Shown: in pieces, positions 1 to 64,000 of the stretch
How the letters are laid out: each line of letters opens with the position of its first letter
Numbering within the stretch: position 1 is the stretch's first letter
Source of the DNA: Dehalococcoidia bacterium
GTDB lineage: Bacteria; Chloroflexota; Dehalococcoidia; UBA2979
Direction of reading: 5' to 3'
Assembly: GCA_965262725.1 (NCBI GenBank)
Contig: OZ253555.1
Coordinates: forward strand, 1,504,001-1,568,000
Length of the DNA: 64,000 nucleotides
Program-made: the position numbers and the translations under genes
Notes under the pieces: generated by a model
The model's database searches: none
What the model saw: only the letters and a program-made list of their open reading frames with translations
Told to the model about the DNA's origin: nothing

Positions 1-3000
1 CCCGGTCAGCGCCTACAGAAGATCGCGGAAGCGGGCGGGTTCGACCAAGACTTGCTCGGGCGCCTGACGGAGTCTGGCGCTTGGGGCGACTGGCGGCTTC
101 ACGAGCACCAGGAGCGCGCCATTCGCGCTGCCTCGAGCGATCTAGGCGGCGCCGTCATGGTTTCTGCGGGCACTGGCGCTGGGAAGACGGAGAGCTTCCT
201 GTTGCCGCTCGTCGACCGGCTGTGGAGCGCGCCTCGCCGCGGTTCCGGCATGCGCGCGCTCATCCTCTACCCCATGAACGCTCTCGTCCGTGACCAGATG
301 GATCGCCTTGATGCGTGGCTTGGCGGTCAGTCCCGGCTCACCTATTTCCACTTCACGAGCGAGACACCCGAGACTGAGTCCGAGGCGGACCGGCGTGGGA
401 TAGCGAAGCAGTTCGCGAGCCGCGTTCGATCGCGGGACGAAGCGCGGCGCGCTCCTCCCGACATCTGCGTGACGAACTACTCGATGCTCGAGTACATGCT
501 CGCTAGGCCGCAGGACGCACCATTCTTCGGCGAGGGGCTCGAGGTCGTCGTCCTCGATGAGGCGCACCTCTACACGGGGACGCTCGCGAGCGAGATCATG
601 TTCCTGCTGCGCCGGGTGCTGCTCCGCTGCGGACTGACCGCGACGGACATCCTGCACCTCGCAACGTCGGCGACGCTCGGCGGCGACGACGACGAACTGC
701 GGGCGTTCCTCTCCCAGCTCACGGCCACGCCGCCCGGGCGCGCCTGCGTCATCCGGGGGCGACCTCAGCCGTCCGCGCCGCTGCCTGCGTCAGGCAGCGA
801 CCAACGTGCCGGAGCACTCGTGCAGCTCGATGGTAGGCTCCCTTCCAACGCTGGTGGGACCGATGTGTTGTCAATACTGGGGGCGGAGACTGACGACGAC
901 TCCGACGCGCCGATCGTGCTTGGTCGGCGGTTGGCGGACTGGCCCGCCACGGAGCGCCTGCGGTCCGCCCTGCACGCCGAGCCTGGAGTGCCACACCTTC
1001 TAGTCGAACTCGCCGAGAAGGTGTGGCCTCACGGCGGCAAATCGAATGTCGCTGCCACCGCCGCTCTGCTGCGCTGGACGTCAATAGCTCAATCGGGGCC
1101 GGACGCTCCGCTGCTCGCGCATCGGCTGCATCTGCCGCTGCGCGGCCCTGGCGGGTTGGGCCTCTGCCTCAACGGCGACTGCTCAGGCCCCGAGGAACGG
1201 CAGAAGACCGGATGCGGCGCTGTCCAGGATGCCCGTGGCGACCGATGCCGCTGGTGTTCCTCTGTCGTCCTGCCGATCGCGCGCTGCGAGGGCTGCGGGC
1301 TCGTGGTGCTCACCGCGCGGCAGCAACACGCGAGATTCGTGCCGGAACCCGTTCCTGGTCGCGGTACGAGGCGAACCGCGATGGAAGTGCGCGGCTTACT
1401 GCTCGGGTTCGCCGACCCTGCACCGGGGGCGGTGGAAGTGCTCCCGGACGGTTCGGTGGGAGGCGGAGGCGTGCGCCTGCGCCCCCTGCCGCCGCTCGAT
1501 GCTGACACGCCGTACGAGACGGGCTGCGCACACGAATTATTCGAGCCGCTCGCGCGCGGCGCCGGGTTGCTGCTGAGCGTGATCGCCGAGACATCTCTCG
1601 CCGCTATGCCGCCGGACAGCGACCCCGATCGCGCCCGCACGCGGCCCGCCGGGGGCAGGCGGCTGCTGGTGTTCAGTGACAGCCGCCGGGAGGCTGCCCG
1701 GCTCGGGCCGGCGCTCACCTGGGGCCATGAGGTGCAGCTAGTTCGGGCGGAGATCCTGCGGCTGATGGACGCTGCATCCCCGGACGATGTGTCTGCAACC
1801 CGCGAGTACCTCAAGTCTGACATTGCTCGCCTGCAGAATCTGCTGGAGCGGGATCCCCCATCATCGACGCGCCAACTCATCGAGCGGGACTTGGCTGACC
1901 GGGTGACGGACCTACGGGCGCACATCCTGGGCGGGCCCATGCACGACTGGGAGCGCGCCTTGGCCCGTTCGGACAAGCTCGCTGAGATCCTGTCGTTTGA
2001 CGGGGCGAGCATCCACCGGCGGGCCGAGTGGAGTGACGAGTCGTGGAGCGAGAATCACCGGGCGAACGGCAGGCGCGCCCGCGCGTTGCTGGCGCGTGAG
2101 TTCGTCGCCCCACCCGGTCGGAGCGCCGGCGCGTCGCTCGAGGCGCTGGGGCTGGCGCTCGTGGACTATCCGGAGCTGCGTGAACTGCCGCCGCCAACGC
2201 TCGGCCAGTTGCCGAGTACGATCCGCGAGCGTGCGGTCGAACAGTGGCCCCAGTTCGTCGCAGCCCTGCTCGACTCGCTTCGCGTTGACGGCGGGATTAC
2301 AACGGGCGAACAGGAACTCGACGACTACTACTCCGAGGACCATGCGCCGATCGGAAAGTGGATCAGCTTCGAAGGCCCGGACCGGCGCGACCGCGCCCGG
2401 TTCCGCGGCGCCACCTCGCGGCACAGGCGGAATGCCTTCCTCATCCGATTGCTGCTCGACTTCGGCGCGACGGGCGAGCAGCTGGATGAGTTCGAGCCGT
2501 TGCTGGCGCGCGCCGCCTTCGACTGGTTGCGAACCGCGGAGCCACGCCCCGAGTGGCTGGAGCGCCACCAGACCGAGCCCTGGTTCCGCGTGCGGTTCCC
2601 CGATCTCGCGCTGCGCAGGCCGGACGAGGTCTGGCTGGACGAGAGCCGCCTCATCGTCGGGTTCGTAGTGAATGGCCGCCATCCGCGGGGAACCGGCCGC
2701 TTCGTGCAGCGGAGGCAATCCGAGCTTGACGCCGATCCCCGCTTCCAGCGCCTGCGGTCGGAGCTCCGTGAGGAACCGTCGCTCCGTGTCGGCCTGTGGG
2801 CGGAGGAGCACTCCGCGCAGCTTTCGCCGGAAGAAGCGCGGCGTATTCAGGATCTCTTCGAGAGCGGGGTCCGCAACGTGCTGAGCTCGAGCACGACGAT
2901 GGAGCTGGGTGTCGACATCGGCGGCCTGAGCGGCGTCCTCATGACCAACACGCCGCCCAGCCGCGCCCGCTACCTACAGCGAGCCGGGCGCGCGGGACGG

Positions 3001-4941
3001 CGCGGCGAGGGAGCCTCGGTCACCCTGCTGTTCGCCCGCAACCAACCGTTCGACCAAGAAGTCTTCCGGAACTTCGCGCAGTATCTCAGTGCCCCGATGC
3101 GGCCCCCGTCGGTACTGCTCGAACGGGACCGTCTGTCGCTGCGGCACGCCTACTCGCACGTTCTCGGCAGCTTCTTCCGCGCGCTGTGGGAGCCGGGCCA
3201 GAGTACGAGCACCATGGGAGCGTTCCGTCAGATGGGGGACTTCACAGGCAGCCCGTCGACCGTGCGGTGGCGATCCGGCCCCAAACCCGGGATCAGCGAT
3301 CAGCCGCACCCGCCCGATCCCGCCTCGCCACCTGCCTGGTGGACCGCCGATGGCGGCCCACTCGAGGCACAGTTTCGGCGGTACATCGAGCACCTGGCCG
3401 GCCACCCGGGCGGGATCGCCGCCGACCTTCGGACCATCTTGTCCAACGCGAGAGCCGAGGAGCAGCTCGACGACTGGCCAAGATTCTGCGAGGAACTCCT
3501 CGACCGCTTCGACGAGTCGACCGCCGCATGGCGCGGCGAGTTCGACGAGTTCCTCGCCGCATGGGACCTGGCTGGGACAAGGCCGCTTGCTAACTTTCTC
3601 CACTTCCAGCTCGCCGAGCTGCGCGGGCGACCGGTGATCGCGCATCTCGCCGAGCACCAGTTCCTGCCTCGCTTCGGTTTCCCACTGGGAGTCCTGCAGC
3701 TTCGCATCGACACCGACCGGGCCAATGGTGATTCCTGGGCGCTCGATCGGTCCGGGGCGTTGGCGCTGCGGGAGTACGCGCCGGGTGCGAAGGTGCTGGC
3801 GGGTGGACGGCAGATCACCTCTCGCGGGCTCGTCAAGCACTGGGTCGGGGAAGACGAACAAGCGCTCGGTGCCCAGCGCCGCCTCCTGACGTGCTCCGAA
3901 GAACACTCGTATCTCTCAACCGGCGTCGCGCTGCACGATGAGTGCCCGTACTGCGGGGCAGCGCCGTCGGGGTCGGGAAACCAGGTCATCAGGGTCGCGC
4001 GCGGCTTCAAGACCGCGGCGTGGGATCCTCCGCGGCGCGCACGAGGAACGGAGCTCGTTGGCATGATCGAGGTCGTGCCGCCCGCCATCGGTCACGCGAT
4101 GTCCGGCGAGCACACGGATGTCGAGATCGAGTCCGTGCCCGGCCTCCGCGCGGTCCACCTCGAGGGTGCGCAGCTGATCACCCTCAATGCCGGGGAGCAC
4201 GGCTTCGGATTTCACATCTGCTATCGGTGCGGCTACGCGGGCTCCGAGCTTACGCGAGCGGCCACCGGGGCTCAGAACCTGCCGCCCGCGGCTCAGGATC
4301 ACTCGCCCCTCTGGATGCGCCGCCGCCGCCGCGCTTGCTGGACCCAGGGCGCGCTGTCTTCGTTCGCTCGCAACCGTGTCCTGCTGCACGAGGAGACGAC
4401 GGACGCGCTCGTGCTGGACTTCCGGGGCTGGAGTGTGGACCTGCGGGCAGAACGCGGTGCCCTGCTCGCCTGGGCTGCCGGATTGCCGCATGCGGTCGGG
4501 CAGACGCTCGACCTCGACGCCGGGGATGTCGCCGCCTCCCCGTACCCATTCAGCGACGGCGTGGGCATCATCCTCCACGACACGGCTGCGGGCGGCGCCG
4601 GCCATGTCTCCGAACTGCTGCGAGGCTCCATGGCGCGCGATGTCCTCGAAGCCCTCCGCGTCCGCCTGTACGTCGACGAGGCGCACAACGCCCGATGCGT
4701 GCAGGGCTGCCTCTCGTGCGTGTTGAGCTACGAGGCGCAGCACTTGGTCGAAGTCGGCCTCGATCGCCCGCGTGGGCTCGCGCTCCTCGACGCGCTCCTC
4801 TCGGGCGGCGCAGGCACCATGCCGGAGCCCAGCCCCGCGCCGGCCGATGGGACACCGATGCTGCAGCACGATGCGGAGGAACGGATAGCTCACGCTGCGG
4901 CGCGCAGACGCGGGCGATCCCGAAGGCGGACTTCAGGGTGA
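1..4941 (+). CDS. Large SF2 DEAD/DEAH helicase with Zn-binding inserts and C-terminal DUF1998 (Druantia DruE-like); 5' end probably lies outside the window
   Basis: Walker A AGTGAGKTE, LYPMNAL, LDEAH, SATLG, FSDSR, EHSAQ, TMELGVDIG, QRAGRAGR, C-terminal HDTAAGGAG and CVQGCLSC; frame is open from base 1. Confidence 0.85.
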   Translation, partial: PGQRLQKIAEAGGFDQDLLGRLTESGAWGDWRLHEHQERAIRAASSDLGGAVMVSAGTGAGKTESFLLPLVDRLWSAPRRGSGMRALILYPMNALVRDQMDRLDAWLGGQSRLTYFHFTSETPETESEADRRGIAKQFASRVRSRDEARRAPPDICVTNYSMLEYMLARPQDAPFFGEGLEVVVLDEAHLYTGTLASEIMFLLRRVLLRCGLTATDILHLATSATLGGDDDELRAFLSQLTATPPGRACVIRGRPQPSAPLPASGSDQRAGALVQLDGRLPSNAGGTDVLSILGAETDDDSDAPIVLGRRLADWPATERLRSALHAEPGVPHLLVELAEKVWPHGGKSNVAATAALLRWTSIAQSGPDAPLLAHRLHLPLRGPGGLGLCLNGDCSGPEERQKTGCGAVQDARGDRCRWCSSVVLPIARCEGCGLVVLTARQQHARFVPEPVPGRGTRRTAMEVRGLLLGFADPAPGAVEVLPDGSVGGGGVRLRPLPPLDADTPYETGCAHELFEPLARGAGLLLSVIAETSLAAMPPDSDPDRARTRPAGGRRLLVFSDSRREAARLGPALTWGHEVQLVRAEILRLMDAASPDDVSATREYLKSDIARLQNLLERDPPSSTRQLIERDLADRVTDLRAHILGGPMHDWERALARSDKLAEILSFDGASIHRRAEWSDESWSENHRANGRRARALLAREFVAPPGRSAGASLEALGLALVDYPELRELPPPTLGQLPSTIRERAVEQWPQFVAALLDSLRVDGGITTGEQELDDYYSEDHAPIGKWISFEGPDRRDRARFRGATSRHRRNAFLIRLLLDFGATGEQLDEFEPLLARAAFDWLRTAEPRPEWLERHQTEPWFRVRFPDLALRRPDEVWLDESRLIVGFVVNGRHPRGTGRFVQRRQSELDADPRFQRLRSELREEPSLRVGLWAEEHSAQLSPEEARRIQDLFESGVRNVLSSSTTMELGVDIGGLSGVLMTNTPPSRARYLQRAGRAGRRGEGASVTLLFARNQPFDQEVFRNFAQYLSAPMRPPSVLLERDRLSLRHAYSHVLGSFFRALWEPGQSTSTMGAFRQMGDFTGSPSTVRWRSGPKPGISDQPHPPDPASPPAWWTADGGPLEAQFRRYIEHLAGHPGGIAADLRTILSNARAEEQLDDWPRFCEELLDRFDESTAAWRGEFDEFLAAWDLAGTRPLANFLHFQLAELRGRPVIAHLAEHQFLPRFGFPLGVLQLRIDTDRANGDSWALDRSGALALREYAPGAKVLAGGRQITSRGLVKHWVGEDEQALGAQRRLLTCSEEHSYLSTGVALHDECPYCGAAPSGSGNQVIRVARGFKTAAWDPPRRARGTELVGMIEVVPPAIGHAMSGEHTDVEIESVPGLRAVHLEGAQLITLNAGEHGFGFHICYRCGYAGSELTRAATGAQNLPPAAQDHSPLWMRRRRRACWTQGALSSFARNRVLLHEETTDALVLDFRGWSVDLRAERGALLAWAAGLPHAVGQTLDLDAGDVAASPYPFSDGVGIILHDTAAGGAGHVSELLRGSMARDVLEALRVRLYVDEAHNARCVQGCLSCVLSYEAQHLVEVGLDRPRGLALLDALLSGGAGTMPEPSPAPADGTPMLQHDAEERIAHAAARRRGRSRRRTSG

Positions 4942-5330
4942 TCAACAGCCGTCGTGTAGTTGGCGGTATAGCCGTACCACCCTCCCAAAGCAGCGCTCAG
5001 AACGAGAGCGCCAGATACAACCTGGCACATCCCTTTTCCCTTTTCGCACGACCGCAGCTTCATACCGATGTTTGCCCGGTGGTGACACCAGACGGCAGCG
5101 GCAGAGCCAGTGCCAAGGGGCCTCGTCTCCGTAGGCATGCGTGGCGCAAGGGAGTGGTATGAGCCAGGACGGAACGTCATGTGAGTCCGTCATGTCAGGT
5201 TCAGAGAGGGCTCCAAGACGAGTTGGTGGCACAGGCTGGGACGGCTGGCGGCGAACTCAAAACCCGTTGGGGCCTCGAATTGTCGGCGACGGCAAACTGG
5301 CAAGAACACAATTGCTAAGGAAGGCAGCAA

Positions 5331-5519
5331 TTGGGGACCAGTTTGGGGATCAACACGGGGGCACAGGACGGTACGACAGGGGACGCGGAGTGACGGCGAC
5401 CGCTCGATTCACGATTGGAGCGGGACCAGATCGCACGTCCGGGGACCAATCAACACCGATTCTGGGGGCTTCATAAGCCCTTGGTCGCAGGTTCGAATCC
5501 TGCCCCTGCTACCAACCTT
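5331..5519 (+). repeat. attR-like site: tandem TGGGGA(T/C)CA arm repeats (5331-5354) plus a 50-bp copy of the 3' half of the tRNA(CAT) gene (5470-5519)
   Basis: 5470-5519 is the exact reverse complement of 27691-27740. Confidence 0.85.
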
Positions 5520-5841
5520 CGCGCTCTTGCTGGCCGCGTGCGATTCCGGGTCCGGGGACTCCTCGGCGAGCGCGCCCGCCGCGACTTCCGATGGCCCCAC
5601 CGGCGAGCTCTCCGCGAACGACGCGACGGAGGCAGAGCTCGTTTCGGCCTTCGAAGCAGCGGGTATCACCAACGCCAGCCAGTGGGCGCACGAGGTCGAG
5701 GAGTACCGCCCCTACCCGGCGGACGACCCCGACTTCGCCGCCGGCGGCCACCTGAACGAGCTGAGCTTCCACACCATCGCCTTGTACGCGTTCGAAGAAA
5801 ATGAATGGCGTGACAGATCGCCAGATCCCCGATCGGAGTAG
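5518..5841 (+). pseudogene. 5'-truncated lipoprotein gene fragment
   Basis: FALLLAAC lipobox directly abuts the att core with no N-terminal start; followed by a Ser/Ala linker and SANDATEAEL...EVEEYRPYP. Confidence 0.5.
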
Positions 5842-5889
5842 GGACCGAATGGCACGTCCGGGGAGTACGCGAGACGACTTCTCGAGACC

Positions 5890-6630
5890 TCAGATTGTTA
5901 GTCGCGGGCCCAGCTCCCGAAGCCGGTCGCGGCGGCGGAGGTAGTCCGTCACCGCTTGCGCGACGATGGCCCAGTACTCGGACGTGTGGCCCCGGACGCG
6001 CAGATGGGCGAGTTCGTGAGCGACGATGTAGTCGATGATCGCGGGCGGGGCCATGATGACGCGCCAGTTGAAGCGCAGCGTCCCGTCAGGGGAGCAACTC
6101 GCCCAGCGCTTGCGCTGACCCCGGATCAGAGTCGCCTTCGGATGGACGCCGAGGAGGCCTGCCATTCGCTCGATACGGGGCGGGAGCTCCAGGGCGGCGC
6201 GTTCGCGGTACCACGCCTCGAATGCGGCGCGTACGGTCACTATCCGCTCTTCGCCCCGCACGGTCCGCGGCACACCCACATCGAAGTGCCAGTGGCGAAA
6301 GCGGATTGCGACCCCATCGTCGTCGGTCGGATGGACGGTCATCGCCACGGACCGCCCTAGGTACGGGAGCGACTCCCCGCTCACAAACCGCCGAGGCGGC
6401 GGAGCGGCAGACGCCGCGCCGTCGTGCCGCATGATCCACCGTGCGCGGCGCCGCACGGCCGCTTCGAGATGGTCGGCCGGCGTGTCGGCCGGCGCCGCCA
6501 CGGTGACCGATCCTGGCTCATCGACTGTGATCTGGATCGTCTTGCGCCGCCTCCGGCTGCGGACGACCTGGTAGCGGATCCGGGCGTCGCCGAAGTCGAC
6601 CTCGCCACGCTCTGTCATGCGAGGCGTCAC
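5890..6630 (-). CDS. M48/YgjP (DUF45) family metallopeptidase of the type I R-M-associated kind
   Basis: SGESLPYLG, RWASCS, IDYIVAHELAH (HExxH); GTG start overlaps the stop of the hsdR remnant. Confidence 0.85.
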   Translation of the reverse strand: MTPRMTERGEVDFGDARIRYQVVRSRRRRKTIQITVDEPGSVTVAAPADTPADHLEAAVRRRARWIMRHDGAASAAPPPRRFVSGESLPYLGRSVAMTVHPTDDDGVAIRFRHWHFDVGVPRTVRGEERIVTVRAAFEAWYRERAALELPPRIERMAGLLGVHPKATLIRGQRKRWASCSPDGTLRFNWRVIMAPPAIIDYIVAHELAHLRVRGHTSEYWAIVAQAVTDYLRRRDRLRELGPRLTI

Positions 6631-6779
6631 CGTGCCACCTCAACGACCTGTCTGAAGAGCTCGTCGAGATCGCCCTCGTCGTAGCGGTTGGTTCGGCGGA
6701 GCAGCCGCTTGATGTCGCGTCGCATCTCCTGCTGGACATCGAGGTGCTCGCGCCAGTCGATGATCGAGCGATGCTGTTG
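6627..6779 (-). pseudogene. hsdR: C-terminal remnant of type I restriction subunit HsdR
   Basis: Manual translation ...SIIDWREHLDVQQEMRRDIKRLLRR...DELFRQVVEVAR*, resembling the HsdR C-terminus, coupled to the M48 gene. Confidence 0.65.
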
Positions 6780-6784
6780 GCGTG

Positions 6785-7768
6785 TCACGGCAGAATCTCT
6801 CTCAGTACAGCCGCTTGTGTTTCGGTCGCCCGCATGTTCTGGAGGTCTCGGCGAATCGCGGCTGCAGGGTCCTCCTGATCCGCTTGCAGGACGCGGACGA
6901 TGGCCTCGAACGGCGCCGAAGCGAGTTCAGCGAGAGCGGGCATGGCCGCGATCTCCTCGGGGGAGATTCCTCTGCGGTCCCGATACCCAGCGAGGAACCC
7001 GCGGGCAAAGACCGGCCGCAGGACTCGAGAGCCTCGTCGCTCACGCCCGAAGCTGAGAACGCCGCGGACGATGTCTGACGCCCGCGGGCCACGTTCCAGC
7101 TTGTCGAAGTCAAGCAACGCGACCATGCCATCGTCCCTGAAGAGTGTGTTTCGCCCGTGGTAGTCGTTGTGCAGCCAGCCAGTTGGCAGGGCATCGAGGA
7201 GCCCGGAAGGCAGTGAGACCGAGATGGCCTCGAGTCGCCGCCGGTAGCGCCGGAACTCGGGCTCCAGCGGCGAGCTGCCGAACGCGCGCCGGAGTTCGTC
7301 CACCACCTCGCGTGGTGTCGCCACGAAGCGACGCACGTCTTCCTCCACGTGCGAGGCCTTGGCGGCAGCAACGAAGCGGTCGGCCAGGTCGTGGAACTCG
7401 GCGAGGCGACGTCCGGCTTCCCGCGCCTGGTCGAGTCGCGCAAAGTCGAAGTGCTCGCCGTCCACGAGCTCGAAGAGGGTCCATGGGAACCCTTCTTCGT
7501 CCACCACGACAGGGTCGGCGGTCCTCGATTCGATGACGCGCGCGACCGGGAAACCGAGCGCGTCGAGGTGCTGCTGGAACCGAATCTGGAACCGCACTCG
7601 CTCGGGATCGCGATTGCGCCGGTACCTCCGGACCGCGAACGAACGCCCGCGCGAGTCGACGACACGCAAGTTGTCGTTGCGGGTGCCCGCGTCGAATGCC
7701 CCAACGAACCGCGGCTGGTCGAGCGCGTAGCGGGCGAGCACCGAGGTTAGGGCGGCTGGTGAATCCAC
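6785..7768 (-). CDS. Phosphotransferase (APH / type II homoserine kinase-like)
   Basis: GTRNDN, LHNDYHGRN and LDFD kinase motifs. Confidence 0.8.
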   Translation of the reverse strand: MDSPAALTSVLARYALDQPRFVGAFDAGTRNDNLRVVDSRGRSFAVRRYRRNRDPERVRFQIRFQQHLDALGFPVARVIESRTADPVVVDEEGFPWTLFELVDGEHFDFARLDQAREAGRRLAEFHDLADRFVAAAKASHVEEDVRRFVATPREVVDELRRAFGSSPLEPEFRRYRRRLEAISVSLPSGLLDALPTGWLHNDYHGRNTLFRDDGMVALLDFDKLERGPRASDIVRGVLSFGRERRGSRVLRPVFARGFLAGYRDRRGISPEEIAAMPALAELASAPFEAIVRVLQADQEDPAAAIRRDLQNMRATETQAAVLREILP

Positions 7769-8236
7769 GGCTGTTCGGTGTCGCTCCCATCAGGATCGTC
7801 TACAGGTTAGGGCTGCCGCGTGCATCGCCCAACGGGAGGTCGTACTCCCGAGAGGACCACACCGTGGTGGCGTGGTTCTGGTCGCGTGCGCACCGAGGTG
7901 CCGCCTGCAGCAGTCTCAACGGGACGGAACCATCAGGGCTGTCGCCCTCCAACCACAGCTCCGTCAAGCCCGTGAGCTCTCCCCGAGAAGGCCGCCCAGG
8001 GGCTCCGATCGTGATGCTCCGCCACATATAGCCTCGGTGAGCACGAGGCCGAACTGTACGGGGCGGAGGCGAGGAGTCTTCAGCGCGCAGTGACCTCGAG
8101 CGAGCATTGAGCCGACACCGGCATCGATGGGGACACACACTGAGAAGGCACAGGCGGTCCTAGGAGTGGTGGACGAGTGTCGATCTGCTCCTGCTCAAGG
8201 GGCGTGCGGGGCGATGTCGGCAGCAGAGGGTGAACA

Positions 8237-8674
8237 GTGATGCCCGGTGACCTCGTCCAGCTAGACCGAGTAGACGTCATGTATGTGCGCGAGTACGGGA
8301 AGCCGAGCGAAGAGGCCTTCGCTGAATTGGAAGAGGTGGTGGGGCTGAAAGGAAGGCGCTTCTACGGGGTCGTCAACGAGGGTGCCGGGCAGTACCGGGC
8401 ATGCGTCCGACGCCGGAAGCAAGACGACCCCTCCAGTCTTGGCCTCAGAACAGGCGCTATCGAGGGTGGACTGTACGCATTTGAACGGCTGATCGGCGAC
8501 TACAAGGCCCTGATCGCCCTCATCGGCCCTACGTTCGAGGGAATGCGCGCCCGGCATCCCGTCGACTCGTCAAGGCCCTCTATCGAGTTCTATCGTCGGC
8601 ACGACGAGATCGTGCTGTACCTTCCCGTTTCTGAATCGGAATCTAGCGGGATAGCAGGTCAGACTGGGGACTAG
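8237..8674 (+). CDS. GyrI-like small-molecule-binding protein
   Basis: AFAELEE, FYG, IEGGLYA, RPSIEFYRR..LYLPV pattern. Confidence 0.65.
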   Translation: MMPGDLVQLDRVDVMYVREYGKPSEEAFAELEEVVGLKGRRFYGVVNEGAGQYRACVRRRKQDDPSSLGLRTGAIEGGLYAFERLIGDYKALIALIGPTFEGMRARHPVDSSRPSIEFYRRHDEIVLYLPVSESESSGIAGQTGD

Positions 8675-8833
8675 TGGCCGCCTGTGTGCGGGCTCGAGCG
8701 GAACACCAAGCAGCGCCGCACATCCACGAGGCCGGCAGCGGCGTGAGTCACCGCAAGCCGCGTTCAGCAGCCACAGCGACGCCTATGCGCGGGTACTGAA
8801 CCCGGAGCCGCTCGGTGTGTAAGGATTCTCCGT

Positions 8834-9760
8834 GTGAACGTGAGTCCCCCGCCCGCCGGGCTGTCTCGACGAGTCGCGAGGCTCATGGGCTCGGCGGTCG
8901 AGTCCGGTTGTCCGGCCGCGGGTGGGTACACCCCTGCCGAGCGTTGGTCTCTGACCCTTGCGGACGGGCGGCGTGTCTTCGCCAAGACCGGCGCAGACAC
9001 ACCGCAGTCTGCGGTCGCCAGCTGGCTGCGTCGCGAACACCAGGCCTACCGAGACATCTCCGCACCCTTCATGCCGGCGCTGCTTGGATGGGACGACGAC
9101 GGTCGTCACCCCTTGCTCCTCCTGGAGGAGCTCAGTCACGGGAAATGGCCCCCTCCATGGAGTGCAGAGCAGATTGCCGCGGTCCGATCCACCGTGGAGG
9201 ACGTTGCGCGGACGCGACCACCGGTGTGGGCTGAGGACATCGAGGAACGAGAGCGAGGGCACCTCTCCGGGTGGCTCCGAGTTCGGGAGGACCCCGCCCC
9301 CTTCCTCAGCCTGGGGCTCAGCGACGAACGGTGGCTGCGCACGTGTCTCCCAGCCCTCATCGAGTCGGCCGAGTCGGCACAACTCGATGGCGGCTCGCTC
9401 GTTCACTTCGACGTGCGCAGCGACAACCTCTGCTTCGTGAACGACGATGTCCACCGACGCGTGACGCTCGTCGACTGGAACTGGTGCGGACGCGGGAGTC
9501 CGTTGCTCGACCTCATGTCATGGCTCCCGAGCCTGCATTCCGAGGGAGGACCAGCCCCGTGGGACATGGTCGAGGAATCCAGGGGTTTCGCAGCGCTGCT
9601 CAGTGGGTACTTCGCGGCACAAGCCGGGCTGCCACCGACCGGCAGCGGCACACGGGGCCGACAGTTGCAGCTGGCCTGCCTCCGCAGCGCTCTTCCGTGG
9701 GCAATTCGAGAACTTCGGTTACCGGAACCACCTATCGAGCGATCATCGGTCCCTGACTAG
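8834..9760 (+). CDS. Aminoglycoside phosphotransferase-family kinase
   Basis: GGYTPA, VFAK, LVHFDVRSDN, LVDWNW. Confidence 0.8.
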   Translation: MNVSPPPAGLSRRVARLMGSAVESGCPAAGGYTPAERWSLTLADGRRVFAKTGADTPQSAVASWLRREHQAYRDISAPFMPALLGWDDDGRHPLLLLEELSHGKWPPPWSAEQIAAVRSTVEDVARTRPPVWAEDIEERERGHLSGWLRVREDPAPFLSLGLSDERWLRTCLPALIESAESAQLDGGSLVHFDVRSDNLCFVNDDVHRRVTLVDWNWCGRGSPLLDLMSWLPSLHSEGGPAPWDMVEESRGFAALLSGYFAAQAGLPPTGSGTRGRQLQLACLRSALPWAIRELRLPEPPIERSSVPD

Positions 9761-9839
9761 GAATGGTGCGGGTGGGAATGATGCTTACATCTGGCCCCAC
9801 TTTGATCCTCTGATCTGGCCCCACCCCCGGGGACCGGGA

Positions 9840-10622
9840 TCAGGTCGTTGGGGCACCTCCTCTCGGGGAGGTCGAGGCCCGGAGCCGGTAGGACTCGGTG
9901 CCGGTCTCGATGATATGGGCACGGTAGGTGAGGCGGTCAACGACGGCCGCGGCGAGACGAGGGTCGGTGAAGATGCGGCCCCACTCGGAGAACGGGGAGT
10001 TGGAGGCGACGGCGACCGATGCCCGTTCCTCGCGCTCGGTCAGGATCTGGAACAGCATTTCGGCACCGCGCGGGTCGAGGTGGACGTACCCGAACTCATC
10101 CAGGCAGAGCAGGTCGAGGCGGCCGTAGCGGGCGACGAGGCGTGAGAGCGCGCGATCATCCGACGCTTCGGCCAGTTCATTCACCAGGGCGGCCGTGGTC
10201 ATGTACCGCACGCGCAGCCCCAGGTGGCAGGCGGCCATGCCGAGGCCGATGAGCAGGTGTGACTTCCCGGTGCCGCTGTCACCGAGCAGGACGACGGGCT
10301 CGCCCCTTTCGACCCAGTCGCAGCGCTCCAGCGTGGCGAGCGCCGGCGCGTCGACTGTCGGCGCCGCCTCGAGGTCGAAGTCGGCGAGGTACTTGAAACG
10401 CGGGAACCGCGCCTCGACGATACGGCGCTGACGGCGCCGCTCCTCACGGTCATCGCGTTCGGCTCCCAGCACTTCGGCGAGATAGCCCAGATGGGTGATC
10501 CGGTCTCGGACCGCGGCTTCGGCGAGCGGGAGCGCCTGCTTCCTGACGGTGGGGAGACGGAGCTCGCGGCAGATCGCCTCGATTGTCAGCTCCGCGGCCT
10601 GGTCGGTGAGGGGTGCTGTCAT
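9840..10622 (-). CDS. istB: IS21 helper ATPase IstB
   Basis: GDSGTGKSH Walker A, LDEFGY, AAVVDRL, GTESYRL. Confidence 0.92.
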   Translation of the reverse strand: MTAPLTDQAAELTIEAICRELRLPTVRKQALPLAEAAVRDRITHLGYLAEVLGAERDDREERRRQRRIVEARFPRFKYLADFDLEAAPTVDAPALATLERCDWVERGEPVVLLGDSGTGKSHLLIGLGMAACHLGLRVRYMTTAALVNELAEASDDRALSRLVARYGRLDLLCLDEFGYVHLDPRGAEMLFQILTEREERASVAVASNSPFSEWGRIFTDPRLAAAVVDRLTYRAHIIETGTESYRLRASTSPRGGAPTT

Positions 10623-10638
10623 CGGGTGCCTCCTGTGG

Positions 10639-12273
10639 TCAGCGTGCCGTCGACACCGCAGCGGTGACGGCGGTTGTGGTGGTGTGCGACGCGTTCTCGG
10701 CAGACCGCGGAGCGCGGGAGCGCCCGCCCGGCGACGTGCCGGGCCATCGGGAATCACCCGAGAGCAGCGCATCGTAGCCATCGAGGAGCGGGGCAGGTCG
10801 GTCGTAGCGCTCCAGGTGCGGTCTCTCGACGGCGGCGTCTGGTGGCCTGCGGTCGGCGAGACGGCGCGCCTCGATGGCGACCAGTTCGGGGTTCACCGAC
10901 TGGATCCTGTTGACCGTCCCGAGCGCGGCGTGCACCGCCGTGAAGGGAAGATGGCGATGCAGGAGCAGGACCTCGATGTACGCCTGCGTGCCCGCGCGGT
11001 CGCCGAGCTTGCGGCGGGCGCGGTCCCAGAAGCGCTGATGCTCGGCTGTGACGTGTCCCTTCGCACGCGCCTGCTGGAGCGCCACCGAGCCCGGGACCGC
11101 CCCGGGCTTGCGCGCGAGCACCTCCAGATAGTGGTCGAGCAGCAGGACCTCTGCTCCGGTGCGGGCGCTGCGCTCGTGGTGGGCGACTTCACGCCCCTCG
11201 GCCCACACGGTCAGGCTGTTCCCGGACAGCCGCACGTCCAGCTTCCGGCCTGCATAGGCCGCCGGGACCGAGTAGCGGGAGCTACGCACGGCGATGCGCG
11301 CCTTGCGGTCGACCTTCGCGCGCAGCGGGATTGACGGGTCGAAGCGCTCCGCCGGAAGCGGACGCAGCGAGGCCTTCTCGTTCTCTCCCATCTCGCCGAC
11401 GGTGGCGAGGCGGCTCTCGATGTGCCGGGCGTCGTCGGTGCGGTCCGCCTCCCGCACTCGTTCGTTCAGCTCGCCGAGGGTCGCCACCTTCGGGACCGGC
11501 ACGAAGTGCCGCCGGCGGAAGCGGCCGACCTCGCCCTCCACACCGCCCTTCTCGTGCGCGCCCTCGATGCCGGGCTCACAGAAGAAGCTGTCGAAGCCGT
11601 AATGCGAGCGGAGCGCGATGAAGCGCTCGGTCTGCAGGCGCTCGCGTCCCTGCAGCACGGTGGTGACGGCCGCCGTCAGATTGTCGTAGCGGATGCGCCG
11701 CGGCACTCCGCCGAGCCGCTCGAAGGCGACCACGTGCCCCTCGAGCAGAGACTCCTGGCCCTCGCCGACGAAGCAGACGTGCGCCGCCCGCCCCGAATGC
11801 GAGAGCCGCATCACGAACATCGCCAGCCGGGTCTCGACGCCCTCCAGCCACACCGTCACCGTGCCGAAGTCGACCTCCGCCTCCTCGCCGGGAGGATGGA
11901 CCTGCGGGATCGTCACAACCGCGCGCCCGCCCTGGATCTCGCGACGCAGGCGCGCGACGCAGGCGCGGACCGTGGGCTCGGCCACCGTCGCCCCGTGTTC
12001 GTCGACGAGGCGCTCCCAGATGCGCCGGGCCGTGTGCCGCTGCTTGCGCGGCGCGCTGAGGTCGTCCACGAGCCAGCCCCGGATGACCGAGACGTACGGC
12101 CCGAGCTTCGGGGCCACGCGGGTCGCCTGCTTGCGTTCCGGGGGTATCGCCGACCCAAGAGCCTGCCGCACCGTGCGCCGGTGCACGCCATGCCGGCGTC
12201 CCAGCTCATGGATCGACAGCTCCTCCTCCCTCGCCATCCGTCGGATAGACTCGAACAGCTCCACTCTCGACAC
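10639..12273 (-). CDS. istA: IS21 transposase IstA
   Basis: N-terminal HTH, KQRHTARRI, EAEVDFG, YDN, HEKGGVEGEVG. Confidence 0.92.
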   Translation of the reverse strand: MSRVELFESIRRMAREEELSIHELGRRHGVHRRTVRQALGSAIPPERKQATRVAPKLGPYVSVIRGWLVDDLSAPRKQRHTARRIWERLVDEHGATVAEPTVRACVARLRREIQGGRAVVTIPQVHPPGEEAEVDFGTVTVWLEGVETRLAMFVMRLSHSGRAAHVCFVGEGQESLLEGHVVAFERLGGVPRRIRYDNLTAAVTTVLQGRERLQTERFIALRSHYGFDSFFCEPGIEGAHEKGGVEGEVGRFRRRHFVPVPKVATLGELNERVREADRTDDARHIESRLATVGEMGENEKASLRPLPAERFDPSIPLRAKVDRKARIAVRSSRYSVPAAYAGRKLDVRLSGNSLTVWAEGREVAHHERSARTGAEVLLLDHYLEVLARKPGAVPGSVALQQARAKGHVTAEHQRFWDRARRKLGDRAGTQAYIEVLLLHRHLPFTAVHAALGTVNRIQSVNPELVAIEARRLADRRPPDAAVERPHLERYDRPAPLLDGYDALLSGDSRWPGTSPGGRSRAPRSAENASHTTTTAVTAAVSTAR

Positions 12274-12399
12274 ACTCCTCTTCCCTCGCTCCGGGAGTCA
12301 TGCAGTCACCCGAGCGTAGGTCCTGGATGGGTCGGGGGTGGTGTCCCCATGTTCTTTGTCAAGGGCCAGCGCCACTGATCCGGGATGGCCGGCGCAGCG

Positions 12400-13616
12400 T
12401 CAGGCAGCCACCGACCCGTGACGAGGAGCCTCCTCGGCGCGGTACGGTTCGCGCGAGCGCAGCATGGCCAGGATGACGTCGCAGCGACGACGCGCGAGGC
12501 AGATGACGGCTGCGGTGTGTTTCTTTCCCTCGGCCCGCTTGCGGTCGTAGAACGCCCGCGAGACGGGGTCGCGCAGCGAGGCGAAGGCGGAGAGGTACAT
12601 CGCGTTCTTGAGCCGGTGATTCCCGCGGCGGCTCCGCGTCTGCCCCCGGATGCTGCTGCCGGACTGGCGGGTGACCGGGGCAAGGCCGGCGTAGCTGGCC
12701 AGCCTCGATCCGTTCGCGAAGCGGGAGATGTCACCGATCTCGGCGAGCATCCGCGCTCCCGTCCTCGGCCCGATCCCCGGCAGGGAGCCGAGGATGGGGC
12801 CGAAAGGGTGGGCCTCGAAGAGCTCCCCGATCTCCGCGCCGAGCCGCTCCCGCCGCTGCTGCGTGCGATCCAGCTCGGTCGCGACCTCGGCGATCACCCG
12901 ACCCATCGCGACCGAGCCGGGTACGACCACGGTCTGGGCGCCGAGGGCCCCGGTGACGGCCTCGGTGAGCGTCTTCGCGAGGCGCGGCGAGCGCTTCCGG
13001 AGCGTCCGCGCGATGCGGCCGCGACCCGCCGTGGCCAGCGCCTGCGGTGTCGGGTAGCGGGCGAGCAGGTCCCGTGCCCCCGCATTGTGGAGCCTGGGGC
13101 CCAGTACGCGCTCCAGGGCCGGGGAGAGACCGGTGACGGCGTCGCGCAGCCGGTTCGTGAGCCGCGTGGCATCGGCGGCGAGGTCGGTGTCGTAGCCGTT
13201 GAGAACGCGCAGCTGCTCCAGGAGTTCGTCGTCGCCGGCGTCGAGCCAGTGCACCTGGTGGCGCCGGGTGCGGCCGGTGTCGGCCAGCACGAACGCATCG
13301 CGGCGGTCGGTCTTGGACTCACCCGGGTAGAGGTCGGCGGCACGGCGCATGACCAGCCCCGGCAGTATGCCACCGGCACGCCGCGGCGGGCGGCGACGGC
13401 GAGCACGAGCCGGGCCAGCGAGCCGGGCTGGTCGACGACCAGTGCCGGGGAGCCGAAGGACTCCGCGCGAGCGAGGAGCGCCTCGATGTCGGCCTCGTCG
13501 TTCGCGACGGCGACGGCGAACAGCGGCGCGCCTGCCGCGTCCAGCACATCGGCGAAGTGCTCTGTCTTGCCGATGTCGAGGCCGATCCACACGGTGGTTT
13601 CGTCGGGCGTACCCAC
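12400..13616 (-). pseudogene. IS110 recombinase with a single frameshift near 13366
   Basis: IGLDIGK...VVDQPG in one frame; KTDRRDA, LPGIG, YAGLAP, SGSS and RRGNHRLK in the next frame. Confidence 0.85.
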
Positions 13617-13659
13617 TGCAACTCCTTCCGGGGTTTCCCCCTCATTCCAGCAGGAAGGC

Positions 13660-13830
13660 CGCAGGCGCGCTCGCCGTCATCCACCTTACAAATCAGCGAT
13701 TGGCTCGCATGTCCCCATCAGAGGTTCACGCGCCGAACAGTGCCGGTGGCAACACCACCCGAGCCGTCCGTTGCGGCAGGGCCATTTGAGCCATGCCGGC
13801 ACTGCTGGGCTTCCCGGGCTCAGAGGTTAC
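13660..13830 (-). ncRNA. Putative IS110 bridge RNA (ends approximate)
   Basis: Target guides AAATGGCCC (13787-13779) and GGGTGG (13760-13755); donor guides ATGGGGACA (13718-13710) and GTAAGGTG (13689-13682); all match the actual junctions. Confidence 0.75.
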
Positions 13831-13852
13831 TGAGCTCGTTTGAAGAAGGTAA

Positions 13853-14171
13853 GGGGCCATTTCCCGTGACTGAGGTCCTCCAGGAGGAGCAAGGGGTGAC
13901 GACCGTCGTCGTCCCATCCAAGCAGCTCCGGCATGAAGGGTGCGGAGATGTCTCGGTAGGCCTGGTGTTCGCGACGCAGCCAGCCGGCGACCGCAGACTG
14001 TGGTGTGTCTGCGCCGGTCTTGGCGAAGACACGCCGCCCGTCCGCAAGGGTGAGAGACCAACGCTCGGCAGGGGTGTACCCACCCGCGGCCGGACAACCC
14101 GACTCGACCGCCGAGCCCATGAGCCTCGCGACTCGTCGTGACAGCCCGGCGGGCGGGGAAGTCACATTCAC
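13853..14171 (-). pseudogene. Truncated inverted second copy of the 8834-9760 kinase, cut by IS110
   Basis: First 106 aa differ from copy 1 at 5 positions; ends at HGKWP at the IS110 junction. Confidence 0.9.
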
Positions 14172-14502
14172 ACCGAGAATCCTACAGGTGCACCGGCGAC
14201 CGGGAATGGGAGCGGGGTGCGCACTCTTCGCGAAAGGGCGTCACGGGCCACGGAGGTTACGGGCCGGTCCACCGATCGTCCTCCACGGGATGCTTGATTG
14301 CGAGAACTGCGGGAACGCGCCGCATCCCGCCCGCAATCACGCACTGTCCGCTCTTCCGCGAGTGCTCGGTTGGCGCGGCGGGACCACGGCGAGGCGGTTG
14401 ACGCCGCATCCTTGACGCGATGGCGGCCCGTCGGCATGTTCGTTCCCGGGGTCGGCGGGCTCGGCCTTCGAGCCGACGTGAGCGGATGTCGGAGGCGCAG
14501 CG

Positions 14503-15267
14503 ATGACGTCCTACGTCGACCGCCTCGCCCGCCGCAGCCGCGCGGTTGGCAGCTTCGTCTGCGTCGGCCTCGACCCGCCCGGCGACCTGCCTGTCGAGGA
14601 GGTCGCGCGCCGCAACCGCGCGCTGATCGAGGCGACCGCGCCCTACGCCGCCTGCTTCAAGCCCAACCTCGCCTTCTACGAGCAGTTCGGCATCCCCGGC
14701 CTGCGCGCCCTCGAAGCGACTCTCGAAGCTATCCCCGGCGGCATCCCTGTCATTTGCGATGCCAAGCGCGGCGACATGAACAACAGCGCCGCCGCCTACG
14801 CCCGCGCCCTCTTCGAGGTCTGGGGCTTCGACGCCGCCACGGTGAATCCGTACCAGGGGCGCGACGCCGTCGCGCCCTTCCTCGCCTACGAGGACCGGGG
14901 CGTTTACCTCCTCTGCCGCACCTCGAATCCCGGGTCCGCCACCATCCAGAACGCCACCCTCGCAGGCGGCCTGCCGCTGTATGAACGCCTCGCGGCCGAG
15001 ATGCCCTCGTGGGGCGCGAACGTCGGCCTCGTCGTCGGCGCGACGGCGCCGACCGAGCTCGCCCGGGTGCGCGCGCTCGCTCCGGAGACCACGATCCTCG
15101 TGCCGGGCGTCGGCGCGCAGGGAGGCGACCCGGCCGAAGTGGTGGCCGCGGCGGGACGGGCGCCCGGCCTCATGGTGGTGAGCGCCTCCCGCAGCATCGC
15201 GAGCGCGCCGGACCCGGCGGCCGCGGCGCGAGACCTGCGCGACGCCCTCAACGCCCCCGGTCGGTGA
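14503..15267 (+). CDS. pyrF: Orotidine-5'-phosphate decarboxylase
   Basis: CVGLDP, FKPNLAFYE, DAKRGDM, RTSNPG, LVVGAT, PGVGAQGG. Confidence 0.95.
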   Translation: MTSYVDRLARRSRAVGSFVCVGLDPPGDLPVEEVARRNRALIEATAPYAACFKPNLAFYEQFGIPGLRALEATLEAIPGGIPVICDAKRGDMNNSAAAYARALFEVWGFDAATVNPYQGRDAVAPFLAYEDRGVYLLCRTSNPGSATIQNATLAGGLPLYERLAAEMPSWGANVGLVVGATAPTELARVRALAPETTILVPGVGAQGGDPAEVVAAAGRAPGLMVVSASRSIASAPDPAAAARDLRDALNAPGR

Positions 15268-15401
15268 ACGAGGGGGTGTCGCCGTCGGCCGGGCGTGCCA
15301 CATGTGCCGCCACGCAGCCTATATCCACTGCCTATGTTCGAGGGCCCGACGAACGGCATCCCAGAAGGCCGCTCCGAGGCTGACTACAGGAGGTATCGAA
15401 G

Positions 15402-15929
15402 GTGAGTGAGCACTTGAACCGTGAGATCAAGGCGTACTGTCCCGACTTTGCGCCCGTCCGGCAGCTGCTCCGCGATGGTGGGGCGAGGTTGGTCGCGGTC
15501 AAGGAACAGGTGGACCACTACTATCACCTGCCCGCGATCGGAACCGAGGAGGGAACACGGCGACTCAAGCTTCGTATCGAAGGCGAGAAGAGGCAGCTCA
15601 TCTTCTACCGTGACCATCAGGAAACAAATGCCCGGATTAGTCGAGTCCACATCTGGGAGGTACACGATCCTCAGGTCACGGATGTACTAGACATCGCGTT
15701 GGGCAATCGAGTCACGGTCCGTAAGCAACGCGAACTGTGGTCCACGGACAACGTCGAATTCAACCTGGACACGGTGGAGAGCGTCGGGCAAGTCTTCGAG
15801 TTGGAGGCACAGGCGGAGGATGGTCGTGACATCGCAGCCCAGGTGGAGGACTGGCGCCGCCGCCTGGGACCCTACCTTGGTTCTTACATAACTGGTTCGA
15901 ATGAAGATTTGGTTCTGACTTCCAGATAG
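15402..15929 (+). CDS. CYTH-domain (class IV adenylate cyclase-like) protein
   Basis: NREIKA, QVDHYY, LKLR, VRKQRELW, LDTVESVGQVFELE. Confidence 0.8.
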   Translation: MSEHLNREIKAYCPDFAPVRQLLRDGGARLVAVKEQVDHYYHLPAIGTEEGTRRLKLRIEGEKRQLIFYRDHQETNARISRVHIWEVHDPQVTDVLDIALGNRVTVRKQRELWSTDNVEFNLDTVESVGQVFELEAQAEDGRDIAAQVEDWRRRLGPYLGSYITGSNEDLVLTSR

Positions 15930-16284
15930 GTGACACGCCGAGAAGACTAGGTAGACGGGGCGTACCGGTTGTCCCGGGGTCCGAGCAGCACGAGGAGTGG
16001 CAGGTGGCGGACGAGCCAACGCGCGCTGGATGGCTGGCGCGGCGACTCACGCGCATGCCGGCGGTGCCGTCGCGGTTAGCATCGTCGACACTCGGCGAGG
16101 GATCCTAGTCACAGCGCAGGTGTAGGGCGGAGCTGGGGCCGGGCATGATGCCTGACGAGGACAGTGTGAAGGCAGGCATCGAAGTCGCCCCGCAGCAGAT
16201 TGGCATGCCGATCGGCGTGGTGCTCGGGAAGCAGGCGATCCGAGGCGGCGGAATCCACATCGGCGCCGTCCTCGGAGCACGGCG

Positions 16285-16743
16285 ATGATGACGATCCGGC
16301 GGTATCGCGCGACCGACCACGATGCCGTTTGGGAACTCCACAACCTGGCGTTGCTGGACGTTGCGGCGCACCCGGGAAACGGGTCATGGGACGATGACCT
16401 GCATCAGGTCGAGACGGTGTACATCGCAGAGGGCGGGGACTTCTTCGTTGGTGTAGTCCGTGAACGGGTCGTGGCAATGGGAGCGCTCAAGAGGCTCGCC
16501 GGCAACCGAGCAGAGATTTGCCGGATGCGAGTAAATCCCAGCCTCCAGCGAAGGGGCCTGGGAAGGGAGATGCTGCTGGCGCTAGAACAACGGGCGGCGG
16601 CGCTGGGATTCCAGACCCTGACGTTGGAAACCACGGTCAGGCAGGTGGCTGCCATGGAGATGTACGTGAAGGCCGCATACCAGGAGGTCCGTAGGTATCG
16701 ACACGCCGGCTTCGACATCGTTGCGTTCGAGAAGCATATCTAG
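16285..16743 (+). CDS. GNAT acetyltransferase
   Basis: RMRVNPSLQRRGLG acetyl-CoA motif, LETT, AMEMY. Confidence 0.85.
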   Translation: MMTIRRYRATDHDAVWELHNLALLDVAAHPGNGSWDDDLHQVETVYIAEGGDFFVGVVRERVVAMGALKRLAGNRAEICRMRVNPSLQRRGLGREMLLALEQRAAALGFQTLTLETTVRQVAAMEMYVKAAYQEVRRYRHAGFDIVAFEKHI

Positions 16744-16805
16744 GCCCGCGGCGAGGGGGCGCTGCCCACATTGGCCGCACGAGCGGGAACCGACCGCATG
16801 GGAGC

Positions 16806-17660
16806 GTGTCCGTGACTGAGCGAGCCACGTTCGGTGACTTCATCCTCGGGTTCGAGGGTCTCGGGATCTTGCGCTCCTGGATGCTGGACCCGGCTGCTGT
16901 CAGGGCGAGAAGGAACAACATCGTTCGGATCGTCACGCAATTCGAGGAGGCGCCCTGGTCAGACCCCGTCGTCGCGGAGGAGCGGACAGTCACCGCCGGA
17001 TACGCCGAATGGGTCGCTACATACGACAGGGGTGACAACGCGGTGATACTCGCGGAGGAGCCCGTGGTACGTGGACTCCTCGCCCGCTACCCGGTTGGTG
17101 TCGCACTGGACGCAGCCTGCGGCACGGGGAGGCATGCTGCGTACTTGGCCTCGCTGGGCCATCAGGTGACCGGCATCGACTCGACGCCTGCCATGCTTGA
17201 CGTCGCACGGGCGACGGTGCCCACCGCACGCTTTGCGACGGCGGACCTGGCGGCGCTTCCTCTACCTGACGAGGCGATGGACCTGGCCGTCTGTACGCTC
17301 GCACTGAGCCACTGCGCCGATCTGGGACCACCAATTCGGGAGTTGGCCCGGGTCATGCGTCCTGGAGGGTCAGTGATCGTCTCTGACGTCCATCCGTTCA
17401 TGGTGATGCTCGGTGATCACGGCGTGTATCCGCTGAGCGACTCGGCGAGCGCGTTCGTTCGGAGCTACGTCCATCTGCCGTCGGCCTATCTCAGGGCCTT
17501 CCGCGAGGCGGGACTCCGGGTCGTTCAGTGTATTGAGCCTCTCCACGGAGATAGGGAGATCGCCACGATCGGATTCGCGGAGCGGATGCCCGACCTGGCG
17601 GAGGCTGCTGTCCGGGGTCTTCCGATCGTGATCGTGTGGGAACTCGAGAGGGTCGCCTGA
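16806..17660 (+). CDS. Class I SAM-dependent methyltransferase
   Basis: LDAACGTGRH, GIDS, LARVMRPGG. Confidence 0.85.
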   Translation: MSVTERATFGDFILGFEGLGILRSWMLDPAAVRARRNNIVRIVTQFEEAPWSDPVVAEERTVTAGYAEWVATYDRGDNAVILAEEPVVRGLLARYPVGVALDAACGTGRHAAYLASLGHQVTGIDSTPAMLDVARATVPTARFATADLAALPLPDEAMDLAVCTLALSHCADLGPPIRELARVMRPGGSVIVSDVHPFMVMLGDHGVYPLSDSASAFVRSYVHLPSAYLRAFREAGLRVVQCIEPLHGDREIATIGFAERMPDLAEAAVRGLPIVIVWELERVA

Positions 17661-18772
17661 CGGGGGGAGTTTGTCGGATGCCGCCGAGGGAGGAACGCAC
17701 ACCCAGTGTCCTAGCCGGCGCTGCATATTCGACGCTCGGTAACGACGAAGACGGAGTCGCGGTTGTTCTTGAGCAACTGGTGCAGGAGGTCGGGTAGTGC
17801 ATAGGGGACGGGCGTCGGAGGTCACCAGTTCCACGTAACGCTGCGGTCAATCGCTGAGTACGCTGGGAGCTTGCCGAGAAGTCGGGGGCGGGTCACTTGT
17901 CTAAGCTCGAATCCAGAGCGCCAGGCTAACTGGCGAGTAGGCAGGAGGTGGAAGTCCTCTATGGCAAAGAGCTAGCCACTCATGTCATTCCGCGAGCCGT
18001 GCGCGGGTCGTCGCGAGGCGGCTTGTGAAGCGTCGGCAGCGGGGTGTGCGGGCGGGGCTAATGAGCATCGAAAGGGCCATTTGGGGTGCCGAGGCTCTTG
18101 GATTGGTCGAAGGCAATACCGGCGACGGCGCTACTGGCGAGTCGTGGTCGGGCCCCACGGTGTCGAAGACCCCATGCACGCACACACGTCTATCGCCGGG
18201 ACTTGGGAGAGCTGCGCGTTGTCCCGACGAGTCGTACGCCGGGACCGCGTCGGGAAGGGACGTAAACCGTAGCCGATGATGAACGATGCGCAGCAGTCTG
18301 ATGGGGCCGTACGAGCGATGAAGGCGGCGAACAAGGGGGCGCGAGCCCCGGCGGAGTCGCTGGAGCAAAGGGCCCCAACCGAGAGGAATCCTCAAAGCAC
18401 CGGCACGGTCCGGACGCAGAGTCGGGGTGCGGTGTCACCCGGAGCGGAGAGGATACGGCAGTTCGTGGAACGGAAGCCGGGAGAGAAACTCACCGCGCTC
18501 TTGCACCACATCACGCCGGAGGCGCTGCGGGAGGCGTATCTCGCGTTGAAGCGGGATGCGGCTCCGGGCGTGGACGGGGTGAGGTGGCGAGAATACGGGG
18601 ACGGGCTGGACGAGCGATTGCTCGACCTGCATGGCCGCGTACACCGTGGAGCGTACCGGGCGAAGCCCGTCAGGCGGGTAGAGATACCCAAGCCGGACGG
18701 GGGAATACGGCCGCTCGGTATCGTCTCGCTGGAGGACAAGATCGTTCAGCGGGCGGTGGTGGACAATCTTTT

Positions 18773-20100
18773 GGGCACTTCGAAGAATGACTATATCGTC
18801 GGCATGGTGAATGATATACTGTAGCCATCAGTGTCATGGTTACGGGGGATGATATGGGCCAACTTGGGTTCTTCAATGTGGACGACCGCTACGACGCTCT
18901 CGACGCCAAGGGCGACCCACTCGCCAAGCTCGACCAAATCATCCCGTGGGAGCAGTTCAGACCTCAGTTAGAAGCCGTCTGGGCCACGCCCGAAGAAGAG
19001 CGTAAATCACCGGCCGGACGCAAGCCATGGGACGCAATCGTCATCTTCAAGGGATTGATACTCGGCGTACTCTACAACCTCTCCGATGAACAGATTGAGT
19101 ATCAGATCCGCGACCGTCTCTCCTTCTCCCGCTTCTGCGGCACAGGCATCGAAGGCCGGGTGCCCGACGCCACCACCTTCTGGCTCTACCGCGAGCAGTT
19201 GACCAGGGCGGGCGCCATCGCCGAGTTGTTCCAGGCCTTCGACCACTATCTCGCCAGCCAGGGCTACCGCGCCAGTGGCGGACAGATCGTCGACGCCTCG
19301 ATCGTCTCGGTGCCGATCCAGCGCAACAGCCGCCGGGAGAACGAGTCGCTCAAGCAGGACCTCATTCCCTCGGAGTGGGTCTTCAATCCGGCGAAGCTGG
19401 CCCAGAAAGACCTCGACGCCCGCTGGACGAAGAAGCACGGGAAGAGTCACTACGGCTACAAGAACCACATCACCATCGATCGGCGCCACAAGCTGGTGCG
19501 TTCCTACGCCGTCACCGATGCCGCGGTCCATGACAGCCAGGTGATCGACCAGCTGCTCGACTCTCCGAACACGTCACCCGATGTGTGGGCAGACCGTGCC
19601 TATCGGTCGCGGGCGATTGAGGCAATGCTCACGGAGAAAGGTCTGACGAGCCGCATCCATCGGAAGGCCGCTGCCAACCGGCCGTTGACGGCGGCTGAGG
19701 AGGCGGTCAACCGGGGATGGTCGCAAGTACGGGCCCGGGTTGAGCACATCTTCGGCTCGCAGACGAACGAGATGGGCGGCACGCACATCCGTACGATCGG
19801 CGTGCGGCGGGCAGTGACGCAGATCGGCTTCAAGAACCTGGCGTACAATATTCGCCGTCTGGCGCACCTCGAACACCGCCGTACGGCTGCCGCGGCCTAG
19901 CTTGCCGCCACCCGTCCACAGACCTCACACCAGCCTCTAGTTCGGTGCTTTGACAGTCCCGTTTAACTGTCAATTATCCCGCTTCACCTATGCTCTCGCG
20001 GACTCACCCACACCCCCTGGGGTCTCCTCAGCTACGCCCTCTGCCCCCTCGTGCCCTCACCGATACCTTCATCAACAATCGCGAGTTCTTCGAGGTGCCC
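18773..20100 (+). mobile_element. IS5-family element, apparently intact
   Basis: Inverted repeats GGGCACTTCGAAGAA / TTCTTCGAGGTGCCC; 4-bp TTTT target duplication. Confidence 0.92.
18854..19900 (+). CDS. IS5 transposase
   Basis: LSDEQIEYQIRDRLSF, IVDASIV, YGYKNH, WADRAY, RARVEHIF. Confidence 0.92.
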   Translation: MGQLGFFNVDDRYDALDAKGDPLAKLDQIIPWEQFRPQLEAVWATPEEERKSPAGRKPWDAIVIFKGLILGVLYNLSDEQIEYQIRDRLSFSRFCGTGIEGRVPDATTFWLYREQLTRAGAIAELFQAFDHYLASQGYRASGGQIVDASIVSVPIQRNSRRENESLKQDLIPSEWVFNPAKLAQKDLDARWTKKHGKSHYGYKNHITIDRRHKLVRSYAVTDAAVHDSQVIDQLLDSPNTSPDVWADRAYRSRAIEAMLTEKGLTSRIHRKAAANRPLTAAEEAVNRGWSQVRARVEHIFGSQTNEMGGTHIRTIGVRRAVTQIGFKNLAYNIRRLAHLEHRRTAAAA

Positions 20101-20129
20101 TTTTGAACCCGATTTACGAGTCGGGCTAC

Positions 20130-20991
20130 GTGCGTCCGGAAGTCGAAGGGGTGGTGACGTGATGACGTGACCGGTCCGGAGACATGCTCGTTGCTGCCAG
20201 CCGGTGAGAGTCCGGCACGGGTAACTGTCAGGAGGCCCGTTAGCAGGTCGGCGGCGTGGACGGGAAACGGTCTGCGTCGAAGCCCGACGTCAAGAGCCCT
20301 ATGAGGGGGAGCAAACGTGCGGTCCGCAGCATGACGCGAAGTCTGCCGCGCCGTGAGACTCGCCTGTCTATTGACAGGACCAAGGAGGAGCCGAGCCCGG
20401 GTGGTCAGGGCGAAGGCCATGGACGAGGTGAAGATCCTGGAATGCAGCCTCAAGAAACCTCCCGGCGTATGGGACGTGGAACGTACGGAAGGTAGCGACG
20501 GGAACCGGAGAAGCCCTCCCCGGCCCGGCACCCTGTGAGAGGGCGTCGGAGCGAGGCGTCCTATAACCGGTCAGAGCCGGGAAGTGGACAGCCAGCCGGA
20601 AGGGTGGCGGAGGGGGTCGTAGTACCGCTGGAGCCGGACGGACAACATAACCGCCGGTGATGGGAAGGACCCCTACTTTGTCCGTGCATGTTGCTGGGGG
20701 TGTGGACTGGTGAGTGCCCCTCGGGGCTAGCAACCACTTGGTAGGGTTCGAGGCTCTCCGCACATGCTGTACCGGCTGGCCAAGGCACGACCCACGTTGT
20801 GGGGAGCGCTGCATGCCATCTGGTGAAGGGCATCGGTGAGCCGGATGAGGGAGAACCTCACGTCCGGTTCGATGTGGCAGGGGCTGGAGACGGACGCTGC
20901 TATGGCCGTGGAGTTGGGCACCACCGGGAAACCGGCTTGGAACTGATGCGCCACCGCCTACGGCTCGCACCGCGCCAGCCCCTGACCCTAC
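20130..20991 (+). mobile_element. ORF-less group II intron nested in the outer RT gene
   Basis: 5' GTGCG; domain V GAGCCGGATGAGGGAGAACCTCACGTCCGGTTC (about 20839-20871); 3' CCCTAC; EBS2 pairs 6/6 and EBS1 5/6 with the flanking exon. Confidence 0.88.
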
Positions 20992-22238
20992 TACGGCTTC
21001 TCGCATGGCTTCAGGCCGGGGCGTTCGGCGCATGACGCGCTGGACGCACTGGCCTACGCGGTCGAACGGCGCAAGGTCAGCTGGATTGTCGAGGTGGACA
21101 TCCGGGAGTTCTTCGGCAGCATCGACCGGGGGCGGCTGATGTCGTTTCTGGAGATGCGCATCGGGGACCAGCGGGTGTTGCGCCTGATACGAAAGTGGCT
21201 GAGCGTCGGCGTCATGGACGCGGAGCCGGAAGTCGATTTCGTGCGGGGGATGCCGCAGGGGGCGCCGATATCGCCGCTGCTTGCGAACGTGTACCTGCAC
21301 AACGTGCTCGACGACTGGTTTGCGCGCGAGTGGCGACCGCGGGAGGTCCGGGGCGAGGCGTACATCGTGCGGTATGCCGATGACTTCGTCCTGGGGTTCC
21401 AGCACCGCAGCGATGCGGTGCGGTTCATGGAGGCACTCCGGGAGCGGTTCGCGGCCTACGGGCTGGAGCTGCACCCGGAGAAGACCCGTCTACTTGAGTT
21501 CGGCAGGTTCGCGCTGGCGAACAGGCGGAAGCGCGGGGAGGGCCGACCGGAAACGTTCGACTTTCTCGGCATGACGCACTACTGCCGGACCCGACGCGAC
21601 GGGAGATTCGGGCTGGGGCGCAAGCCCGTTGCGAAGCGGATGCGCCGGACGCTGAAGGCCATCAAGGCCGAGTTGTGGCGGCGCATGCACGACAACCCCG
21701 TGACGACGGGGCAGTGGCTGGGGCGGGTACTGCGTGGGTGGCTTGGCTACTACGCGGTGCCGACCAGCTCGCCGGCGCTCACGCGGTTTGTCCGTTTCGT
21801 GAAGCGGCTCTGGCTGCGCGTTCTCCGACGGCGGTCGCAGCGCGACCGTTTCACGTGGGAGCGCATCCTTGCCCTGTGCCAGGGACACTGGCCCCGAATC
21901 TCCATCCTTCACCCGTGGCCTGCGGAGCGATTTGCCGTCACGCACTTGAGGTAGGAGCCGGATGCCCGAGAGGGCACGTCCGGATCTGTGCGGGGGGTGC
22001 CGGGCAACCGGCATCCCTACCGCGAACCGAACGAAGCTTGACGAGGCGGGGTGCCGGGCTGCCGGAGAGTTCGACGGGTGTGTCGGCGTTCGCCGGGCGG
22101 CGCCGGGGGCGGGCCGGAGCCAAGAGTCGTCGCTCAGCGCCGCTCGGGGGCGCTGAGGGTGCGGGCGCGAGGGTGCGCGAGGCGTGCGCGGGCATGCTGG
22201 CGCGAGCTTCGGCTCCGGGTCGGCGCTGTGAGCGGGCG

Positions 22239-22581
22239 TCAGGCCGGAAGCGGTATCGCCCGTAGTCGCGCGAGCGCGGCTGCCAGCTGCCCGGCCCAGG
22301 GCCAGCGCTTCGGGAGGTGCAGGGTCCACCGCCGGGCAGAGTGGGTGAGCCGTCCGGCGAGAGAGAAGTAGCGTCGCCTGAGCGTCCTGGTCGTCACGAT
22401 CCCCTCGCCGAGCCCGAGGCGTGCCATCCAGCGGGCGAGGTTGTGCGCGATCACCTGCACCGCGAGCCACGCCGCGTTCGCGGCGAAGCGGCCCGAGGGG
22501 AGATGGTTCAACCCGACGCCGTACTTGAGGTCGCGGATCGCGTTCTCGATCTCGGCGTGACGGCGATGGTCGTGTTCCGAT
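22239..22581 (-). pseudogene. IS1380 transposase C-terminal fragment
   Basis: HRRHAEIENAIRDLKYG..LNHLPSGRFAANAAWL...LHLP..WPW. Confidence 0.85.
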
Positions 22582-24208
22582 TGTCGTTGAGCAGCGATTC
22601 CGTCAGTAGTTAACGGAGCAGCGAATCTGTCAGTCCCCAGCCAGCGAGCAGGGGGTGACAGTGCAACAGTTCGAAGAGGCACGACGCTACGTACTCGACC
22701 GGGTGATCGCCGGAGATCTGCAGGTCTCGCAGGCCGCCGAGATCCTGAGCATCAGCGAGCGGCACGGGTGGCGGCTCCTCGCCGCCTACCGTGCGCGGGG
22801 AGCCGCGGCGCTCGCCCACGGCAACCGCCGGCGCCGGCCGCACAACGCCGTCCCGGCCGATGTCGCCTCGGCCGTGGTGCGCCTGGCCACCACCCGCTAC
22901 CCGGGAGCGAACCACACCCACCTCGCCGAGCTGCTGTGGGAGCACGAGGGCCTGGACGTGAGCAGTTGGACCGTCCGCCGGATCCTGGCGCGGGCCAGCA
23001 TCCCGAGTCCCCGCCGCCGCCGGCCGCCCGAGCACCGCGTCCGGCGTGAGCGGATGCCCCGCGAGGGGATGCTGCTCCAGGTCGATGGCAGCCATCACGC
23101 CTGGCTCGAGGGACGAGGCCCGCGCTTCGCCCTGCTGCTCGCCGTCGACGATGCGACCGGCGCAGCCGTGCACGCGCTCTTCCGCCCCACCGAGGACGCG
23201 CGCGGCTACTTCCTCCTGCTGGAGGAGGTCGTCCGCGGCTGCGGCATCCCGCTCGCCCTCTACAGTGACCGCCACGGCGTCTTCAAGGCCTCCCCCGACG
23301 GACGGCGCGGACTGAAGGTGTCCACCCAGTTCGCACGGGCGATGCGTGAACTGGGGATCACCCAGATCTTCGCGCGATCACCGCAGGCGAAGGGGCGCGT
23401 GGAACGTGCCGCAGGTACGTTCCAGGACCGGCTGGTGACCGAACTGCGCCACGCTTCCGCCTCCACCATCCCCGAGGCACACGCCGTACTCGAGCGCTTC
23501 CTGCCGCGCTTCAACGCCCGCTTCCGGATCCCGGCAGCGCAGCCCGTGGTGGCCTACCGCCCGCTCGATCCCGCGCTCCCCCTCGCGTCCATCCTGAGCT
23601 TCCGGCACCCCCGCACCGTCGCGCGCGACAACACCGTCAAGTACCACTGGCGCACGCTGCAGCTGCTGCCCGGGCCCGAGCGGAGAAGCTACGCCGGGAC
23701 GCAGGTCGAGGTGGTGGAGCGGCCGGCCGGCGAGCTCTCCGTCCAGCACCAGGGGGAGACGATCCCCTCACGCCCGGCACCGCCGCGCGCGGGCGTGCTG
23801 AGAGCGGTTCGCTCCGAGCTGACCCAGAACCCCGACCACGAGCGCATCGCCTCAGGGCTCGGCTCCGGCGGCGCGCTCCGGCGGCTGCCTGCACTCCTGG
23901 CTGCTGCGGCGGTGGATGCGACGCGCAACGGCGCTGCGGTCAGGTCGGAGACCAGCGGCAAGCAGCTCCGGGCTCCGACTCCTCGGCAGCTCGCCCGCTG
24001 GAAGGCGATCCAGCAGGCGCAGCTGCAGGGACTGTCCATGCGGGCGACCGCCAGGCTGCTCGGGATCTCCCGCGACACCGTCAGCAGCTACGTCCGCGCC
24101 AACGGCGTCCCTGGACGCCGGAACGGTGCCGCGGCATCCTCCGACGACCAGGGCGGTACTGACGGAGTCGCTGCTCCGTTGCACTGACGGAATCGCTGCT
24201 CGTCGACA
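22582..24208 (+). mobile_element. ISNCY / IS1202-like element
   Basis: TGT...ACA ends, each with two GAGCAGCGA-T/A-TCCGTCAGT-type repeats; no target duplication. Confidence 0.85.
22655..24187 (+). CDS. ISNCY (IS481-like DDE) transposase with an extra C-terminal HTH
   Basis: LQVDGSHH, VDDATG, YSDRHGVF, SPQAKGRVER, TFQDRL. Confidence 0.9.
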   Translation: MTVQQFEEARRYVLDRVIAGDLQVSQAAEILSISERHGWRLLAAYRARGAAALAHGNRRRRPHNAVPADVASAVVRLATTRYPGANHTHLAELLWEHEGLDVSSWTVRRILARASIPSPRRRRPPEHRVRRERMPREGMLLQVDGSHHAWLEGRGPRFALLLAVDDATGAAVHALFRPTEDARGYFLLLEEVVRGCGIPLALYSDRHGVFKASPDGRRGLKVSTQFARAMRELGITQIFARSPQAKGRVERAAGTFQDRLVTELRHASASTIPEAHAVLERFLPRFNARFRIPAAQPVVAYRPLDPALPLASILSFRHPRTVARDNTVKYHWRTLQLLPGPERRSYAGTQVEVVERPAGELSVQHQGETIPSRPAPPRAGVLRAVRSELTQNPDHERIASGLGSGGALRRLPALLAAAAVDATRNGAAVRSETSGKQLRAPTPRQLARWKAIQQAQLQGLSMRATARLLGISRDTVSSYVRANGVPGRRNGAAASSDDQGGTDGVAAPLH

Positions 24209-24790
24209 CCATCTGCTCACCGAGAACCGTCACGGCCTGGTGCTGGACGTGGAGCTGACCGAGGCGAACGGGTACGCCGAGCGCGAGGCGGCGGTCACGA
24301 TGCTGGAGCGCAGCGTGAGCGGCTGCGGGACGCTGGGCGCCGACCGCGGCTACGACACGCGCGACTTCGTGGCGGCGCTGCGCGCTCGCGGTGTGACGCC
24401 GCACGTGGCGCAGAACGACCGCCGCCGCCGCAGCGCCGTGGACGGGCGCACCACGCGGCATCGCGGCTACAGGCAGAGTCGGAAGCGACGCAAGATCGTG
24501 GAGCAGGTCTTTGGCTGGATGAAGACCGTGGGCGGCGGGCGCAAGCTGCGCTTCGTGGGCCGCGAGCGCAACCGCGGCTGGCTGGAGCTCACCGCCGCCG
24601 CCTACAACCTGGTGCGCATGGCCACGCTCGAGACCGCCGCGACGTAGGCGCAGTGCGCCCTCCGCCCCGCCGGGGAGCCCTCAGAGGCACCCGGGGCAGG
24701 TCAGGAGGCCACAATCACGAAGCCGGACGCGGCCTCAAGCCGCCCGGCACCGCTCCGAGGCTCCCGGAAGGAGCTTCTTCAGCACCCTGC
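24209..24790 (+). mobile_element. IS5-like remnant: transposase 3' part (stop at 24647) and right end
   Basis: HLLTENRHGL, GADRGYD, RKIVEQVFGW, AAYNL; end TTCTTCAGCACCCTGC-TAG. Confidence 0.8.
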
Positions 24791-24792
24791 TA

Positions 24793-25966
24793 GTGTCCTG
24801 ATTCGTAATAGCGACAGATAACGGGTATGGTGGCACAGCGGGGTTTTGCCCCATGGGGCAGACTCTGGAGTGTCATGAGCACCCGAATCGGACGGCCGAC
24901 GGTCGCGATCGTCCTGAGCGACGAGGAGCGTGAGACGCTGGAGCGGTGGGCGCGCCGGCCGACATCGGCCCAGGCGCTGGCGCTGCGCTGTCGCATCGTC
25001 CTGGCAGCGGCCGAGGGGACATCGAATAAAGCGATCGCCGCGGCGCTCGATTGCCATCCGGTCACCGTCGGCAAGTGGCGCCGGCGCTTTGCGCAGGGGC
25101 GGCTCGATGGGCTACAGGATGAGCCGCGCCCCGGGGCGCCGCGCACGATCGCCGATGCACAGGTGGAAGCGGTGATCGTCACGACGCTGGAGGAGCAGCC
25201 TCCCAACGCGACGCACTGGTCGACCCGATCGATGGCAGCCGCGGTCGGGATGTCGCAGTCGGCGATCTTCAGGATCTGGCGCGCCTTCGGCCTGAAGCCG
25301 CACCTCGTGGAGAGCTTCAAGCTGTCGCCCGACCCGCAGTTCATCGACAAGGTGCGCGACGTGGCCGGGCTCTATCTCAACCCGCCCGACGCGGCGGTTG
25401 TGCTGTGCGTGGACGAGAAGACCCAGATCCAGGCACTCGACCGCACCGCGCCGACGGTGCCGATGATGCCCGGCGTCCCCGCCCGCCAGACGCACGACTA
25501 CATCCGTCACGGCACGACGAACCTCTACGCGGCGCTCGATGTCGCCTCGGGATGCGTGATCACGGAGATGACCCCCCGGCACCGGGCTCGGGAGTTCCAG
25601 CAGTTCCTCGCCCTCATCGACCAAAGCGTTCCCCGTGAGCTGGCGGTGCATGTCGTGCTCGACAACGTCTCCACGCACCGCACGCCCGCCATCCAGCGCT
25701 GGCTCCAGCGCCATCCCCGCTTCACCTTCCATTTCACGCCGACCTACAGCTCCTGGATGAACCTCGTGGAGCGCTGGTTTGCAGAGCTCACCAGCAAGTG
25801 GCTCCGGCGCGGCACGCACCATAGCGTCCCTGATCTGATCCGCTCAGTGGAGATGTGGGTCGCCAGCTGGAACGAGAATCCGAGGCCCTTCATCTGGCAC
25901 AAGTCCGCGGACCAGATCCTTGACAACCTCGCCGGATATCTAGAGCGCATCCCTGAATCGGGACAC
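24793..25966 (+). mobile_element. IS630-family element
   Basis: Inverted repeats GTGTCCTGATTC / GAATCGGGACAC, flanked by TA within CTAG. Confidence 0.9.
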
Positions 25967-25969
25967 TAG
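24875..25969 (+). CDS. IS630 transposase
   Basis: CVDEK, HDYIRHGT, VLDNVSTH, SSWMNLVERWF; stop codon supplied by the target site. Confidence 0.92.
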   Translation: MSTRIGRPTVAIVLSDEERETLERWARRPTSAQALALRCRIVLAAAEGTSNKAIAAALDCHPVTVGKWRRRFAQGRLDGLQDEPRPGAPRTIADAQVEAVIVTTLEEQPPNATHWSTRSMAAAVGMSQSAIFRIWRAFGLKPHLVESFKLSPDPQFIDKVRDVAGLYLNPPDAAVVLCVDEKTQIQALDRTAPTVPMMPGVPARQTHDYIRHGTTNLYAALDVASGCVITEMTPRHRAREFQQFLALIDQSVPRELAVHVVLDNVSTHRTPAIQRWLQRHPRFTFHFTPTYSSWMNLVERWFAELTSKWLRRGTHHSVPDLIRSVEMWVASWNENPRPFIWHKSADQILDNLAGYLERIPESGH

Positions 25970-26104
25970 ACTCCGGTCTGCATGCGCGGCGAGCGGCTTG
26001 GCGCCTGGCGGCGGACATAGCGCCCGGGCGCCGGACCGGACCCCATCCGGCCGCCTGAGGCCCAGGGCTGGTGGTCTTGGGAGGGCGCCATCGACTCGAT
26101 AGCG

Positions 26105-27370
26105 GTGTCCCCGGCGGCGCGTGTCGAAGCCGAGATCGATCTCCCGGGATCGAAGAGCTACAGCAACCGCGCTCTCCTGTTGGCTTCGCTCGGCGAGGGG
26201 CGTTCGGAGCTCATGCGCGCGCTCTTTTCCGACGACACGCGATACATGCATCGGGCCTTGACCGCGCTCGGGATTCGGGTCGACGCGGACGAATGCGGGC
26301 AGCGGTACGAGGTGGAGGGGGGTGCTGGCGCGTTCCCGTCCCGCGGCGCTGCGCTGTCGGTCGGCAACGCCGGCACAGCGGCGCGATTTCTTACGGCTGC
26401 GCTGGCGATCGGCGACGGGGTCTTCTCCGTGGACGGCTCCTCTCGCATGCGCGGGCGGCCCATCGAACCTCTCCTCAACGGCCTGCGCCAGCTGGGCGTC
26501 GACGTCAGGTCCCGGTTCGGAAACGGGTGCCCGCCGGTTGACATTCGCGCTAGCGGCATCCCCGGTGGTCGAGCCCGGGTGAAGGGGGACATCTCGAGCC
26601 AGTTCCTGAGCGCGCTCCTGATGGCAGCCCCCTATGCGCGACGTGACGTGTCGCTGGAGGTGGACGGCGACCTCGTATCCGCACCCTACGTCGACCTCAC
26701 GCTGGACGCGATGCGCGCGTTCGGCGTGCACGTTGACCGCGACGGCGATCATCGCTTCCGGGTCGCCGCGGGCCAGCGATACCGTGGTCGGGCGTACGAG
26801 ATCGAGCCGGACGCGTCAGGCGCCTCGTACTTCTTCGCGGCCGCGGCGGTGACCGGCGGGCACGTGAGGGTGCTCCGCCTGGGACGAGGCTCCGCGCAGG
26901 GAGATCTGGGGCTGCTCGACGTTCTGGAGCGCATGGGATGCACGGTCTCCCGCGACCGCGATGCCATCGATCTGTGGGGACCGGAACGGCTTCGGGCCGT
27001 CGATGCGGACTTCACGCGGATGGGCGATGTCGCCACGACACTCATGGCGATCGCGCCGTTCGCCGACGGACCCGTGACGATTCGGGGCATTGCGCAAACT
27101 CACTATGAAGAGAGCGACCGGCCGGTGGCGGCGGTAACGGAGCTTCGCAGGATGGGAATCCGGGTCGAGGCGGAGTGGGACAGCGTCACCGTCTATCCGG
27201 GCCTGCCACAACCCATCGAGGTGGCTACATACGATGATCACCGCATCGCCATGAGCTTCGCGTTGGTCGGGCTACGAGTCGCCGGGATCACAATCGCCGA
27301 CCCGGGTTGCGTCACGAAGACATTTCCTTCGTTCTTCCGCGAACTCGGACGAATTGCATCCGTGGACTGA
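26105..27370 (+). CDS. aroA: EPSP synthase
   Basis: PGSKSYSNR, GNAGTAAR, SSQFLSALL, EPDASGA, ESDR, DDHRIAM, KTFP. Confidence 0.93.
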   Translation: MSPAARVEAEIDLPGSKSYSNRALLLASLGEGRSELMRALFSDDTRYMHRALTALGIRVDADECGQRYEVEGGAGAFPSRGAALSVGNAGTAARFLTAALAIGDGVFSVDGSSRMRGRPIEPLLNGLRQLGVDVRSRFGNGCPPVDIRASGIPGGRARVKGDISSQFLSALLMAAPYARRDVSLEVDGDLVSAPYVDLTLDAMRAFGVHVDRDGDHRFRVAAGQRYRGRAYEIEPDASGASYFFAAAAVTGGHVRVLRLGRGSAQGDLGLLDVLERMGCTVSRDRDAIDLWGPERLRAVDADFTRMGDVATTLMAIAPFADGPVTIRGIAQTHYEESDRPVAAVTELRRMGIRVEAEWDSVTVYPGLPQPIEVATYDDHRIAMSFALVGLRVAGITIADPGCVTKTFPSFFRELGRIASVD

Positions 27371-27603
27371 GACGCTTCTCCGCGAAGGAGGGGCTTCCGG
27401 CAGCATCGGAGCTGTCACCGTCGCGTGGCCCTCGGGATGTGCCGCGTCGCGTGATGTCGAGGCGATGGTGTATGACGCTGCGGTCGTGCGAAGAGGGGTG
27501 CGCGAGGTTGTATCTGGCGCTCTCATTCCTAGGCTCTGACTGCGGTGCATCTCGCTACGGCATGCGCATCGGGATACGTCTGCGCCGTGCGCGAATCGCG
27601 GGA

Positions 27604-27626
27604 GTTGATCCCCATTTGATCCCCAA
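27604..27626 (-). repeat. Tandem TGGGGATCAA arm-type repeats downstream of the tRNA (attL-like)
   Basis: Same motif, in the same orientation relative to the core, as 5331-5354. Confidence 0.65.
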
Positions 27627-27695
27627 CTGATCAGGTACGTGATCGCCACGTGAGGTTTCACAGAACATAATTACTAGTTAATTCTAGGTAAAGGT

Positions 27696-27770
27696 TGGTA
27701 GCAGGGGCAGGATTCGAACCTGCGACCAAGGGCTTATGAATCCCCTGCTCTACCACTGAGCTACCCTGCC
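27696..27770 (-). tRNA. tRNA with CAT anticodon (elongator Met or Ile2)
   Basis: Cloverleaf GGCAGGG...TTCATAA...TTCGAATCC...ACCA; paired 1:72, so not an initiator. Confidence 0.92.
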
Positions 27771-28073
27771 GGGCTCTCGGGAGGCGCCGGGGCGCCGTCC
27801 GCGAGCCGAGTCTACACGCGGCGCGGCTCGGTCGCTCCCATCCAGCCGACCTGCTCCTTCTCTCTACGTCGCGGGCCGCCGGGACGGGAGCCCGGTCCGT
27901 CGATGGGTCTCTAAGTCGGGAGCAATCGCGAGCCGAGACGCCCGCCCGCGTGCCGGTGTGCCCGGCTCCAGATGTCGAGGGAGGGCGGCTCGCGCGTGTC
28001 CAGCGTAGGACGGGCGGGCTGTATCATCTGGTCGTCGACGCGCTAGGCGGCGCTCGGCGAAGGAGGTGAGGGA

Positions 28074-29528
28074 GTGGCGCGATTTGACACCGTGGTGACC
28101 GGCGGGGACCTCGTCATCCCGCACGTCGGCACCATCCGCGCCGACCTGGGCATCCGTGACGGGCGCATCGCCGCGATCGAGGATGCGATCCCCTCGACCG
28201 AAGGTGACCAGGTGATCGACGCGCGGGGCCGCGTGGTCGCACCCGGTGCGGTCGATGCGCACTTCCATATCGGGATCTACAGGCCCATCGAGGAGGATGC
28301 CGAGAGCGAGACCCGGTCCTCCCTCGTCGGCGGTGTGACCTCGGTGATCAGCTACTTCCGCACGGGAAGCCACTACCTGAACCGGAGCGGCTCCTACCGC
28401 GAGATCCTGCCCCAGGTCATCGAGCGCACCAGCGGGCACTCCTACACCGATTTCTCGTACCACATCGGCATCATGGAGGAGTCCCAGCTCGACGAGATCC
28501 CCTGGCTCGTCGAGCAGGGCATCGGTTCCTTCAAGTTCTTCATGTTCTACAAGGGGCTCAATCTCGAGGGAAGCTCGACGGACGGGCGCGCCCTCACGAT
28601 GGCCGAGAACTACGACCTCGGCCACCTCTACCGCTACATGGTGCGCGTGCGCGAGGCGGCGACCCGGCACGCCGCGGCGGGCCGGATCTCACTCTCGTTG
28701 CACTGCGAGCAGTCGGAGCTGCTGCGGATCTTCATCGAGGACGTGCAGGCGAAGGGCATCGATGGCCTTGAGGGCTACCACCTCGCGCGGCCGCCGCTGA
28801 CGGAGCGGCTTGCGATCAGCGAAGCCGGCGTTCTGATCGAGGCGACACGGTGCCCGGTCAACTTTCTTCACCTCTCGAGCGCGCTCGCCTTCCAGACGGC
28901 TGACGAATTCCGGCGCTCGCACCCCGATACCGACCTGAGGCTCGAGACGACGCTGCACCACCTCGCGCTCACGTGGCAGACCGCGGCGGGCGGGCTTCAG
29001 GGGAAGGTCAATCCGCCGATCCGCGAGCAGGCGGATAACGACGCGCTGTGGGCCGCCGTGATGGATGGCCGCATCGACCACGTCGTCTCCGACCACGCCT
29101 GCTGCTTCGAGGAGGACAAGGCCGATCTGTGGGGCGCGAAGGCCGGCTTCGGCGGCACGGCGCTGCTCTACCCGCTCCTCATCTCCGACGGCTACCACAA
29201 GCGAGGGCTTCCGCTTCACCGCGTCGCCGAGCTGGTCTCGGCGAGCCCGGCTCGCTCCTTCGGGCTCTACCCCCGCAAGGGGACGATCGCCGTCGGCTCG
29301 GATGCCGACCTCGCCATCATCGATCTCGACAAGGAGCAGGCCATCACGAGCGAGCTCCTCCTGGCGGCGCAGGACTTCACGCCGTTCGAGGGATATGCGG
29401 TGAAGGGCTGGCCGGTGATGACGATTCGACGCGGCGAGCTCATGTACCGCGACGGCGCCGTGCTCGGCGGCACGACGGGCGAGTTCCTCCGGCGCCCCCA
29501 CGCGCTGGATGCCGCGAGGGCAGGCTAG
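28074..29528 (+). CDS. Cyclic amidohydrolase (dihydroorotase/allantoinase/hydantoinase family)
   Basis: PGAVDAHFH, LHCE, HLSS, KVNPPIR, SDHA, KGTIAVGSDAD. Confidence 0.85.
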   Translation: MARFDTVVTGGDLVIPHVGTIRADLGIRDGRIAAIEDAIPSTEGDQVIDARGRVVAPGAVDAHFHIGIYRPIEEDAESETRSSLVGGVTSVISYFRTGSHYLNRSGSYREILPQVIERTSGHSYTDFSYHIGIMEESQLDEIPWLVEQGIGSFKFFMFYKGLNLEGSSTDGRALTMAENYDLGHLYRYMVRVREAATRHAAAGRISLSLHCEQSELLRIFIEDVQAKGIDGLEGYHLARPPLTERLAISEAGVLIEATRCPVNFLHLSSALAFQTADEFRRSHPDTDLRLETTLHHLALTWQTAAGGLQGKVNPPIREQADNDALWAAVMDGRIDHVVSDHACCFEEDKADLWGAKAGFGGTALLYPLLISDGYHKRGLPLHRVAELVSASPARSFGLYPRKGTIAVGSDADLAIIDLDKEQAITSELLLAAQDFTPFEGYAVKGWPVMTIRRGELMYRDGAVLGGTTGEFLRRPHALDAARAG

Positions 29529-29530
29529 CC

Positions 29531-30757
29531 GTGGCCCCGATCGAGGGAGCGTCGTCCGGCAGCGGCGGCCCTAGGGGCCTTGCCGGTGTTCGCGTCGTGG
29601 ATGCCGCGACGCTCTTCGCGGGCCCGCTGATGGCGACCGTGCTCGGCGACTTCGGCGCGGATGTCATCAAGGTGGAACACCCGACCCGTGGCGACCCGGT
29701 CCGGGATCACGGGGAGAGCAAGGACGGCCACGGGCTATGGTGGAAGCAGATGTCGCGCAACAAGCGCGCCATCTCGCTCAACCTTTCGAACGAGACCGGC
29801 CAGGAGTTGATGCTGGAGCTCCTGAAGACGGCCGACGTCTTCATCGAGAATTTCCGCCCCGGCACCCTGGAGCGGTGGAACCTCTCGCCCGAGATGCTCC
29901 TTGAGGTGAATCCGCGCCTGATCATCATGCGCTGCACCGGCTTCGGGCAGTTCGGCCCCTATGCGAGTCGGCCGGGGTTCGGCACGCTCGCAGAGGCGAT
30001 GAGCGGCTTCGCCGCCATCACGGGCCTGCCCGACGGGCCTCCGACATTGCCGCCGTTCGGGCTCGCGGACGGTATCGCCGGGCTCGCCGGTGCCAACGCG
30101 CTTCTGATCGCGCTCTACTGGCGAGACGCGCAGGGCGGCCGCGGTCAGGTGATCGACCTCGCGCTGATCGAGCCGATCCTGACGGTCCTCGGCGCCCAGC
30201 CCATCATCTACCAGCAGCTGGGCCTCAAGCAGACCCGGCACGGCAACCGCTCCGTCAACAACGCGCCCCGCAACACCTACGAGACGCGTGACGGGCGGTG
30301 GGTTGCCGTCTCGACGAGTGCGCAGGCGATCGCCGAGCGCGTGATGCACCTGGTGGGCCACCCTGAGGTCATAGACGAGCCGTGGTTTGCCGGAGGCGTG
30401 AGCCGGGCCAGGCATGCCGACGAACTCGACGAGATGGTCGGAAGCTGGATCGCTCAGCGCGATTTCGACGACGTGGTCGCGAAGTTCGAGGAGGCGCAGG
30501 CTGCAGTCGCGCCGATCTACGACGTTGAGGACATTCTCAACGACCCACAGTTCCAGGCGCTCGACTCGATCACCACGGTCGACGATCCGGACCTCGGACC
30601 GCTGCGCATGCAGAACGTGATGTTCCGGATGTCGGAGACGCCCGGTGAGATTCGCTTCCCCGGTCGCCCCCGCGGCTCCGACAACGAGGAAGTCTTCGGC
30701 GAGCTCGGCGTGACCCCGCAGCAGCTCGCGGAGCTCCGCGAGCGGGGCGCCGTCTAG
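29531..30757 (+). CDS. Family III CoA-transferase (CaiB/BaiF)
   Basis: FAGP, DFGADVIKVE, RNKR, ENFRPG, GFGQFGPY. Confidence 0.9.
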   Translation: MAPIEGASSGSGGPRGLAGVRVVDAATLFAGPLMATVLGDFGADVIKVEHPTRGDPVRDHGESKDGHGLWWKQMSRNKRAISLNLSNETGQELMLELLKTADVFIENFRPGTLERWNLSPEMLLEVNPRLIIMRCTGFGQFGPYASRPGFGTLAEAMSGFAAITGLPDGPPTLPPFGLADGIAGLAGANALLIALYWRDAQGGRGQVIDLALIEPILTVLGAQPIIYQQLGLKQTRHGNRSVNNAPRNTYETRDGRWVAVSTSAQAIAERVMHLVGHPEVIDEPWFAGGVSRARHADELDEMVGSWIAQRDFDDVVAKFEEAQAAVAPIYDVEDILNDPQFQALDSITTVDDPDLGPLRMQNVMFRMSETPGEIRFPGRPRGSDNEEVFGELGVTPQQLAELRERGAV

Positions 30758-30761
30758 GCTC

Positions 30762-31691
30762 GTGGCTGGCGAGCGGCCGGACGGCCTCGCCCCTCTGCGC
30801 CCGGTCCGCAGTCATCTCTATGCGCCCGGCAACAGCGAGAAGCTGCTGGACCGCGTGATGTCGGCGGGCGCCGACGCCGTCGTGCTCGACCTCGAGGATG
30901 CGGTGCCGCCGCCGGAGAAGGAGCGGGCTCGCGAGCTGGTGGCGGCGACTGTCCGTGCACGCGCGGCCGATCCGGATCCGCTCGTCTTCGTCCGCGTCAA
31001 CCATCCGTCGACGGGACTGACCGCCAACGAGGTGGCGTCCGTCGTGTGCGCCGGCATCGCCGGCATCCGCGTGCCCAAGACGGAGAGCGCCGGCGACGTG
31101 CGACAGGTTGCGACATGGATCGCGAAGGCGGAGCGTGAGGTCGGGCTGCCCGCCGGCTCCGTGGCGCTCATCCCCATCATCGAGAGCGCGAAGGGCGCGT
31201 GGCGGGCCGAGGAGATAGCAGGCGCCGATCCGCGCGTGCTCGCGCTCGCCTACGGCGCTGCCGATTTCGTGCGGGATCTCGACGCCAGGCCCGGCGCGGG
31301 CGGCACGGAGACCCTCTACGCCCGCTCGCGGCTGGTGCTCGCTTCGAGGGTCGCGGGAGTGCGGCCTCCCATCGATTCGGTGCTGACGAGGCTCGACGAC
31401 GAGGCGGCGCTCCGCGCCGAGGCGGCGCAGGCGCGCGCGCTCGGCTACTTCGGCAAGTCGGCGATCCATCCGCGCCAGCTCCCCGCGATCCACGAGGCGT
31501 TCACTCCGACTGCGGAGGAAGTCGCTCACGCCCGCGCCATCCTCTCTGCCCAGGACGCGGCAGAGCGCACCGGCTCCGGTGCGACCACCACCGCGGCGGC
31601 GGGAGGTGCGGGGCGCGAGTTCGTGGATGTGGCGGTCGTGCGTCGCGCCAGGCAGACGCTCGAGCTCGCGGAGCGGCTCGGCGTCGGCTAG
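30762..31691 (+). CDS. CitE/HpcH-family CoA-ester lyase
   Basis: RSHLYAPG, DLEDAV, VRVN, IESAKG, GAADF, KSAIHPRQ. Confidence 0.9.
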   Translation: MAGERPDGLAPLRPVRSHLYAPGNSEKLLDRVMSAGADAVVLDLEDAVPPPEKERARELVAATVRARAADPDPLVFVRVNHPSTGLTANEVASVVCAGIAGIRVPKTESAGDVRQVATWIAKAEREVGLPAGSVALIPIIESAKGAWRAEEIAGADPRVLALAYGAADFVRDLDARPGAGGTETLYARSRLVLASRVAGVRPPIDSVLTRLDDEAALRAEAAQARALGYFGKSAIHPRQLPAIHEAFTPTAEEVAHARAILSAQDAAERTGSGATTTAAAGGAGREFVDVAVVRRARQTLELAERLGVG

Positions 31692-31715
31692 CGCGACGGA
31701 GGGTGGGAGGCGGCG

Positions 31716-32549
31716 ATGAGCACGAGCGGAGCGCCGGAGAGCGTGGGGGAGCAGCTCGCCGCGCTCGTGGCGCGCGCGCGTGTATTTGACCTCGGTCATC
31801 CGCTAGAACCGACGATGCCGATCTCGCCGAACCATCCCGGCTATCGGATGGCCCTGCTCAGGCGCCACGGCGACATGGTGCGCCCTGACGGCGGATCCGC
31901 CGCAAATGAGATGATCGTGATGGGGGGACACACCGGCACGCACTTCGATGCGCTGTGTCATGTCTCGCACCAGGGAAAGCTTCACGGCGGCATCGACGCG
32001 GCCTCCGCGCAGACCCATGGTTCGCGCTTCTCTCAGCTCGGGGTCGAGACCGTCGAGCCGATCGTCTGTCGGGGTGTGCTCCTGGACATCGCGGCGGCGC
32101 GTGGGGTGGACGTGCTCGCCCCCGGCGAGCCCATCACGGCCGGGGATCTTGCCGCCGCCGCCGAGCGGGCGGGGGTCGAGGTGGGGGCCGGAGATGCGGT
32201 CCTCGTGCGCTCCGGCTGGGCACGCTACTGGGACGATCCTCCGCGCTACATCGGTCACGATTCGGGCGTGCCCGGCCCGGAGGAGGGCGCCGCGCGATGG
32301 CTCGCCGATCGCGGCATCCTCGTCACCGCGCACGACTCCATGGCATACGAGCATCTGCCGCCCGGGTCCGGTCACCGCCTGCTTCCCGTCCACCGTATCC
32401 TGCTCGTGGAGGCGGGCGTCTTCATCATCGAGAACGCGAACATGGAGGCGCTCGCCGCCGCGGGCGTGTGCGAGTTCCTCTTCTCCGTGAGCCCGCTTCC
32501 CTTCGTCGGCGGGACGGGCTCCCCGGTCCGCCCCGTCGCCGTCGCCTAG
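31716..32549 (+). CDS. Cyclase family (kynurenine formamidase-like) metal hydrolase
   Basis: HTGTHFDALCH, GVLLD, VRSGW, IIEN, GTGSPVRP. Confidence 0.88.
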   Translation: MSTSGAPESVGEQLAALVARARVFDLGHPLEPTMPISPNHPGYRMALLRRHGDMVRPDGGSAANEMIVMGGHTGTHFDALCHVSHQGKLHGGIDAASAQTHGSRFSQLGVETVEPIVCRGVLLDIAAARGVDVLAPGEPITAGDLAAAAERAGVEVGAGDAVLVRSGWARYWDDPPRYIGHDSGVPGPEEGAARWLADRGILVTAHDSMAYEHLPPGSGHRLLPVHRILLVEAGVFIIENANMEALAAAGVCEFLFSVSPLPFVGGTGSPVRPVAVA

Positions 32550-32593
32550 CGTCGGCGACCGGCGCGCGCGCCCAGGCAGGGGGGAGGCGATGC

Positions 32594-34009
32594 ATGGCTA
32601 AGCAGGGCGATGAGACGATCCTGCGCACGCTCTCCGAGTTCATGGTGGGGACGGCGCCGGAGACCCTGCCGGCGGACGTCGCCTCGAGCGCCCGGCAGCG
32701 CGTCCTCGACGCGCTCGGGATCTGCCTGGCGGCCGACGCCCTGGGGCTGGGCGACGGGGCGTGGGAGATCGTCCGGGAGTGGGGCGGCCGCGGGGAGTCG
32801 AGCGTCGTCGCTCGCGAGGGCCGCTTCCCGGCCCCGCAGGCGGCTCTGGTGAACGGGACGCTCGCGCACAGCCTCGACTTCGACGACACCCATCTCCCCT
32901 CGGTTCTGCACCCGAGTGCCTCCGTCGTGCCGGCCGTCTTGGCACAGGCGGAGGCATCCGGCGCAAGCGGCGCGCAGGCGCTCGCGGCCGTGGCGTCGGG
33001 CCTCGAGGTCTGCGTGCGGCTGGGGATGGGTGGCTACCTCGAAGAGGAGGGGAACATCTTCTTCGAGAAGGGGTGGCACGCAACATCGATCTGCGGCGCG
33101 ATCGCGTCGGCCGCAGCGGGCGCCCGCCTGCTCGGCCTCGACGCAGCCGGTATCGGCCACGCGATGGGTATCGCCTCGAGCATGGCGGGCGGTCTCATCG
33201 AGTCCAACCGCGCCGGCGGCACCGTCAAGCGTCTGCACTGCGGGTGGGCGGCACACTCTGGCCTCACGGCCGCGCGGCTCGCCCAGCACGGCTACACCGG
33301 CCCCCCCACCGTTTTCGAGGGCCGCTTCGGCTTCTACAACGCCTATTGCGACGGTCGCTACGACAAGGAGGCGATCCTCGGCGGACTCGGCGAACGCTGG
33401 GAGGTTCCCGGGATCTTCTTCAAGCCCTACCCGGCGAATCACTACACGCATGCGGGAATCGACGCGGCACTCACCATCCGCGCGAGGCATGGCGTGGACG
33501 CGGACCGAATTGCGCGGATACGCCTCGGAGGAGCGACGTCCGCACTCCGCACGATCGGTGAGCCCCGCGAGGAGAAGCTGCACCCGCAGTCCGGGTACCA
33601 CGCGCAGTTCAGTGGGCCGTTCACGGTCGCGGCCGCATTGCTAGGGGGCGGCGGTCTGGGGCTCTCCTTCGAGGACTTCACCGACGAGCGCGCCGCCGAT
33701 CCCCGCGTGCTCGCGCTCGCCGCGAAGGTGGAGACCTACGCCGATCCGGAGTGTGATCGCATCTTCCCGATGCAGTTCCCCGCCGTGCTGAGCGTGGAGA
33801 TGGATGACGGGACCGTCTTCGAGGAGCGCGTGCTCGTGAACCGCGGCGGCCCCGGTAATCCCCTCACCGACGGCGAGCTGCGGACGAAGTTCCGGATCAA
33901 CGCGGAGCGAGCACTCCCGGCGGGGCGCGTGCAGGAACTCGCCGCGGCCTGTGACGCGCTCGCGGATGCACCGGGCGTCGCGGGGCTGCTCGACCTGACG
34001 CGGTCTTAG
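32594..34009 (+). CDS. MmgE/PrpD family protein
   Basis: NGTLAHSLDFDDTH..LHPS, KRLHCG, FEGRFG, KPYP. Confidence 0.9.
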   Translation: MAKQGDETILRTLSEFMVGTAPETLPADVASSARQRVLDALGICLAADALGLGDGAWEIVREWGGRGESSVVAREGRFPAPQAALVNGTLAHSLDFDDTHLPSVLHPSASVVPAVLAQAEASGASGAQALAAVASGLEVCVRLGMGGYLEEEGNIFFEKGWHATSICGAIASAAAGARLLGLDAAGIGHAMGIASSMAGGLIESNRAGGTVKRLHCGWAAHSGLTAARLAQHGYTGPPTVFEGRFGFYNAYCDGRYDKEAILGGLGERWEVPGIFFKPYPANHYTHAGIDAALTIRARHGVDADRIARIRLGGATSALRTIGEPREEKLHPQSGYHAQFSGPFTVAAALLGGGGLGLSFEDFTDERAADPRVLALAAKVETYADPECDRIFPMQFPAVLSVEMDDGTVFEERVLVNRGGPGNPLTDGELRTKFRINAERALPAGRVQELAAACDALADAPGVAGLLDLTRS

Positions 34010-34083
34010 CGGGGGTCCTCGGCGCAACTTCTAGCGAACATGGACGGTTCGATGCCCCCGGGTCCCCGGGGAGCCTGGCGCTG

Positions 34084-34353
34084 CTAGACTCCGGGCGGGT
34101 AGGGAGGTTGCCGCTGGGCTTCCTCCCACGCCTCATCGCTGAGCCCGGGCTGCCCGGTGCGGCCCTCTCGAGGTAGGTGCGCGTCGCTCGCGGGGCTGCG
34201 CGATGCGGGCACCGCGCTCAGAACGACGGCGATCGCGCCGAGCAGGAGGAAGCAGACGATCCCCGCGACGCCCCAGGGCTCGGGGATCGCCCAAAGTGAG
34301 AGCCCGATGGCGAGCGCCAAGACGGCGGTGACGTTGCGGATGCGCGTGCGCAT
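34084..34353 (-). CDS. Small two-TM hypothetical membrane protein
   Basis: Two hydrophobic stretches; GGAGA RBS-like sequence upstream. Confidence 0.5.
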   Translation of the reverse strand: MRTRIRNVTAVLALAIGLSLWAIPEPWGVAGIVCFLLLGAIAVVLSAVPASRSPASDAHLPREGRTGQPGLSDEAWEEAQRQPPYPPGV

Positions 34354-34418
34354 GGGTCAGTCTCCGCGTCGAGCGTAGCAGCACGCGGTGTTGCCGTGGC
34401 GCCAGGATGATGAGGAGG

Positions 34419-34817
34419 ATGCGGGTGCGCAAGCTGAGCCGTGACGAACTAGTCTCACTTGTCGTCGGCGACTACTTCGGTAAGACCGACGTGCGGCGGC
34501 TCGACGAGGTGCTGGAGACGATGCAACCCGACGTGACGTTTACGATCCCCACCCACGACATTCACCACGCCGGACGCGACACTGGTATCCGCACGATGTT
34601 CGAGCGGCTCTTCCAAGAGCACGCCGCCGTGTGGCACGGGGATTTCCACCATGTCGTCGATGTCGACGAGCAGTGGATATCAAGCCAGTTCACCGTCCGG
34701 AACACCGAGCACGACGGCTCGGTGACGGAGAAGCACAACTGCAATTTCTTTGAGGTCGTCGACGGGAAGTTCAGCCGCGTCTGGGTCTACATGCAGGGAG
34801 AGAACACGCTCAACTGA
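34419..34817 (+). CDS. SnoaL-like / NTF2-family protein
   Basis: YF..D, HHAGRD, NCNFFEV.DGKFSRVWVY. Confidence 0.75.
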   Translation: MRVRKLSRDELVSLVVGDYFGKTDVRRLDEVLETMQPDVTFTIPTHDIHHAGRDTGIRTMFERLFQEHAAVWHGDFHHVVDVDEQWISSQFTVRNTEHDGSVTEKHNCNFFEVVDGKFSRVWVYMQGENTLN

Positions 34818-35027
34818 CTCGGCACTCGGGCTGGGATCAGGGGCGGAGGCCCGTCCCATCGGCGTGTGCACCGGACACGGCGAGGGGGACGCACGCGAGG
34901 ACCGGTCCCTGAGGATGTCCCCTGCACTACCGCGCTCCGTGCGGGGGCATCGCTTCTGGCTCCTACCCTGCAGCGGGCCGATCGCTATCTCCGCGCCCGC
35001 TCTCGGCGTACGCTCGTCCGGCACTCG

Positions 35028-35104
35028 GGGCGATTAGCTCAGCTGGCGAGAGCATCCGGTTTACACCCGGAAGGTCGGAGGTTCGAGTCCTTCATCGCCC
35101 ACCA
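35028..35104 (+). tRNA. tRNA-Val(TAC)
   Basis: Cloverleaf with TTTACAC loop and CCA end. Confidence 0.95.
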
Positions 35105-35107
35105 TGA

Positions 35108-35457
35108 CGTAGTGAACTGCGAACTCCGCCGCTGAAGGCGACCTCAGCGTTGTCCAGAGCGCCGTTCTCAACAAGGACATGTGTTAGACCATGCCCGACC
35201 GAGGAAACACAGCATGCGCGCAAATCGGGCGATCGGTTTGGGCATCGCTCTCGGAGCTGGAGCAGGCGTAGGCATCGGCGCGGCACTCGGCAACATCGGC
35301 GTCGGTGTGGCAGTAGGAGTTGCCGTGGGCGTAGCGCTCAGCGCAAGTTGGGGCCGACATCGTCGCTAGGGTCGGTGCTAGCATTCCCTGGTCCAAGGCA
35401 CCCTCACTGAATCCTCATAGCAGAACCTCCCACCAAAAAAGTTCGCAGTTCGGTACG
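35108..35457. mobile_element. MITE-like unit bounded by 18-bp imperfect inverted repeats
   Basis: CGTAGTGAACTGCGAACT versus reverse complement CGTACCGAACTGCGAACT (16/18). Confidence 0.5.
35214..35369 (+). CDS. Small glycine-zipper membrane protein
   Basis: GAGGAA RBS; GLGIALGAGAGVGIGAALGNIGVGVAVG. Confidence 0.6.
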   Translation: MRANRAIGLGIALGAGAGVGIGAALGNIGVGVAVGVAVGVALSASWGRHRR

Positions 35458-35650
35458 CCCTGGCCCACCGACACGTACCGTACTCACAACTCGGCCCGAT
35501 AAGGCGACCTCCGCGGCGTCGGCGCCCCCGATGGGGCTGTCCTTCGGCGTTGGAATCGCGTAGTGCAGATGGCCACGCGGATCCGGCAGGCGGCCGCCCT
35601 GCCCGGGTGGCGCGGGTTCTGGCGAGCCGCGACGTGTAGGCCCGCAGCCA

Positions 35651-37243
35651 CTAGCGAGCAGCGCCTCCGCGCGGTTCCCCGCCCGCTGCTTTGTCGCCGG
35701 ATTCACCTTTCGCCCCCACGGGGAGGTGGCGCGCCGGCATGAACCTCCCGACGAGCACCGCGCCCGCGAGGGCGACTCCCGCTCCCGCGAGCACGGCGAC
35801 GCCGAGCGCGTCGGTGAACGCGATCTGCGCCGCGTCCTCGAGCTCGCGGGCGGCCTCGGCGGGCAACATCGACGCCACCCTGATTGCGGCTCCCACCGAG
35901 TCGCTCGCGGGCTCGGCGGCCTGCGGCGGCAGGCCGGCGACGGCCGCGTCCATGCGACCGGCGTAGGCGGTGTTGATGACGGAGCCGACGACGGCGACGC
36001 CGAAGGCTCCCGCCACCTGGCGCGTCACGTCGTTCATCGCCGAGGCGATGCCGGCGTTGGCCTCGGGGACCGCTCCCATCACCGAGTCGGTGGAGGGCGC
36101 CATGACGTTGCCCATGCCGAAGGCGAGCAGGAAGAAGGTCAGGCCGACGATTGCGTAGGGCGTGTCCGGCTGCCAGAGGCTGATGCTCACGAGGACTCCG
36201 GTCACGACGACAAGGCCCATGGCCACCACCCTGTTGGTGCCCAGCCTTCCGACCAAACGGTCGCTCATGCCCGCACCGACCGCGACGCCCAGCGCTACCG
36301 GAACCATCCTCAGGCCCGCCTCGAGCGGCGTGTAGTTCTGGACGAACTGCAGGTACTGCGTCATCCCGAAGATCATCCCGAAGAGGGCGAAGAACCCGAC
36401 CGCGATCGCCCCCGCCCCCGCCGAGAAGCGCAGGTTCCTGAAGAACGCGAGGTTGAGCATCGGGTGGTCGGTGCGGAACTCCCAGTAGAGGAACGCCGCG
36501 ACGAGAACCACGCCGCTCGCAAGGCCCCCGACGATCAGGACGTCCGTCCAGCCCCTAGCCGGGGCCTCGATGATCGAGTAGACGAGCGTCGTCACGGCTG
36601 CGATTGAGAGCCCGGCGCCGGGGAGGTCCAGCGACGGCGCATGCGGGTCCTTGCTCTCCGGGACGAGGAGGAGTCCGGCCACGAGGGCGACCGCGACAAT
36701 CGGGATGTTGACGAAGAACACGGACCCCCACCAGAAGTGCTCCAGCAGGAAGCCGCCGGTGAGCGGGCCGAGTCCGACGCCCAGCCCGGAGATCGCCGCC
36801 CAGACGCTGATCGCCCGGCCGCGCTCCTCCCTGGGGAAGACGTCGGTGAGGATCGAGAGGGTGGACGGCATGATCAGCGCGCCGCCGATGCCCAGCAGGG
36901 CGCGGGCCGCGATGAGCTGCGCGCTCGACTGCGAGTAGGCCGCGAGGAAGCTCGACACCCCGAAGGCGACGAGCCCCACCTGCAGCGCGCGCTTGCGGCC
37001 GAAGCGATCGCCGAGCGACCCCATCGTCAGTAGCAGTCCGGCGAAGACGAGGATGTAGGCGTCGACCATCCACTGCAGGGCGGTGGCGCTCGCATCGAAC
37101 TCCCGCTGAAGCGTCGGGAGCGCGACATTGAGGATCGTGTTGTCGAGCCCGATGATCAGAAGGCTCATCGAGAGGATGCCGAGGGTCCACCAGCGCCTGC
37201 CGTACGCAGTCGACCGAGCCGAGTCTGAGTTCGCCTCCGTCAC
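35651..37243 (-). CDS. MFS efflux transporter, DHA2 family
   Basis: LDNTILNVALP, GSLGDRFGRKR, many TM segments. Confidence 0.92.
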   Translation of the reverse strand: MTEANSDSARSTAYGRRWWTLGILSMSLLIIGLDNTILNVALPTLQREFDASATALQWMVDAYILVFAGLLLTMGSLGDRFGRKRALQVGLVAFGVSSFLAAYSQSSAQLIAARALLGIGGALIMPSTLSILTDVFPREERGRAISVWAAISGLGVGLGPLTGGFLLEHFWWGSVFFVNIPIVAVALVAGLLLVPESKDPHAPSLDLPGAGLSIAAVTTLVYSIIEAPARGWTDVLIVGGLASGVVLVAAFLYWEFRTDHPMLNLAFFRNLRFSAGAGAIAVGFFALFGMIFGMTQYLQFVQNYTPLEAGLRMVPVALGVAVGAGMSDRLVGRLGTNRVVAMGLVVVTGVLVSISLWQPDTPYAIVGLTFFLLAFGMGNVMAPSTDSVMGAVPEANAGIASAMNDVTRQVAGAFGVAVVGSVINTAYAGRMDAAVAGLPPQAAEPASDSVGAAIRVASMLPAEAARELEDAAQIAFTDALGVAVLAGAGVALAGAVLVGRFMPARHLPVGAKGESGDKAAGGEPRGGAAR

Positions 37244-37387
37244 ACGTCGCTCCTTCTCATCGCCGCGAGCGTACGGAGGGCGACCCGGCGACGCCTACCC
37301 AGGTGAGGCGCAGGTGATGCCGCCCGCAGCGGGCGCCCGCCTGCCGACGGTCGTTCTGCGCACGAACGTGGCGCGGTTCCCCGCAAG

Positions 37388-38029
37388 TCAGCCGGCGTCG
37401 GACGATCCGCCCGTGTAGAACGCCGTCGTCCGCATCGCCGCCGCCAGCGCCGCGTCGGGCTCGGTCCCGGCCGCGATCGCCGCTCGCGCCCACGCCTCGC
37501 TGCTTCCCACGATGAAGGCCTTGCCGTCGGGTGATGCGCCAAACGCGGCTTCGTCCAGTCTCGGCTCGTTCGGCCGCTTGAGATGGACCGCGAGTCCCAG
37601 CAGCGCCAGCTCCCACCCGACGCCGACCGCGCCCGGCCCGTATTCCCCCCAGTGGTCCGAGAGGTGCTGCGCGTGCGCGAGGGTCAGCCGCATGCGGCCA
37701 TCGCCCTCGTCGGAGAGGCGGACCTCCACCCAGCTGACGTTCTCCCCGAACTCCCAGGTGAGCGCGAAGCGTGACCCTCGTTCGCACTCCGTAATCACGC
37801 CGCTCGCGTTGCCTTCCAGTCGATAGCGCCCGCCGGCTTCGAGCTCACCGCTGATCGGCAGGAACCAGCGCTCGATGCGTTCGCTCCGAGTCAAGGCATC
37901 CCACAGAGCCTGCAGCGTCGTCGTGTAGCTCCGAGAGAACGTCACGGTGCGAGCGGACTCGCCGTCGCGCTCTCGCGTCGACACGGCGCGCTTGACGGCG
38001 TTGAGGTGACTCTCGATACCGGCGTGCAT
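37388..38029 (-). CDS. SRPBCC/AHSA1 domain protein
   Basis: LWDALT..ERIERWF, LTWE, GVGWE. Confidence 0.85.
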   Translation of the reverse strand: MHAGIESHLNAVKRAVSTRERDGESARTVTFSRSYTTTLQALWDALTRSERIERWFLPISGELEAGGRYRLEGNASGVITECERGSRFALTWEFGENVSWVEVRLSDEGDGRMRLTLAHAQHLSDHWGEYGPGAVGVGWELALLGLAVHLKRPNEPRLDEAAFGASPDGKAFIVGSSEAWARAAIAAGTEPDAALAAAMRTTAFYTGGSSDAG

Positions 38030-38084
38030 GGTTCTCCCTCGCGCGCAGCCGCCCGGCCGGCGAGAGCGTCCGCGGCTCGCCCGC

Positions 38085-39519
38085 CTAGGCGCCGGTGCGC
38101 TCCGCCCGCTCCGCGATCGCGCGCGGCAGGCGCGCGAAGATGCGGCGATGGACGGGCCAGAGCGCGTACCAGTAGAGCAGCCCGGGTGCGCCCGCGGGGT
38201 GGAAGTGCGCTTGAAGCACGACGCTCGATCCCCGGTCGCAGGGCTCGACGGCGAGCTCGAGGATCGCCGAACCCGGGAGCCTCATCTCGGCGAACAGCGT
38301 CAGCCGGCGCTCCGGCTCGACGGCCGCCACGCGCCAGAAGTCGAGCGGGTCGCCGGCTCTCAACTCGCTCGGATGACGCCGCCCCCGCCGCATCCCGGCG
38401 CCTCCCACCAGTCGGTCGAGCAGGCCGCGCAGTCGCCACAATGCGTTCGTGTAGTACCAGCCCTGCTCTCCACCGATCGCGGTGATCTCGGCCCACGCCG
38501 CAGCCGGCGGCGCGGCGCAGCGAGCTTCGTAGCGGGCAGACTTGCCATAATAGGAGACGTCGTGCCGCTGCTGGCGGAAGCCGAAAGCGCCCTCGGTCCA
38601 GCGGACCGGCAGCGCGGCCTTCGCCTCAGCGTCGAGCGCGGCGCGCACCGCCTGCTCGTAGCTGGCCTGAGGCCACGGGAGTAGCTCGCGCAGCTCGTCC
38701 GGGCGCTCGGAGACGAGGTCGTGTTTCAACCCGTCGATGAGCGGCCTCGCCACTCGCGCCGGGACGGAGGTGACGAGGTCCAGCCACCACGAGGAGAGCC
38801 GCGGGCTCAGCACGGGCACCGGGACGATCCGGAGCGGCCTCCTGACCACCCGCGCGAACTGCCGCAGCAGCTCCTCGTAGGTCAGCGTCTGCGGCCCCAC
38901 GGCGTCGTAGGTCTTCCCCGCCGTCTCCTCTAGTTCGGGTAGCCGAACTAGGATCTCGAGCAGGTCGTCGAGCGCGATGGGCTGGCTGCGCGAGTGCACC
39001 CAGCGGGGCGTGACCATCAGCGGCAGGTGGTAGACGAGGTCGCGGATCACCTTCGAAGGCGGCGGAGCCGGGGCCGACGACGATACCGGCACGGATCTCG
39101 GTGACGGGCACGGGGCCCGCGCGCAGCCGCTCCCCCGTCTCGCGGCGCGACCTGAGGTGCGGCGACCCGTCCCGTACCGGCTGAAGGCCGCCGAGGTAGA
39201 TGATGCGCCGAACGCCCGCTCGTTCAGCGGCCGTACGGAAGTACTCCGCGGCCTCGCGATCGCGTGTGGCGAAGTCCGGCCCGGCCGCCATCGAGTGGAC
39301 GAGGTACCAGGCGATCTCGACGCCGTCGAGCGTGCGCGTCAGCGAGCCCGCGTCGAGTGCGTCCGCCTCTGTGATCTCGACGCCGTCCCAGCCGCGCGCC
39401 TCGAGCGCGTCGCGGCGGCGCGATGCGGCGCGTACGCGGTAGCCGCGCGCCACCAGCCGCGGCACGAGGTGCGTGCCGATGTACCCGCTCGCGCCGAGGA
39501 CGAGGACCGACCGCGCCAC
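38085..39519 (-). pseudogene. NAD(P)-binding SDR with DUF2867-like C-terminus; one extra base near 39051
   Basis: GASGYIG, YLVHSM, GSAAFE|VIRDLV, LDFWRV, AEMRLPG, GLLYWY split across two frames. Confidence 0.8.
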
Positions 39520-39568
39520 GGTGCCCCCTTCATGCTCGCCACTGCGCGCGCCGCGTCGCGGCGCGGCC

Positions 39569-40528
39569 TCAGCGCAGGGGCAGGTCGAGGACGGTCGCGA
39601 GGCCACGGCGGGTGTTCGGGATCACGCGGGCGGCCCGCAGCACGGCCGCCGCCGTGGCGTCGTCGCCGAAGACCCCGCCCTCGAACCGCAGCTTGAGCGG
39701 CGGCGTGCCGTCCACGACGATCTCGTCGAATTCCTCATCGACCGCTGCGTTCGCCTCGAAGTGCAGGCGGATGACGCGGCCGTCGGAGGTCGAGCCCGCG
39801 AGCGTCTCCAGCGTGCCCGTGACCAGCCCCTGCCCCTCGGCGTGGCAGGGGATCATCTCGTGCTGCCAGTCGCCGAGCGTCCAGCCCAGCGCGGTGGCCA
39901 GCAGCCACGCCGACTCCACGAGCCCGACATGGCCGAAGCCGCCCGCGTTGCGCTTCTCGCCCCACTGCCCCGGCGTCAGGCCCATCCCCACCTTCTGCTG
40001 GAACGGGACCCGTCGCCTCGACGGATCCTGCACGCGGCGCACTGAGACCGACGTGATGCTGTGGGAGATCGAGGCCAGCGAGGCGGGGAGCGCATCCATC
40101 AGGAATCCCGGATTGACGCCCGTCGCAACGACTGTGCGCTCCGCTCGTCGAGCCAGCAGATCGAGAGTGGCCGCGATCTCCGGGTGGCGCGCCTGGGCGA
40201 ACGTCAACTCCTCACAGGTTGAGACGACGTGCAGCTCCTGCCGCAATGCCTCTTCAATCTGCGGGGAGACCCGGTCGAGGTGGGAGCCGGTGCAGTGGAT
40301 GAGGATGCCGCCGTCCGATCGCGAATCGGCCCGAGCCGCGGCCAGAGATGGGTGGACCGTGATCTCCGGCGCGCCGTCTACGAAGTCCGCGAGCGGCCGT
40401 CCGGCCATCTCCGGATTGATCTCGACCGCACCGACGACCTCGAGAAGGGGGTCCTTGAGGGCGGCCTCGGCGATGAGCGCCCCGATGGGCCCCAAGCCCT
40501 GCACGATGACGGGCAGCGGCGCGTTCAT
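39569..40528 (-). CDS. NAD(P)-dependent dehydrogenase, DapB/2,4-diaminopentanoate dehydrogenase-like
   Basis: GLGPIG, STCEEL, TGVNPGFLMD, GHVGL, GDDAT. Confidence 0.75.
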   Translation of the reverse strand: MNAPLPVIVQGLGPIGALIAEAALKDPLLEVVGAVEINPEMAGRPLADFVDGAPEITVHPSLAAARADSRSDGGILIHCTGSHLDRVSPQIEEALRQELHVVSTCEELTFAQARHPEIAATLDLLARRAERTVVATGVNPGFLMDALPASLASISHSITSVSVRRVQDPSRRRVPFQQKVGMGLTPGQWGEKRNAGGFGHVGLVESAWLLATALGWTLGDWQHEMIPCHAEGQGLVTGTLETLAGSTSDGRVIRLHFEANAAVDEEFDEIVVDGTPPLKLRFEGGVFGDDATAAAVLRAARVIPNTRRGLATVLDLPLR

Positions 40529-40766
40529 GTCGATCCTCCGGCATCTGGTGGGACTCTGGAGGTAGTTTCGGCGCTCTCAGCCGAAGGTGCCAACGGGCCC
40601 GGTGCGGCCTCGTTCGCTCACCCCGATCGCAGAGCCGGGTCCCTCGCGGCTCCTGGTTCCGGCGGGCCGGATCTGCTGTCCTCCCTGTGGAGCGGACCAT
40701 CGACGCTCCCGGTTCGGAGCATCGCCGCAGGAGCGGCCCGCCGCGCCGGATCGACCGGTCGCGGCA

Positions 40767-41816
40767 TCAGTTCCCGGGCGCCGGCGAGGAGTCCTCGAGC
40801 AGGGTCGCCCGCACGAGGAGCCGATTCTCGTACCCATCCCGTTGTTCGTCGAAGACTCCCCCGCAGGTGATCAGGATCAGGGCCGATCCCTCCCCGCCGG
40901 TCAGGACCTCGGTGAGAGTGAGGTCGGGGTCCACGCTCGCCGACCACTGCACCGCGTACACAAGCGGGTCCCCCGCCGTCCCACGGTGGAGCTCGATGCG
41001 GTCCCCTTCCCGCAGTACACCGAGCGACGCGAAGACGGCCAGCGAGCCCTCCCAGTCGAAGTGGCCGCCGAGGAGTGCCTGACCGGGATCGCCCGGGAGA
41101 GCCGTGATCTCGTACCACCCGACCGTTGCGCCGTCCTCCGGCACGTCCAGCTCGCCGCTCGCGGTGACTCCGAGGTCGACGATTGGCGCGGTCAGCCAGA
41201 TCTTCGGGATGCGCAGCTCCATCCCGCTGGCCGACCGTCTCTCGTCCGGGGCATCCGCGGGGGTGGCGGGGGCCTCGACGGTCGCCGGTTGCGACCCACC
41301 CGGCCTGCCGGAATCGACGGCAGCCGGCGCCTCCCGCACAGTCCGCACAGTCTCGATGTGGGCCTCGATGGCGACGGCAGTGTCCCGGGCGCGGACGGGC
41401 AAGGCCTCGATCACCACACCCGGCGCGTCCGAGCCCCCATCCACGGATGACCCGCCGGACACCTGACCCGCACGGGCGACGGGTGAGCCGTCACCGATCG
41501 CGATGACGAGAACCAGCACGATGCCCGCGACTGACGCTCGGGTCGCCGCGGTCGTTCGCGAGGGGGCGCGGCGACCCGCGGCACCTCTCGCCTCGTGACC
41601 GCCGCTCGGTGCCGCCAACCAGGCAGGCGGGGCTGTCGGCAGGGCGGTCCTGATGATCGCGACCGGAGCGGGAGGGGCGCGCACGCGCCCCCGGCGGTGC
41701 GGCGTCCCCCGTGCGAGACCGAGCAAGAAGCCGCAGGCAAGCCCGAAGCCGAGCTCGAGCAACCCCGCTGTCGCAATTGGCGGGCGCCCGCCGTCTGGTG
41801 GGGAGGGTGACGACAC
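40767..41816 (-). CDS. Class F sortase (start uncertain)
   Basis: LRIPKI, VGWY, GHFDW, LITCGG, NRLLV. Confidence 0.8.
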   Translation of the reverse strand: MSSPSPPDGGRPPIATAGLLELGFGLACGFLLGLARGTPHRRGRVRAPPAPVAIIRTALPTAPPAWLAAPSGGHEARGAAGRRAPSRTTAATRASVAGIVLVLVIAIGDGSPVARAGQVSGGSSVDGGSDAPGVVIEALPVRARDTAVAIEAHIETVRTVREAPAAVDSGRPGGSQPATVEAPATPADAPDERRSASGMELRIPKIWLTAPIVDLGVTASGELDVPEDGATVGWYEITALPGDPGQALLGGHFDWEGSLAVFASLGVLREGDRIELHRGTAGDPLVYAVQWSASVDPDLTLTEVLTGGEGSALILITCGGVFDEQRDGYENRLLVRATLLEDSSPAPGN

Positions 41817-41846
41817 CGGGTCCCCCTTAGGCGGTCCGGGGTCGCA

Positions 41847-43385
41847 TTACGGCCCCGTGTCCCCCGCACGATTGCGAACTCGCCGGCCGCTGAGAAGCGC
41901 TCCGACGATGAGGCTCTGGCCGAGACCGAGCAGGAGAAGGGCGCTCATGGGGTCGAAGAGGGTCTCCCCGGCTGGGCCGGCGAGACGGGCAGCCACGCTT
42001 CCGTCACCCAGTCGCGGCAGGCTCACGTCGTCGGGCGTTGTTGGTGTCTCGTCGTCCACGATCGCGACGCTCGCGCTGGCCGGCTCGCTGACGACCTCAT
42101 CGCCGAGATTGGCATCGGTCGATGCGCTCTCGGGGCGGACGGTGGCCGTCGCCACCGTCCGGGTCTCCTCGGTGGCCGCGAGCGCGGTGAAGTGCATGTC
42201 GATGGCGACGTCGCTCTCCGCCGGTGCGGAGCCGCAGGAGACCTCGGTCCCGACCGACTCGCACTGGGGGAGTGCGATCCCATTCCAGTCCGCGCCCGTG
42301 TACTCGAGGTGGCCGGGGTCGTAGCCCAGCCGCAGTTCGAGGGCACTCGTCTCCGGCACGGCGGTGAGCGTGACGGCGATGCGGAAAGTCACGCTCTCGT
42401 CCACGGTCGCGGTCGCGGGCGAGGTCCGGGTGTTGGTCACGCTCGCGGCCGGATCCTCGGCGGGCGTCGCCGGCGGGCGTGCGTCAAAGGCCGCGGGGCA
42501 GGTGAGGTCTCGATCGATCACCACGGTGAGCGACGCGCTCTGCTCCATCTCGCTGCAATCGCCGGACCACCTGGAGAATGTGGAATCGTCGTCCGGCAGC
42601 GCCATCAGGGTGGCCTCGTCTCCCTCCGCGTACTGACCCTCGCCCCGGGTCTCGCCGGAGCCCGTGTTCGCGGGATCGATCCCGAGCGTGACGGTGTACT
42701 CGATCTCCTCGGATTGCGTCTCTTGATCGCCCCCGCCGGGATCGCCGGTGGAGCCGGTCTCGCCCGGCGTGGATGGAGTGTTGGTCGTGGACGGGGTGTC
42801 TGGTGTGGACGGGGTGTTGGGCGTGCTTGTGCCGCAGCTCAGGGTCACGCTCAGGACCGCGTCGTTATGGTCCTCATCCCCGCCGGTCAGGAAGTCCTCA
42901 AAGGCGACGGTCCAGCCCGAGGCGGACGAGCCCGAGATTCGTGCGTGTGCAAAGCCATCGGGGCTATCAGACGCAGGTGCCGTCGTGAACGTGTGACCTG
43001 TGTTCTCCACGCGGATCCCGAGCACCAGTTCCCCCACCGGAAGGTCCAGCTGGATCGTCTTTTCGACGTCGAAGTTCGTGATGCCGAGTGAGATAGCGTG
43101 GTTCGCCGTGTCGACGCGGATGAACTCGTTCGTGTATGCGGCCTCGAAAGGCATCACCTCGAGGGTGACCCGGGTGCAGCCCTCCGTCAGCATGATGCGG
43201 GTGTCCGCGGCATGCGCCTGCGACACCATGAGCGACATCGTGAGCAGCACGAGGGATGCGGTTGCGACCGCCGCGTGCGCGCGCGGGATGCGGGTGTGCC
43301 TTCGACCGCGCATCCGGTGCCCCCGTTGCACCGCGAACCTGGCCCGCGCCACCGCCCGAGGATGGCGGGGCAGTCGCTTATCCAC
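41847..43385 (-). CDS. Secreted multidomain surface protein with LPxTG-like sorting signal (start uncertain)
   Basis: Signal peptide ending AHA; FED..GGD.DHND motif; Thr/Pro linker; FSRWSGDC repeat; LPRLG followed by a hydrophobic stretch and RRVR. Confidence 0.75.
42769..42830 (-). repeat. Imperfect 18-bp tandem repeats encoding a TP(S/N/D)T linker
   Basis: [22 protein letters not shown]. Confidence 0.7.
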
Positions 43386-43608
43386 AATTTATGCAAACAT
43401 GTTAGCGTTTTCCACACGTTATGGGCATCCGGACGGCCGTTTGGGGCTGAGACGGCCCTCGCGGGCGGTGGGGCATGGGCCGGCCCGGCCGGGGCATTCC
43501 ACGCTCATGGGTGGCTGCGGACGTGGGCCTGGAGCGCGGCGTCTCTACCTTGTGCGCTGGTACACTCAGTCCCGAGCCGGGTCGGTGTGCGTGAGCGCGA
43601 GGGGGAGC

Positions 43609-45264
<1,656 letters not shown>

Positions 45265-45277
45265 TGGTCCGGAACCG

Positions 45278-45787
45278 ATGACGCATTCGGCTGCCGCGGG
45301 GGGGATGCCGGGCACCAACTCGCTCGACGTGCTCCTCGAGGAGAACGCGCGCGCCCGCGCCGATCTGCTGACGGCCCTCGATGCGGTGCCGGCCTCGCGT
45401 CGCACCGAGCGCTGGTACGGGGAGTGGTCGTTGCGCGATATCGTGGCCCATCTCGCGGTGTGGCAGGAAGGCTGCGCCGTTGCACTCGAGGCGCTCGCGC
45501 ACGGAGAGCCGCCCCGCATCCCCGGGTTCGACGAGGCGGCGGGCGGCGAGGCCTTCAACGCCGCCCGTGCCGCGGAGCATCGGGACGACAGCTGGGAGCA
45601 GGTGATGCACCTGCTCCGCGGCGCGCGGCAGCGCCACGAGGCGGCTGTTCGTGCACTCGCCGGCGCGGTCGAGCCGGCGAGCTACGCGGAGGGCCGAACG
45701 GCCCACCGTCTGGCGGTGATGCCGGGCGGGCACGATCGCAGCCACGCCGGACCGATCCTGGAGTGGCGGCGGGAGCAGGGGCTGTGA
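45278..45787 (+). CDS. DinB-like / maleylpyruvate isomerase N-terminal domain protein
   Basis: WSLRDIVAHL, FNA, HDRSH. Confidence 0.7.
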   Translation: MTHSAAAGGMPGTNSLDVLLEENARARADLLTALDAVPASRRTERWYGEWSLRDIVAHLAVWQEGCAVALEALAHGEPPRIPGFDEAAGGEAFNAARAAEHRDDSWEQVMHLLRGARQRHEAAVRALAGAVEPASYAEGRTAHRLAVMPGGHDRSHAGPILEWRREQGL

Positions 45788-45821
45788 ACGCGCCGGCGCT
45801 CCCGGCGCGCGGCGACGGCAG

Positions 45822-46661
45822 GTGATCGACCTCCTGCATCACGTCGGCGTCGTCGTGAACGACGCGGATGCCGCGCTCGCGTTCTATCGAGATATCGTCG
45901 GCCTCCCCGTCGTCGCCGACTCCGTCCTCGACGATCAGGGCGTGCGAGCCATCCTGCTCGCGGCCGGTGAGAACGAGCTGGAGATTCTCTCGCCGACCAG
46001 ACACGACACGGGCGTCGCACGCTTCTTGGAGAGCCGCGGGGAGACGCTGCACCATCTCTGCTTCCGCACCGACGACATCGCGGGCGAGATCGCTCGTCTC
46101 GATGCCGCCGGCGTCGAGCTCGTGGATCGCGAGCCGCGCGAGGGACTCGCCGGTCGCGTCGCGTTTCTCCACCCACGAGCGATGCGCGGCGTGCTGGTGG
46201 AGCTCGCTCAGCCGCCCCTGGGTGCCCATGAGCGTGAGGCGAAGGGCTTCGATCGAATCGCCGTGCGCACCCGGGACTTGGACGAGGCGGCCGCGTTGTG
46301 GCGAGATGTTCTTGGGCTCGAGGTCGCGCGGCGGGTCGAGGTGGAGGGTGCGGGAATCGTGATCGGGGAGATGCCGATCGGCCGCTGCCGTATCGATCTG
46401 ATCGCCCCGTCCCGACCCGACGCGCCGTTCGCAGCTGAGATCGAGCGTCTCGGGGAGGGCGCCCTGCCCGCGTTCGCGCTTGAGGTGGCGGATGTCGATC
46501 AGGAGCGCGCCCGTCTTCGTGCGGCGGGCGTGGTGACTGACGACACCGGCCCGGCCATGATGCCGGGCGTGCGAATCGCGACGATACCGGCGGAGCGGGC
46601 GTTCGGGGTCGCCGTCCAGCTCACGGCGTACGATCGCCCCGACGTGGGGACGGAGGCCTGA
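45822..46661 (+). CDS. mce: Methylmalonyl-CoA epimerase-like protein with two VOC domains
   Basis: HHVGVVV, ELEILSP, LHHLCF, FLHP..MRGVLVEL. Confidence 0.8.
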   Translation: MIDLLHHVGVVVNDADAALAFYRDIVGLPVVADSVLDDQGVRAILLAAGENELEILSPTRHDTGVARFLESRGETLHHLCFRTDDIAGEIARLDAAGVELVDREPREGLAGRVAFLHPRAMRGVLVELAQPPLGAHEREAKGFDRIAVRTRDLDEAAALWRDVLGLEVARRVEVEGAGIVIGEMPIGRCRIDLIAPSRPDAPFAAEIERLGEGALPAFALEVADVDQERARLRAAGVVTDDTGPAMMPGVRIATIPAERAFGVAVQLTAYDRPDVGTEA

Positions 46662-47099
46662 ATGACGAAGGGAACGGAGCAGGAGCGGCGCATCCGCGTC
46701 TTGATCGCGAAGCCCGGTCTTGACGGTCACGACCGTGGCGCGAAGGTCGTGGCGGCCTCGCTACGCGATGCGGGCATGGAGGTCATCTACACCGGGATCC
46801 GCCAGACGCCGCGGATGATCGCGGAGGCTGCGCTGCAGGAAGACGTGGACGTGGTCGGACTCTCGATCCTCTCCGGGGCACACCTGGAGCTGTTCCCCCG
46901 CGTCGTCGAGGCGTTGCGCGAGTGCGGGATCGGGCCCGACGACGTCCTTCTCTTCTGCGGGGGCATCATCCCGCGGGCCGATTGGGGTACTGTGCAAGAG
47001 TTCGGCTTCCGCGGCGTCTTCGGTCCCGGCACGGACACGCGGGACATCGCCGCCTTCATACGTGAGCAGCTTCCGACGCTCCCGGCGCGCGCGCTCTAG
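46662..47099 (+). CDS. Mutase small subunit, cobalamin-binding domain
   Basis: [22 protein letters not shown]. Confidence 0.93.
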
Positions 47100-47129
47100 C
47101 GGCGGCTGCGGGGTGGCGCGACGGCTCCT

Positions 47130-48122
47130 GTGACTTCTCGCTCGGCAACAGCGACGGCCGGTGAACTGGCCGACGGCATCGCGCGCTGCGACCGTCGCGC
47201 GCTGGCACGGGCCATCACGCACGTCGAGCGAGACGATCCGACGGGGCGCGCCGTGCTGGCAGCGCTCTATCCCCGCACGGGCCGGGCGCAGACCATCGGC
47301 ATGACGGGCTCCGCCGGCGTGGGGAAGTCCACACTGGTCGGTCGTGTGGCGGCGGAGCAGCGCCGGCGTGATCGCACGGTCGGCATCGTCGCCGTCGATC
47401 CATCCTCTCCGTTCTCGCACGGCGCGATCCTCGGCGACCGCATTCGCATGCAGGAACTGACTTCCGATCCCGGCGTCTTCCTGCGGTCGATGGCCACGCG
47501 CGGTCACCTGGGCGGACTCGCCGAGTCGGCATCGGGCGTCGTCGACGTGCTTGATGCGGCGGGCTACGACGTTGTGATGGTGGAGACGGTGGGCGCTGGG
47601 CAGGACGAGGTGGAGGTCGCCTCCGCCACGCAGACCACGGTGCTCGTGACGAGCCCCGCGGCAGGCGACGAGATCCAGTCGATGAAGGCCGGGCTCATGG
47701 AGGTTGCACAGCTGCTCGTCGTGAACAAGGCTGACCTCGCAGGTGCTGACACGGCCGTCCACCAGCTTCGCTCCCTCCTCGCGATCGCCACGCCGCGTGC
47801 CTGGGAGCCCCCGGTCCTGAAGGTGGTCGCGCGGTCGGGTGATGGCGTGGTGGAGTTGGTCGACCGCATCGACGAGCACCAGAGCCACGTGCGCGACTCC
47901 GAGCACGCGGAGGCGGAGCGCCGGGCGCTCGTGCAGGCGCAGTTGATGACGCTGGTCACCTCGGCGCTCTCGCATCGAGCGCTCGATGCGGCGCGACGCT
48001 CGGGCGTTCTCGATCGTCTCGTCGATGAGGTCGTGTCCCGCCGTCGCGATCCGCGGGCCGCGGCGGACGCGCTGCTTTCTCGCATCGCTCCCGCGGCCGC
48101 GGGCGACACGCCGAGTCACTAG
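47130..48122 (+). CDS. meaB: Mutase-associated GTPase
   Basis: GSAGVGKST, DPSSPF, GDRIRM, ETVGAGQ, NKAD. Confidence 0.93.
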   Translation: MTSRSATATAGELADGIARCDRRALARAITHVERDDPTGRAVLAALYPRTGRAQTIGMTGSAGVGKSTLVGRVAAEQRRRDRTVGIVAVDPSSPFSHGAILGDRIRMQELTSDPGVFLRSMATRGHLGGLAESASGVVDVLDAAGYDVVMVETVGAGQDEVEVASATQTTVLVTSPAAGDEIQSMKAGLMEVAQLLVVNKADLAGADTAVHQLRSLLAIATPRAWEPPVLKVVARSGDGVVELVDRIDEHQSHVRDSEHAEAERRALVQAQLMTLVTSALSHRALDAARRSGVLDRLVDEVVSRRRDPRAAADALLSRIAPAAAGDTPSH

Positions 48123-48207
48123 GGCCCGGGCGCGCGCCTGCGGGGCACGGCCGCGGGCCGGCCCGCTGCGGGGGGCGTGGGTCGCGGATCGCCCGTAGAC
48201 TGGGCTC

Positions 48208-48930
48208 ATGCCTCAGCGCGTGCGCGTCGTCTTCCGCAAGGGCGGCGTGCTGCAGTGGATCTCCCACCTTGACACGATGCGCACGTGGGAGCGGACGCTG
48301 CGGCGCGCCGGCCTTCCGCTCGTGTATTCGCAGGGATTCTCGCCGCACGCGCGCATCGCCCTGGCGGCGCCGCTTCCGGTCGGCTTCGAGGGCGAGCGGG
48401 AGTTGATGGACATCTGGCTCGACCCTGCGCTCGATCCGGCGGTCGTTCGCGGAAGGCTGGAGCCGAAGCTTCCGCCCGGCCTCGACGTGGTCGAGGTCGA
48501 AGAGGTGGCGGAGCGTCTTCCCTCGCTGCAGTCGCTTCTGCGAGCGGCGCGCTACCGCATCATCTTCGCGGCAGCGGAAGTGGACGCGGCCGCCGTCGCG
48601 GGTCGGCTCGCCGACTTCATGGCGCTGAAGAGCCTCCCGTGGGAGGAGATACGCGGCGAGAAGACGCGCACTGTCGACGTGCGGGCGGGCGTGATCATGG
48701 CTGCGCTTCGCGCGGGGCCGTCGAGCGGCGATCAGTCCGCCGGGGACGGTGAGGTCGTACTTGAGCTGCGCATGTCGCTCGAGGAGGGCCGCGGCGTGCG
48801 CGCCCAATCCGTCATCGACGCCCTGGTCGTGGGTGCCGAGCCGCTCAGGATGATCCGCACGGAACTCGAGGTCGAGCGCCCGCGCATCGCGCTCGGCGCT
48901 TGGCGCGCGCGCGGGCGCTACGAGGAGTGA
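48208..48930 (+). CDS. TIGR03936/DUF2344 radical SAM-associated protein
   Basis: WISHLD, RRAGLP..YSQGFSPH, APLPVG. Confidence 0.85.
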   Translation: MPQRVRVVFRKGGVLQWISHLDTMRTWERTLRRAGLPLVYSQGFSPHARIALAAPLPVGFEGERELMDIWLDPALDPAVVRGRLEPKLPPGLDVVEVEEVAERLPSLQSLLRAARYRIIFAAAEVDAAAVAGRLADFMALKSLPWEEIRGEKTRTVDVRAGVIMAALRAGPSSGDQSAGDGEVVLELRMSLEEGRGVRAQSVIDALVVGAEPLRMIRTELEVERPRIALGAWRARGRYEE

Positions 48931-48991
48931 GTCCCCGGCCTCACCCCCGAAACGCCGCTAGGCCCCTCGGTCTCGCAACCGTGGAGGTCCC

Positions 48992-49651
48992 GTGACCGGT
49001 GCCCCGGTCGCGCCGGCCCGAACGCTGCTCGTCCTGCTGCGTCACGGCGAGACCGATCGGAACGTGGACGGGCGCTCGCAGGGCCGCGACGACGAGCCGC
49101 TCAACGATCACGGGCGCGAGCAGGCAGGGGAGGCGGCACGGGCCATCGCACCGCTTGCGCCGGCCGCCGTCTACAGCTCGGACGCCTCCAGGGCGCGCGA
49201 CACCGCCGCGGCCGTCGCCGCCGTCCGCGGCCTGGACGTGCGCGTCGATCCGCGCCTCGCCGAGCTTGACCACGGCGAGCTCGACGGGTTGACGGGAGCC
49301 GAATTGCGCGAGCAGTACCCCGACTTGCTGGAGGCGTGGCGGGGGCCCGGTGGCCCGTCGCTCGTCCTCCCCGGCGGCGAGTCGATGGATGAGGCGCAGG
49401 CGCGCATGGTGGCTGCAGTCACGGAGATCGGCGATCGTCACCGGGCAGAGTGCGTCGTCGTCGTCTCCCACAATCTCGCGCTGCGCGGGCTAGCGTGCGA
49501 GGCGCTGGGTGCGCCGCTCACCGCCGCGCGACGACTCCGGATCGACCTCTGCTCGCTCACCATCGTCGAGCTACTCGTGGGGCAGCCGTGGGCGGTGGTC
49601 GCGCTCAACCGGACGTGCCATCTCGGGCGTCGGGCGGGTGTCCATCGCTAG
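48992..49651 (+). CDS. Histidine phosphatase family protein
   Basis: LRHGET, YSSD..RA, PGGES, VVSH. Confidence 0.88.
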   Translation: MTGAPVAPARTLLVLLRHGETDRNVDGRSQGRDDEPLNDHGREQAGEAARAIAPLAPAAVYSSDASRARDTAAAVAAVRGLDVRVDPRLAELDHGELDGLTGAELREQYPDLLEAWRGPGGPSLVLPGGESMDEAQARMVAAVTEIGDRHRAECVVVVSHNLALRGLACEALGAPLTAARRLRIDLCSLTIVELLVGQPWAVVALNRTCHLGRRAGVHR

Positions 49652-49715
49652 CACGCGTTGAGCGAGCCCGGGGGACTCTGTTACGTTGCTGGCGGCGGCG
49701 GGGTGGGGAGATGCT

Positions 49716-50072
49716 ATGCCCTTGCCGCTCCCCCGCGTGCGCTTCGGTCCCACGCACATGGTGCTGGCCGTGGCGATGCTCCTGGTTTCGCTCTTCGCCT
49801 ACGCCGCCGTTCAGACCGCTGCCCGTAGCCACGGCCTCGCCGAGGAGCGGTACCGGATCGAGCTCGAGCTGTGGGACCTCCGCCGGCAGCACGCGGAACT
49901 GGAGGGATTGGCCGAGTACCTGCGCTCCGACGAGTATGTAGAGGGTGTCGCGCGCCAGCAGCTCGGCCTCGCCCGGGAGGGAGAGCTCTCGGTGCTCATC
50001 GACGCCCCCGACGCGGAGGACGGGGGGCGCGAGCCCGGCGAGCGCTGGTGGGAGGAGCAGTTCGGGCGGTAG
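49716..50072 (+). CDS. Septum formation initiator (FtsB/DivIC family)
   Basis: One TM segment, coiled coil, YVEGVARQQLGLAREGE. Confidence 0.78.
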   Translation: MPLPLPRVRFGPTHMVLAVAMLLVSLFAYAAVQTAARSHGLAEERYRIELELWDLRRQHAELEGLAEYLRSDEYVEGVARQQLGLAREGELSVLIDAPDAEDGGREPGERWWEEQFGR

Positions 50073-50250
50073 AGATCTAACCGGAAGTGGCCCTTCCGTG
50101 TCGGGGCGCCGATTCCCTGCCGCGGAGTACCCGACCCCCGCTCGGGGCGCCGCTCCGGGCAGCGCGGGCGTCATGCCGCCTCATGAGCCCACGTGCCCGA
50201 AATCGCCGGCGCACCGCCGCGGGGCATGTCGGCGCGGTACAGTTCCGACC

Positions 50251-51279
50251 GTGAGCGCTGACTCCCTCCCTCGAAGCCGCGTGACCGGAGTGTTCGAGCG
50301 CCGCGTGAAGCGCGATCTCGGGCAGCTGGTGCCGCCCGCTGCGCCCGTGGTCGTCGCGTGTTCTGGCGGCCCGGACTCGACCGCAGCGCTGGTCGCGGTC
50401 GCGCGCGGTGGCTGGCCTGTGTGCGCGGCTCACATCGATCACGGTCTTCGCTCCTCGGAAGAGGCGGAGGGTGACCGGGCCATGGTCGAGCGGCTCGGTG
50501 CCCTGTTGGGCGTGCCCGTCCTCACCGGCACCGCCAGAGGCGCGGAGCTCCGTACCTCCGAGGAGCGAGCTCGGGAGGCGCGCTACCGCTGGCTCGCCGG
50601 CGCCTGCGCCGAGGCCGGCGCCATCCACTGCGTCACCGGTCACACGCTAGACGATCAGGCCGAGACGGTGCTGCTTCGATTGGCGCGCGGGAGCGGGCTC
50701 GGGGGTGCCGCAGGGATGGCCGGACGTGCCGCGTGGCCGCTACGAGAGGCCGGGTGCGGTGCTCATCTCTCCCTGGTGCGCCCGCTGCTCGGTCTGAGCC
50801 GCGCCGATGTCGAGCGCTACCTGCGCGCCCTCGGTCTCGAAGCACGCCAGGATCCGACCAACGAGCAGGTGCACTACGCCCGGAACCGTGTACGGCTGCG
50901 CGTTCTGCCCGAGATGGAACGCGTCCACGCGGGTGCGGCGCAGTCGCTCGCGCACTTCGCCGGGCTCGCGCGGCGCGATGACGAGGCGCTGGAAAGCGTC
51001 GCGGCGACCGAGTTCGCTCGGATCGCCACGTGCAGCCCGGGCGTGGTCGCACTGGGACGGCGCGCCCTGTCGGCGCTGCCTCCGGCGGTCGGGGCTCGCG
51101 TTCTGAGGAGAGCGGCGGGCGAGCTCGGACTTGCTACGAACGCGAGCCAGCTGGACGCGCTTGCTCGTGCTGCGCGTCGGCGGGGGTCGAGGGTCGACCT
51201 GGCGGGCGGCCGCGGGCGATCGGACGACACGATGCTCATTATCGAGCGCTTGACGCGCGCTTCGGGCGGCTGCGCTTGA
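50251..51279 (+). CDS. tilS: tRNA(Ile)-lysidine synthetase (start approximate)
   Basis: SGGPDS, HIDHGLR, AREARY, GHTLDDQAET, RPLL, RNRVR. Confidence 0.9.
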   Translation: MSADSLPRSRVTGVFERRVKRDLGQLVPPAAPVVVACSGGPDSTAALVAVARGGWPVCAAHIDHGLRSSEEAEGDRAMVERLGALLGVPVLTGTARGAELRTSEERAREARYRWLAGACAEAGAIHCVTGHTLDDQAETVLLRLARGSGLGGAAGMAGRAAWPLREAGCGAHLSLVRPLLGLSRADVERYLRALGLEARQDPTNEQVHYARNRVRLRVLPEMERVHAGAAQSLAHFAGLARRDDEALESVAATEFARIATCSPGVVALGRRALSALPPAVGARVLRRAAGELGLATNASQLDALARAARRRGSRVDLAGGRGRSDDTMLIIERLTRASGGCA

Positions 51280-51330
51280 GACATGACGGTCGCGACGGCA
51301 GCGTCGCGGGCACGCGGGGACCGCCGAGCC

Positions 51331-51359
51331 TTGACCAGTGTCCCCGACGCCGATACCAT
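51331..51359 (+). promoter_or_regulatory. Sigma70-type rRNA operon promoter
   Basis: TTGACC-N17-TACCAT. Confidence 0.65.
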
Positions 51360-51565
51360 CTCCCTTCGCATCGTCAAGCCGGTCCCCATGGGGCCGTGGC
51401 GCGTACATTTACATCTGGATAGCGAGCAGAATCTGAAGCAGGGTCTCCGTTGACCCGCTCGGCTTCGCTTCAAACGTCGGCATCCGGCCATCGGTCGGAG
51501 GCTGGCGTGTGGGCGAGCAGGGCGGTAATCAGCACTGTATGACCGCCTTCTTCGAGGCGGTTTCT

Positions 51566-53052
<1,487 letters not shown>

Positions 53053-53285
53053 AGGGAGTCACGCCGGAACCGAAGGGGCGCACGGTGTACGTGCCCTTAC
53101 CGGCCATCTCCTGTCGACCGGACGTCCATCCACGTGTCTCGCCCGGGTTTCCGGGCGAGGCGGGGACCACCCATTCCCGGGTGGGCGTTCGATACTCATG
53201 GGTCCCGCCCCCCTGCGCGGGGATTCTGCTCGCTATCCAGCTGTTGATGTGCGCCCGGGTAGTGGCATGCCTGCGCACGGGCAAG

Positions 53286-53362
53286 GGGCCATTAGCTCAG
53301 CTGGTTAGAGCGCAGTCCTGATAAGACTGAGGTCCCTGGTTCGAGTCCAGGATGGCCCACCA
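53286..53362 (+). tRNA. tRNA-Ile(GAT)
   Basis: Cloverleaf with CTGATAA loop and CCA end. Confidence 0.96.
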
Positions 53363-53389
53363 GCCACACCGCCTCGCGCGTGTGGAGTC

Positions 53390-53465
53390 GGGGCCGTAGC
53401 TCAGCTGGTAGAGCGCCGCCTTTGCAAGGCGGATGTCGGGGGTTCGAGTCCCCCCGGCTCCACCA
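53390..53465 (+). tRNA. tRNA-Ala(TGC)
   Basis: Cloverleaf with TTTGCAA loop and CCA end. Confidence 0.96.
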
Positions 53466-53688
53466 TCGCGAGCTACGAGGGCACTACCCACCCTTCATCG
53501 CTGAGTGCGCCGCGTCCTAGCTGGATGCGGCGGGCGTCTGGAGGCCGTCCCTCCGATCCAGCACATTCACAACCGAATACTGCGCAAAGCAGACGAACAT
53601 CGAGAAAGTTCCGGGCACGCGTCCGGGCCCGCTCGTGCCACCGGGAATCGCCCCGGGGCCGGCGGGGATCGAGGCGTGTGCGTGACGA

Positions 53689-56635
<2,947 letters not shown>

Positions 56636-56809
56636 TCGCCACGCACCGGCGCGATCCCCCCGGGGATGCGCGCCCGGACTCTCTCGGAGTTCGTCGCTCG
56701 CGCAGTATTTGTTGCTGGAGAATCCACGCGCACGGCGCCGCTTGGTGCGGTGCTACACTCACTGGCGTGGACGAGGGCCAGCCGGCCGCCGGCCGGTTGG
56801 CCAGGGCGT

Positions 56810-56884
<75 letters not shown>

Positions 56885-56892
56885 GCCTCTTC

Positions 56893-56922
56893 ACGGGGGC
56901 GGGACACAGGTCCCGCCCCCGT
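56893..56922 (+). terminator. Strong hairpin between tRNA-fMet and 5S
   Basis: CGGGGGCGGGAC-acag-GTCCCGCCCCCG; weak U tail. Confidence 0.45.
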
Positions 56923-57001
56923 TGTGCGTCTACGGGTGGCGGGGCGCACATGCGGCCCCTGGCCGCTTGCCGGTATGGCCGCCGCCGCGAGATACTGTCA
57001 G

Positions 57002-57120
57002 TCTTGGTGGTTAGAGCGCGACGGCCCCACCCGTTCCCATCCCGAACACGGAAGTGAAACGTCGTAGCGCTGACGATACTCCCCGGGCGACCGGGCGCGG
57101 AAAATAGGCCACCGCCAGGA
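57002..57120 (+). rRNA. rrf: 5S rRNA
   Basis: CACCCGTTCCCATCCCGAACACGGAAGTGAA; paired ends. Confidence 0.93.
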
Positions 57121-57319
57121 CTACGCAGTCACACCGCTCTCCGCGGCGCACCGGACGCCGCGGAGACGGTCCAGATGTCTCTGGAACCGCCCCCCGCTGG
57201 CCGCTTCTCGCCTAGGTGCGGCAGCGGGCGCGTGCTATCATTACCCCTCGTGCGTGGAAGGCTGTACGTCCCTCGGGTCACGGCCTACCGCATGAATATC
57301 GACCCAGGAGGCCCGCTCT

Positions 57320-58849
57320 GTGACGAATGCTCCGACACCGCCCGACATCAGCGAATCCGGCCAGCAACCGTCTGGCGGGGTCGACCCCCAGGCATCGGTC
57401 ACGACCGGGTCGCAGGATGGGGGCGATGCACGCGCCCAAGACCTGTCTCCCGATCCCTGGGGCGCCGACAGCGCGATGCCGGACGAAATGGATATGGCGG
57501 CCCTGCTCGACAGCACCACTGTCGGACAGCCGCGTCAGCTCAAGCGGGGTGACGTGCTCGAGGGTGTCGTCATGAGCGTCGAGCGTGACGGCCTGCTCGT
57601 CGATATCGGCTTTAAGTCCGAGGGCATCGTCCCCACCGGTGAGATGCACTCACTCGGCTCCGAGCCACTCTCCAAGATCACCGCCGGAGACAAGGTGCAC
57701 GTCTTCGTCGTGCAGCCGGAGACCTCCGACGGGCAGGTCGGTCTCTCTGTCGATCGGGCGCGTGGCGAGCAGGGATGGATGGTCCTGCAGGACCGCTTCG
57801 AGAGCGGGGAGATCTTCGACGCCGAGATCACCGGATACAACAAGGGCGGCCTGCTCGCCAACGTCGAGGGCGTGAACGCGTTCATCCCGATGTCGCAGGT
57901 CGTCGGCGCGAAGCCGGGCAGCGATAGCACCAACCCGCTCTCGGCTCAGGTGGGCCGAGCGATGCGACTCAAGGTCATCGAGATCAACAGACGTCGCAAC
58001 CGCGTGATCCTCTCGGAGCGTGCGGCGATGCAGGAGTGGCGCGCCGAGCAGAAGGACCGGCTACTTGAGGAGTTGACCGAGGGAGAGATCCGGACGGGAA
58101 CCGTCACCTCCATTCGCAACTTCGGCGTCTTCGTGGACCTCGGAGGGGCGGACGGGCTCGTTCACCTCTCCGAGCTCTCGTGGGACCGCAACGCCTCCCC
58201 CGAGGACCTCTTCAAAGTCAACGACCCGGTCTCCGTCTACGTGATGAAGGTGGATCAGGAGAGCAAGAAGATCGCGCTCTCCATCCGCCGCGCCTCACCG
58301 GAGCAGTGGGAGGAGCTCATCACGCGCTATGCCGTGGGCGATGTGGTCCCCGGCGTCGTGACGAAGATCGTGCCGTTCGGCGCCTTCACCCGTCTGCCCG
58401 GCCCCGTGGAGGGCCTTGTGCACGTATCGGAGGTCGTCGACAGGCGGATCGCCCGCCCCGATGAGGTCCTCAGCGAGGGAGACGTCGTACCGGTGAAGAT
58501 CGTGCGCATCGAGCATGACCGGCACCGTCTCGGCCTCTCCCTGCGCGAGTCCCGCCGCGAGGCGGAGCTACGTGGGTGGGTGTTCGATGACGACGGCCGC
58601 GTCGTGGGAATCGGCGCGGACGGGTCCGAGGAGTTCCCGCAGGAGTCCGCGACCGCCACGGAGCGGCTCGCGCCGCTCCGGCAGGGACTCCAGGAGCGTC
58701 GCGCGCAGCGTGAGGAGCAGGCCCCCGCGAGCGCGGCAGCGGCCGAGCGCGGTGGGCCGGCCACCGACGAGGGCCCCGTCCTGACCGCGATGCAGGCCGC
58801 GATGCGACTGGCGCAGGAACAGCTCGAAGCGGAGAGCGAGGAGCCCTAG
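57320..58849 (+). CDS. rpsA: 30S ribosomal protein S1 (start may be further downstream)
   Basis: Four S1 repeats: VDIGFKSEG, NKGG, FGVFVDLGGADGLVHLSELSW, EGLVHVSE. Confidence 0.92.
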   Translation: MTNAPTPPDISESGQQPSGGVDPQASVTTGSQDGGDARAQDLSPDPWGADSAMPDEMDMAALLDSTTVGQPRQLKRGDVLEGVVMSVERDGLLVDIGFKSEGIVPTGEMHSLGSEPLSKITAGDKVHVFVVQPETSDGQVGLSVDRARGEQGWMVLQDRFESGEIFDAEITGYNKGGLLANVEGVNAFIPMSQVVGAKPGSDSTNPLSAQVGRAMRLKVIEINRRRNRVILSERAAMQEWRAEQKDRLLEELTEGEIRTGTVTSIRNFGVFVDLGGADGLVHLSELSWDRNASPEDLFKVNDPVSVYVMKVDQESKKIALSIRRASPEQWEELITRYAVGDVVPGVVTKIVPFGAFTRLPGPVEGLVHVSEVVDRRIARPDEVLSEGDVVPVKIVRIEHDRHRLGLSLRESRREAELRGWVFDDDGRVVGIGADGSEEFPQESATATERLAPLRQGLQERRAQREEQAPASAAAAERGGPATDEGPVLTAMQAAMRLAQEQLEAESEEP

Positions 58850-59074
58850 GCCTCCCCGGCCCGCCGCCCTCGCCCGATTCCCTCGCAGGGGACCCGTAGC
58901 TACCGCCGGAAGAGGGCGCCCCTCCTGCGTTCGTGCCCCCGGCGGATGTGCCGTCGAGCGGGCGGGCGCCACGACCCAGCCGTGCGGCCGAGGCGGCCCG
59001 GGCGTCCCGTCCCGTCTCGATCGTGCCGAATGCGCCGTGGTAGCCTGAATTGTGAGAACGGACGGAGTCACCTG

Positions 59075-61591
59075 ATGGCCGACCGGTTCGACAAGTTCAC
59101 CGAGCGCGCGCGGCGCGTCCTGACGCTGGCTCAGGAGGAGGCCCAGCGCTTCAACCACAACTACATCGGCACCGAGCACCTGCTGCTGGGTCTCGTCCGC
59201 GAGGGCGACGGCGTCGCTGCGAAGGTGCTGTCCAACCTGGGTGTCGACCTCAACAAGGTGCGCTCGGCGGTCGAGTTCATCATCGGGCGGGGCGACCGCA
59301 GCGGAACGGGCGAGATCGGCCTCACGCCGCGTGCGAAGAAGGTCATCGAGCTGGCCGTCGACGAGGCCCGCCGTCTGAACCACTCCTACATCGGAACGGA
59401 GCATCTCTTGCTGGGCCTCGTCCGCGAGGGCGAGGGAGTCGCGGCCGGCGTGCTCGAGAGCCTCGGCGTGAACCTCGAGAGGGTGCGCGGCGAGACCACA
59501 CGGATCCTCGCACAGACGCAGCCTCAGCAGTCCCGCGCGGCGGTCGGCCAGCGCCAGGCACGCACGCCGACACTGGACCAGCTCGGCGTCGACCTCACGG
59601 CGGCCGCGCGCTCGGGTCAGCTCGATCCGGTCGTCGGTCGCGAGACCGAGATCGAGCGTGTCATCCAAATCCTCTCTCGGCGCACCAAGAACAACCCGGT
59701 GCTGATCGGCGAGCCGGGTGTCGGCAAGACGTCGGTGGCGGAGGGGCTGGCCCACCTCATCGTGGCGGGGGATGTCCCGGACACGTTGCTGAACAGGCGG
59801 ATGCTCACGCTCGACATCGGGCTCTTGGTCGCGGGCACGAAGTACCGCGGGGAGTTCGAGGAGCGCCTGAAGAAGGTCATCGAGGAGATCAAGAGCGCGC
59901 AGAACTGCATCGTCTTCATCGACGAGCTCCACATGCTCGTGGGCGCCGGCGCGGCCGAGGGCGCCGTCGATGCGGCCAACATCCTGAAGCCTGCGCTGGC
60001 GAGGGGTGAGATCCAGGCGATCGGCGCGACCACGCTCGACGAGTACCGCAAGCACATTGAGCGGGACGCGGCGCTCGAGCGGCGCTTCCAGCCCGTACGC
60101 GTCGACGAGCCGACGACCGAGGAGACGATCGACATCCTGAAGGGCGTGCGTGGCGCCTACGAGGAGCACCACAAGCTCTCGATCTCCGACGAGGCGATTC
60201 ACGCCGCGGCAGAGCTTTCCTCGCGCTACGTCTCCGATCGCTTCCTCCCGGACAAGGCGATCGACCTGATGGACGAGGCGTCGGCGCGGGTGCGCATCCG
60301 CCGCTACTCAACACCCCCCCCCGTGAGGGAGGCGACGAGGGGCCTCGAGGCGATCCGCCGCGAGAAGGACCAGTCGATCGCCAACCAGCAGTACGAGTAC
60401 GCCGCCGAGCTCCGTGAGCGCGAGGTGCAGCTGCAGGCGAAGCTCGAGGAGCTTGAGCGCGAGGTCCAGGACGAGCGCGACCAGGACGAGGCGATCGTCA
60501 GCGAGGAGGACATCCGCGATGTCGTCTCGATGTGGACGGGTATACCCCTCTCGCGTCTCGCCTCGGAGGAGTCCGCCCGGTTGCTCGAGATGGACCAGTA
60601 CCTGCGCGACCGCGTAGTCGGGCAGGGTGAGGCGGTCACCGCCGTCGCCAGGGCCGTGCGCCGCGCGCGAGCGGGTCTCAAGGACCCGAAGCGGCCGATC
60701 GGCGTCTTCCTCTTCCTCGGACCGACCGGCGTGGGCAAGACCTACCTGGCGGAGACGCTCGGCGAGTTCATGTTCGGCTCGCGCGACAACATCGTGCGGC
60801 TCGATATGTCCGAGTTCATGGAGAAGCACAACGTCTCGCGGTTGGTCGGCTCACCACCCGGATATGTGGGATACGACGACGGCGGGCAGCTCACCGACCT
60901 GGTGAGGCGCCGCTCCTACTGCCTGATACTGCTCGATGAGGTCGAGAAGGCGCATCCGGACGTCTTCAACATGCTGCTGCAGATCTTCGACGACGGGCAC
61001 CTCTCGGATGCGAAGGGTCGCAAGGTCGACTTCCGCAACACGATCCTCATCATGACCTCGAACGTCGGGTCGGACATGATCCGCAAGAACACGCGGGTCG
61101 GCTTCGAGACGGCGCAGGACGAGGTGAAGACGGCCGAGGGGCAGTACGACCGGATGAAGGACCGCGTGATGGAGGAGGTCAAGCGCGTCTTCCGCCCGGA
61201 GTTCCTGAACCGCATCGACCAGAGCGTGGTGTTCCACCCCCTGCTCAAGGACCATATCCGGGAGATCGTGGACCTCGAGCTGGCCGACCTGCGCACCAAC
61301 CTGCGGGAGAAGGAGATGCAGCTCATCACGACGGAGGCGCTGCTGGATCACCTCGGCGAGAAGGGTTTCGACCCGGTGTTCGGGGCGCGGCCGCTGCGTC
61401 GGGTGATCCAGGACCAGGTGGAGGATCGCCTCTCCGACGCGTTGATCGAGGGCAGCTACGATCCGGGAGACACGATCCGTGCCGATTACCAGGACAGCGA
61501 GGTGATCTTCGAGCGCATGCCGCGCGAGGAGGCCACCGAGCAGGCCCCGGAGACGCCGCCCGAGGAGCAGGAAGCCGTCCTCGCTCCGTAG
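59075..61591 (+). CDS. clpC: ATP-dependent Clp protease ATPase
   Basis: [12 protein letters not shown], two Clp-N repeats, [11 protein letters not shown]-like coil, [11 protein letters not shown] ClpP-docking loop. Confidence 0.95.
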
Positions 61592-61650
61592 CGCGCTCGC
61601 CGAGCCATGCCGGGTGTCCGGGGTGTGTGCGCGGTCGTCGCGCCGTCGCC

Positions 61651-62754
61651 CTAACGTCGCCAGCGCTCAGCGGTCCACTGCTCCCGGGAACTCGGCGGCT
61701 CTCGCGCCGCCACGCTCGCTATCAAGCCAGCGGCGAGCGCCAGCGCGACGAGCGCCGACCCCCCCTGCGAGACGAAGGGGAGGGGGATTCCGGTCGCCGG
61801 CAGCAGCCGCAGGTTGACGGCGACATGGACGGTCGCCTGCGCGAAGATCACGGCCGTGAGCCCTGCCGCGAGCACTCTCCCGAGCCGGTCCGGCGCGCGA
61901 GCGGCGGCCACGATCCCCCGGTATGCGATCGTCACGAGCAGGGCCAGCACGCCCGCCGCACCCAACAGGCCCAGCTGTTCGCCGACGAGGGCGAAGACGA
62001 AATCCGACGAGCGCGCGGGCACGAAGGCGAGTGCGGATTCGGTCAGGGGCAGCAGGCCGCGCCCGGTGAGCCCGCCGGAGCCCAGAGCCAGCTCCACCTG
62101 GCTCAGCGTGAAGCCGCTCCCCAGCGGGTCGCGATCGGGATCGACAAAGGTCGCGATGCGCTCGCGCTGGTAGTCGGGCACGGCCAGGGCGAACATGACC
62201 GGCGCCACGGCGAGCGTCGTGACCGCGACGCCGGCGAGCGTCCGCCAGGCTGCGCCCCAGGTGACGACGATCGCGACCCAGACGGCGAGGAGCACGAGAG
62301 CGGTCCCGGCGTCGGGCTGCAGCGCGACGAGCGCGAACGGCGGCCCCACCAGTGCCAGCGAGACGAGGAGCGGACGAGGCGACGGCGGCCGCGCCGCCGC
62401 GAACGCGGCGAGGGCGGCGACGAGCGCGACCTTCGCGAACTCGGATGGCTGCACCGTCGACCCGCCGACCCCGAGCCAGCGCTGCGACCCGAACTCGGTC
62501 TGGCCGATGGCGAGCACCGCTCCGAGCGCGCCGAGGGCGAGCACGTAGGCGACGACGGGCAGAGGCGGTGCGCAGAGCTGCCGGTAGTCGAGGCGGGCCA
62601 GGGTGAGGAGCGCCGCGAGCGCAGCGGCTGCGAAGATCGCCTGGCGCGCGCCGCTGTCGCTGCTGACGGCCGCCATGAGCACGCCGAGAGAGAGCAGCCC
62701 CGCCACCGCGCCGGTCAGCCAGCCGTCCAACCGCCAGCCGAGCCAGGCGATCAC
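61651..62754 (-). CDS. rodA: SEDS peptidoglycan glycosyltransferase RodA
   Basis: GSQRW, QPSEFAK, QPDAGT, DFVF..GE, TGIPLPFVSQGGS; start overlaps the mrdA stop. Confidence 0.88.
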   Translation of the reverse strand: MIAWLGWRLDGWLTGAVAGLLSLGVLMAAVSSDSGARQAIFAAAALAALLTLARLDYRQLCAPPLPVVAYVLALGALGAVLAIGQTEFGSQRWLGVGGSTVQPSEFAKVALVAALAAFAAARPPSPRPLLVSLALVGPPFALVALQPDAGTALVLLAVWVAIVVTWGAAWRTLAGVAVTTLAVAPVMFALAVPDYQRERIATFVDPDRDPLGSGFTLSQVELALGSGGLTGRGLLPLTESALAFVPARSSDFVFALVGEQLGLLGAAGVLALLVTIAYRGIVAAARAPDRLGRVLAAGLTAVIFAQATVHVAVNLRLLPATGIPLPFVSQGGSALVALALAAGLIASVAAREPPSSREQWTAERWRR

Positions 62755-64000
62755 TGCGTGGTCGCCGGGGACGACTGCACTCGCCGGTCGGAGTCCGCGT
62801 AAGCCTCCAGGATCTCCCGGGCCACCGGTGCGGCGTTCCGTGAGCCGATTCCGTGCTCCAGGTAAACGACGATGGCGATCTCGGGCCTCTCGTACGGCGC
62901 CCACCCGAGATACCAGGCGTGGGTGTCGTGGGTCCCGTCCGCGTGGGCGATGCCGAACTCGGCGGTGCCGGTCTTGCCGACAATCGTCATCCCCTCAGGC
63001 TCTCCGTCGACCGCCGTGCCGCCCGGGTCGGCCGCGACTCTCAGCGCGTTTGCCACGACCGCGATCTCTTTGGCGCCGGCCGGAAGCCGCGAGGCGACGG
63101 TGGGGGGGAGCGCGCGCACGCCGTCATCGCCGCGGGTTGCTCCGACGACTCGCGGCACGAGCACGTCGCCCCCGTTCGCGAGCGCCGCGGCGGCGACCGC
63201 CATCTGCAGCGGTGTGACCGAGAGATAGCCCTGGCCGATCCCGAGCGTGTAGGTGTCTCCGAGGAACCAGGGTTCGCCGGTCGCTTCGCGCTTCCACGCA
63301 GGATCGGGGACGAGCCCCGACGCCTCCCCGGGCAGGTCGATGCCCGTCGGGCTCCCGAGGCCGAACGCGCGCGCGTAGCTCGCCACGCGCTCCACGCCCA
63401 GGCCCTCGAAGATCTGCTTGCCGTCCTCCGCGTAGCCGCCGGCGAGGTAGTAGTAGTAGACGTCGGACGACCGCGCGAGCCCCCGGGTAAAGTCGAGTGA
63501 GCCGTGGATGGTCCAGTCCCCGAAGACGTAGGTGATCTCGGGGCTAAACTCGTCCTGCACCGTGATCGAGCCCGTGCTGACGATGCGGGTCTCGGGCGTG
63601 GCGACCTCCTCGATGAGCGCCGCGACCCCGACGATCGGCTTGAAGATCGAACCCGGAGCGTTCACCTCCGCGAGCGTGCGGTCGACGAGCGGCCGCCTGG
63701 GGTCCTCGAGCAACATCGCGAACGCCTCGGCGTCGATTCCTCCCCCGGAAAAGACGCCGGCGTCGACGGTGGGGAGCGAGACGAGCGCCAGCAGGTCGCC
63801 ATTCCGCACGTCGAGGACGACGGCGGCTCCCACCGGCAGTGGCTCCGCGCGATCCGGGGGGTCGTCCGGCCGGGGTTCCGGCAACGCCACGCCGACGGCC
63901 CGCGCGAGCGCGTCGGCGGTCGCGCGCTGGAGCTCGGGGTCGATTGTCAGTACGAGGTCGACGCCGGGCGCCGAGAGCTGCTCGGCAAGGACCTCCAGGA
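62751..64000 (-). CDS. mrdA: Penicillin-binding protein 2; 5' part outside the window
   Basis: LTIDPELQ, PGSIFK (SxxK), SSD, IGQG, KTGTAE. Confidence 0.88.
   Translation of the reverse strand, partial: LEVLAEQLSAPGVDLVLTIDPELQRATADALARAVGVALPEPRPDDPPDRAEPLPVGAAVVLDVRNGDLLALVSLPTVDAGVFSGGGIDAEAFAMLLEDPRRPLVDRTLAEVNAPGSIFKPIVGVAALIEEVATPETRIVSTGSITVQDEFSPEITYVFGDWTIHGSLDFTRGLARSSDVYYYYLAGGYAEDGKQIFEGLGVERVASYARAFGLGSPTGIDLPGEASGLVPDPAWKREATGEPWFLGDTYTLGIGQGYLSVTPLQMAVAAAALANGGDVLVPRVVGATRGDDGVRALPPTVASRLPAGAKEIAVVANALRVAADPGGTAVDGEPEGMTIVGKTGTAEFGIAHADGTHDTHAWYLGWAPYERPEIAIVVYLEHGIGSRNAAPVAREILEAYADSDRRVQSSPATTQ

Follow-up and report, generated by a model that had tools for sequence, protein, structure and literature searches.

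An IS110-family element with RNA guides matching the terminal repeats of IS21-family elements, and its probable specialisation for these repeats, in a Dehalococcoidia genome

The IS110-family element described here is, very probably, an RNA-guided element whose natural target is the repeat at the ends of IS21-family elements, with guides that have been retuned from lineage to lineage; two of its copies, named A and B, would owe their present flanks to an inversion. Copy A lies in the window, by which we mean the whole 64,000-nt stretch of contig OZ253555.1 that was analysed. In the mechanism that we propose, a target loop with the guide segments LTG (AAAUGGCCCU) and RTG (CGGGUGG) would read AAATGGCC-CC-ACCC, while a donor loop with LDG (AUGGGGACA) and RDG (GUAAGGUG) would read the element's own RE-CC-LE circle junction, and a DEDD/Ser recombinase would exchange strands at the CC core. 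The element would enter an IS21 repeat, which is present twice per end (L1, L2, R1, R2), pointing inwards, and different lineages would have their first three guide bases retuned to whichever repeat variant the local IS21 subfamily carries. The features on which this reading is built are collected in Table 1.

Table 1. Features of copy A and of the neighbouring sequences, in window coordinates.
Feature	Position	Strand	Remarks
IS110-family element, copy A	12342..13852	minus	1,511 nt between two CC cores; frameshifted
Recombinase gene	12400..13616	minus	interrupted by the loss of 1 nt between 13365 and 13364; copies B and C encode the full 405 aa
Core dinucleotide CC, left copy	13853..13854	minus	single CC at empty sites, one on each side if occupied
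Core dinucleotide CC, right copy	12340..12341	minus	same empty-site basis as left CC
Left target (LT) AAATGGCC	13855..13862	minus	part of kinase-like gene, not IS21; LTG match 8/8
Right target (RT) ACCC	12336..12339	minus	right half of IS21 repeat L2; RTG reverse complement match 4/4
Bridge RNA region of left end (predicted)	13664..13838	minus	5' stem-loop 13838-13815, target-binding loop module 13806-13736, donor-binding loop module 13734-13664
LTG AAAUGGCCCU	13778..13787	minus	5' side of the target-loop internal loop; covaries with left flank (AAA, AAG, AAC, ATT)
RTG CGGGUGG plus UG	13753..13761	minus	position resembling handshake guide
LDG AUGGGGACA	13710..13718	minus	identical to final 9 nt of RE; covaries with RE among relatives
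RDG GUAAGGUG	13682..13689	minus	reverse complement of CA-CC-TTAC in circle junction; invariant in 17/17 relatives
TTGACA, proposed circle-junction -35	12357..12362	minus	TTGAC at the same distance from RE end in 19/21 relatives listed
TACCTT, proposed -10	13846..13851	minus	3/6 matches to TATAAT; T, A and last two T invariant in the alignment of 17 left ends
IS21-family element	9773..12341	minus	istA 10639-12273, istB 9840-10781; the 58 bp of its left tip now adjoin copy B, ~77 kb away
IS21 right-end direct repeats R1 and R2	9789..9824	plus	R1 9789-9800, R2 9812-9824; ATCTGGCCCCAC(C); unoccupied
Kinase-like (APH-fold) gene, 5' half, cut by IS110	13855..14171	minus	3' half lies right of copy B
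Empty secondary target AAATGGCC-CC-CTCC in intact paralog (gene 8834-9760)	9143..9156	plus	copy A left flank plus copy B right flank, one CC

The recombinase of copy A is split into two open reading frames (12894-13616 and 12400-13590), which together carry PF01548 and PF02371. Profile matches placed the DEDD (RuvC-like) N-terminal domain across both frames, with positions 1-77 of PF01548 in one and 75-155 in the other, and recognised the C-terminal Tnp domain through PF02371 (E 2e-24). The frameshift supposed for this copy is real, since alignment with copies B and C revealed a 1-nt deletion, and copy A is not autonomous because of it. The intact 405-residue protein of copy B matched NF033542, 'IS110 family RNA-guided transposase', over its full length with 218 bits (cut-off 140). 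The C-terminal domain aligned to the IS621 recombinase (8wt6, E 1e-18, phmmer), with RQSGSS opposite YESGSS, so that the SGSS serine motif is kept. The non-coding ends of copy A comprise a left end (LE) of 236 nt upstream of the gene and a right end (RE) of 58 nt downstream, and no inverted repeat pairing LE with RE was present among the longest 25 of the 59 inverted repeats found. The long non-coding end upstream of the gene and this lack of LE/RE pairing place the element in the IS110 group and not in the IS1111 group. On these sequence features, the element is a member of the IS110 family, IS110 group, which encodes bridge recombinases.

The genome, a single contig of 3.67 Mb, contains near-identical copies A, B (99.9%, intact) and C (98%, intact), as well as three copies of an 80% relative and several fragments. 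The boundaries of copy A follow from its junctions, from empty sites and from comparison with the aligned copies B and C. In minus-strand orientation its left junction reads GGGAAATGGCC-CC-TTACC, with LE starting at 13852, and its right junction ATGGGGACA-CC-ACCCCC, with RE ending at 12342, both as given in the original prediction. Two independent kinds of empty site carried one CC where occupied sites carry two. These were the 14 other IS21 copies of the genome, with a single CC and no IS110 inside, and the intact paralog of the kinase-like gene; together they fix the element boundaries and establish a 2-bp core duplication.

The IS21-family element adjoining copy A was identified by profiles for its transposase and helper proteins (IstA, 240 bits on NF033546 with a cut-off of 160; IstB, 248 bits on NF038214 with a cut-off of 200), and the genome holds about 15 near-identical copies of it. 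The L1/L2 and R1/R2 repeats, and target duplications of about 5-7 bp, were seen in 15 IS21 copies. An intact left end reads TGGGAATGATGC...GAATTGGCC-CC-ACCTGGAG (L1) ... GAATTGGCC-CC-ACCCCCGACC (L2), and at the right end the left-end repeat occurs twice in inverted orientation. The repeats that had been noticed at the intact end in the window, at about 9790-9825, are present on the plus strand. On its right, copy A is followed by precisely the right half of L2 and then by istA, and on this RT side the flank is identical to the L2-right sequence in 14 other IS21 copies. According to published work on IstA, IS21 ends consist of two direct repeats, and both repeats of an end must be complete for integration (PMC10122671). 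Therefore, an IS110 inside a repeat should disable that IS21 end, and the ends hit by IS110 have probably lost their function.

The left flank of copy A is of a different origin and is not IS21 sequence. Alignment with an intact paralog (gene 8834-9760) showed that a kinase-like gene contributes its 5' half here, with 95% identity over residues 1-106. Copy B is bordered on the left by the terminal 58 bp of an IS21 left end and on the right by the 3' half of the kinase-like gene. Against the 95% identical paralog, the half beside copy A covers residues 1-106 and the half beside copy B residues 121-267. The IS21 target-site duplication CCCGCAC occurs once outside the IS21 tip beside copy B, and once outside the right end of the IS21 in the window. 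The split duplication, the gene halves and the empty site in the paralog tie copies A and B together. The two copies lie ~77 kb apart in inverted orientation, and the hybrid flanks of copy A are explained by an inversion with copy B. In the simplest history that fits these sequences, one IS110 would have inserted into L2 of an IS21 and another into the kinase-like gene, where only half of the target matches; recombination between these two inverted IS110 copies would then have inverted ~77 kb, giving rise to copies A and B. At the kinase-like gene, the left half of the target (LT and core) matches in full and RT in only 2/4 positions, which recalls the 'half-match' insertions that a preprint reports for IS621 (10.64898/2026.08.31.748434).

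We then looked for the guides in LE. Four DNA segments had been predicted to lie there in a fixed order, and each was found exactly once and in that order: AAATGGCCC (13787-13779), GGGTGG (13760-13755), ATGGGGACA (13718-13710) and GTAAGGTG (13689-13682). Their presence is beyond chance: when the mononucleotides of the 233-nt LE were shuffled 200,000 times, each of the 9-mers appeared in ~0.1% of the shuffles, and both 9-mers, or all four segments, in none. A single-sequence fold of LE was marginally more stable than shuffles (z -1.81), and paired part of LTG with RTG. We therefore aligned the left ends of 17 relatives (74-100% DNA identity) and counted the structure on this alignment. A 5' stem-loop is followed by a target module, made of outer stems, an internal loop and an inner hairpin, and by a donor module of the same design. 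This structure has 37 pairs, with 92.5% of cells paired compared with 33-50% when the partners were slid, and 16 of the 37 pairs have changed on both sides, compared with 7.3 in shuffles (0/500 shuffles as high). Each of the two internal loops is closed by covarying stems and has one guide segment on either side. None of the four segments is buried in a stem, and the predicted layout, a target loop followed by a donor loop, holds on the 17 relatives. The LTG-RTG helix of the single fold was rejected, as it was 67.6% paired on the alignment and 58.8-82.4% in slid registers; it arises because C-runs face G-runs. A search of positions 9000-15000 gave no match among 4,227 Rfam models at E up to 1, a result from which the bridge-RNA content of Rfam itself cannot be inferred. 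A third-tier element, nested in bridge-RNA DNA, was also observed.

The guides may be compared with the published description of IS621, in which LTG pairs with the bottom strand and RTG with the top one, and the core forms part of every guide (PMC11208160). Here RTG and the next three bases (GGGUGGUGU) are complementary to the right junction ACA-CC-ACCC, and the handshake model, as presented for IS621, predicts pairing of RTG and its following bases with the right junction of the product (PMC11208158). RDG ends in two bases that pair with the cognate donor of the element itself; in the account of IS621, pairing of the last two RDG bases with the donor inhibited strand exchange (PMC11208158).

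Comparison of relatives showed that guides and flanks change together. The first three bases of LTG are AAA in copies A and B, AAG in copy C, AAC in genome G401, ATT in G402 and G403, and AAT in G251, and the triplets AAA, AAG, AAC and ATT were each seen at least once beside an identical flank. RTG encodes ACCC in most copies, ACCT in copy C and ACTT in one lineage of G403. A member of the ACTT lineage (L112, in G403) sits in an L1 repeat, GATTTGGCC-CC-ACTTGGAG, and matches it at 8/8 and 4/4 positions. LDG likewise tracks the end of RE in four variants (AUGGGGACA, AUAGGGACA, ACGGGGACA and ACAGGGACA). LT matched LTG at all eight positions in 9 of 19 copies, at six or seven in 8 and at four or fewer in 2, and RT matched RTG at 4/4 positions in 9 of 17 copies, 3/4 in 3, 2/4 in 4 and 1/4 in 1; copies within one genome share descent, and these counts are thus descriptive and not a statistical test.

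The ends of IS21-family elements carry the programmed target, AAATGGCC-CC-ACCC, as their direct repeat (L1/L2, R1/R2). This agrees with the original prediction, with one correction: the abundant IS21 copies of the genome carry AATTGGCC, which is one mismatch away from the guide. Only the occupied IS21 copy has AAATGGCC in its L2, AATTGGCC being found in the 14 others, and this genome contains no exact unoccupied copy of the encoded 14-mer. That these 14 copies stand empty at a single mismatch from the guide speaks against the reading proposed here.

We examined the flanks of 22 distinct copies of the subfamily from five genomes, the closest relatives being in metagenome-assembled genomes (MAGs) of Dehalococcoidia. 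IS21-type flanks were scored with regular expressions for an IS21 terminus, a second repeat or a pre-istA leader, a rule written after seeing the data. By this rule, 15 of the 21 left junctions that could be read were of IS21 type, as were 10 of 17 on the right, and 16 of the 22 copies had at least one such flank. Protein matches supported an IS21 neighbour in seven copies, namely the window copy, L006 and L009, where IstA starts 67 nt past RE, and L008, L011, L108 and L107, where the C-terminus of IstB, read inwards, lies 21-44 nt past RE; in 7/7 of these cases the IS110 points into the IS21. The IS21-type flank of copy C (L002) and of L018 is a remnant only, with neither IstA nor IstB nearby. 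These observations support the earlier suggestion that the element specialises in IS21 ends; the sites of the other copies, which could have refuted it, did not do so. Among more distant IS110 loci (the 80% subfamily and actinobacterial relatives), IstA or IstB was found in the flanks of 0/72. A second IS110 subfamily, comprising copies D, E and F and their relatives, has AGUGCCCCC as LTG and UGGGGGG as RTG, and lies in C-rich sites and not in IS21 ends.

Alternatively, there may be no specialisation, the guide simply reading a short GC-rich motif (TGGCC-CC-ACC) of which IS21 ends are merely the commonest carriers in these IS21-rich genomes, and the association being a by-product. Six of the 22 copies (L007, L010, L024, L105, L087, whose left flank was not recovered, and the fragment at 1651637) are in sites that lack IS21 features, the left half alone matches at the kinase-like gene, and 24 of the 52 two-mismatch sites in the genome lie outside IS21, all of which would fit this explanation. 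However, 17 of the 18 one-mismatch sites are in IS21-family ends, when only ~2 sites with at most one mismatch are expected from base composition. A by-product would also leave unexplained why four guide triplets are each found beside the identical flank triplet in an IS21 repeat, and why the RTG of one lineage has changed to ACTT to give the exact L1 match of L112. We consider this alternative unlikely. It is far less probable still that a single old insertion was spread by IS21 transposition and that the co-occurrence reflects descent: a composite IS21::IS110 might in principle transpose in one piece, and the copies within one genome are near-identical, but insertions were seen in all four repeats (L1, L2, R1 and R2) of several IS21 subtypes in five genomes, 0/14 of the other near-identical IS21 copies in the genome carry an IS110, and transposition should fail at an end that an insertion has split, given the reported need of IstA for two complete repeats per end (PMC10122671).

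An RNA-guided element that takes IS21 end repeats as its natural target thus remains the preferred reading. A more far-reaching version of it, which we regard as a tentative possibility, is that this IS110 lineage is a dedicated parasite of IS21, with a guide triplet that co-evolves with the IstA-binding repeats, that it disables the ends that it hits, and that it is itself parasitised by an IS1111-like element. If true, the lineage would act as a natural brake on IS21, with IS21 copies serving as safe landing pads, and an IS1111-like element homing to the DNA of the bridge-RNA 5' stem-loop would complete a three-level RNA-guided chain.

Expression of the element may depend on a promoter formed in the circle. 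There are 17 nt from TTGACA to the end of the core, giving an 18-nt spacer to TACCTT in the circle junction, and by analogy with IS621 a promoter at this junction is a reasonable inference. Pairing with RDG also explains part of the conservation of TACCTT. Promoter consensus scans of the integrated copies A and B called no site, and TACCTT was not called. A hybrid promoter combining TTGATC of the IS21 left end with TACCTT across a 16-nt spacer found no support and was discarded. In one study, two RNA libraries yielded contigs that cover 13540-13851, which may reflect DNA carry-over and does not prove transcription. No RE-LE circle joint was present in the assembled contigs of 24 public runs, in which rare joints are invisible; as these runs are kept as contigs, transcript starts, ends and strand are not visible in them either. 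Transcription would start from the circle-junction promoter, and the element may be currently active.

The mechanism is already known, and the element is a clear natural example of it. Its likeness to IS621 and the IS110 group, as described in two papers (PMC11208160, PMC11208158), extends to a DEDD domain combined with a serine-bearing Tnp domain, a guide RNA in LE upstream of the gene with a 5' stem-loop followed by the target loop and then the donor loop, an LTG in the top-strand sense with RTG as the reverse complement, a 2-bp core read by all four guides and, as proposed here, a -35 in RE and a -10 in LE. The differences from the IS621 of these papers are a CC core in place of CT, an LTG of 10 nt (with a U-G wobble at the second base of the core) in place of 9, an RTG of 6-7 nt in place of 4, and a target that is an IS21-family end repeat and not a REP sequence. 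The host here is a high-GC member of Dehalococcoidia, and only the C-terminal third of the 405-residue recombinase aligns to that of IS621 by phmmer.

Elements of the IS1111 group offer a second comparison. IS4321 and IS5075 reportedly home to the 38-bp end repeats of Tn3-family transposons in a fixed orientation. As far as these elements have been described, the likeness is that of a DEDD-type element homing in fixed orientation to the transposase-binding end repeats of another transposon, whereas they differ in belonging to the IS1111 group, with subterminal inverted repeats, a guide RNA downstream of the gene and the Tn3-family 38-bp targets. The element described here belongs to the IS110 group and targets the direct repeats of IS21; with it, homing to the end repeats of another transposon, as known from the IS1111 group, also takes in the IS110 group and IS21 targets. 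No report of an IS110 element inside an IS21 end came up in a full-text literature search, and the supplementary natural-target lists of the 2024 papers (Durrant et al., Siddiquee et al.) may contain cases.

The close relatives ISEc11 and ISXne4 are described as differing mainly in their guide segments, with flanks that differ to match (PMC11187229). A joint change of guide segments and flanks among relatives is seen here as well, but the retuning is on a fine scale, involving 1-3 bases within one target family, and is not a switch between unrelated sites as in that report. Such fine-scale natural retuning of guides inside one target family is a notable property of the element. Because the guides, both empty sites, the donor junction and the retuned relatives can all be read from sequence, it makes a useful worked example, and it also provides high-GC bridge recombinases that have a CC core and use longer guides. 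Elements of this kind reshape genomes, in that two copies would underlie a ~77-kb inversion, the splitting of a gene and the parting of an IS21 from its own left tip.

A DNA search of the whole class, which scored two candidates per genome and thus reports presence and not copy numbers, detected the element in 14 of 401 genomes, counting the source genome, and in 8 of the 25 others in the same family. Some contigs of the public run X14, given by way of illustration only, also carry relatives beside IS21-type repeats.

Only one IS21 copy on the source contig (G000:C1) was occupied by an IS110 element, namely the copy at 1438904, which forms the left flank of IS110 copy B (one of two near-identical intact copies of the frameshifted element in the window). 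A comparison of L2, the second of the direct repeats at the IS21 left end, showed that the occupied copy differs by one base from 14 other IS21 copies (AAATGGCC vs AATTGGCC), and the variant base results in a perfect match to the IS110 guide. The element may have selected the best-matching IS21 copy, or the match may be a coincidence.

A sister IS110 subfamily, comprising copies D, E and F and loci L012-L021 in our collection of IS110 insertions, was 80% identical and carried the guides AGUGCCCCC and UGGGGGG. Insertion sites of this subfamily were C-rich (..CC-CC-CCCC..), and neither IstA nor IstB adjoined any of these copies or loci. A site outside IS21 was also seen at loci L007 and L024, where the elements lie at apparently the same position in an orthologous protein-coding gene of two different genomes (G401 and G402, respectively), and the right flanks of both read ...CGAG..TTCGAGTGGAACGT... 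The shared position points to inheritance of one insertion or to repeated use of a non-IS21 site.

Coordinates of sister-subfamily copies, the nested element and the kinase-like genes
Feature	Location	Details
Sister-subfamily copy D	G000:C1 1722019	
Sister-subfamily copy E	G000:C1 3064563	
Sister-subfamily copy F	G000:C1 3314219	
Nested element in IS110 5' stem-loop	L009:1229-2792	junctions CTCAGTAG / ATGGCATGAGGG ... CCCTCATAGA / AGCCTCTGAG
Kinase-like (APH-fold) gene, copy 1	window 8834-9760	intact up to IS21 right end
Kinase-like (APH-fold) gene, copy 2	window 13855-14171	cut by IS110

At locus L009, a second IS110-family element of ∼1.56 kb was found inserted within the loop of the 5' stem-loop in the IS110 left end. 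This element has an IS1111-like layout, with a long non-coding region 3' of its gene and subterminal repeats TGAGGG/CCCTCA. The same nesting was present in six copies from three genomes (L009, L010, L024, L110, L018 and L087), giving three tiers: IS1111-like within IS110 within IS21.

The two kinase-like gene copies in the window are 95% identical and inverted on either side of the IS21-IS110 block, and they form a ∼320-bp inverted repeat. Outside the window, the IS21 copies at G000:C1 245383 and 3651484 have exchanged target-site duplications, with TACATT and ACGCGG each divided between the two copies. This arrangement points to a further rearrangement through recombination between IS copies. 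In another IS21 copy outside the window (G000:C1 3381712), the left half of L1 runs straight into the right half of L2, with loss of the inter-repeat spacer; the flanks of the intact IS110 copy C are likewise L1-left and L2-right.

Follow-up and report, generated by a model that had tools for sequence, protein, structure and literature searches.

Group II introns without an open reading frame (ORF) and twintrons, in which one intron lies inside another, serve as models for intron proliferation and for a shared splicing apparatus, and both are described as rare in bacteria (PMC4424553). In Thermosynechococcus elongatus, twintrons are formed by the ORF-less intron TeI3 and the reverse transcriptase (RT)-encoding intron TeI4 (Mohr, Ghanem and Lambowitz 2010; PMC2882425). 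In Methanosarcina acetivorans, ORF-less and RT-encoding introns repeatedly home into group II intron ORFs and build multi-level nests (Dai and Zimmerly 2003, as related in PMC4424553 and PMC2882425). These nested introns are the closest parallels to the locus described here, and the type of event is well documented. A third case, the Tery_4732 twintron of Trichodesmium erythraeum, sits in a conserved host protein gene and is spliced sequentially in vivo (Pfreundt and Hess 2015; PMC4649490).

Here, we describe a twintron from a stretch of 64,000 nucleotides that was analyzed as a whole (the window), in which an ORF-less intron lies in the RT gene of an intron of another family (the O family). 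As in T. erythraeum, it is a bacterial twintron in a setting of high intron load that includes ORF-less introns needing trans-encoded maturases; unlike Tery_4732, the outer intron is intergenic at the window locus, its RT gene is also broken by an insertion sequence (IS), and splicing is predicted (PMC4649490). In contrast to M. acetivorans, the organism is bacterial, as judged from the bacterial 16S, 23S and 5S rRNA genes in the window. It shares multi-level nesting with M. acetivorans, here as three levels in which an intron of family Q contains the inner element and the inner element contains an O-like intron; the homing described for M. acetivorans is into related introns, whereas the window copy lies off target in an unrelated family. 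As the T. elongatus study describes that genome (PMC2882425), the copy load is alike (28 introns in all there, 28 copies of one element here), identical inner introns lie within diverged outer introns, insertion is into the ORFs of related RT-encoding introns, targets are chosen almost wholly by EBS/IBS pairing, and one outer ORF has additionally been struck by an IS element.

We regard the genome as a second Thermosynechococcus-type system, with three useful features: target rules drawn from 14 independent sites, a replication-strand bias, and the holding of every gene of the proposed driver by its own derivative. Taken by itself, the insertion in the window is off target and a dead end, and it shows little more than that cross-family nests occur.

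Anatomy of the nested locus

The outer intron and its two insertions are laid out as follows, all on the + strand.

17917..22026, +: outer group II intron (O family), 4110 nt with both insertions and ~1.92 kb without them, from GAGCG to ...CCCTACCGCGAA
18276..18773, +: outer RT ORF, 5' fragment, codons 1 to ~166, ending ...VVDNLL (ORF list)
18774..20099, +: IS5-family insertion sequence, 1326 bp (sequence and empty site)
20106..20129, +: outer RT ORF, middle fragment, 8 codons, NPIYESGY, holding IBS2 and IBS1
20130..20991, +: inner ORF-less group II intron, 862 nt (Rfam, consensus fold and empty site)
20992..21954, +: outer RT ORF, 3' fragment, from YGFSHGFRPGRS... to the stop codon

Alignment of 16 copies places the 5' end of the outer intron, since the flanking sequences differ upstream of ...ATCCA|GAGCGCC, and an O-like copy nested in an otherwise exact copy of the inner element (C1:734423-736345) gives both ends. 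Rfam models match the outer intron at 17951-18172 (D1D4-6, 170 bits) and at 21953-22027 (RF00029, 39.9 bits against a cut-off of 40). A sister copy of the host (G000:C1:1849773-1851700, locus L029) has neither IS nor inner intron; its sequence is ...AATCTTTTGAACCCGATTTACGAGTCGGGCTAC|TACGGCTTCTCGCATGGC..., and its intact RT ORF (494 aa at L029:542-2026; TIGR04416, 326 bits, cut-off 300) reads ...NPIYESGYYGFSHGFRPGRS... across the inner-intron site. Because this uninterrupted copy reads straight across the intron and IS5 sites, the boundaries of the inner intron are exact, and the sister reading frame across the site is the one that an earlier note on this DNA had predicted. The inner-intron site is empty in nine sister O copies; genome-wide, the joined 32-mer of the empty junction is present nine times, against a single occupied junction. 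The locus is a twintron: a complete intron (20130-20991) lies inside another (17917-22026), and the intron-less form of the site is known.

The IS5 element, which the earlier note had also seen to disrupt the host RT, was confirmed by the empty site and by a transposase ORF (18836-19900) that matches NF033581 (271 bits, cut-off 140) and Pfam DDE_Tnp_1. It has terminal inverted repeats, GGCAC(T/C)TCGAAGAA, and a target duplication, CTTTTG, at 18768-18773 and 20100-20105 (5 bp if, as is possible, each end of the element extends 1 bp outward), and it occurs in six copies in the genome with at least 99.8% identity. Its end lies 30 nt from the start of the inner intron. Since the IS5 also splits the host RT gene, splicing of the inner intron cannot restore the host RT; the RT at this locus is dead, and the nested pair is unable to act as a self-sufficient unit. 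Elsewhere in the genome, seven O RT genes are uninterrupted (tblastn, residues 1-494, at least 99% identity), together with two diverged O-like ones.

Within the inner intron, we resolved the following features.

20135-20509, +: D1 (intron positions 6-380)
20357-20362, +: EBS2, GACUCG (GACTCG in DNA), pairing 6/6 with IBS2 at 20117-20122; best 6-mer across 14 sites
20401-20406, +: EBS1, GUGGU(C), in a 9-nt hairpin loop closed by GCCC/GGGC
20510-20608, +: D2
20609-20677, +: D3
~20678-20837, +: D4 stub, ~160 nt
20710..20730, +: remnant of the lost RT ORF, with the relatives' GTG start at 20710, 6 codons, and a stop at 20728-20730
20838-20870, +: D5, GAGCCGGAUGAGGGAGAACCUCACGUCCGGUUC
20876-20987, +: D6
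20985, +: presumed branch-point A, bulged from D6 at 7 nt from the 3' end (D5-D6 consensus fold of the inner element, P, Q and G003)

The 862-nt element begins with GTGCG (20130-20134) and ends with CCCTAC at 20991, termini that conform to the 5' GUGYG and 3' AY of group II introns. A search with group II domain models, the check proposed in the earlier note, gave a group-II-D1D4-4 match at 20198-20334 (102.8 bits, cut-off 49) and an RF00029 (D5/D6) match at 20836-20991 whose 37.5 bits fall slightly below the cut-off of 40; two plastid D5 models also match the D5. This D5 shows the AGC triad, the 2-nt bulge and close to the usual ~34 nt of length, and the bulged A of D6 lies at -7 from the 3' splice site, within the expected 7 to 8 nt. 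The D6 is unusually long (~112 nt), a length kept in the related families P and Q and in a relative from genome G003. In a 7-sequence alignment of relatives, the consensus fold of D1-D3 holds 157 pairs, 21 of them with compensatory changes, and the D5-D6 fold is common to four relatives, with compensatory changes in Q. All six domains are therefore present with covariation support, D4 as a short stub, the domains V and VI named in the earlier note among them, and the two ends of the intron lie where that note had placed them. The folding z-score of the whole element (-2.29, with 1 of 20 shuffles folding equally well) is weak taken alone. Two RNA-labelled runs gave only 4 and 5 contigs at a P locus, none of which crosses a junction.

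Target pairing, copies and insertion sites

The 5' exon at the window site carries IBS2 (CGAGTC, 20117-20122) and IBS1 (GGCTAC, 20124-20129) in the middle fragment of the outer RT ORF. EBS2 as proposed earlier proved right: in an unbiased scan that scored the 6-mers of intron positions 1-560 for pairing with the IBS2 regions at 14 independent sites, it ranks first, with 70 of 84 possible pairs, and it falls in a region variable in length and sequence among relatives. EBS1 had to be moved. The 6-mer named before, GCAGCC (20444-20449), has the sequence and the 5/6 pairing attributed to it, but it is conserved in relatives with different targets and lies partly within a helix (296-300/318-322 in intron numbering) that shows compensatory changes. 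The loop at 20401-20406 instead pairs 6/6 with GGCUAC at the window site, two of the pairs being G-U. Set against each intron's own 5' exon, 4 to 5 of the 5 loop positions are paired in all eight intron/site pairs, compared with 1 to 5 of 6 for GCAGCC; across the 14 sites, the loop pairs at exon positions -1 to -4 in every case and at -5 in 10. The EBS1/EBS2-IBS1/IBS2 rule thus holds over 14 sites and covaries in seven relatives. The EBS1 scan placed the loop (position 272, 71/84) slightly behind the top 6-mer, GUGGUG at intron position 22 (73/84); G/U-rich words score high trivially in such a scan, so the assignment rests on covariation and loop context. The window site departs in two details: its IBS2-IBS1 spacing is 1 nt shorter than at the home site, and the first 3'-exon base is T, compared with A at 9 of 14 sites. 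With the corrected EBS1 and the exact intron and IS boundaries, this locus and the remaining 27 copies can be annotated correctly.

Those 28 copies comprise 24 that are full-length and 100% identical and four that are interrupted; they occupy 14 distinct target sequences, all of which fit EBS2 and EBS1 of the inner intron. The home site is codon His198 of the relatives' RT gene (...FESIP|HDRLM), in the RT catalytic region, unlike the T. elongatus site, which lies between the first two ATGs and so leaves the second free to start the RT even if no splicing occurs (PMC2882425). The same codon is occupied in 12/12 copies of family P, itself repeated at a single conserved target, and in 3/3 full copies of Q: the intron follows the home 18-mer in 15 of 15 instances and uninterrupted exon in none. 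In T. elongatus, by comparison, two introns are reported to retain continuous ORFs (PMC2882425). As one P site holds two inner copies, 16 of the 28 copies are at the home site.

The remaining 12 copies are off target, in 12 unrelated contexts and without target duplication, and the window copy is one of them, the sole insertion in the O target 16-mer, which occurs 11 times in the genome (nine of them empty). Insertion into relatives, the Methanosarcina pattern, applies at the 15 P and Q sites and not to the window copy: the element is regularly at home in its relatives' RT genes, and the nesting arrangement is not rare within this genome. Nesting runs both ways, with the inner element in the O RT gene (window) and the O-like intron at C1:734423-736345 in the D5 of an inner copy. 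Along the genome, cumulative G-C is lowest at 410,247 and highest at 2,522,219; relative to these points, 11 of the 12 off-target copies have leading-strand polarity, and the 12th sits 14 kb beyond the maximum.

The lost ORF and the probable driver

Alignments of the inner element with P, Q and relatives from G003, G008 and G018 show no RT ORF in the inner intron, only what is left of the N- and C-terminal ends of the relatives' ORF. Of that ORF, the first ~25 codons can be followed, out of frame, to ~20795, and the last codons are recognizable at ~20808-20826. Both ends of the ORF therefore flank a single domain IV deletion, as in TeI3, which became ORF-less in the same way and kept the same remnants (PMC2882425). 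These alignments mark the inner intron as derived by deletion from a lineage of RT-encoding introns. Its ribozyme parts are 86-89% identical to those of P and 79% identical to those of Q, and in blastn against its own genome it matches only its own copies and these two families. Its Rfam class (D1D4-4) differs from that of the outer intron (D1D4-6), and the outer RT shares 39% identity with that encoded by relatives of the inner intron; the host of the window copy, unlike the hosts in T. elongatus (PMC2882425), is thus of a different family. The earlier description of a non-autonomous intron with a decayed ORF stub, from a lineage other than its host's, agrees with these results.

The full-length relative with an intact RT that the earlier note hoped to find elsewhere in the genome is absent from it, in that tblastn found no uninterrupted P- or Q-type RT gene, but a congener carries an intact 2073-nt intron of the inner element's lineage. 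The P-type RT of the congener (444 aa; TIGR04416, 396.6 bits) has a Pfam maturase domain, and no endonuclease family matched it in a profile search. In this genome, each of the 12 P and 3 full Q copies is interrupted by the inner element, and in-silico removal of the latter regains a 461-codon open RT frame in 9 of the 12 P copies.

The window element is likely a recent ORF-less copy of this lineage that was mobilized in trans by a P-type RT and landed off target in an O intron. Mobilization by the RTs of relatives is experimental in T. elongatus (PMC2882425); here it is read from sequence, and a relative's RT was probably responsible. Anatomy, boundaries, copy census, target rules and strand bias are seen directly in the sequence; splicing of the inner intron and a P-type driver are predicted. 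The excised inner RNA, with P-type RT/maturase supplied in trans, would reverse-splice into DNA at a site chosen by pairing with EBS2 (GACUCG) and EBS1 (GUGGU); as the RT appears to have no endonuclease domain, the replication fork would supply the primer for cDNA synthesis, on the lagging-strand template. The observed strand bias is the pattern expected for fork-primed insertion by endonuclease-less introns (PMC4424553). The O RT gene would have been entered because CGAGUC-G-GGCUAC happens to fit both EBS2 and EBS1 6/6.

With all P- and Q-type RT genes interrupted, the proposed driver could be made only from RNA already freed of the inner intron. The element might even be an obligate hyperparasite of its driver lineage, its 15 RT genes saturated and with no bypass start codon, in a self-sustaining "splice-to-express" loop that must be either kept going or restarted. 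We hold this extension to be doubtful; for a restart, either self-splicing without protein or help from the only intact RT genes of the genome, those of the unrelated class O, would be required.

Alternative sources of the copies

Such help could go further. The O-family RT, that of the host lineage, might service the inner element in place of P- or Q-type RTs, in both splicing and mobilization; an O RT acting on a foreign ribozyme would amount to cross-class mobilization. Among the intron families of this genome, uninterrupted RT genes are confined to O, and the O and inner families are physically entangled in both directions. We nevertheless think it unlikely, given the low identity between O and P-type RTs, the different Rfam families of the two ribozymes, and the retention by the inner element of the part of domain IV that surrounds the ORF start in its relatives. 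The region around the ORF start in domain IV is the usual binding place of the cognate RT, so that its retention points to a P-type partner. In Thermosynechococcus, moreover, relaxed RT specificity is described among close relatives only (PMC2882425).

Mobilization in trans by a P-type RT also has to be weighed against no mobilization at all, with the element an immobile fossil whose identical copies arose by recombination, gene conversion or passive transport in P twintrons and other repeats. The 16 home-site copies in P or Q, P itself being repeated, could include many passengers, the genome has no intact driver gene, and gene conversion would likewise give 100% identity; indeed, part of the identity may stem from gene conversion and not from recent movement. 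We judge this reading distinctly improbable: the 12 off-target copies lie in unrelated contexts without target duplication, all obey EBS2/EBS1 pairing, and 11 of them share the replication polarity, and DNA-level spread predicts neither the pairing rules nor the polarity. Furthermore, P and Q are ~20% apart and yet hold identical inner copies, which indicates at least two independent invasions.

Retrotransposition of a ready-made O-plus-inner twintron to the window locus as a unit has a precedent in that composite mobility was considered possible in Thermosynechococcus (PMC2882425). It is highly improbable here, since a single occupied O target among 11 leaves no family of composite copies, and, outside the insertions, the remaining O copies match that of the window with at least 99% identity. 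That a 28-copy repeat was mis-threaded into an O copy during assembly is barely credible, even in a genome full of near-identical repeats, because a mis-join would not yield junctions exactly at GUGCG and CUAC in a site that fits EBS2 and EBS1 6/6.

For the preferred reading, in which a P-type RT acts in trans, a further observation comes from sequencing run X7, guessed to be DNA. Two of its contigs skip exactly the 862 nt of the element within a P-type RT, which points to an uninvaded driver in another population.

Anatomy of the nested introns

The window comes from a genome that consists of one 3.67-Mb contig. At the locus studied here, the RT ORF of an outer group II intron (family O) starts at 18276 and is interrupted twice, first by an IS5-family element and then, 30 nt past it, by an ORF-less group II intron, the inner element.

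Features of the nested locus (window positions unless stated otherwise)
17917-22026, plus strand: outer group II intron, family O; starts GAGCG at 17917, ends ...CCCTACCGCGAA at 22026
18774-20099: IS5-family element, 1326 bp, with terminal inverted repeats and a CTTTTG duplication; first cut in the O RT ORF
20130-20991, plus strand: inner element, 862 nt; second cut in the O RT ORF
Intron positions 6-380, 381-479 and 480-548: domains D1, D2 and D3 of the inner element (RNAalifold)
20838-20870: inner-element D5, a 33-nt hairpin with an AGC triad
20876-20987: inner-element D6, with a bulged A (20985) 7 nt before the end

The limits of the inner element are exactly those proposed in the earlier note, as shown by an uninterrupted sister copy and by junction counts. 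That sister copy of O (L029, C1:1849773-1851700) is continuous across both insertion points (...AATCTTTTGAACCCGATTTACGAGTCGGGCTAC/TACGGCTTCTCG...), and its RT, of 494 aa, reads ...NPIYESGYYGFSHGFRPGRS... and scores 326 bits on TIGR04416 (cut-off 300). Genome-wide, the joined 32-mer occurs nine times, the occupied junction once and the 16-nt 5' target 11 times. The insertion falls between codons of the O RT. In the window, removal of the inner intron by splicing would still leave this RT split by the IS5 element.

The inner element matches Rfam group-II-D1D4-4 at 20198-20334 (102.8 bits; cut-off 49) and RF00029 over 20836-20991 (37.5 bits, slightly below the cut-off). When it was aligned with six relatives (P and Q, two RT-encoding families of the same genome, and introns from the related genomes G003, G008 [two copies] and G018), RNAalifold gave 157 pairs, of which 21 show compensatory changes; in a separate alignment fold of the element and its relatives, 25 of 162 pairs were compensatory. 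The Rfam matches, the consensus fold and the bulged-A D6 uphold the original reading of a group II element with D5 and D6. Folding energy of the whole element, weak evidence by itself, beats that of shuffled sequences only modestly (z = -2.29; 1 of 20 shuffles did equally well). D6 bears an extension of ~90 nt (20888-20974), which includes a GAAA-capped hairpin; P, Q and the G003 intron have conserved it, Q with compensatory changes. Domain IV is reduced to ~160 nt: the GTG start of the relatives is kept (20710) and runs into a stop after six codons, and the remnants comprise out-of-frame homology to approximately the first 25 ORF codons and the last codons before the relatives' stop.

For the outer intron, limits were set by flank divergence among 16 copies and by an O-like copy that interrupts an otherwise exact copy of the inner element. 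Its 5' ribozyme part matches group-II-D1D4-6 (17951-18172, 170 bits) and its D5/D6 matches RF00029 (21953-22027, 39.9 bits; cut-off 40); the transposase ORF of the IS (18836-19900) matches NF033581 at 271 bits (cut-off 140). Sixteen O-family 5' ends were found in the genome, and the 14 copies with at least 98% identity show the family to be active. Most copies start with GAGCG and an 84% identical relative with GUGCG, the window copy and 15 others end in ...CCCUACCGCGAA, and only ~360 nt of ribozyme lie 5' of the ORF. A full-text literature search for GAGCG with "group II intron" returned nothing that looked relevant by title or abstract. The 75 nt directly 3' of the intron (22026-22100) recur at 17 further places in the genome, at 86.7-100% identity and without an adjoining O 3' end, so that O seems to lie in or beside another short repeat. 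A second O copy (G000:C1:1875590-1878403, on the same contig) has the window's IS5-family element, oppositely oriented, inserted in the RT ORF near residue 175/176; this site is only ~8 codons from the IS site of the window and adjoins the window intron site.

Compared with solved structures, both RTs best match group IIC RTs (E-values of 1e-42 to 1e-58); because the inner ribozyme has an EBS2 despite these matches, we assign neither intron to an IEP class on this basis.

Exon-binding sites and target rules

A blastn search of the inner element against its own genome supplied 14 distinct target sequences. When intron positions 1-560 were scanned without bias, the 6-mer that paired best with the IBS2 region was GACUCG at intron positions 228-233 (window 20357-20362; 70 of 84 pairs), which confirms the EBS2 recognized earlier. 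Against the final six bases of the exon, the highest scores went to GUGGUG at position 22 (73/84), which sits within a conserved stem, and GUGGUC at position 272 (71/84). The latter lies in a 9-nt hairpin loop closed by GCCC/GGGC, and no other spot varies so much among the relatives. Furthermore, the loop and the 5' exon that belongs to it covary from intron to intron, forming 4 to 5 of 5 pairs in all eight cases.

Loop sequence and own 5' exon end in the inner element and its relatives
Inner element: loop GUGGU; exon end ACCGC or GCUAC
P: loop CAAUU; exon end GGUUG
Q: loop ACCCU; exon end CGGGU
G003: loop GGAAU; exon end CUUCC
G008 (two copies): loop GGGAU; exon ends AUCCC and GUCCU
G018: loop UCCCU; exon end CGGGA

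The word previously taken for EBS1, GCAGCC (20444-20449), was not borne out: it lies outside the top eight words of the EBS1 scan, pairs with the introns' own exons at just 1 to 5 of 6 positions, is conserved in relatives with different targets, and falls partly inside a helix (296-300/318-322) with compensatory changes. In the window, GUGGUC as EBS1 (20401-20406) forms six of six possible pairs with GGCUAC, including two G-U pairs. The GUGG within EBS1 accounts for exon positions -1 to -4, which at every one of the 14 sites are C/U, G/A, C/U and C/U; at position -5 the fit holds for 10 sites. The first base of the 3' exon is A at nine of the 14 sites and T in the window.

Home site and off-target copies

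We counted 24 full-length copies of the inner element, all 100% identical, and 4 that are interrupted by other elements. Sixteen copies occupy the home site, one RT codon in the ORFs of families P and Q, and 12 are off-target, in unrelated contexts. All 12 copies of P carry the inner element, as do all three full copies of Q (79% identical); P without it measures 2074 nt and is 86% identical over intron positions 1-551 and 89% over 666-862. The home position is invariant (GTTTCGAGTCGATACCGC/ACGACC, or ...FESIP/HDRLM), with the home 18-mer followed by intron in 15 of 15 cases and by exon in none. Ligated P exons would read ...GATACCGC/ACGACC... here, and every DNA copy is occupied; tblastn of the genome found no uninterrupted P- or Q-type RT gene, and seven uninterrupted O RT genes. 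In-silico removal of the inner element regains a 461-codon open frame, spanning the home site and the YADD motif, in 9 of the 12 P copies and an open frame in none of the three Q copies. An uninvaded relative in the congener G003 is 2073 nt long, with an intact RT of 444 aa (396.6 bits on TIGR04416). Two contigs from sequencing run X7, guessed to be DNA, skip exactly the 862 nt in a P-type RT, and others skip the entire 2936-nt P twintron; thus, the invasion is recent, with polymorphism among populations.

The window copy is an off-target insertion. Its host RT, that of O, shares 39% identity with the P-type RT; in the RT alignment, the home-site equivalent falls ~35 codons downstream of the window site. 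Of the 11 O-target copies, one is occupied. The site fits both EBS2 and EBS1, with IBS2-IBS1 spacing 1 nt shorter than at the home site.

Other arrangements of these introns were seen. A head-to-tail pair of 862-nt introns occupies one home site inside a P intron (G000:C1:549500-551223); since an occupied site retains IBS2 and IBS1, a second copy can apparently insert at its exon-intron junction. A three-level nest (L031, G000:C1:732400-737600) consists of Q, an 862-nt intron at its home site and, within domain V of that inner copy (positions 722/723), an O-like intron ~84% identical to O; the Rfam order is D1D4-4, D1D4-4, D1D4-6. The 380-aa ORF at window 24827-25969 has a paralogue, nearly identical to it in C-terminal sequence, that is interrupted in antisense by one off-target copy (G000:C1:380701-381562). 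The window also contains a complete bacterial rRNA operon (51566-57120: 16S, two tRNAs, 23S, tRNA, 5S).

Mobility, splicing and known nested introns

A profile search of the P-type RT recognized RT and maturase domains and gave no endonuclease-family match. Judged from cumulative G-C, the origin lies near 410 kb and the terminus near 2.52 Mb. Off-target copies on the minus strand lie at 294,653, 317,969, 381,562 and 3,058,071, and those on the plus strand span 537,614 to 2,536,486, so that 11 of the 12 have leading-strand polarity, the 12th being 14 kb beyond the skew maximum. When gene orientation was considered, off-target sites had long open frames on both strands of the GC-rich DNA. In the account given in PMC4424553, such strand bias in endonuclease-less introns is the mark of reverse splicing into the template of the lagging strand, primed by nascent DNA. 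The inner element would likewise reverse-splice into the lagging-strand template, with nascent DNA as the primer.

Of 24 sequencing runs listed, X19 is the only one on record as RNA and X20 is one of three guessed to be RNA. The P twintron (L015:285-3420) was chosen for these runs because spliced window reads are indistinguishable from the nine uninterrupted sister copies; X19 yielded five contigs and X20 four, without a joint at the inner intron. That the inner element splices, which RT drives it and how synthesis of that RT is bootstrapped are points that we infer.

The arrangement belongs to an already known type of nested intron, of which this is a new example. As far as PMC2882425 describes Thermosynechococcus TeI3/TeI4, the anatomy matches point by point. 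In both systems, one deletion has removed the ORF but left its two ends, the outer introns have diverged and the ORF-less copies inside them are identical, the ORFs of relatives are invaded, and one outer ORF also contains an IS. Unlike here, the TeI3/TeI4 insertion is described there as sitting between two start codons, and two introns have continuous ORFs. For Methanosarcina, too, PMC4424553 and PMC2882425 relate nested homing into the ORFs of introns.

Related RT loci in other genomes (80 kept, from genomes other than that of the window) are 49-75% identical and mostly labeled Actinomycetota. In two of the 80, both on contigs of Actinomycetota MAGs (L096 and L081), the RT match is stretched by ~600 nt, with extra intron parts inside the RT ORF: a second D5/D6 in L096 (RF00029, 39.7 bits) and a D1D4-2 match in L081. 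These two loci are possible additional cases, in other phyla, of introns nested in RT genes.

Follow-up and report, generated by a model that had tools for sequence, protein, structure and literature searches.

The boundary consensus of group II introns, 5' GUGYG ... AY 3', is a consensus without being a mechanistic requirement, and the boundaries of RmInt1 are canonical. RmInt1 (class D), which lacks the endonuclease (En) domain, homes site-specifically to a multicopy insertion sequence (IS), ISRm2011-2 (PMC4615759, PMC3753933). Homing to the inverted repeats of an IS is likewise already documented, namely for the En-less intron RmInt2 of Sinorhizobium meliloti GR4, every copy of which is inserted in an inverted repeat of ISRm17 (PMC4615759). 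Within group II introns, the last intron base partners the gamma nucleotide and the penultimate base partners G1 (PMC3669008), while the GA of J2/3 is conserved (PMC6224600). The intron family described here adds a new example of homing to IS repeats.

In the window, by which we mean the whole 64,000-nt stretch of DNA that was analysed, an outer group II intron interrupts the right inverted repeat of an IS1380-family element, 10 bp inward of its tip. The initial annotation had proposed a group II intron with GAGCG...AA ends in an IS1380 repeat, and this is confirmed by the match to RF02005 and by structural elements found at the places it had named. Very probably, the intron belongs to an active, En-less, RT-encoding group II family that retrohomes to the IS1380 repeat core ATCCA/CCGA (the slash marks the junction), 10 bp from the tip, and its GAGCG and AA ends are genuine. 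The host element and the main parts of the intron are as follows.

17901 to 17905, no strand assigned: target-site duplication or flank of the IS, CTAAG (5 bp); its last G, 17905, is exon position -11 and pairs with EBS2
17906 to 17915, minus strand: 10-nt tip of the right inverted repeat of the IS1380-family element (CTCGAATCCA as read on the plus strand), which forms the 5' exon; IBS1 (17910 to 17915) and part of IBS2 (17906 to 17908) lie within this tip
17916 to 22026, plus strand: outer group II intron, 4111 nt in the window and 1917 nt when intact, 5' GAGCG ... GCGAA 3'
17951 to 18172, plus strand: domain I core, matching RF02005 (group-II-D1D4-6) at 170 bits, where the gathering score is 49
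18302 to 18376, plus strand: domain III, its closing stem showing compensatory changes
21955 to 21986, plus strand: domain V (DV); its triad is AGC and its bulge AC, and the triad G is faced by an A
21988 to 22026, plus strand: domain VI; A22019 is bulged, at a distance of 8 nt from the end, and A22026, the last base, is gamma'
22027 to 22572, minus strand: remainder of the IS1380-family copy, with the inner right repeat and the last transposase codons (22239 to 22572)

The first five nucleotides of the outer intron, GAGCG, occupy 17916-17920 and are preceded by CTAAGCTCGAATCCA at 17901-17915; at the other end, ...CCGCGAA closes the intron at 22026 and is followed by the exon CCGAA. The outer intron thus departs from the GUGYG...AY boundaries, retaining G1 and the penultimate A. 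On the DNA alone the boundaries could be shifted by 1 nt (A/GAGCG...GCGA/A), an ambiguity that is resolved because a GUGCG relative has unambiguous ends and EBS3/IBS3 covaries. In domain V, the triad G stands opposite an A (G.A), at a place where G.U is almost universal in group II introns, and the loop is a GAGA tetraloop; for the intact sister copy, the DV-DVI model RF00029 gives 39.9 bits (E 7.5e-6), 0.1 bit short of its gathering score of 40.

The host element measures 1659 bp with a 453-codon frame, its transposase matches NF033539 at 228 bits (cut-off 180) as well as PF13701, and 5-bp duplications can be read off both flanks at six complete IS copies; members of the IS1380 family encode a DDE transposase and are typically about 1.65 kb long, with short terminal repeats and target duplications of 4-5 bp. 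The copy in the window is cut off at about 22573 by another element. As the window intron lies antisense to the transposase gene, it is not spliceable from transposase mRNA. Uninterrupted sites of the form ...CTCGAATCCA/CCGAACGAAGCTTGACGAGG... are present elsewhere in the genome and are identical to the joined exons of the window, so that the empty-site sequence agrees with the one that had been predicted.

The contacts between intron and exons, and within the intron, were counted over 20 introns, a set which includes near-identical copies.

18073 to 18077, plus strand: EBS2 (AGGGC), in an 11-nt internal loop that changes with the target
18099 to 18104, plus strand: EBS1 (UGGAUU), in a hairpin loop; pairs 6/6 with AAUCCA or GAUCCA, and from lineage to lineage it changes together with the 5' exon
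18165, plus strand: EBS3 (G), pairing with C22027, the first 3'-exon base
18299 to 18301, plus strand: J2/3 (UGA), of which U18299 is gamma; the adjoining downstream helix shows compensatory changes

The 6/6 pairing of EBS1 TGGATT with AATCCA, claimed from the first inspection, is found at 18099-18104, and most lineages have five to six of the six EBS1/IBS1 positions paired; in some L036-type copies the pairing is poor (4/6). In seven lineages, 5-bp complements of EBS2 are located at -11 to -14, and EBS2 covaries with the target. An alternative EBS2, GGGGCUAA at intron positions 139-146, was dropped, since this motif is conserved whatever the target, while the variable AGGGC loop both fits and covaries. 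A delta-delta' pairing beside EBS1, read by eye, gave no fit. EBS3 and IBS3 pair in 19 of the 20 introns, through four pair types. The gamma-gamma' contact is paired in every one of the 20 (U-A, U.G or A-U, with G-C as a further type elsewhere), and the mirror pair A-U (AGA...U) occurs in more distant relatives; both the assignment of J2/3 to UGA, which directly precedes the covarying helix, and the earlier suggestion that gamma is U and pairs with the terminal A therefore stand. Because the EBS1/IBS1, EBS3/IBS3 and gamma-gamma' pairings covary, the intron boundaries are fixed, and GAGCG and AA are best read as the true RNA ends of the outer intron. The target would accordingly be read by three RNA-DNA pairings, namely EBS1 with -6 to -1, EBS2 (AGGGC) with -11 to -7 and EBS3 (G) with the C at +1, the EBS2 contact stretching one base past the tip of the IS, as far as the target-site duplication, and the terminal A would be matched by gamma = U in J2/3, a flipped gamma-gamma' pair.

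The unusual 5' end is shared well beyond this genome. Among RF02005-type introns of Chloroflexota, A at position 2 (A2) is found in 17 sequences, which come from several genera and begin with GAGCG, GAACR, GAUCG or GAAAG, against nine with U (U2). Position 3 varies when position 2 is A (G in six, A in ten and U in one) and is G in 9/9 of the U2 sequences. GAGCG is kept across diverged lineages in other genomes, and the same ends recur in RT lineages that diverge to as little as 67% identity, at least seven in number, whose ORFs are intact and which have several near-identical copies in each genome. A metagenome scan with the RT alignment yielded 10 loci only, because N-terminal patterns had been chosen; for L108 (G205), EBS1 did not suffice to place the 5' end.

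The initial annotation had explained the two deviant ends as compensated boundary changes, which can be taken to mean that A2 and the terminal A form a directly interacting, compensating pair. Compensation between the two ends is not supported: GUGCG relatives (own 734423, L034 and L035) share UGA...AA, so that the terminal AA is found with either 5' end and does not compensate A2. A direct A2-terminal A pair is unlikely as well. It would fit the observation that A2 occurs in our sample only with gamma U or G, the introns with gamma = A (L069, L070 and L071) all being U2; against it, the combination of U2 with UGA...AA is found in the multicopy lineage of those GUGCG relatives, whose branch of the RT tree is nested among those of A2 introns, A2 is also found with a terminal G (L052, L053), and the partners described for the last two bases are gamma and G1 (PMC3669008). 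A scan of 26 sequences detected no column in D1-D3 that tracks position 2 (best score 0.43). Intron column 218, which is split between A2 and U2 introns among close relatives, was dropped as a candidate partner, as the U2 introns L069 and L071 also have A there.

The preferred reading of A2 is that of an inherited lineage trait, which would require no matching alteration of the 3' end. A GAGCG start is apparently normal for this whole intron branch, and the branch is apparently undescribed: full-text literature searches returned nothing relevant for group II introns with GAGCG (one match was a primer, the rest were unrelated by title) and none for group II intron, Chloroflex and GUGYG combined. 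With little better than even confidence, we propose that the RF02005-type Chloroflexota introns include a large lineage with a functional G-A-N-(C/A)-R 5' consensus, accompanied by the G.A in DV and the flipped gamma-gamma' pair. If so, U2 would be dispensable in the RF02005-type core and position 3 would be free once position 2 is A, and part of the supposedly universal 5' GU rule, common to group II and spliceosome-like splicing, would be relaxed in nature. A proliferating A2 lineage with variants at position 3 would provide a natural test set for the role of the 5' GU in group II catalysis and, by homology, bear on spliceosomal catalysis. On the practical side, boundary finders built on GUGYG and AY will misplace such ends, and consensus-based annotation would miss these introns or mis-bound them.

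In this genome, the family is represented by 14 intron 5' junctions of 98.5-100% identity, all of them GAGCG, each preceded by C[CT]C[TG][GA]ATCCA and set in outer flanks that are all different. A 3' partner was found for 12 of the 14, giving seven copies of 1917 nt and five with nested insertions; differences between intron copies do not exceed 6 bases, and all seven uninterrupted 1917-nt copies carry an intact RT frame. The RT of the intact sister copy matches TIGR04416 at 326.4 bits (cut-off 300) and PF00078 at 126 bits; no endonuclease domain was found in its 494 residues, RVT_1 being the sole Pfam domain and the TIGR04416 match stopping at residue 455. Its nearest solved RTs are of the IIC type (7uim, 1.7e-45; 6ar1, 3.8e-42). 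The near-identical junctions, the intact RT frames and the inheritance of GAGCG across diverged lineages uphold the view that these introns are a functional variant. Catalytic competence of the family, judged only from its proliferation and conservation, is probable, and it presumably both splices and retrohomes.

The sites occupied by the intron show how it spreads. The pattern of an uninterrupted, IS-like site (...ATCCA/CCGA...) has 27 matches in the genome, of which 3 were set aside as non-IS, leaving 24. That every copy sits in an IS end, with the 10-nt tip kept outside the intron, could also be expected if an intron-carrying IS had simply been transposed as a unit and the IS end were no homing site. 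This is highly improbable, given that both inverted repeats are occupied (nine left-type and three right-type tips), that a related IS (81% identity) also carries the intron in its ends, as does a further IS-like end, and that the same intron type occurs at the same position in two other genomes (L017/L039; L043); furthermore, an IS with a split repeat would be an unlikely transposase substrate. Passive spread would also not enrich a base that pairs with EBS2. IBS2 extends one base into the target-site duplication, and G is found at this position, -11, in 13 of 14 occupied against 12 of 24 empty sites (p 0.012; few sites, not fully independent). The left repeat is occupied more often than the right one (9/17 vs 3/18; p 0.035, again few sites and not fully independent).

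IS ends thus serve as multicopy homing sites, as had been suggested, with both repeats and at least two related IS1380-type elements in use, so that IS1380 ends are targeted repeatedly. As IBS2 reaches into the target-site duplication, the chance of an IS being colonised depends on where it landed, which ties the spread of the intron to the target choice of the IS itself. Retrohoming to these ends may be primed from the replication fork, and the IS may lose its mobility after the insertion. The six copies outside a zone of flat GC skew all point the way the fork moves (p 0.03), while the other eight lie where the terminus cannot be placed; both orientations occur within the flat-skew zone, including two adjacent opposite copies near 2.47 Mb.

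The copy in the window has itself been invaded, and its RT gene is broken by two further elements.

18276 to 18773, plus strand: N-terminal part of the RT/maturase frame, which resumes at 20100-20129 and 20992-21951 (alignment to the intact copy)
18774 to 20099, plus strand: IS5-family insertion sequence, with a transposase ORF at 18836-19900 (NF033581, 271 bits, cut-off 140)
20130 to 20991, plus strand: inner ORF-less group II intron (GUGCG...AC; RF02003, 102.8 bits), inside the RT gene

The junctions of the inner intron were taken from the alignment to the intact copy, and the same alignment places the ends of the IS5-family element to within a few bases. With an inner intron within the RT gene of an outer intron, the window element is a twintron; interrupted by the IS5-family element and the ORF-less intron, this copy can no longer make RT. 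Contigs from four sequencing runs cover 17700-22300 in short pieces, and three of the runs contain the joints 18767>20100 and 20125>20988, which reflect intact copies; no empty allele of the window locus is found among the contigs of the four runs over this range. The broken window copy, the ends deviating from GUGYG...AY, the G.A mismatch in DV and the RF00029 score just under threshold might all suggest that GAGCG...AA represents mutations in dead copies of a family that no longer splices, a reading rendered most improbable by the recurrence of the same ends in the diverged, ORF-intact, multicopy lineages noted above and by gamma-gamma', EBS1 and EBS3 pairings that still covary with them.

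Among the known classes, group IIC (O. iheyensis, GsI-IIC, E. rectale) resembles the window family in its RTs, which are the nearest solved ones, and in its small ribozyme. A short hairpin directly after the 5' pentanucleotide is a further likeness to the class C consensus (PMC4028801). The window family differs in its covarying EBS2 and 6-bp EBS1, and its target is a specific IS sequence and not a terminator hairpin; the hallmarks of group IIC, namely the lack of EBS2 and insertion after terminator-like hairpins, are therefore not those of this family. In groups IIE and IIF, too, the bacterial ribozyme is small, at 450-700 nt when the ORF is left out; domain Id holds both EBS1 and EBS2, of which EBS2 is thought to be more important for homing than for splicing, but a 5-nt DV loop is reported for these groups, in contrast to the GAGA tetraloop found here (PMC3753933).

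Full-text literature searches for group II intron and IS1380 found no report on such an insertion, judged by title. RmInt1 shares the use of a multicopy IS, although its target lies inside ISRm2011-2 and not, as here, in a terminal repeat. The closest parallel is RmInt2, for which two opposite-strand sites per IS are likewise described, in addition to a tolerance of weak EBS2/IBS2 pairing and a bias for the lagging-strand template (PMC4615759). The window family differs from RmInt2, as described there, in the IS family it inhabits (IS1380), in its GAGCG...AA ends and in an IBS2 that reaches into the target-site duplication, the last of these being a new detail beside the published precedent.

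The group II intron with the unusual ends GAGCG...AA, which the initial annotation placed in the terminal repeat of an IS1380-family insertion sequence (IS), is confirmed in both respects. At its 5' junction (17901-17935, plus strand), CTAAG CTCGAATCCA passes into GAGCGCCAGGCUAACUGGCG, at its 3' junction (22015-22039, plus strand) CCCUACCGCGAA passes into CCGAACGAAGCUU, and a group II domain I lies at 17951-18172 (Rfam RF02005, 170 bits, gathering score 49). Sequence matching the stretch 3' of the intron (22027-22572) is found at about 15 places in the genome, with 96-100% identity. The complete host IS unit comprises 1659 bp with an open frame of 453 codons, and its transposase belongs to the IS1380 family (NF033539, 228 bits, cut-off 180; PF13701 also matches). 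Its left tip, upstream of the transposase, reads CCCTGATCCACCGAAGAAG and its right tip CTCGAATCCACCGAACGAAG, sharing the core ATCCACCGAA, and six complete copies are bounded by 5-bp duplications (CCAAG, CTTAT, CTAAG, CGTAG, CTAAT and TGTAT). In the window the transposase tail (22239-22572) is on the minus strand, which places the outer intron within the right repeat, antisense to the transposase and 10 bp from the tip. This IS copy ends prematurely at about 22573, cut short by another element (region 22573-24200) with a 510-aa ORF at 22655-24187.

The proposal that IS ends serve as homing sites is borne out by 14 occupied and 24 empty ends in this genome and by the same intron type at the same position in two others (L017/L039; L043). 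The empty ends derive from 27 matches to the uninterrupted-site pattern, three of which (1761704, 2034841, 3240538) were dropped with nothing IS-like downstream; three further ends of related IS types (315088, 3357969, 664874) fall outside the pattern. All 14 5' junctions (98.5-100% identity) begin GAGCG directly after C[CT]C[TG][GA]ATCCA, each with a different outer flank, and a 3' end is found within 6 kb for 12 of them. Seven copies measure exactly 1917 nt and two are truncated; the remaining five exceed 1917 nt, three at 3471 nt, one at 3249 nt and the window copy at 4111 nt. Full copies diverge by at most six bases. The near-identical junctions and a reverse transcriptase (RT) frame intact in 7/7 uninterrupted copies argue for a functional variant, as had been supposed. 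Left-type tips are occupied more often (9/17) than right-type tips (3/18; p 0.035), and the intron also occupies ends of a related IS (81% identity) and one further IS-like end. As to the suggested disabling of the IS, an insertion of 1.9 kb into the centre of the repeat core would be expected to prevent the transposase from recognising that end. The IS also inserts in the intron, since one intron copy (G000:C1:1949794-1950186) is cut at position 387, directly after J2/3, by an IS1380-family tip. A more distant RF02005-type intron (L086, G100:C113) with a canonical GUGUG start is preceded by CTTAGCCGGGATCCAC, an IS1380-like tip into which it is inserted one base deeper; its 3' side lies beyond the contig.

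From the DNA alone, the boundaries are ambiguous by one base, since the 5' exon and the intron both end in A. At the level of sequence comparison, this ambiguity is resolved by the empty site of a relative and by covariation of EBS1 and EBS3. The relative (734423-736345 of this genome, GUGCG...GCGAA) is inserted in domain V of an ORF-less intron copy, and the inner intron of the window represents its empty site, GGATGAGGG joined to AGAACC, with which no shifted boundary is compatible. Across lineages, changes in EBS1, located in a hairpin loop, are matched by changes in the six exon bases preceding the intron:

EBS1 and IBS1 of the outer intron and its relatives
Window family: EBS1 UGGAUU, IBS1 AAUCCA
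L044 / L048: EBS1 UGGUAU, IBS1 AUGCCA / GUACCA
L059: EBS1 CACCAC, IBS1 GUGGUG
1951737 (this genome): EBS1 CCCAUU, IBS1 AAUGGG
L034: EBS1 CUCGCA, IBS1 UGCGGG
L042: EBS1 CAGCGA, IBS1 UCGCUG
L066: EBS1 UACCAC, IBS1 GUGGUA
L069: EBS1 AUACGC, IBS1 GCGUAU

Furthermore, the first base of the 3' exon is complementary to intron position 250 (window 18165) in 19/20 introns, L048 being the exception (pairing counts with n=20 contain near-identical copies and about ten independent lineages). The pairs are G-C, A-U, U-A and C-G, and a shifted 3' boundary would abolish this covariation, which supports the boundary as placed. EBS2 (AGGGC, 18073-18077) is part of an internal loop of 11 nt that varies in sequence with the target; it forms 5 bp with the left repeat (GCCCU at -11 to -7) and 4 bp with the right repeat (GCUC). 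Position -11, which falls outside the IS on the final base of its duplication, is G in 13/14 occupied versus 12/24 empty sites (p 0.012).

At the 3' end, J2/3 reads UGA (18299-18301), directly 5' of domain III, whose helix shows compensatory changes (UGGGGC/GCCCCA, CGCGGG/CCGCG, CCCGGG/CCGGG, UAGAGG/CCUCUA, CCGUUU/GAACGG). According to the section on J2/3 in PMC6224600, this junction consists of gamma followed by a conserved GA. The base preceding GA and the terminal base of the intron pair in 20/20 introns, forming U-A in the clade of the window intron, U.G in L052 and L053 (GAG ends) and A-U in L069 and L071. An additional pair type, G with terminal C, occurs in L065. The initial reading of gamma as U paired with the terminal A holds, and from the aligned sequences we interpret that A as a flipped gamma-gamma' pair. 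The other known boundary pair, described in the relevant part of PMC3669008, joins G1 to the penultimate A; both bases are retained. Across 18273-18480 the RT frame is open from upstream of J2/3 through domain III, and distant relatives show both compensatory RNA changes and peptide conservation there; coding and ribozyme sequence may overlap in this region. L071, 647 nt long and ORF-less (GUGCG...GCGCU), derives from a related intron and keeps domains I-III, V and VI.

The idea that the two ends compensate for each other fails. A at intron position 2 (A2) co-occurs with terminal G in L052 and L053, and U at that position (U2) with UGA...AA in L034, L035 and the 734423 relative. This U2 lineage is nested among A2 lineages in the RT tree (support 100/99; 11 rows, omitting the mis-trimmed L067 and the near-duplicates L048 and L051), and A2 is, on these comparisons, not tied to the 3' end. 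RF02005 matches occur in 5/61 related genomes and 13/151 genomes of the phylum (Chloroflexota), those in the unpublished G201 and G097 being excluded from all 5'-end counts. The 17 published loci of the phylum sample comprise 14 GA starts (GAACA, GAACG, GAUCG, GAAAG), two GU and one unclear, with 5' ends set by a conserved downstream hairpin and EBS1 checked for L042, L066 and L109 only. No column of domains I-III tracks position 2 in the pooled alignment of 17 A2 and nine U2 sequences; at position 3, all nine U2 sequences carry G, and the A2 sequences carry G (six), A (ten) or U (one). In domain V (21955-21986), the base facing the catalytic-triad G, usually U, is A (GAU; GAA in L066) throughout the clade, U2 members included.

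The window copy itself was dissected by alignment to an uninterrupted 1917-nt sister copy:

Anatomy of the window copy
17916-18773: intron 1-858, first matching piece
About 18774-20099: IS5-family IS in the RT gene; transposase 18836-19900 (354 aa; NF033581, 271 bits)
20100-20129: intron 853-882, second matching piece
20130-20991: inner ORF-less intron in the RT gene, 862 nt, GUGCG...AC
20988-22026: intron 879-1917, third matching piece

The three separate pieces therefore indicate two elements inserted in the RT gene, and a second, different group II domain I lies at 20198-20334 (Rfam RF02003, 102.8 bits). The window copy is accordingly a dead twintron, with only four differences from the intact copy in its ribozyme parts. 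The joint 18767>20100 appears in contigs of three sequencing runs, and copies lacking the IS5-family IS thus exist. A third intron type, the GUGCG relative of the outer one, is inserted at 734423-736345 (G000:C1) and in G008 (L034, L035, L041), and domain V of the inner intron (about 20846-20879) is its homing site in uninterrupted form; intron types are in this way nested in each other's RNA and ORF parts. L039/L058 (G008:C1:2448994-2450811) is chimeric, with the 5' part and 5' exon of the IS-end type and the 3' part and 3' exon of the GUGCG type found in the ORF-less intron's domain V, which points to recombination between intron copies. L043 has an IS tip as 5' exon and the 3' exon of another intron family.

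The RT protein (494 aa) contains an RT domain and a maturase region, leaving no room for an endonuclease domain, and among solved structures IIC-type RTs come closest to it. On the model of En-less introns, the intron would be transcribed and spliced with RT assistance; EBS1, EBS2 and EBS3 would then direct reverse splicing of its RNA into the IS repeat, and priming of cDNA synthesis would take place at a replication fork. The GC skew climbs between about 0.4 and 1.7 Mb, shows a plateau up to about 2.57 Mb and falls beyond; all six copies outside this plateau are oriented in the direction of fork movement (p 0.03), and the other eight lie within it and do not enter this count.

The group II consensus is GUGYG...AY, and the boundary sections of two reviews list shifted splice sites and no GA start (PMC4424553, PMC4028801). 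Our literature search returned neither a GA start nor an IS1380 target, the class-specific boundary figure of PMC4028801, where a prior record is possible, lying outside the comparison. For the use of IS inverted repeats as an intron site, as in the IS1380-family repeats here, RmInt2 provides the precedent: it is located in the inverted repeats of ISRm17, a location that, its authors argue, doubles the targets and ensures that one of them is on the lagging strand (PMC4615759).
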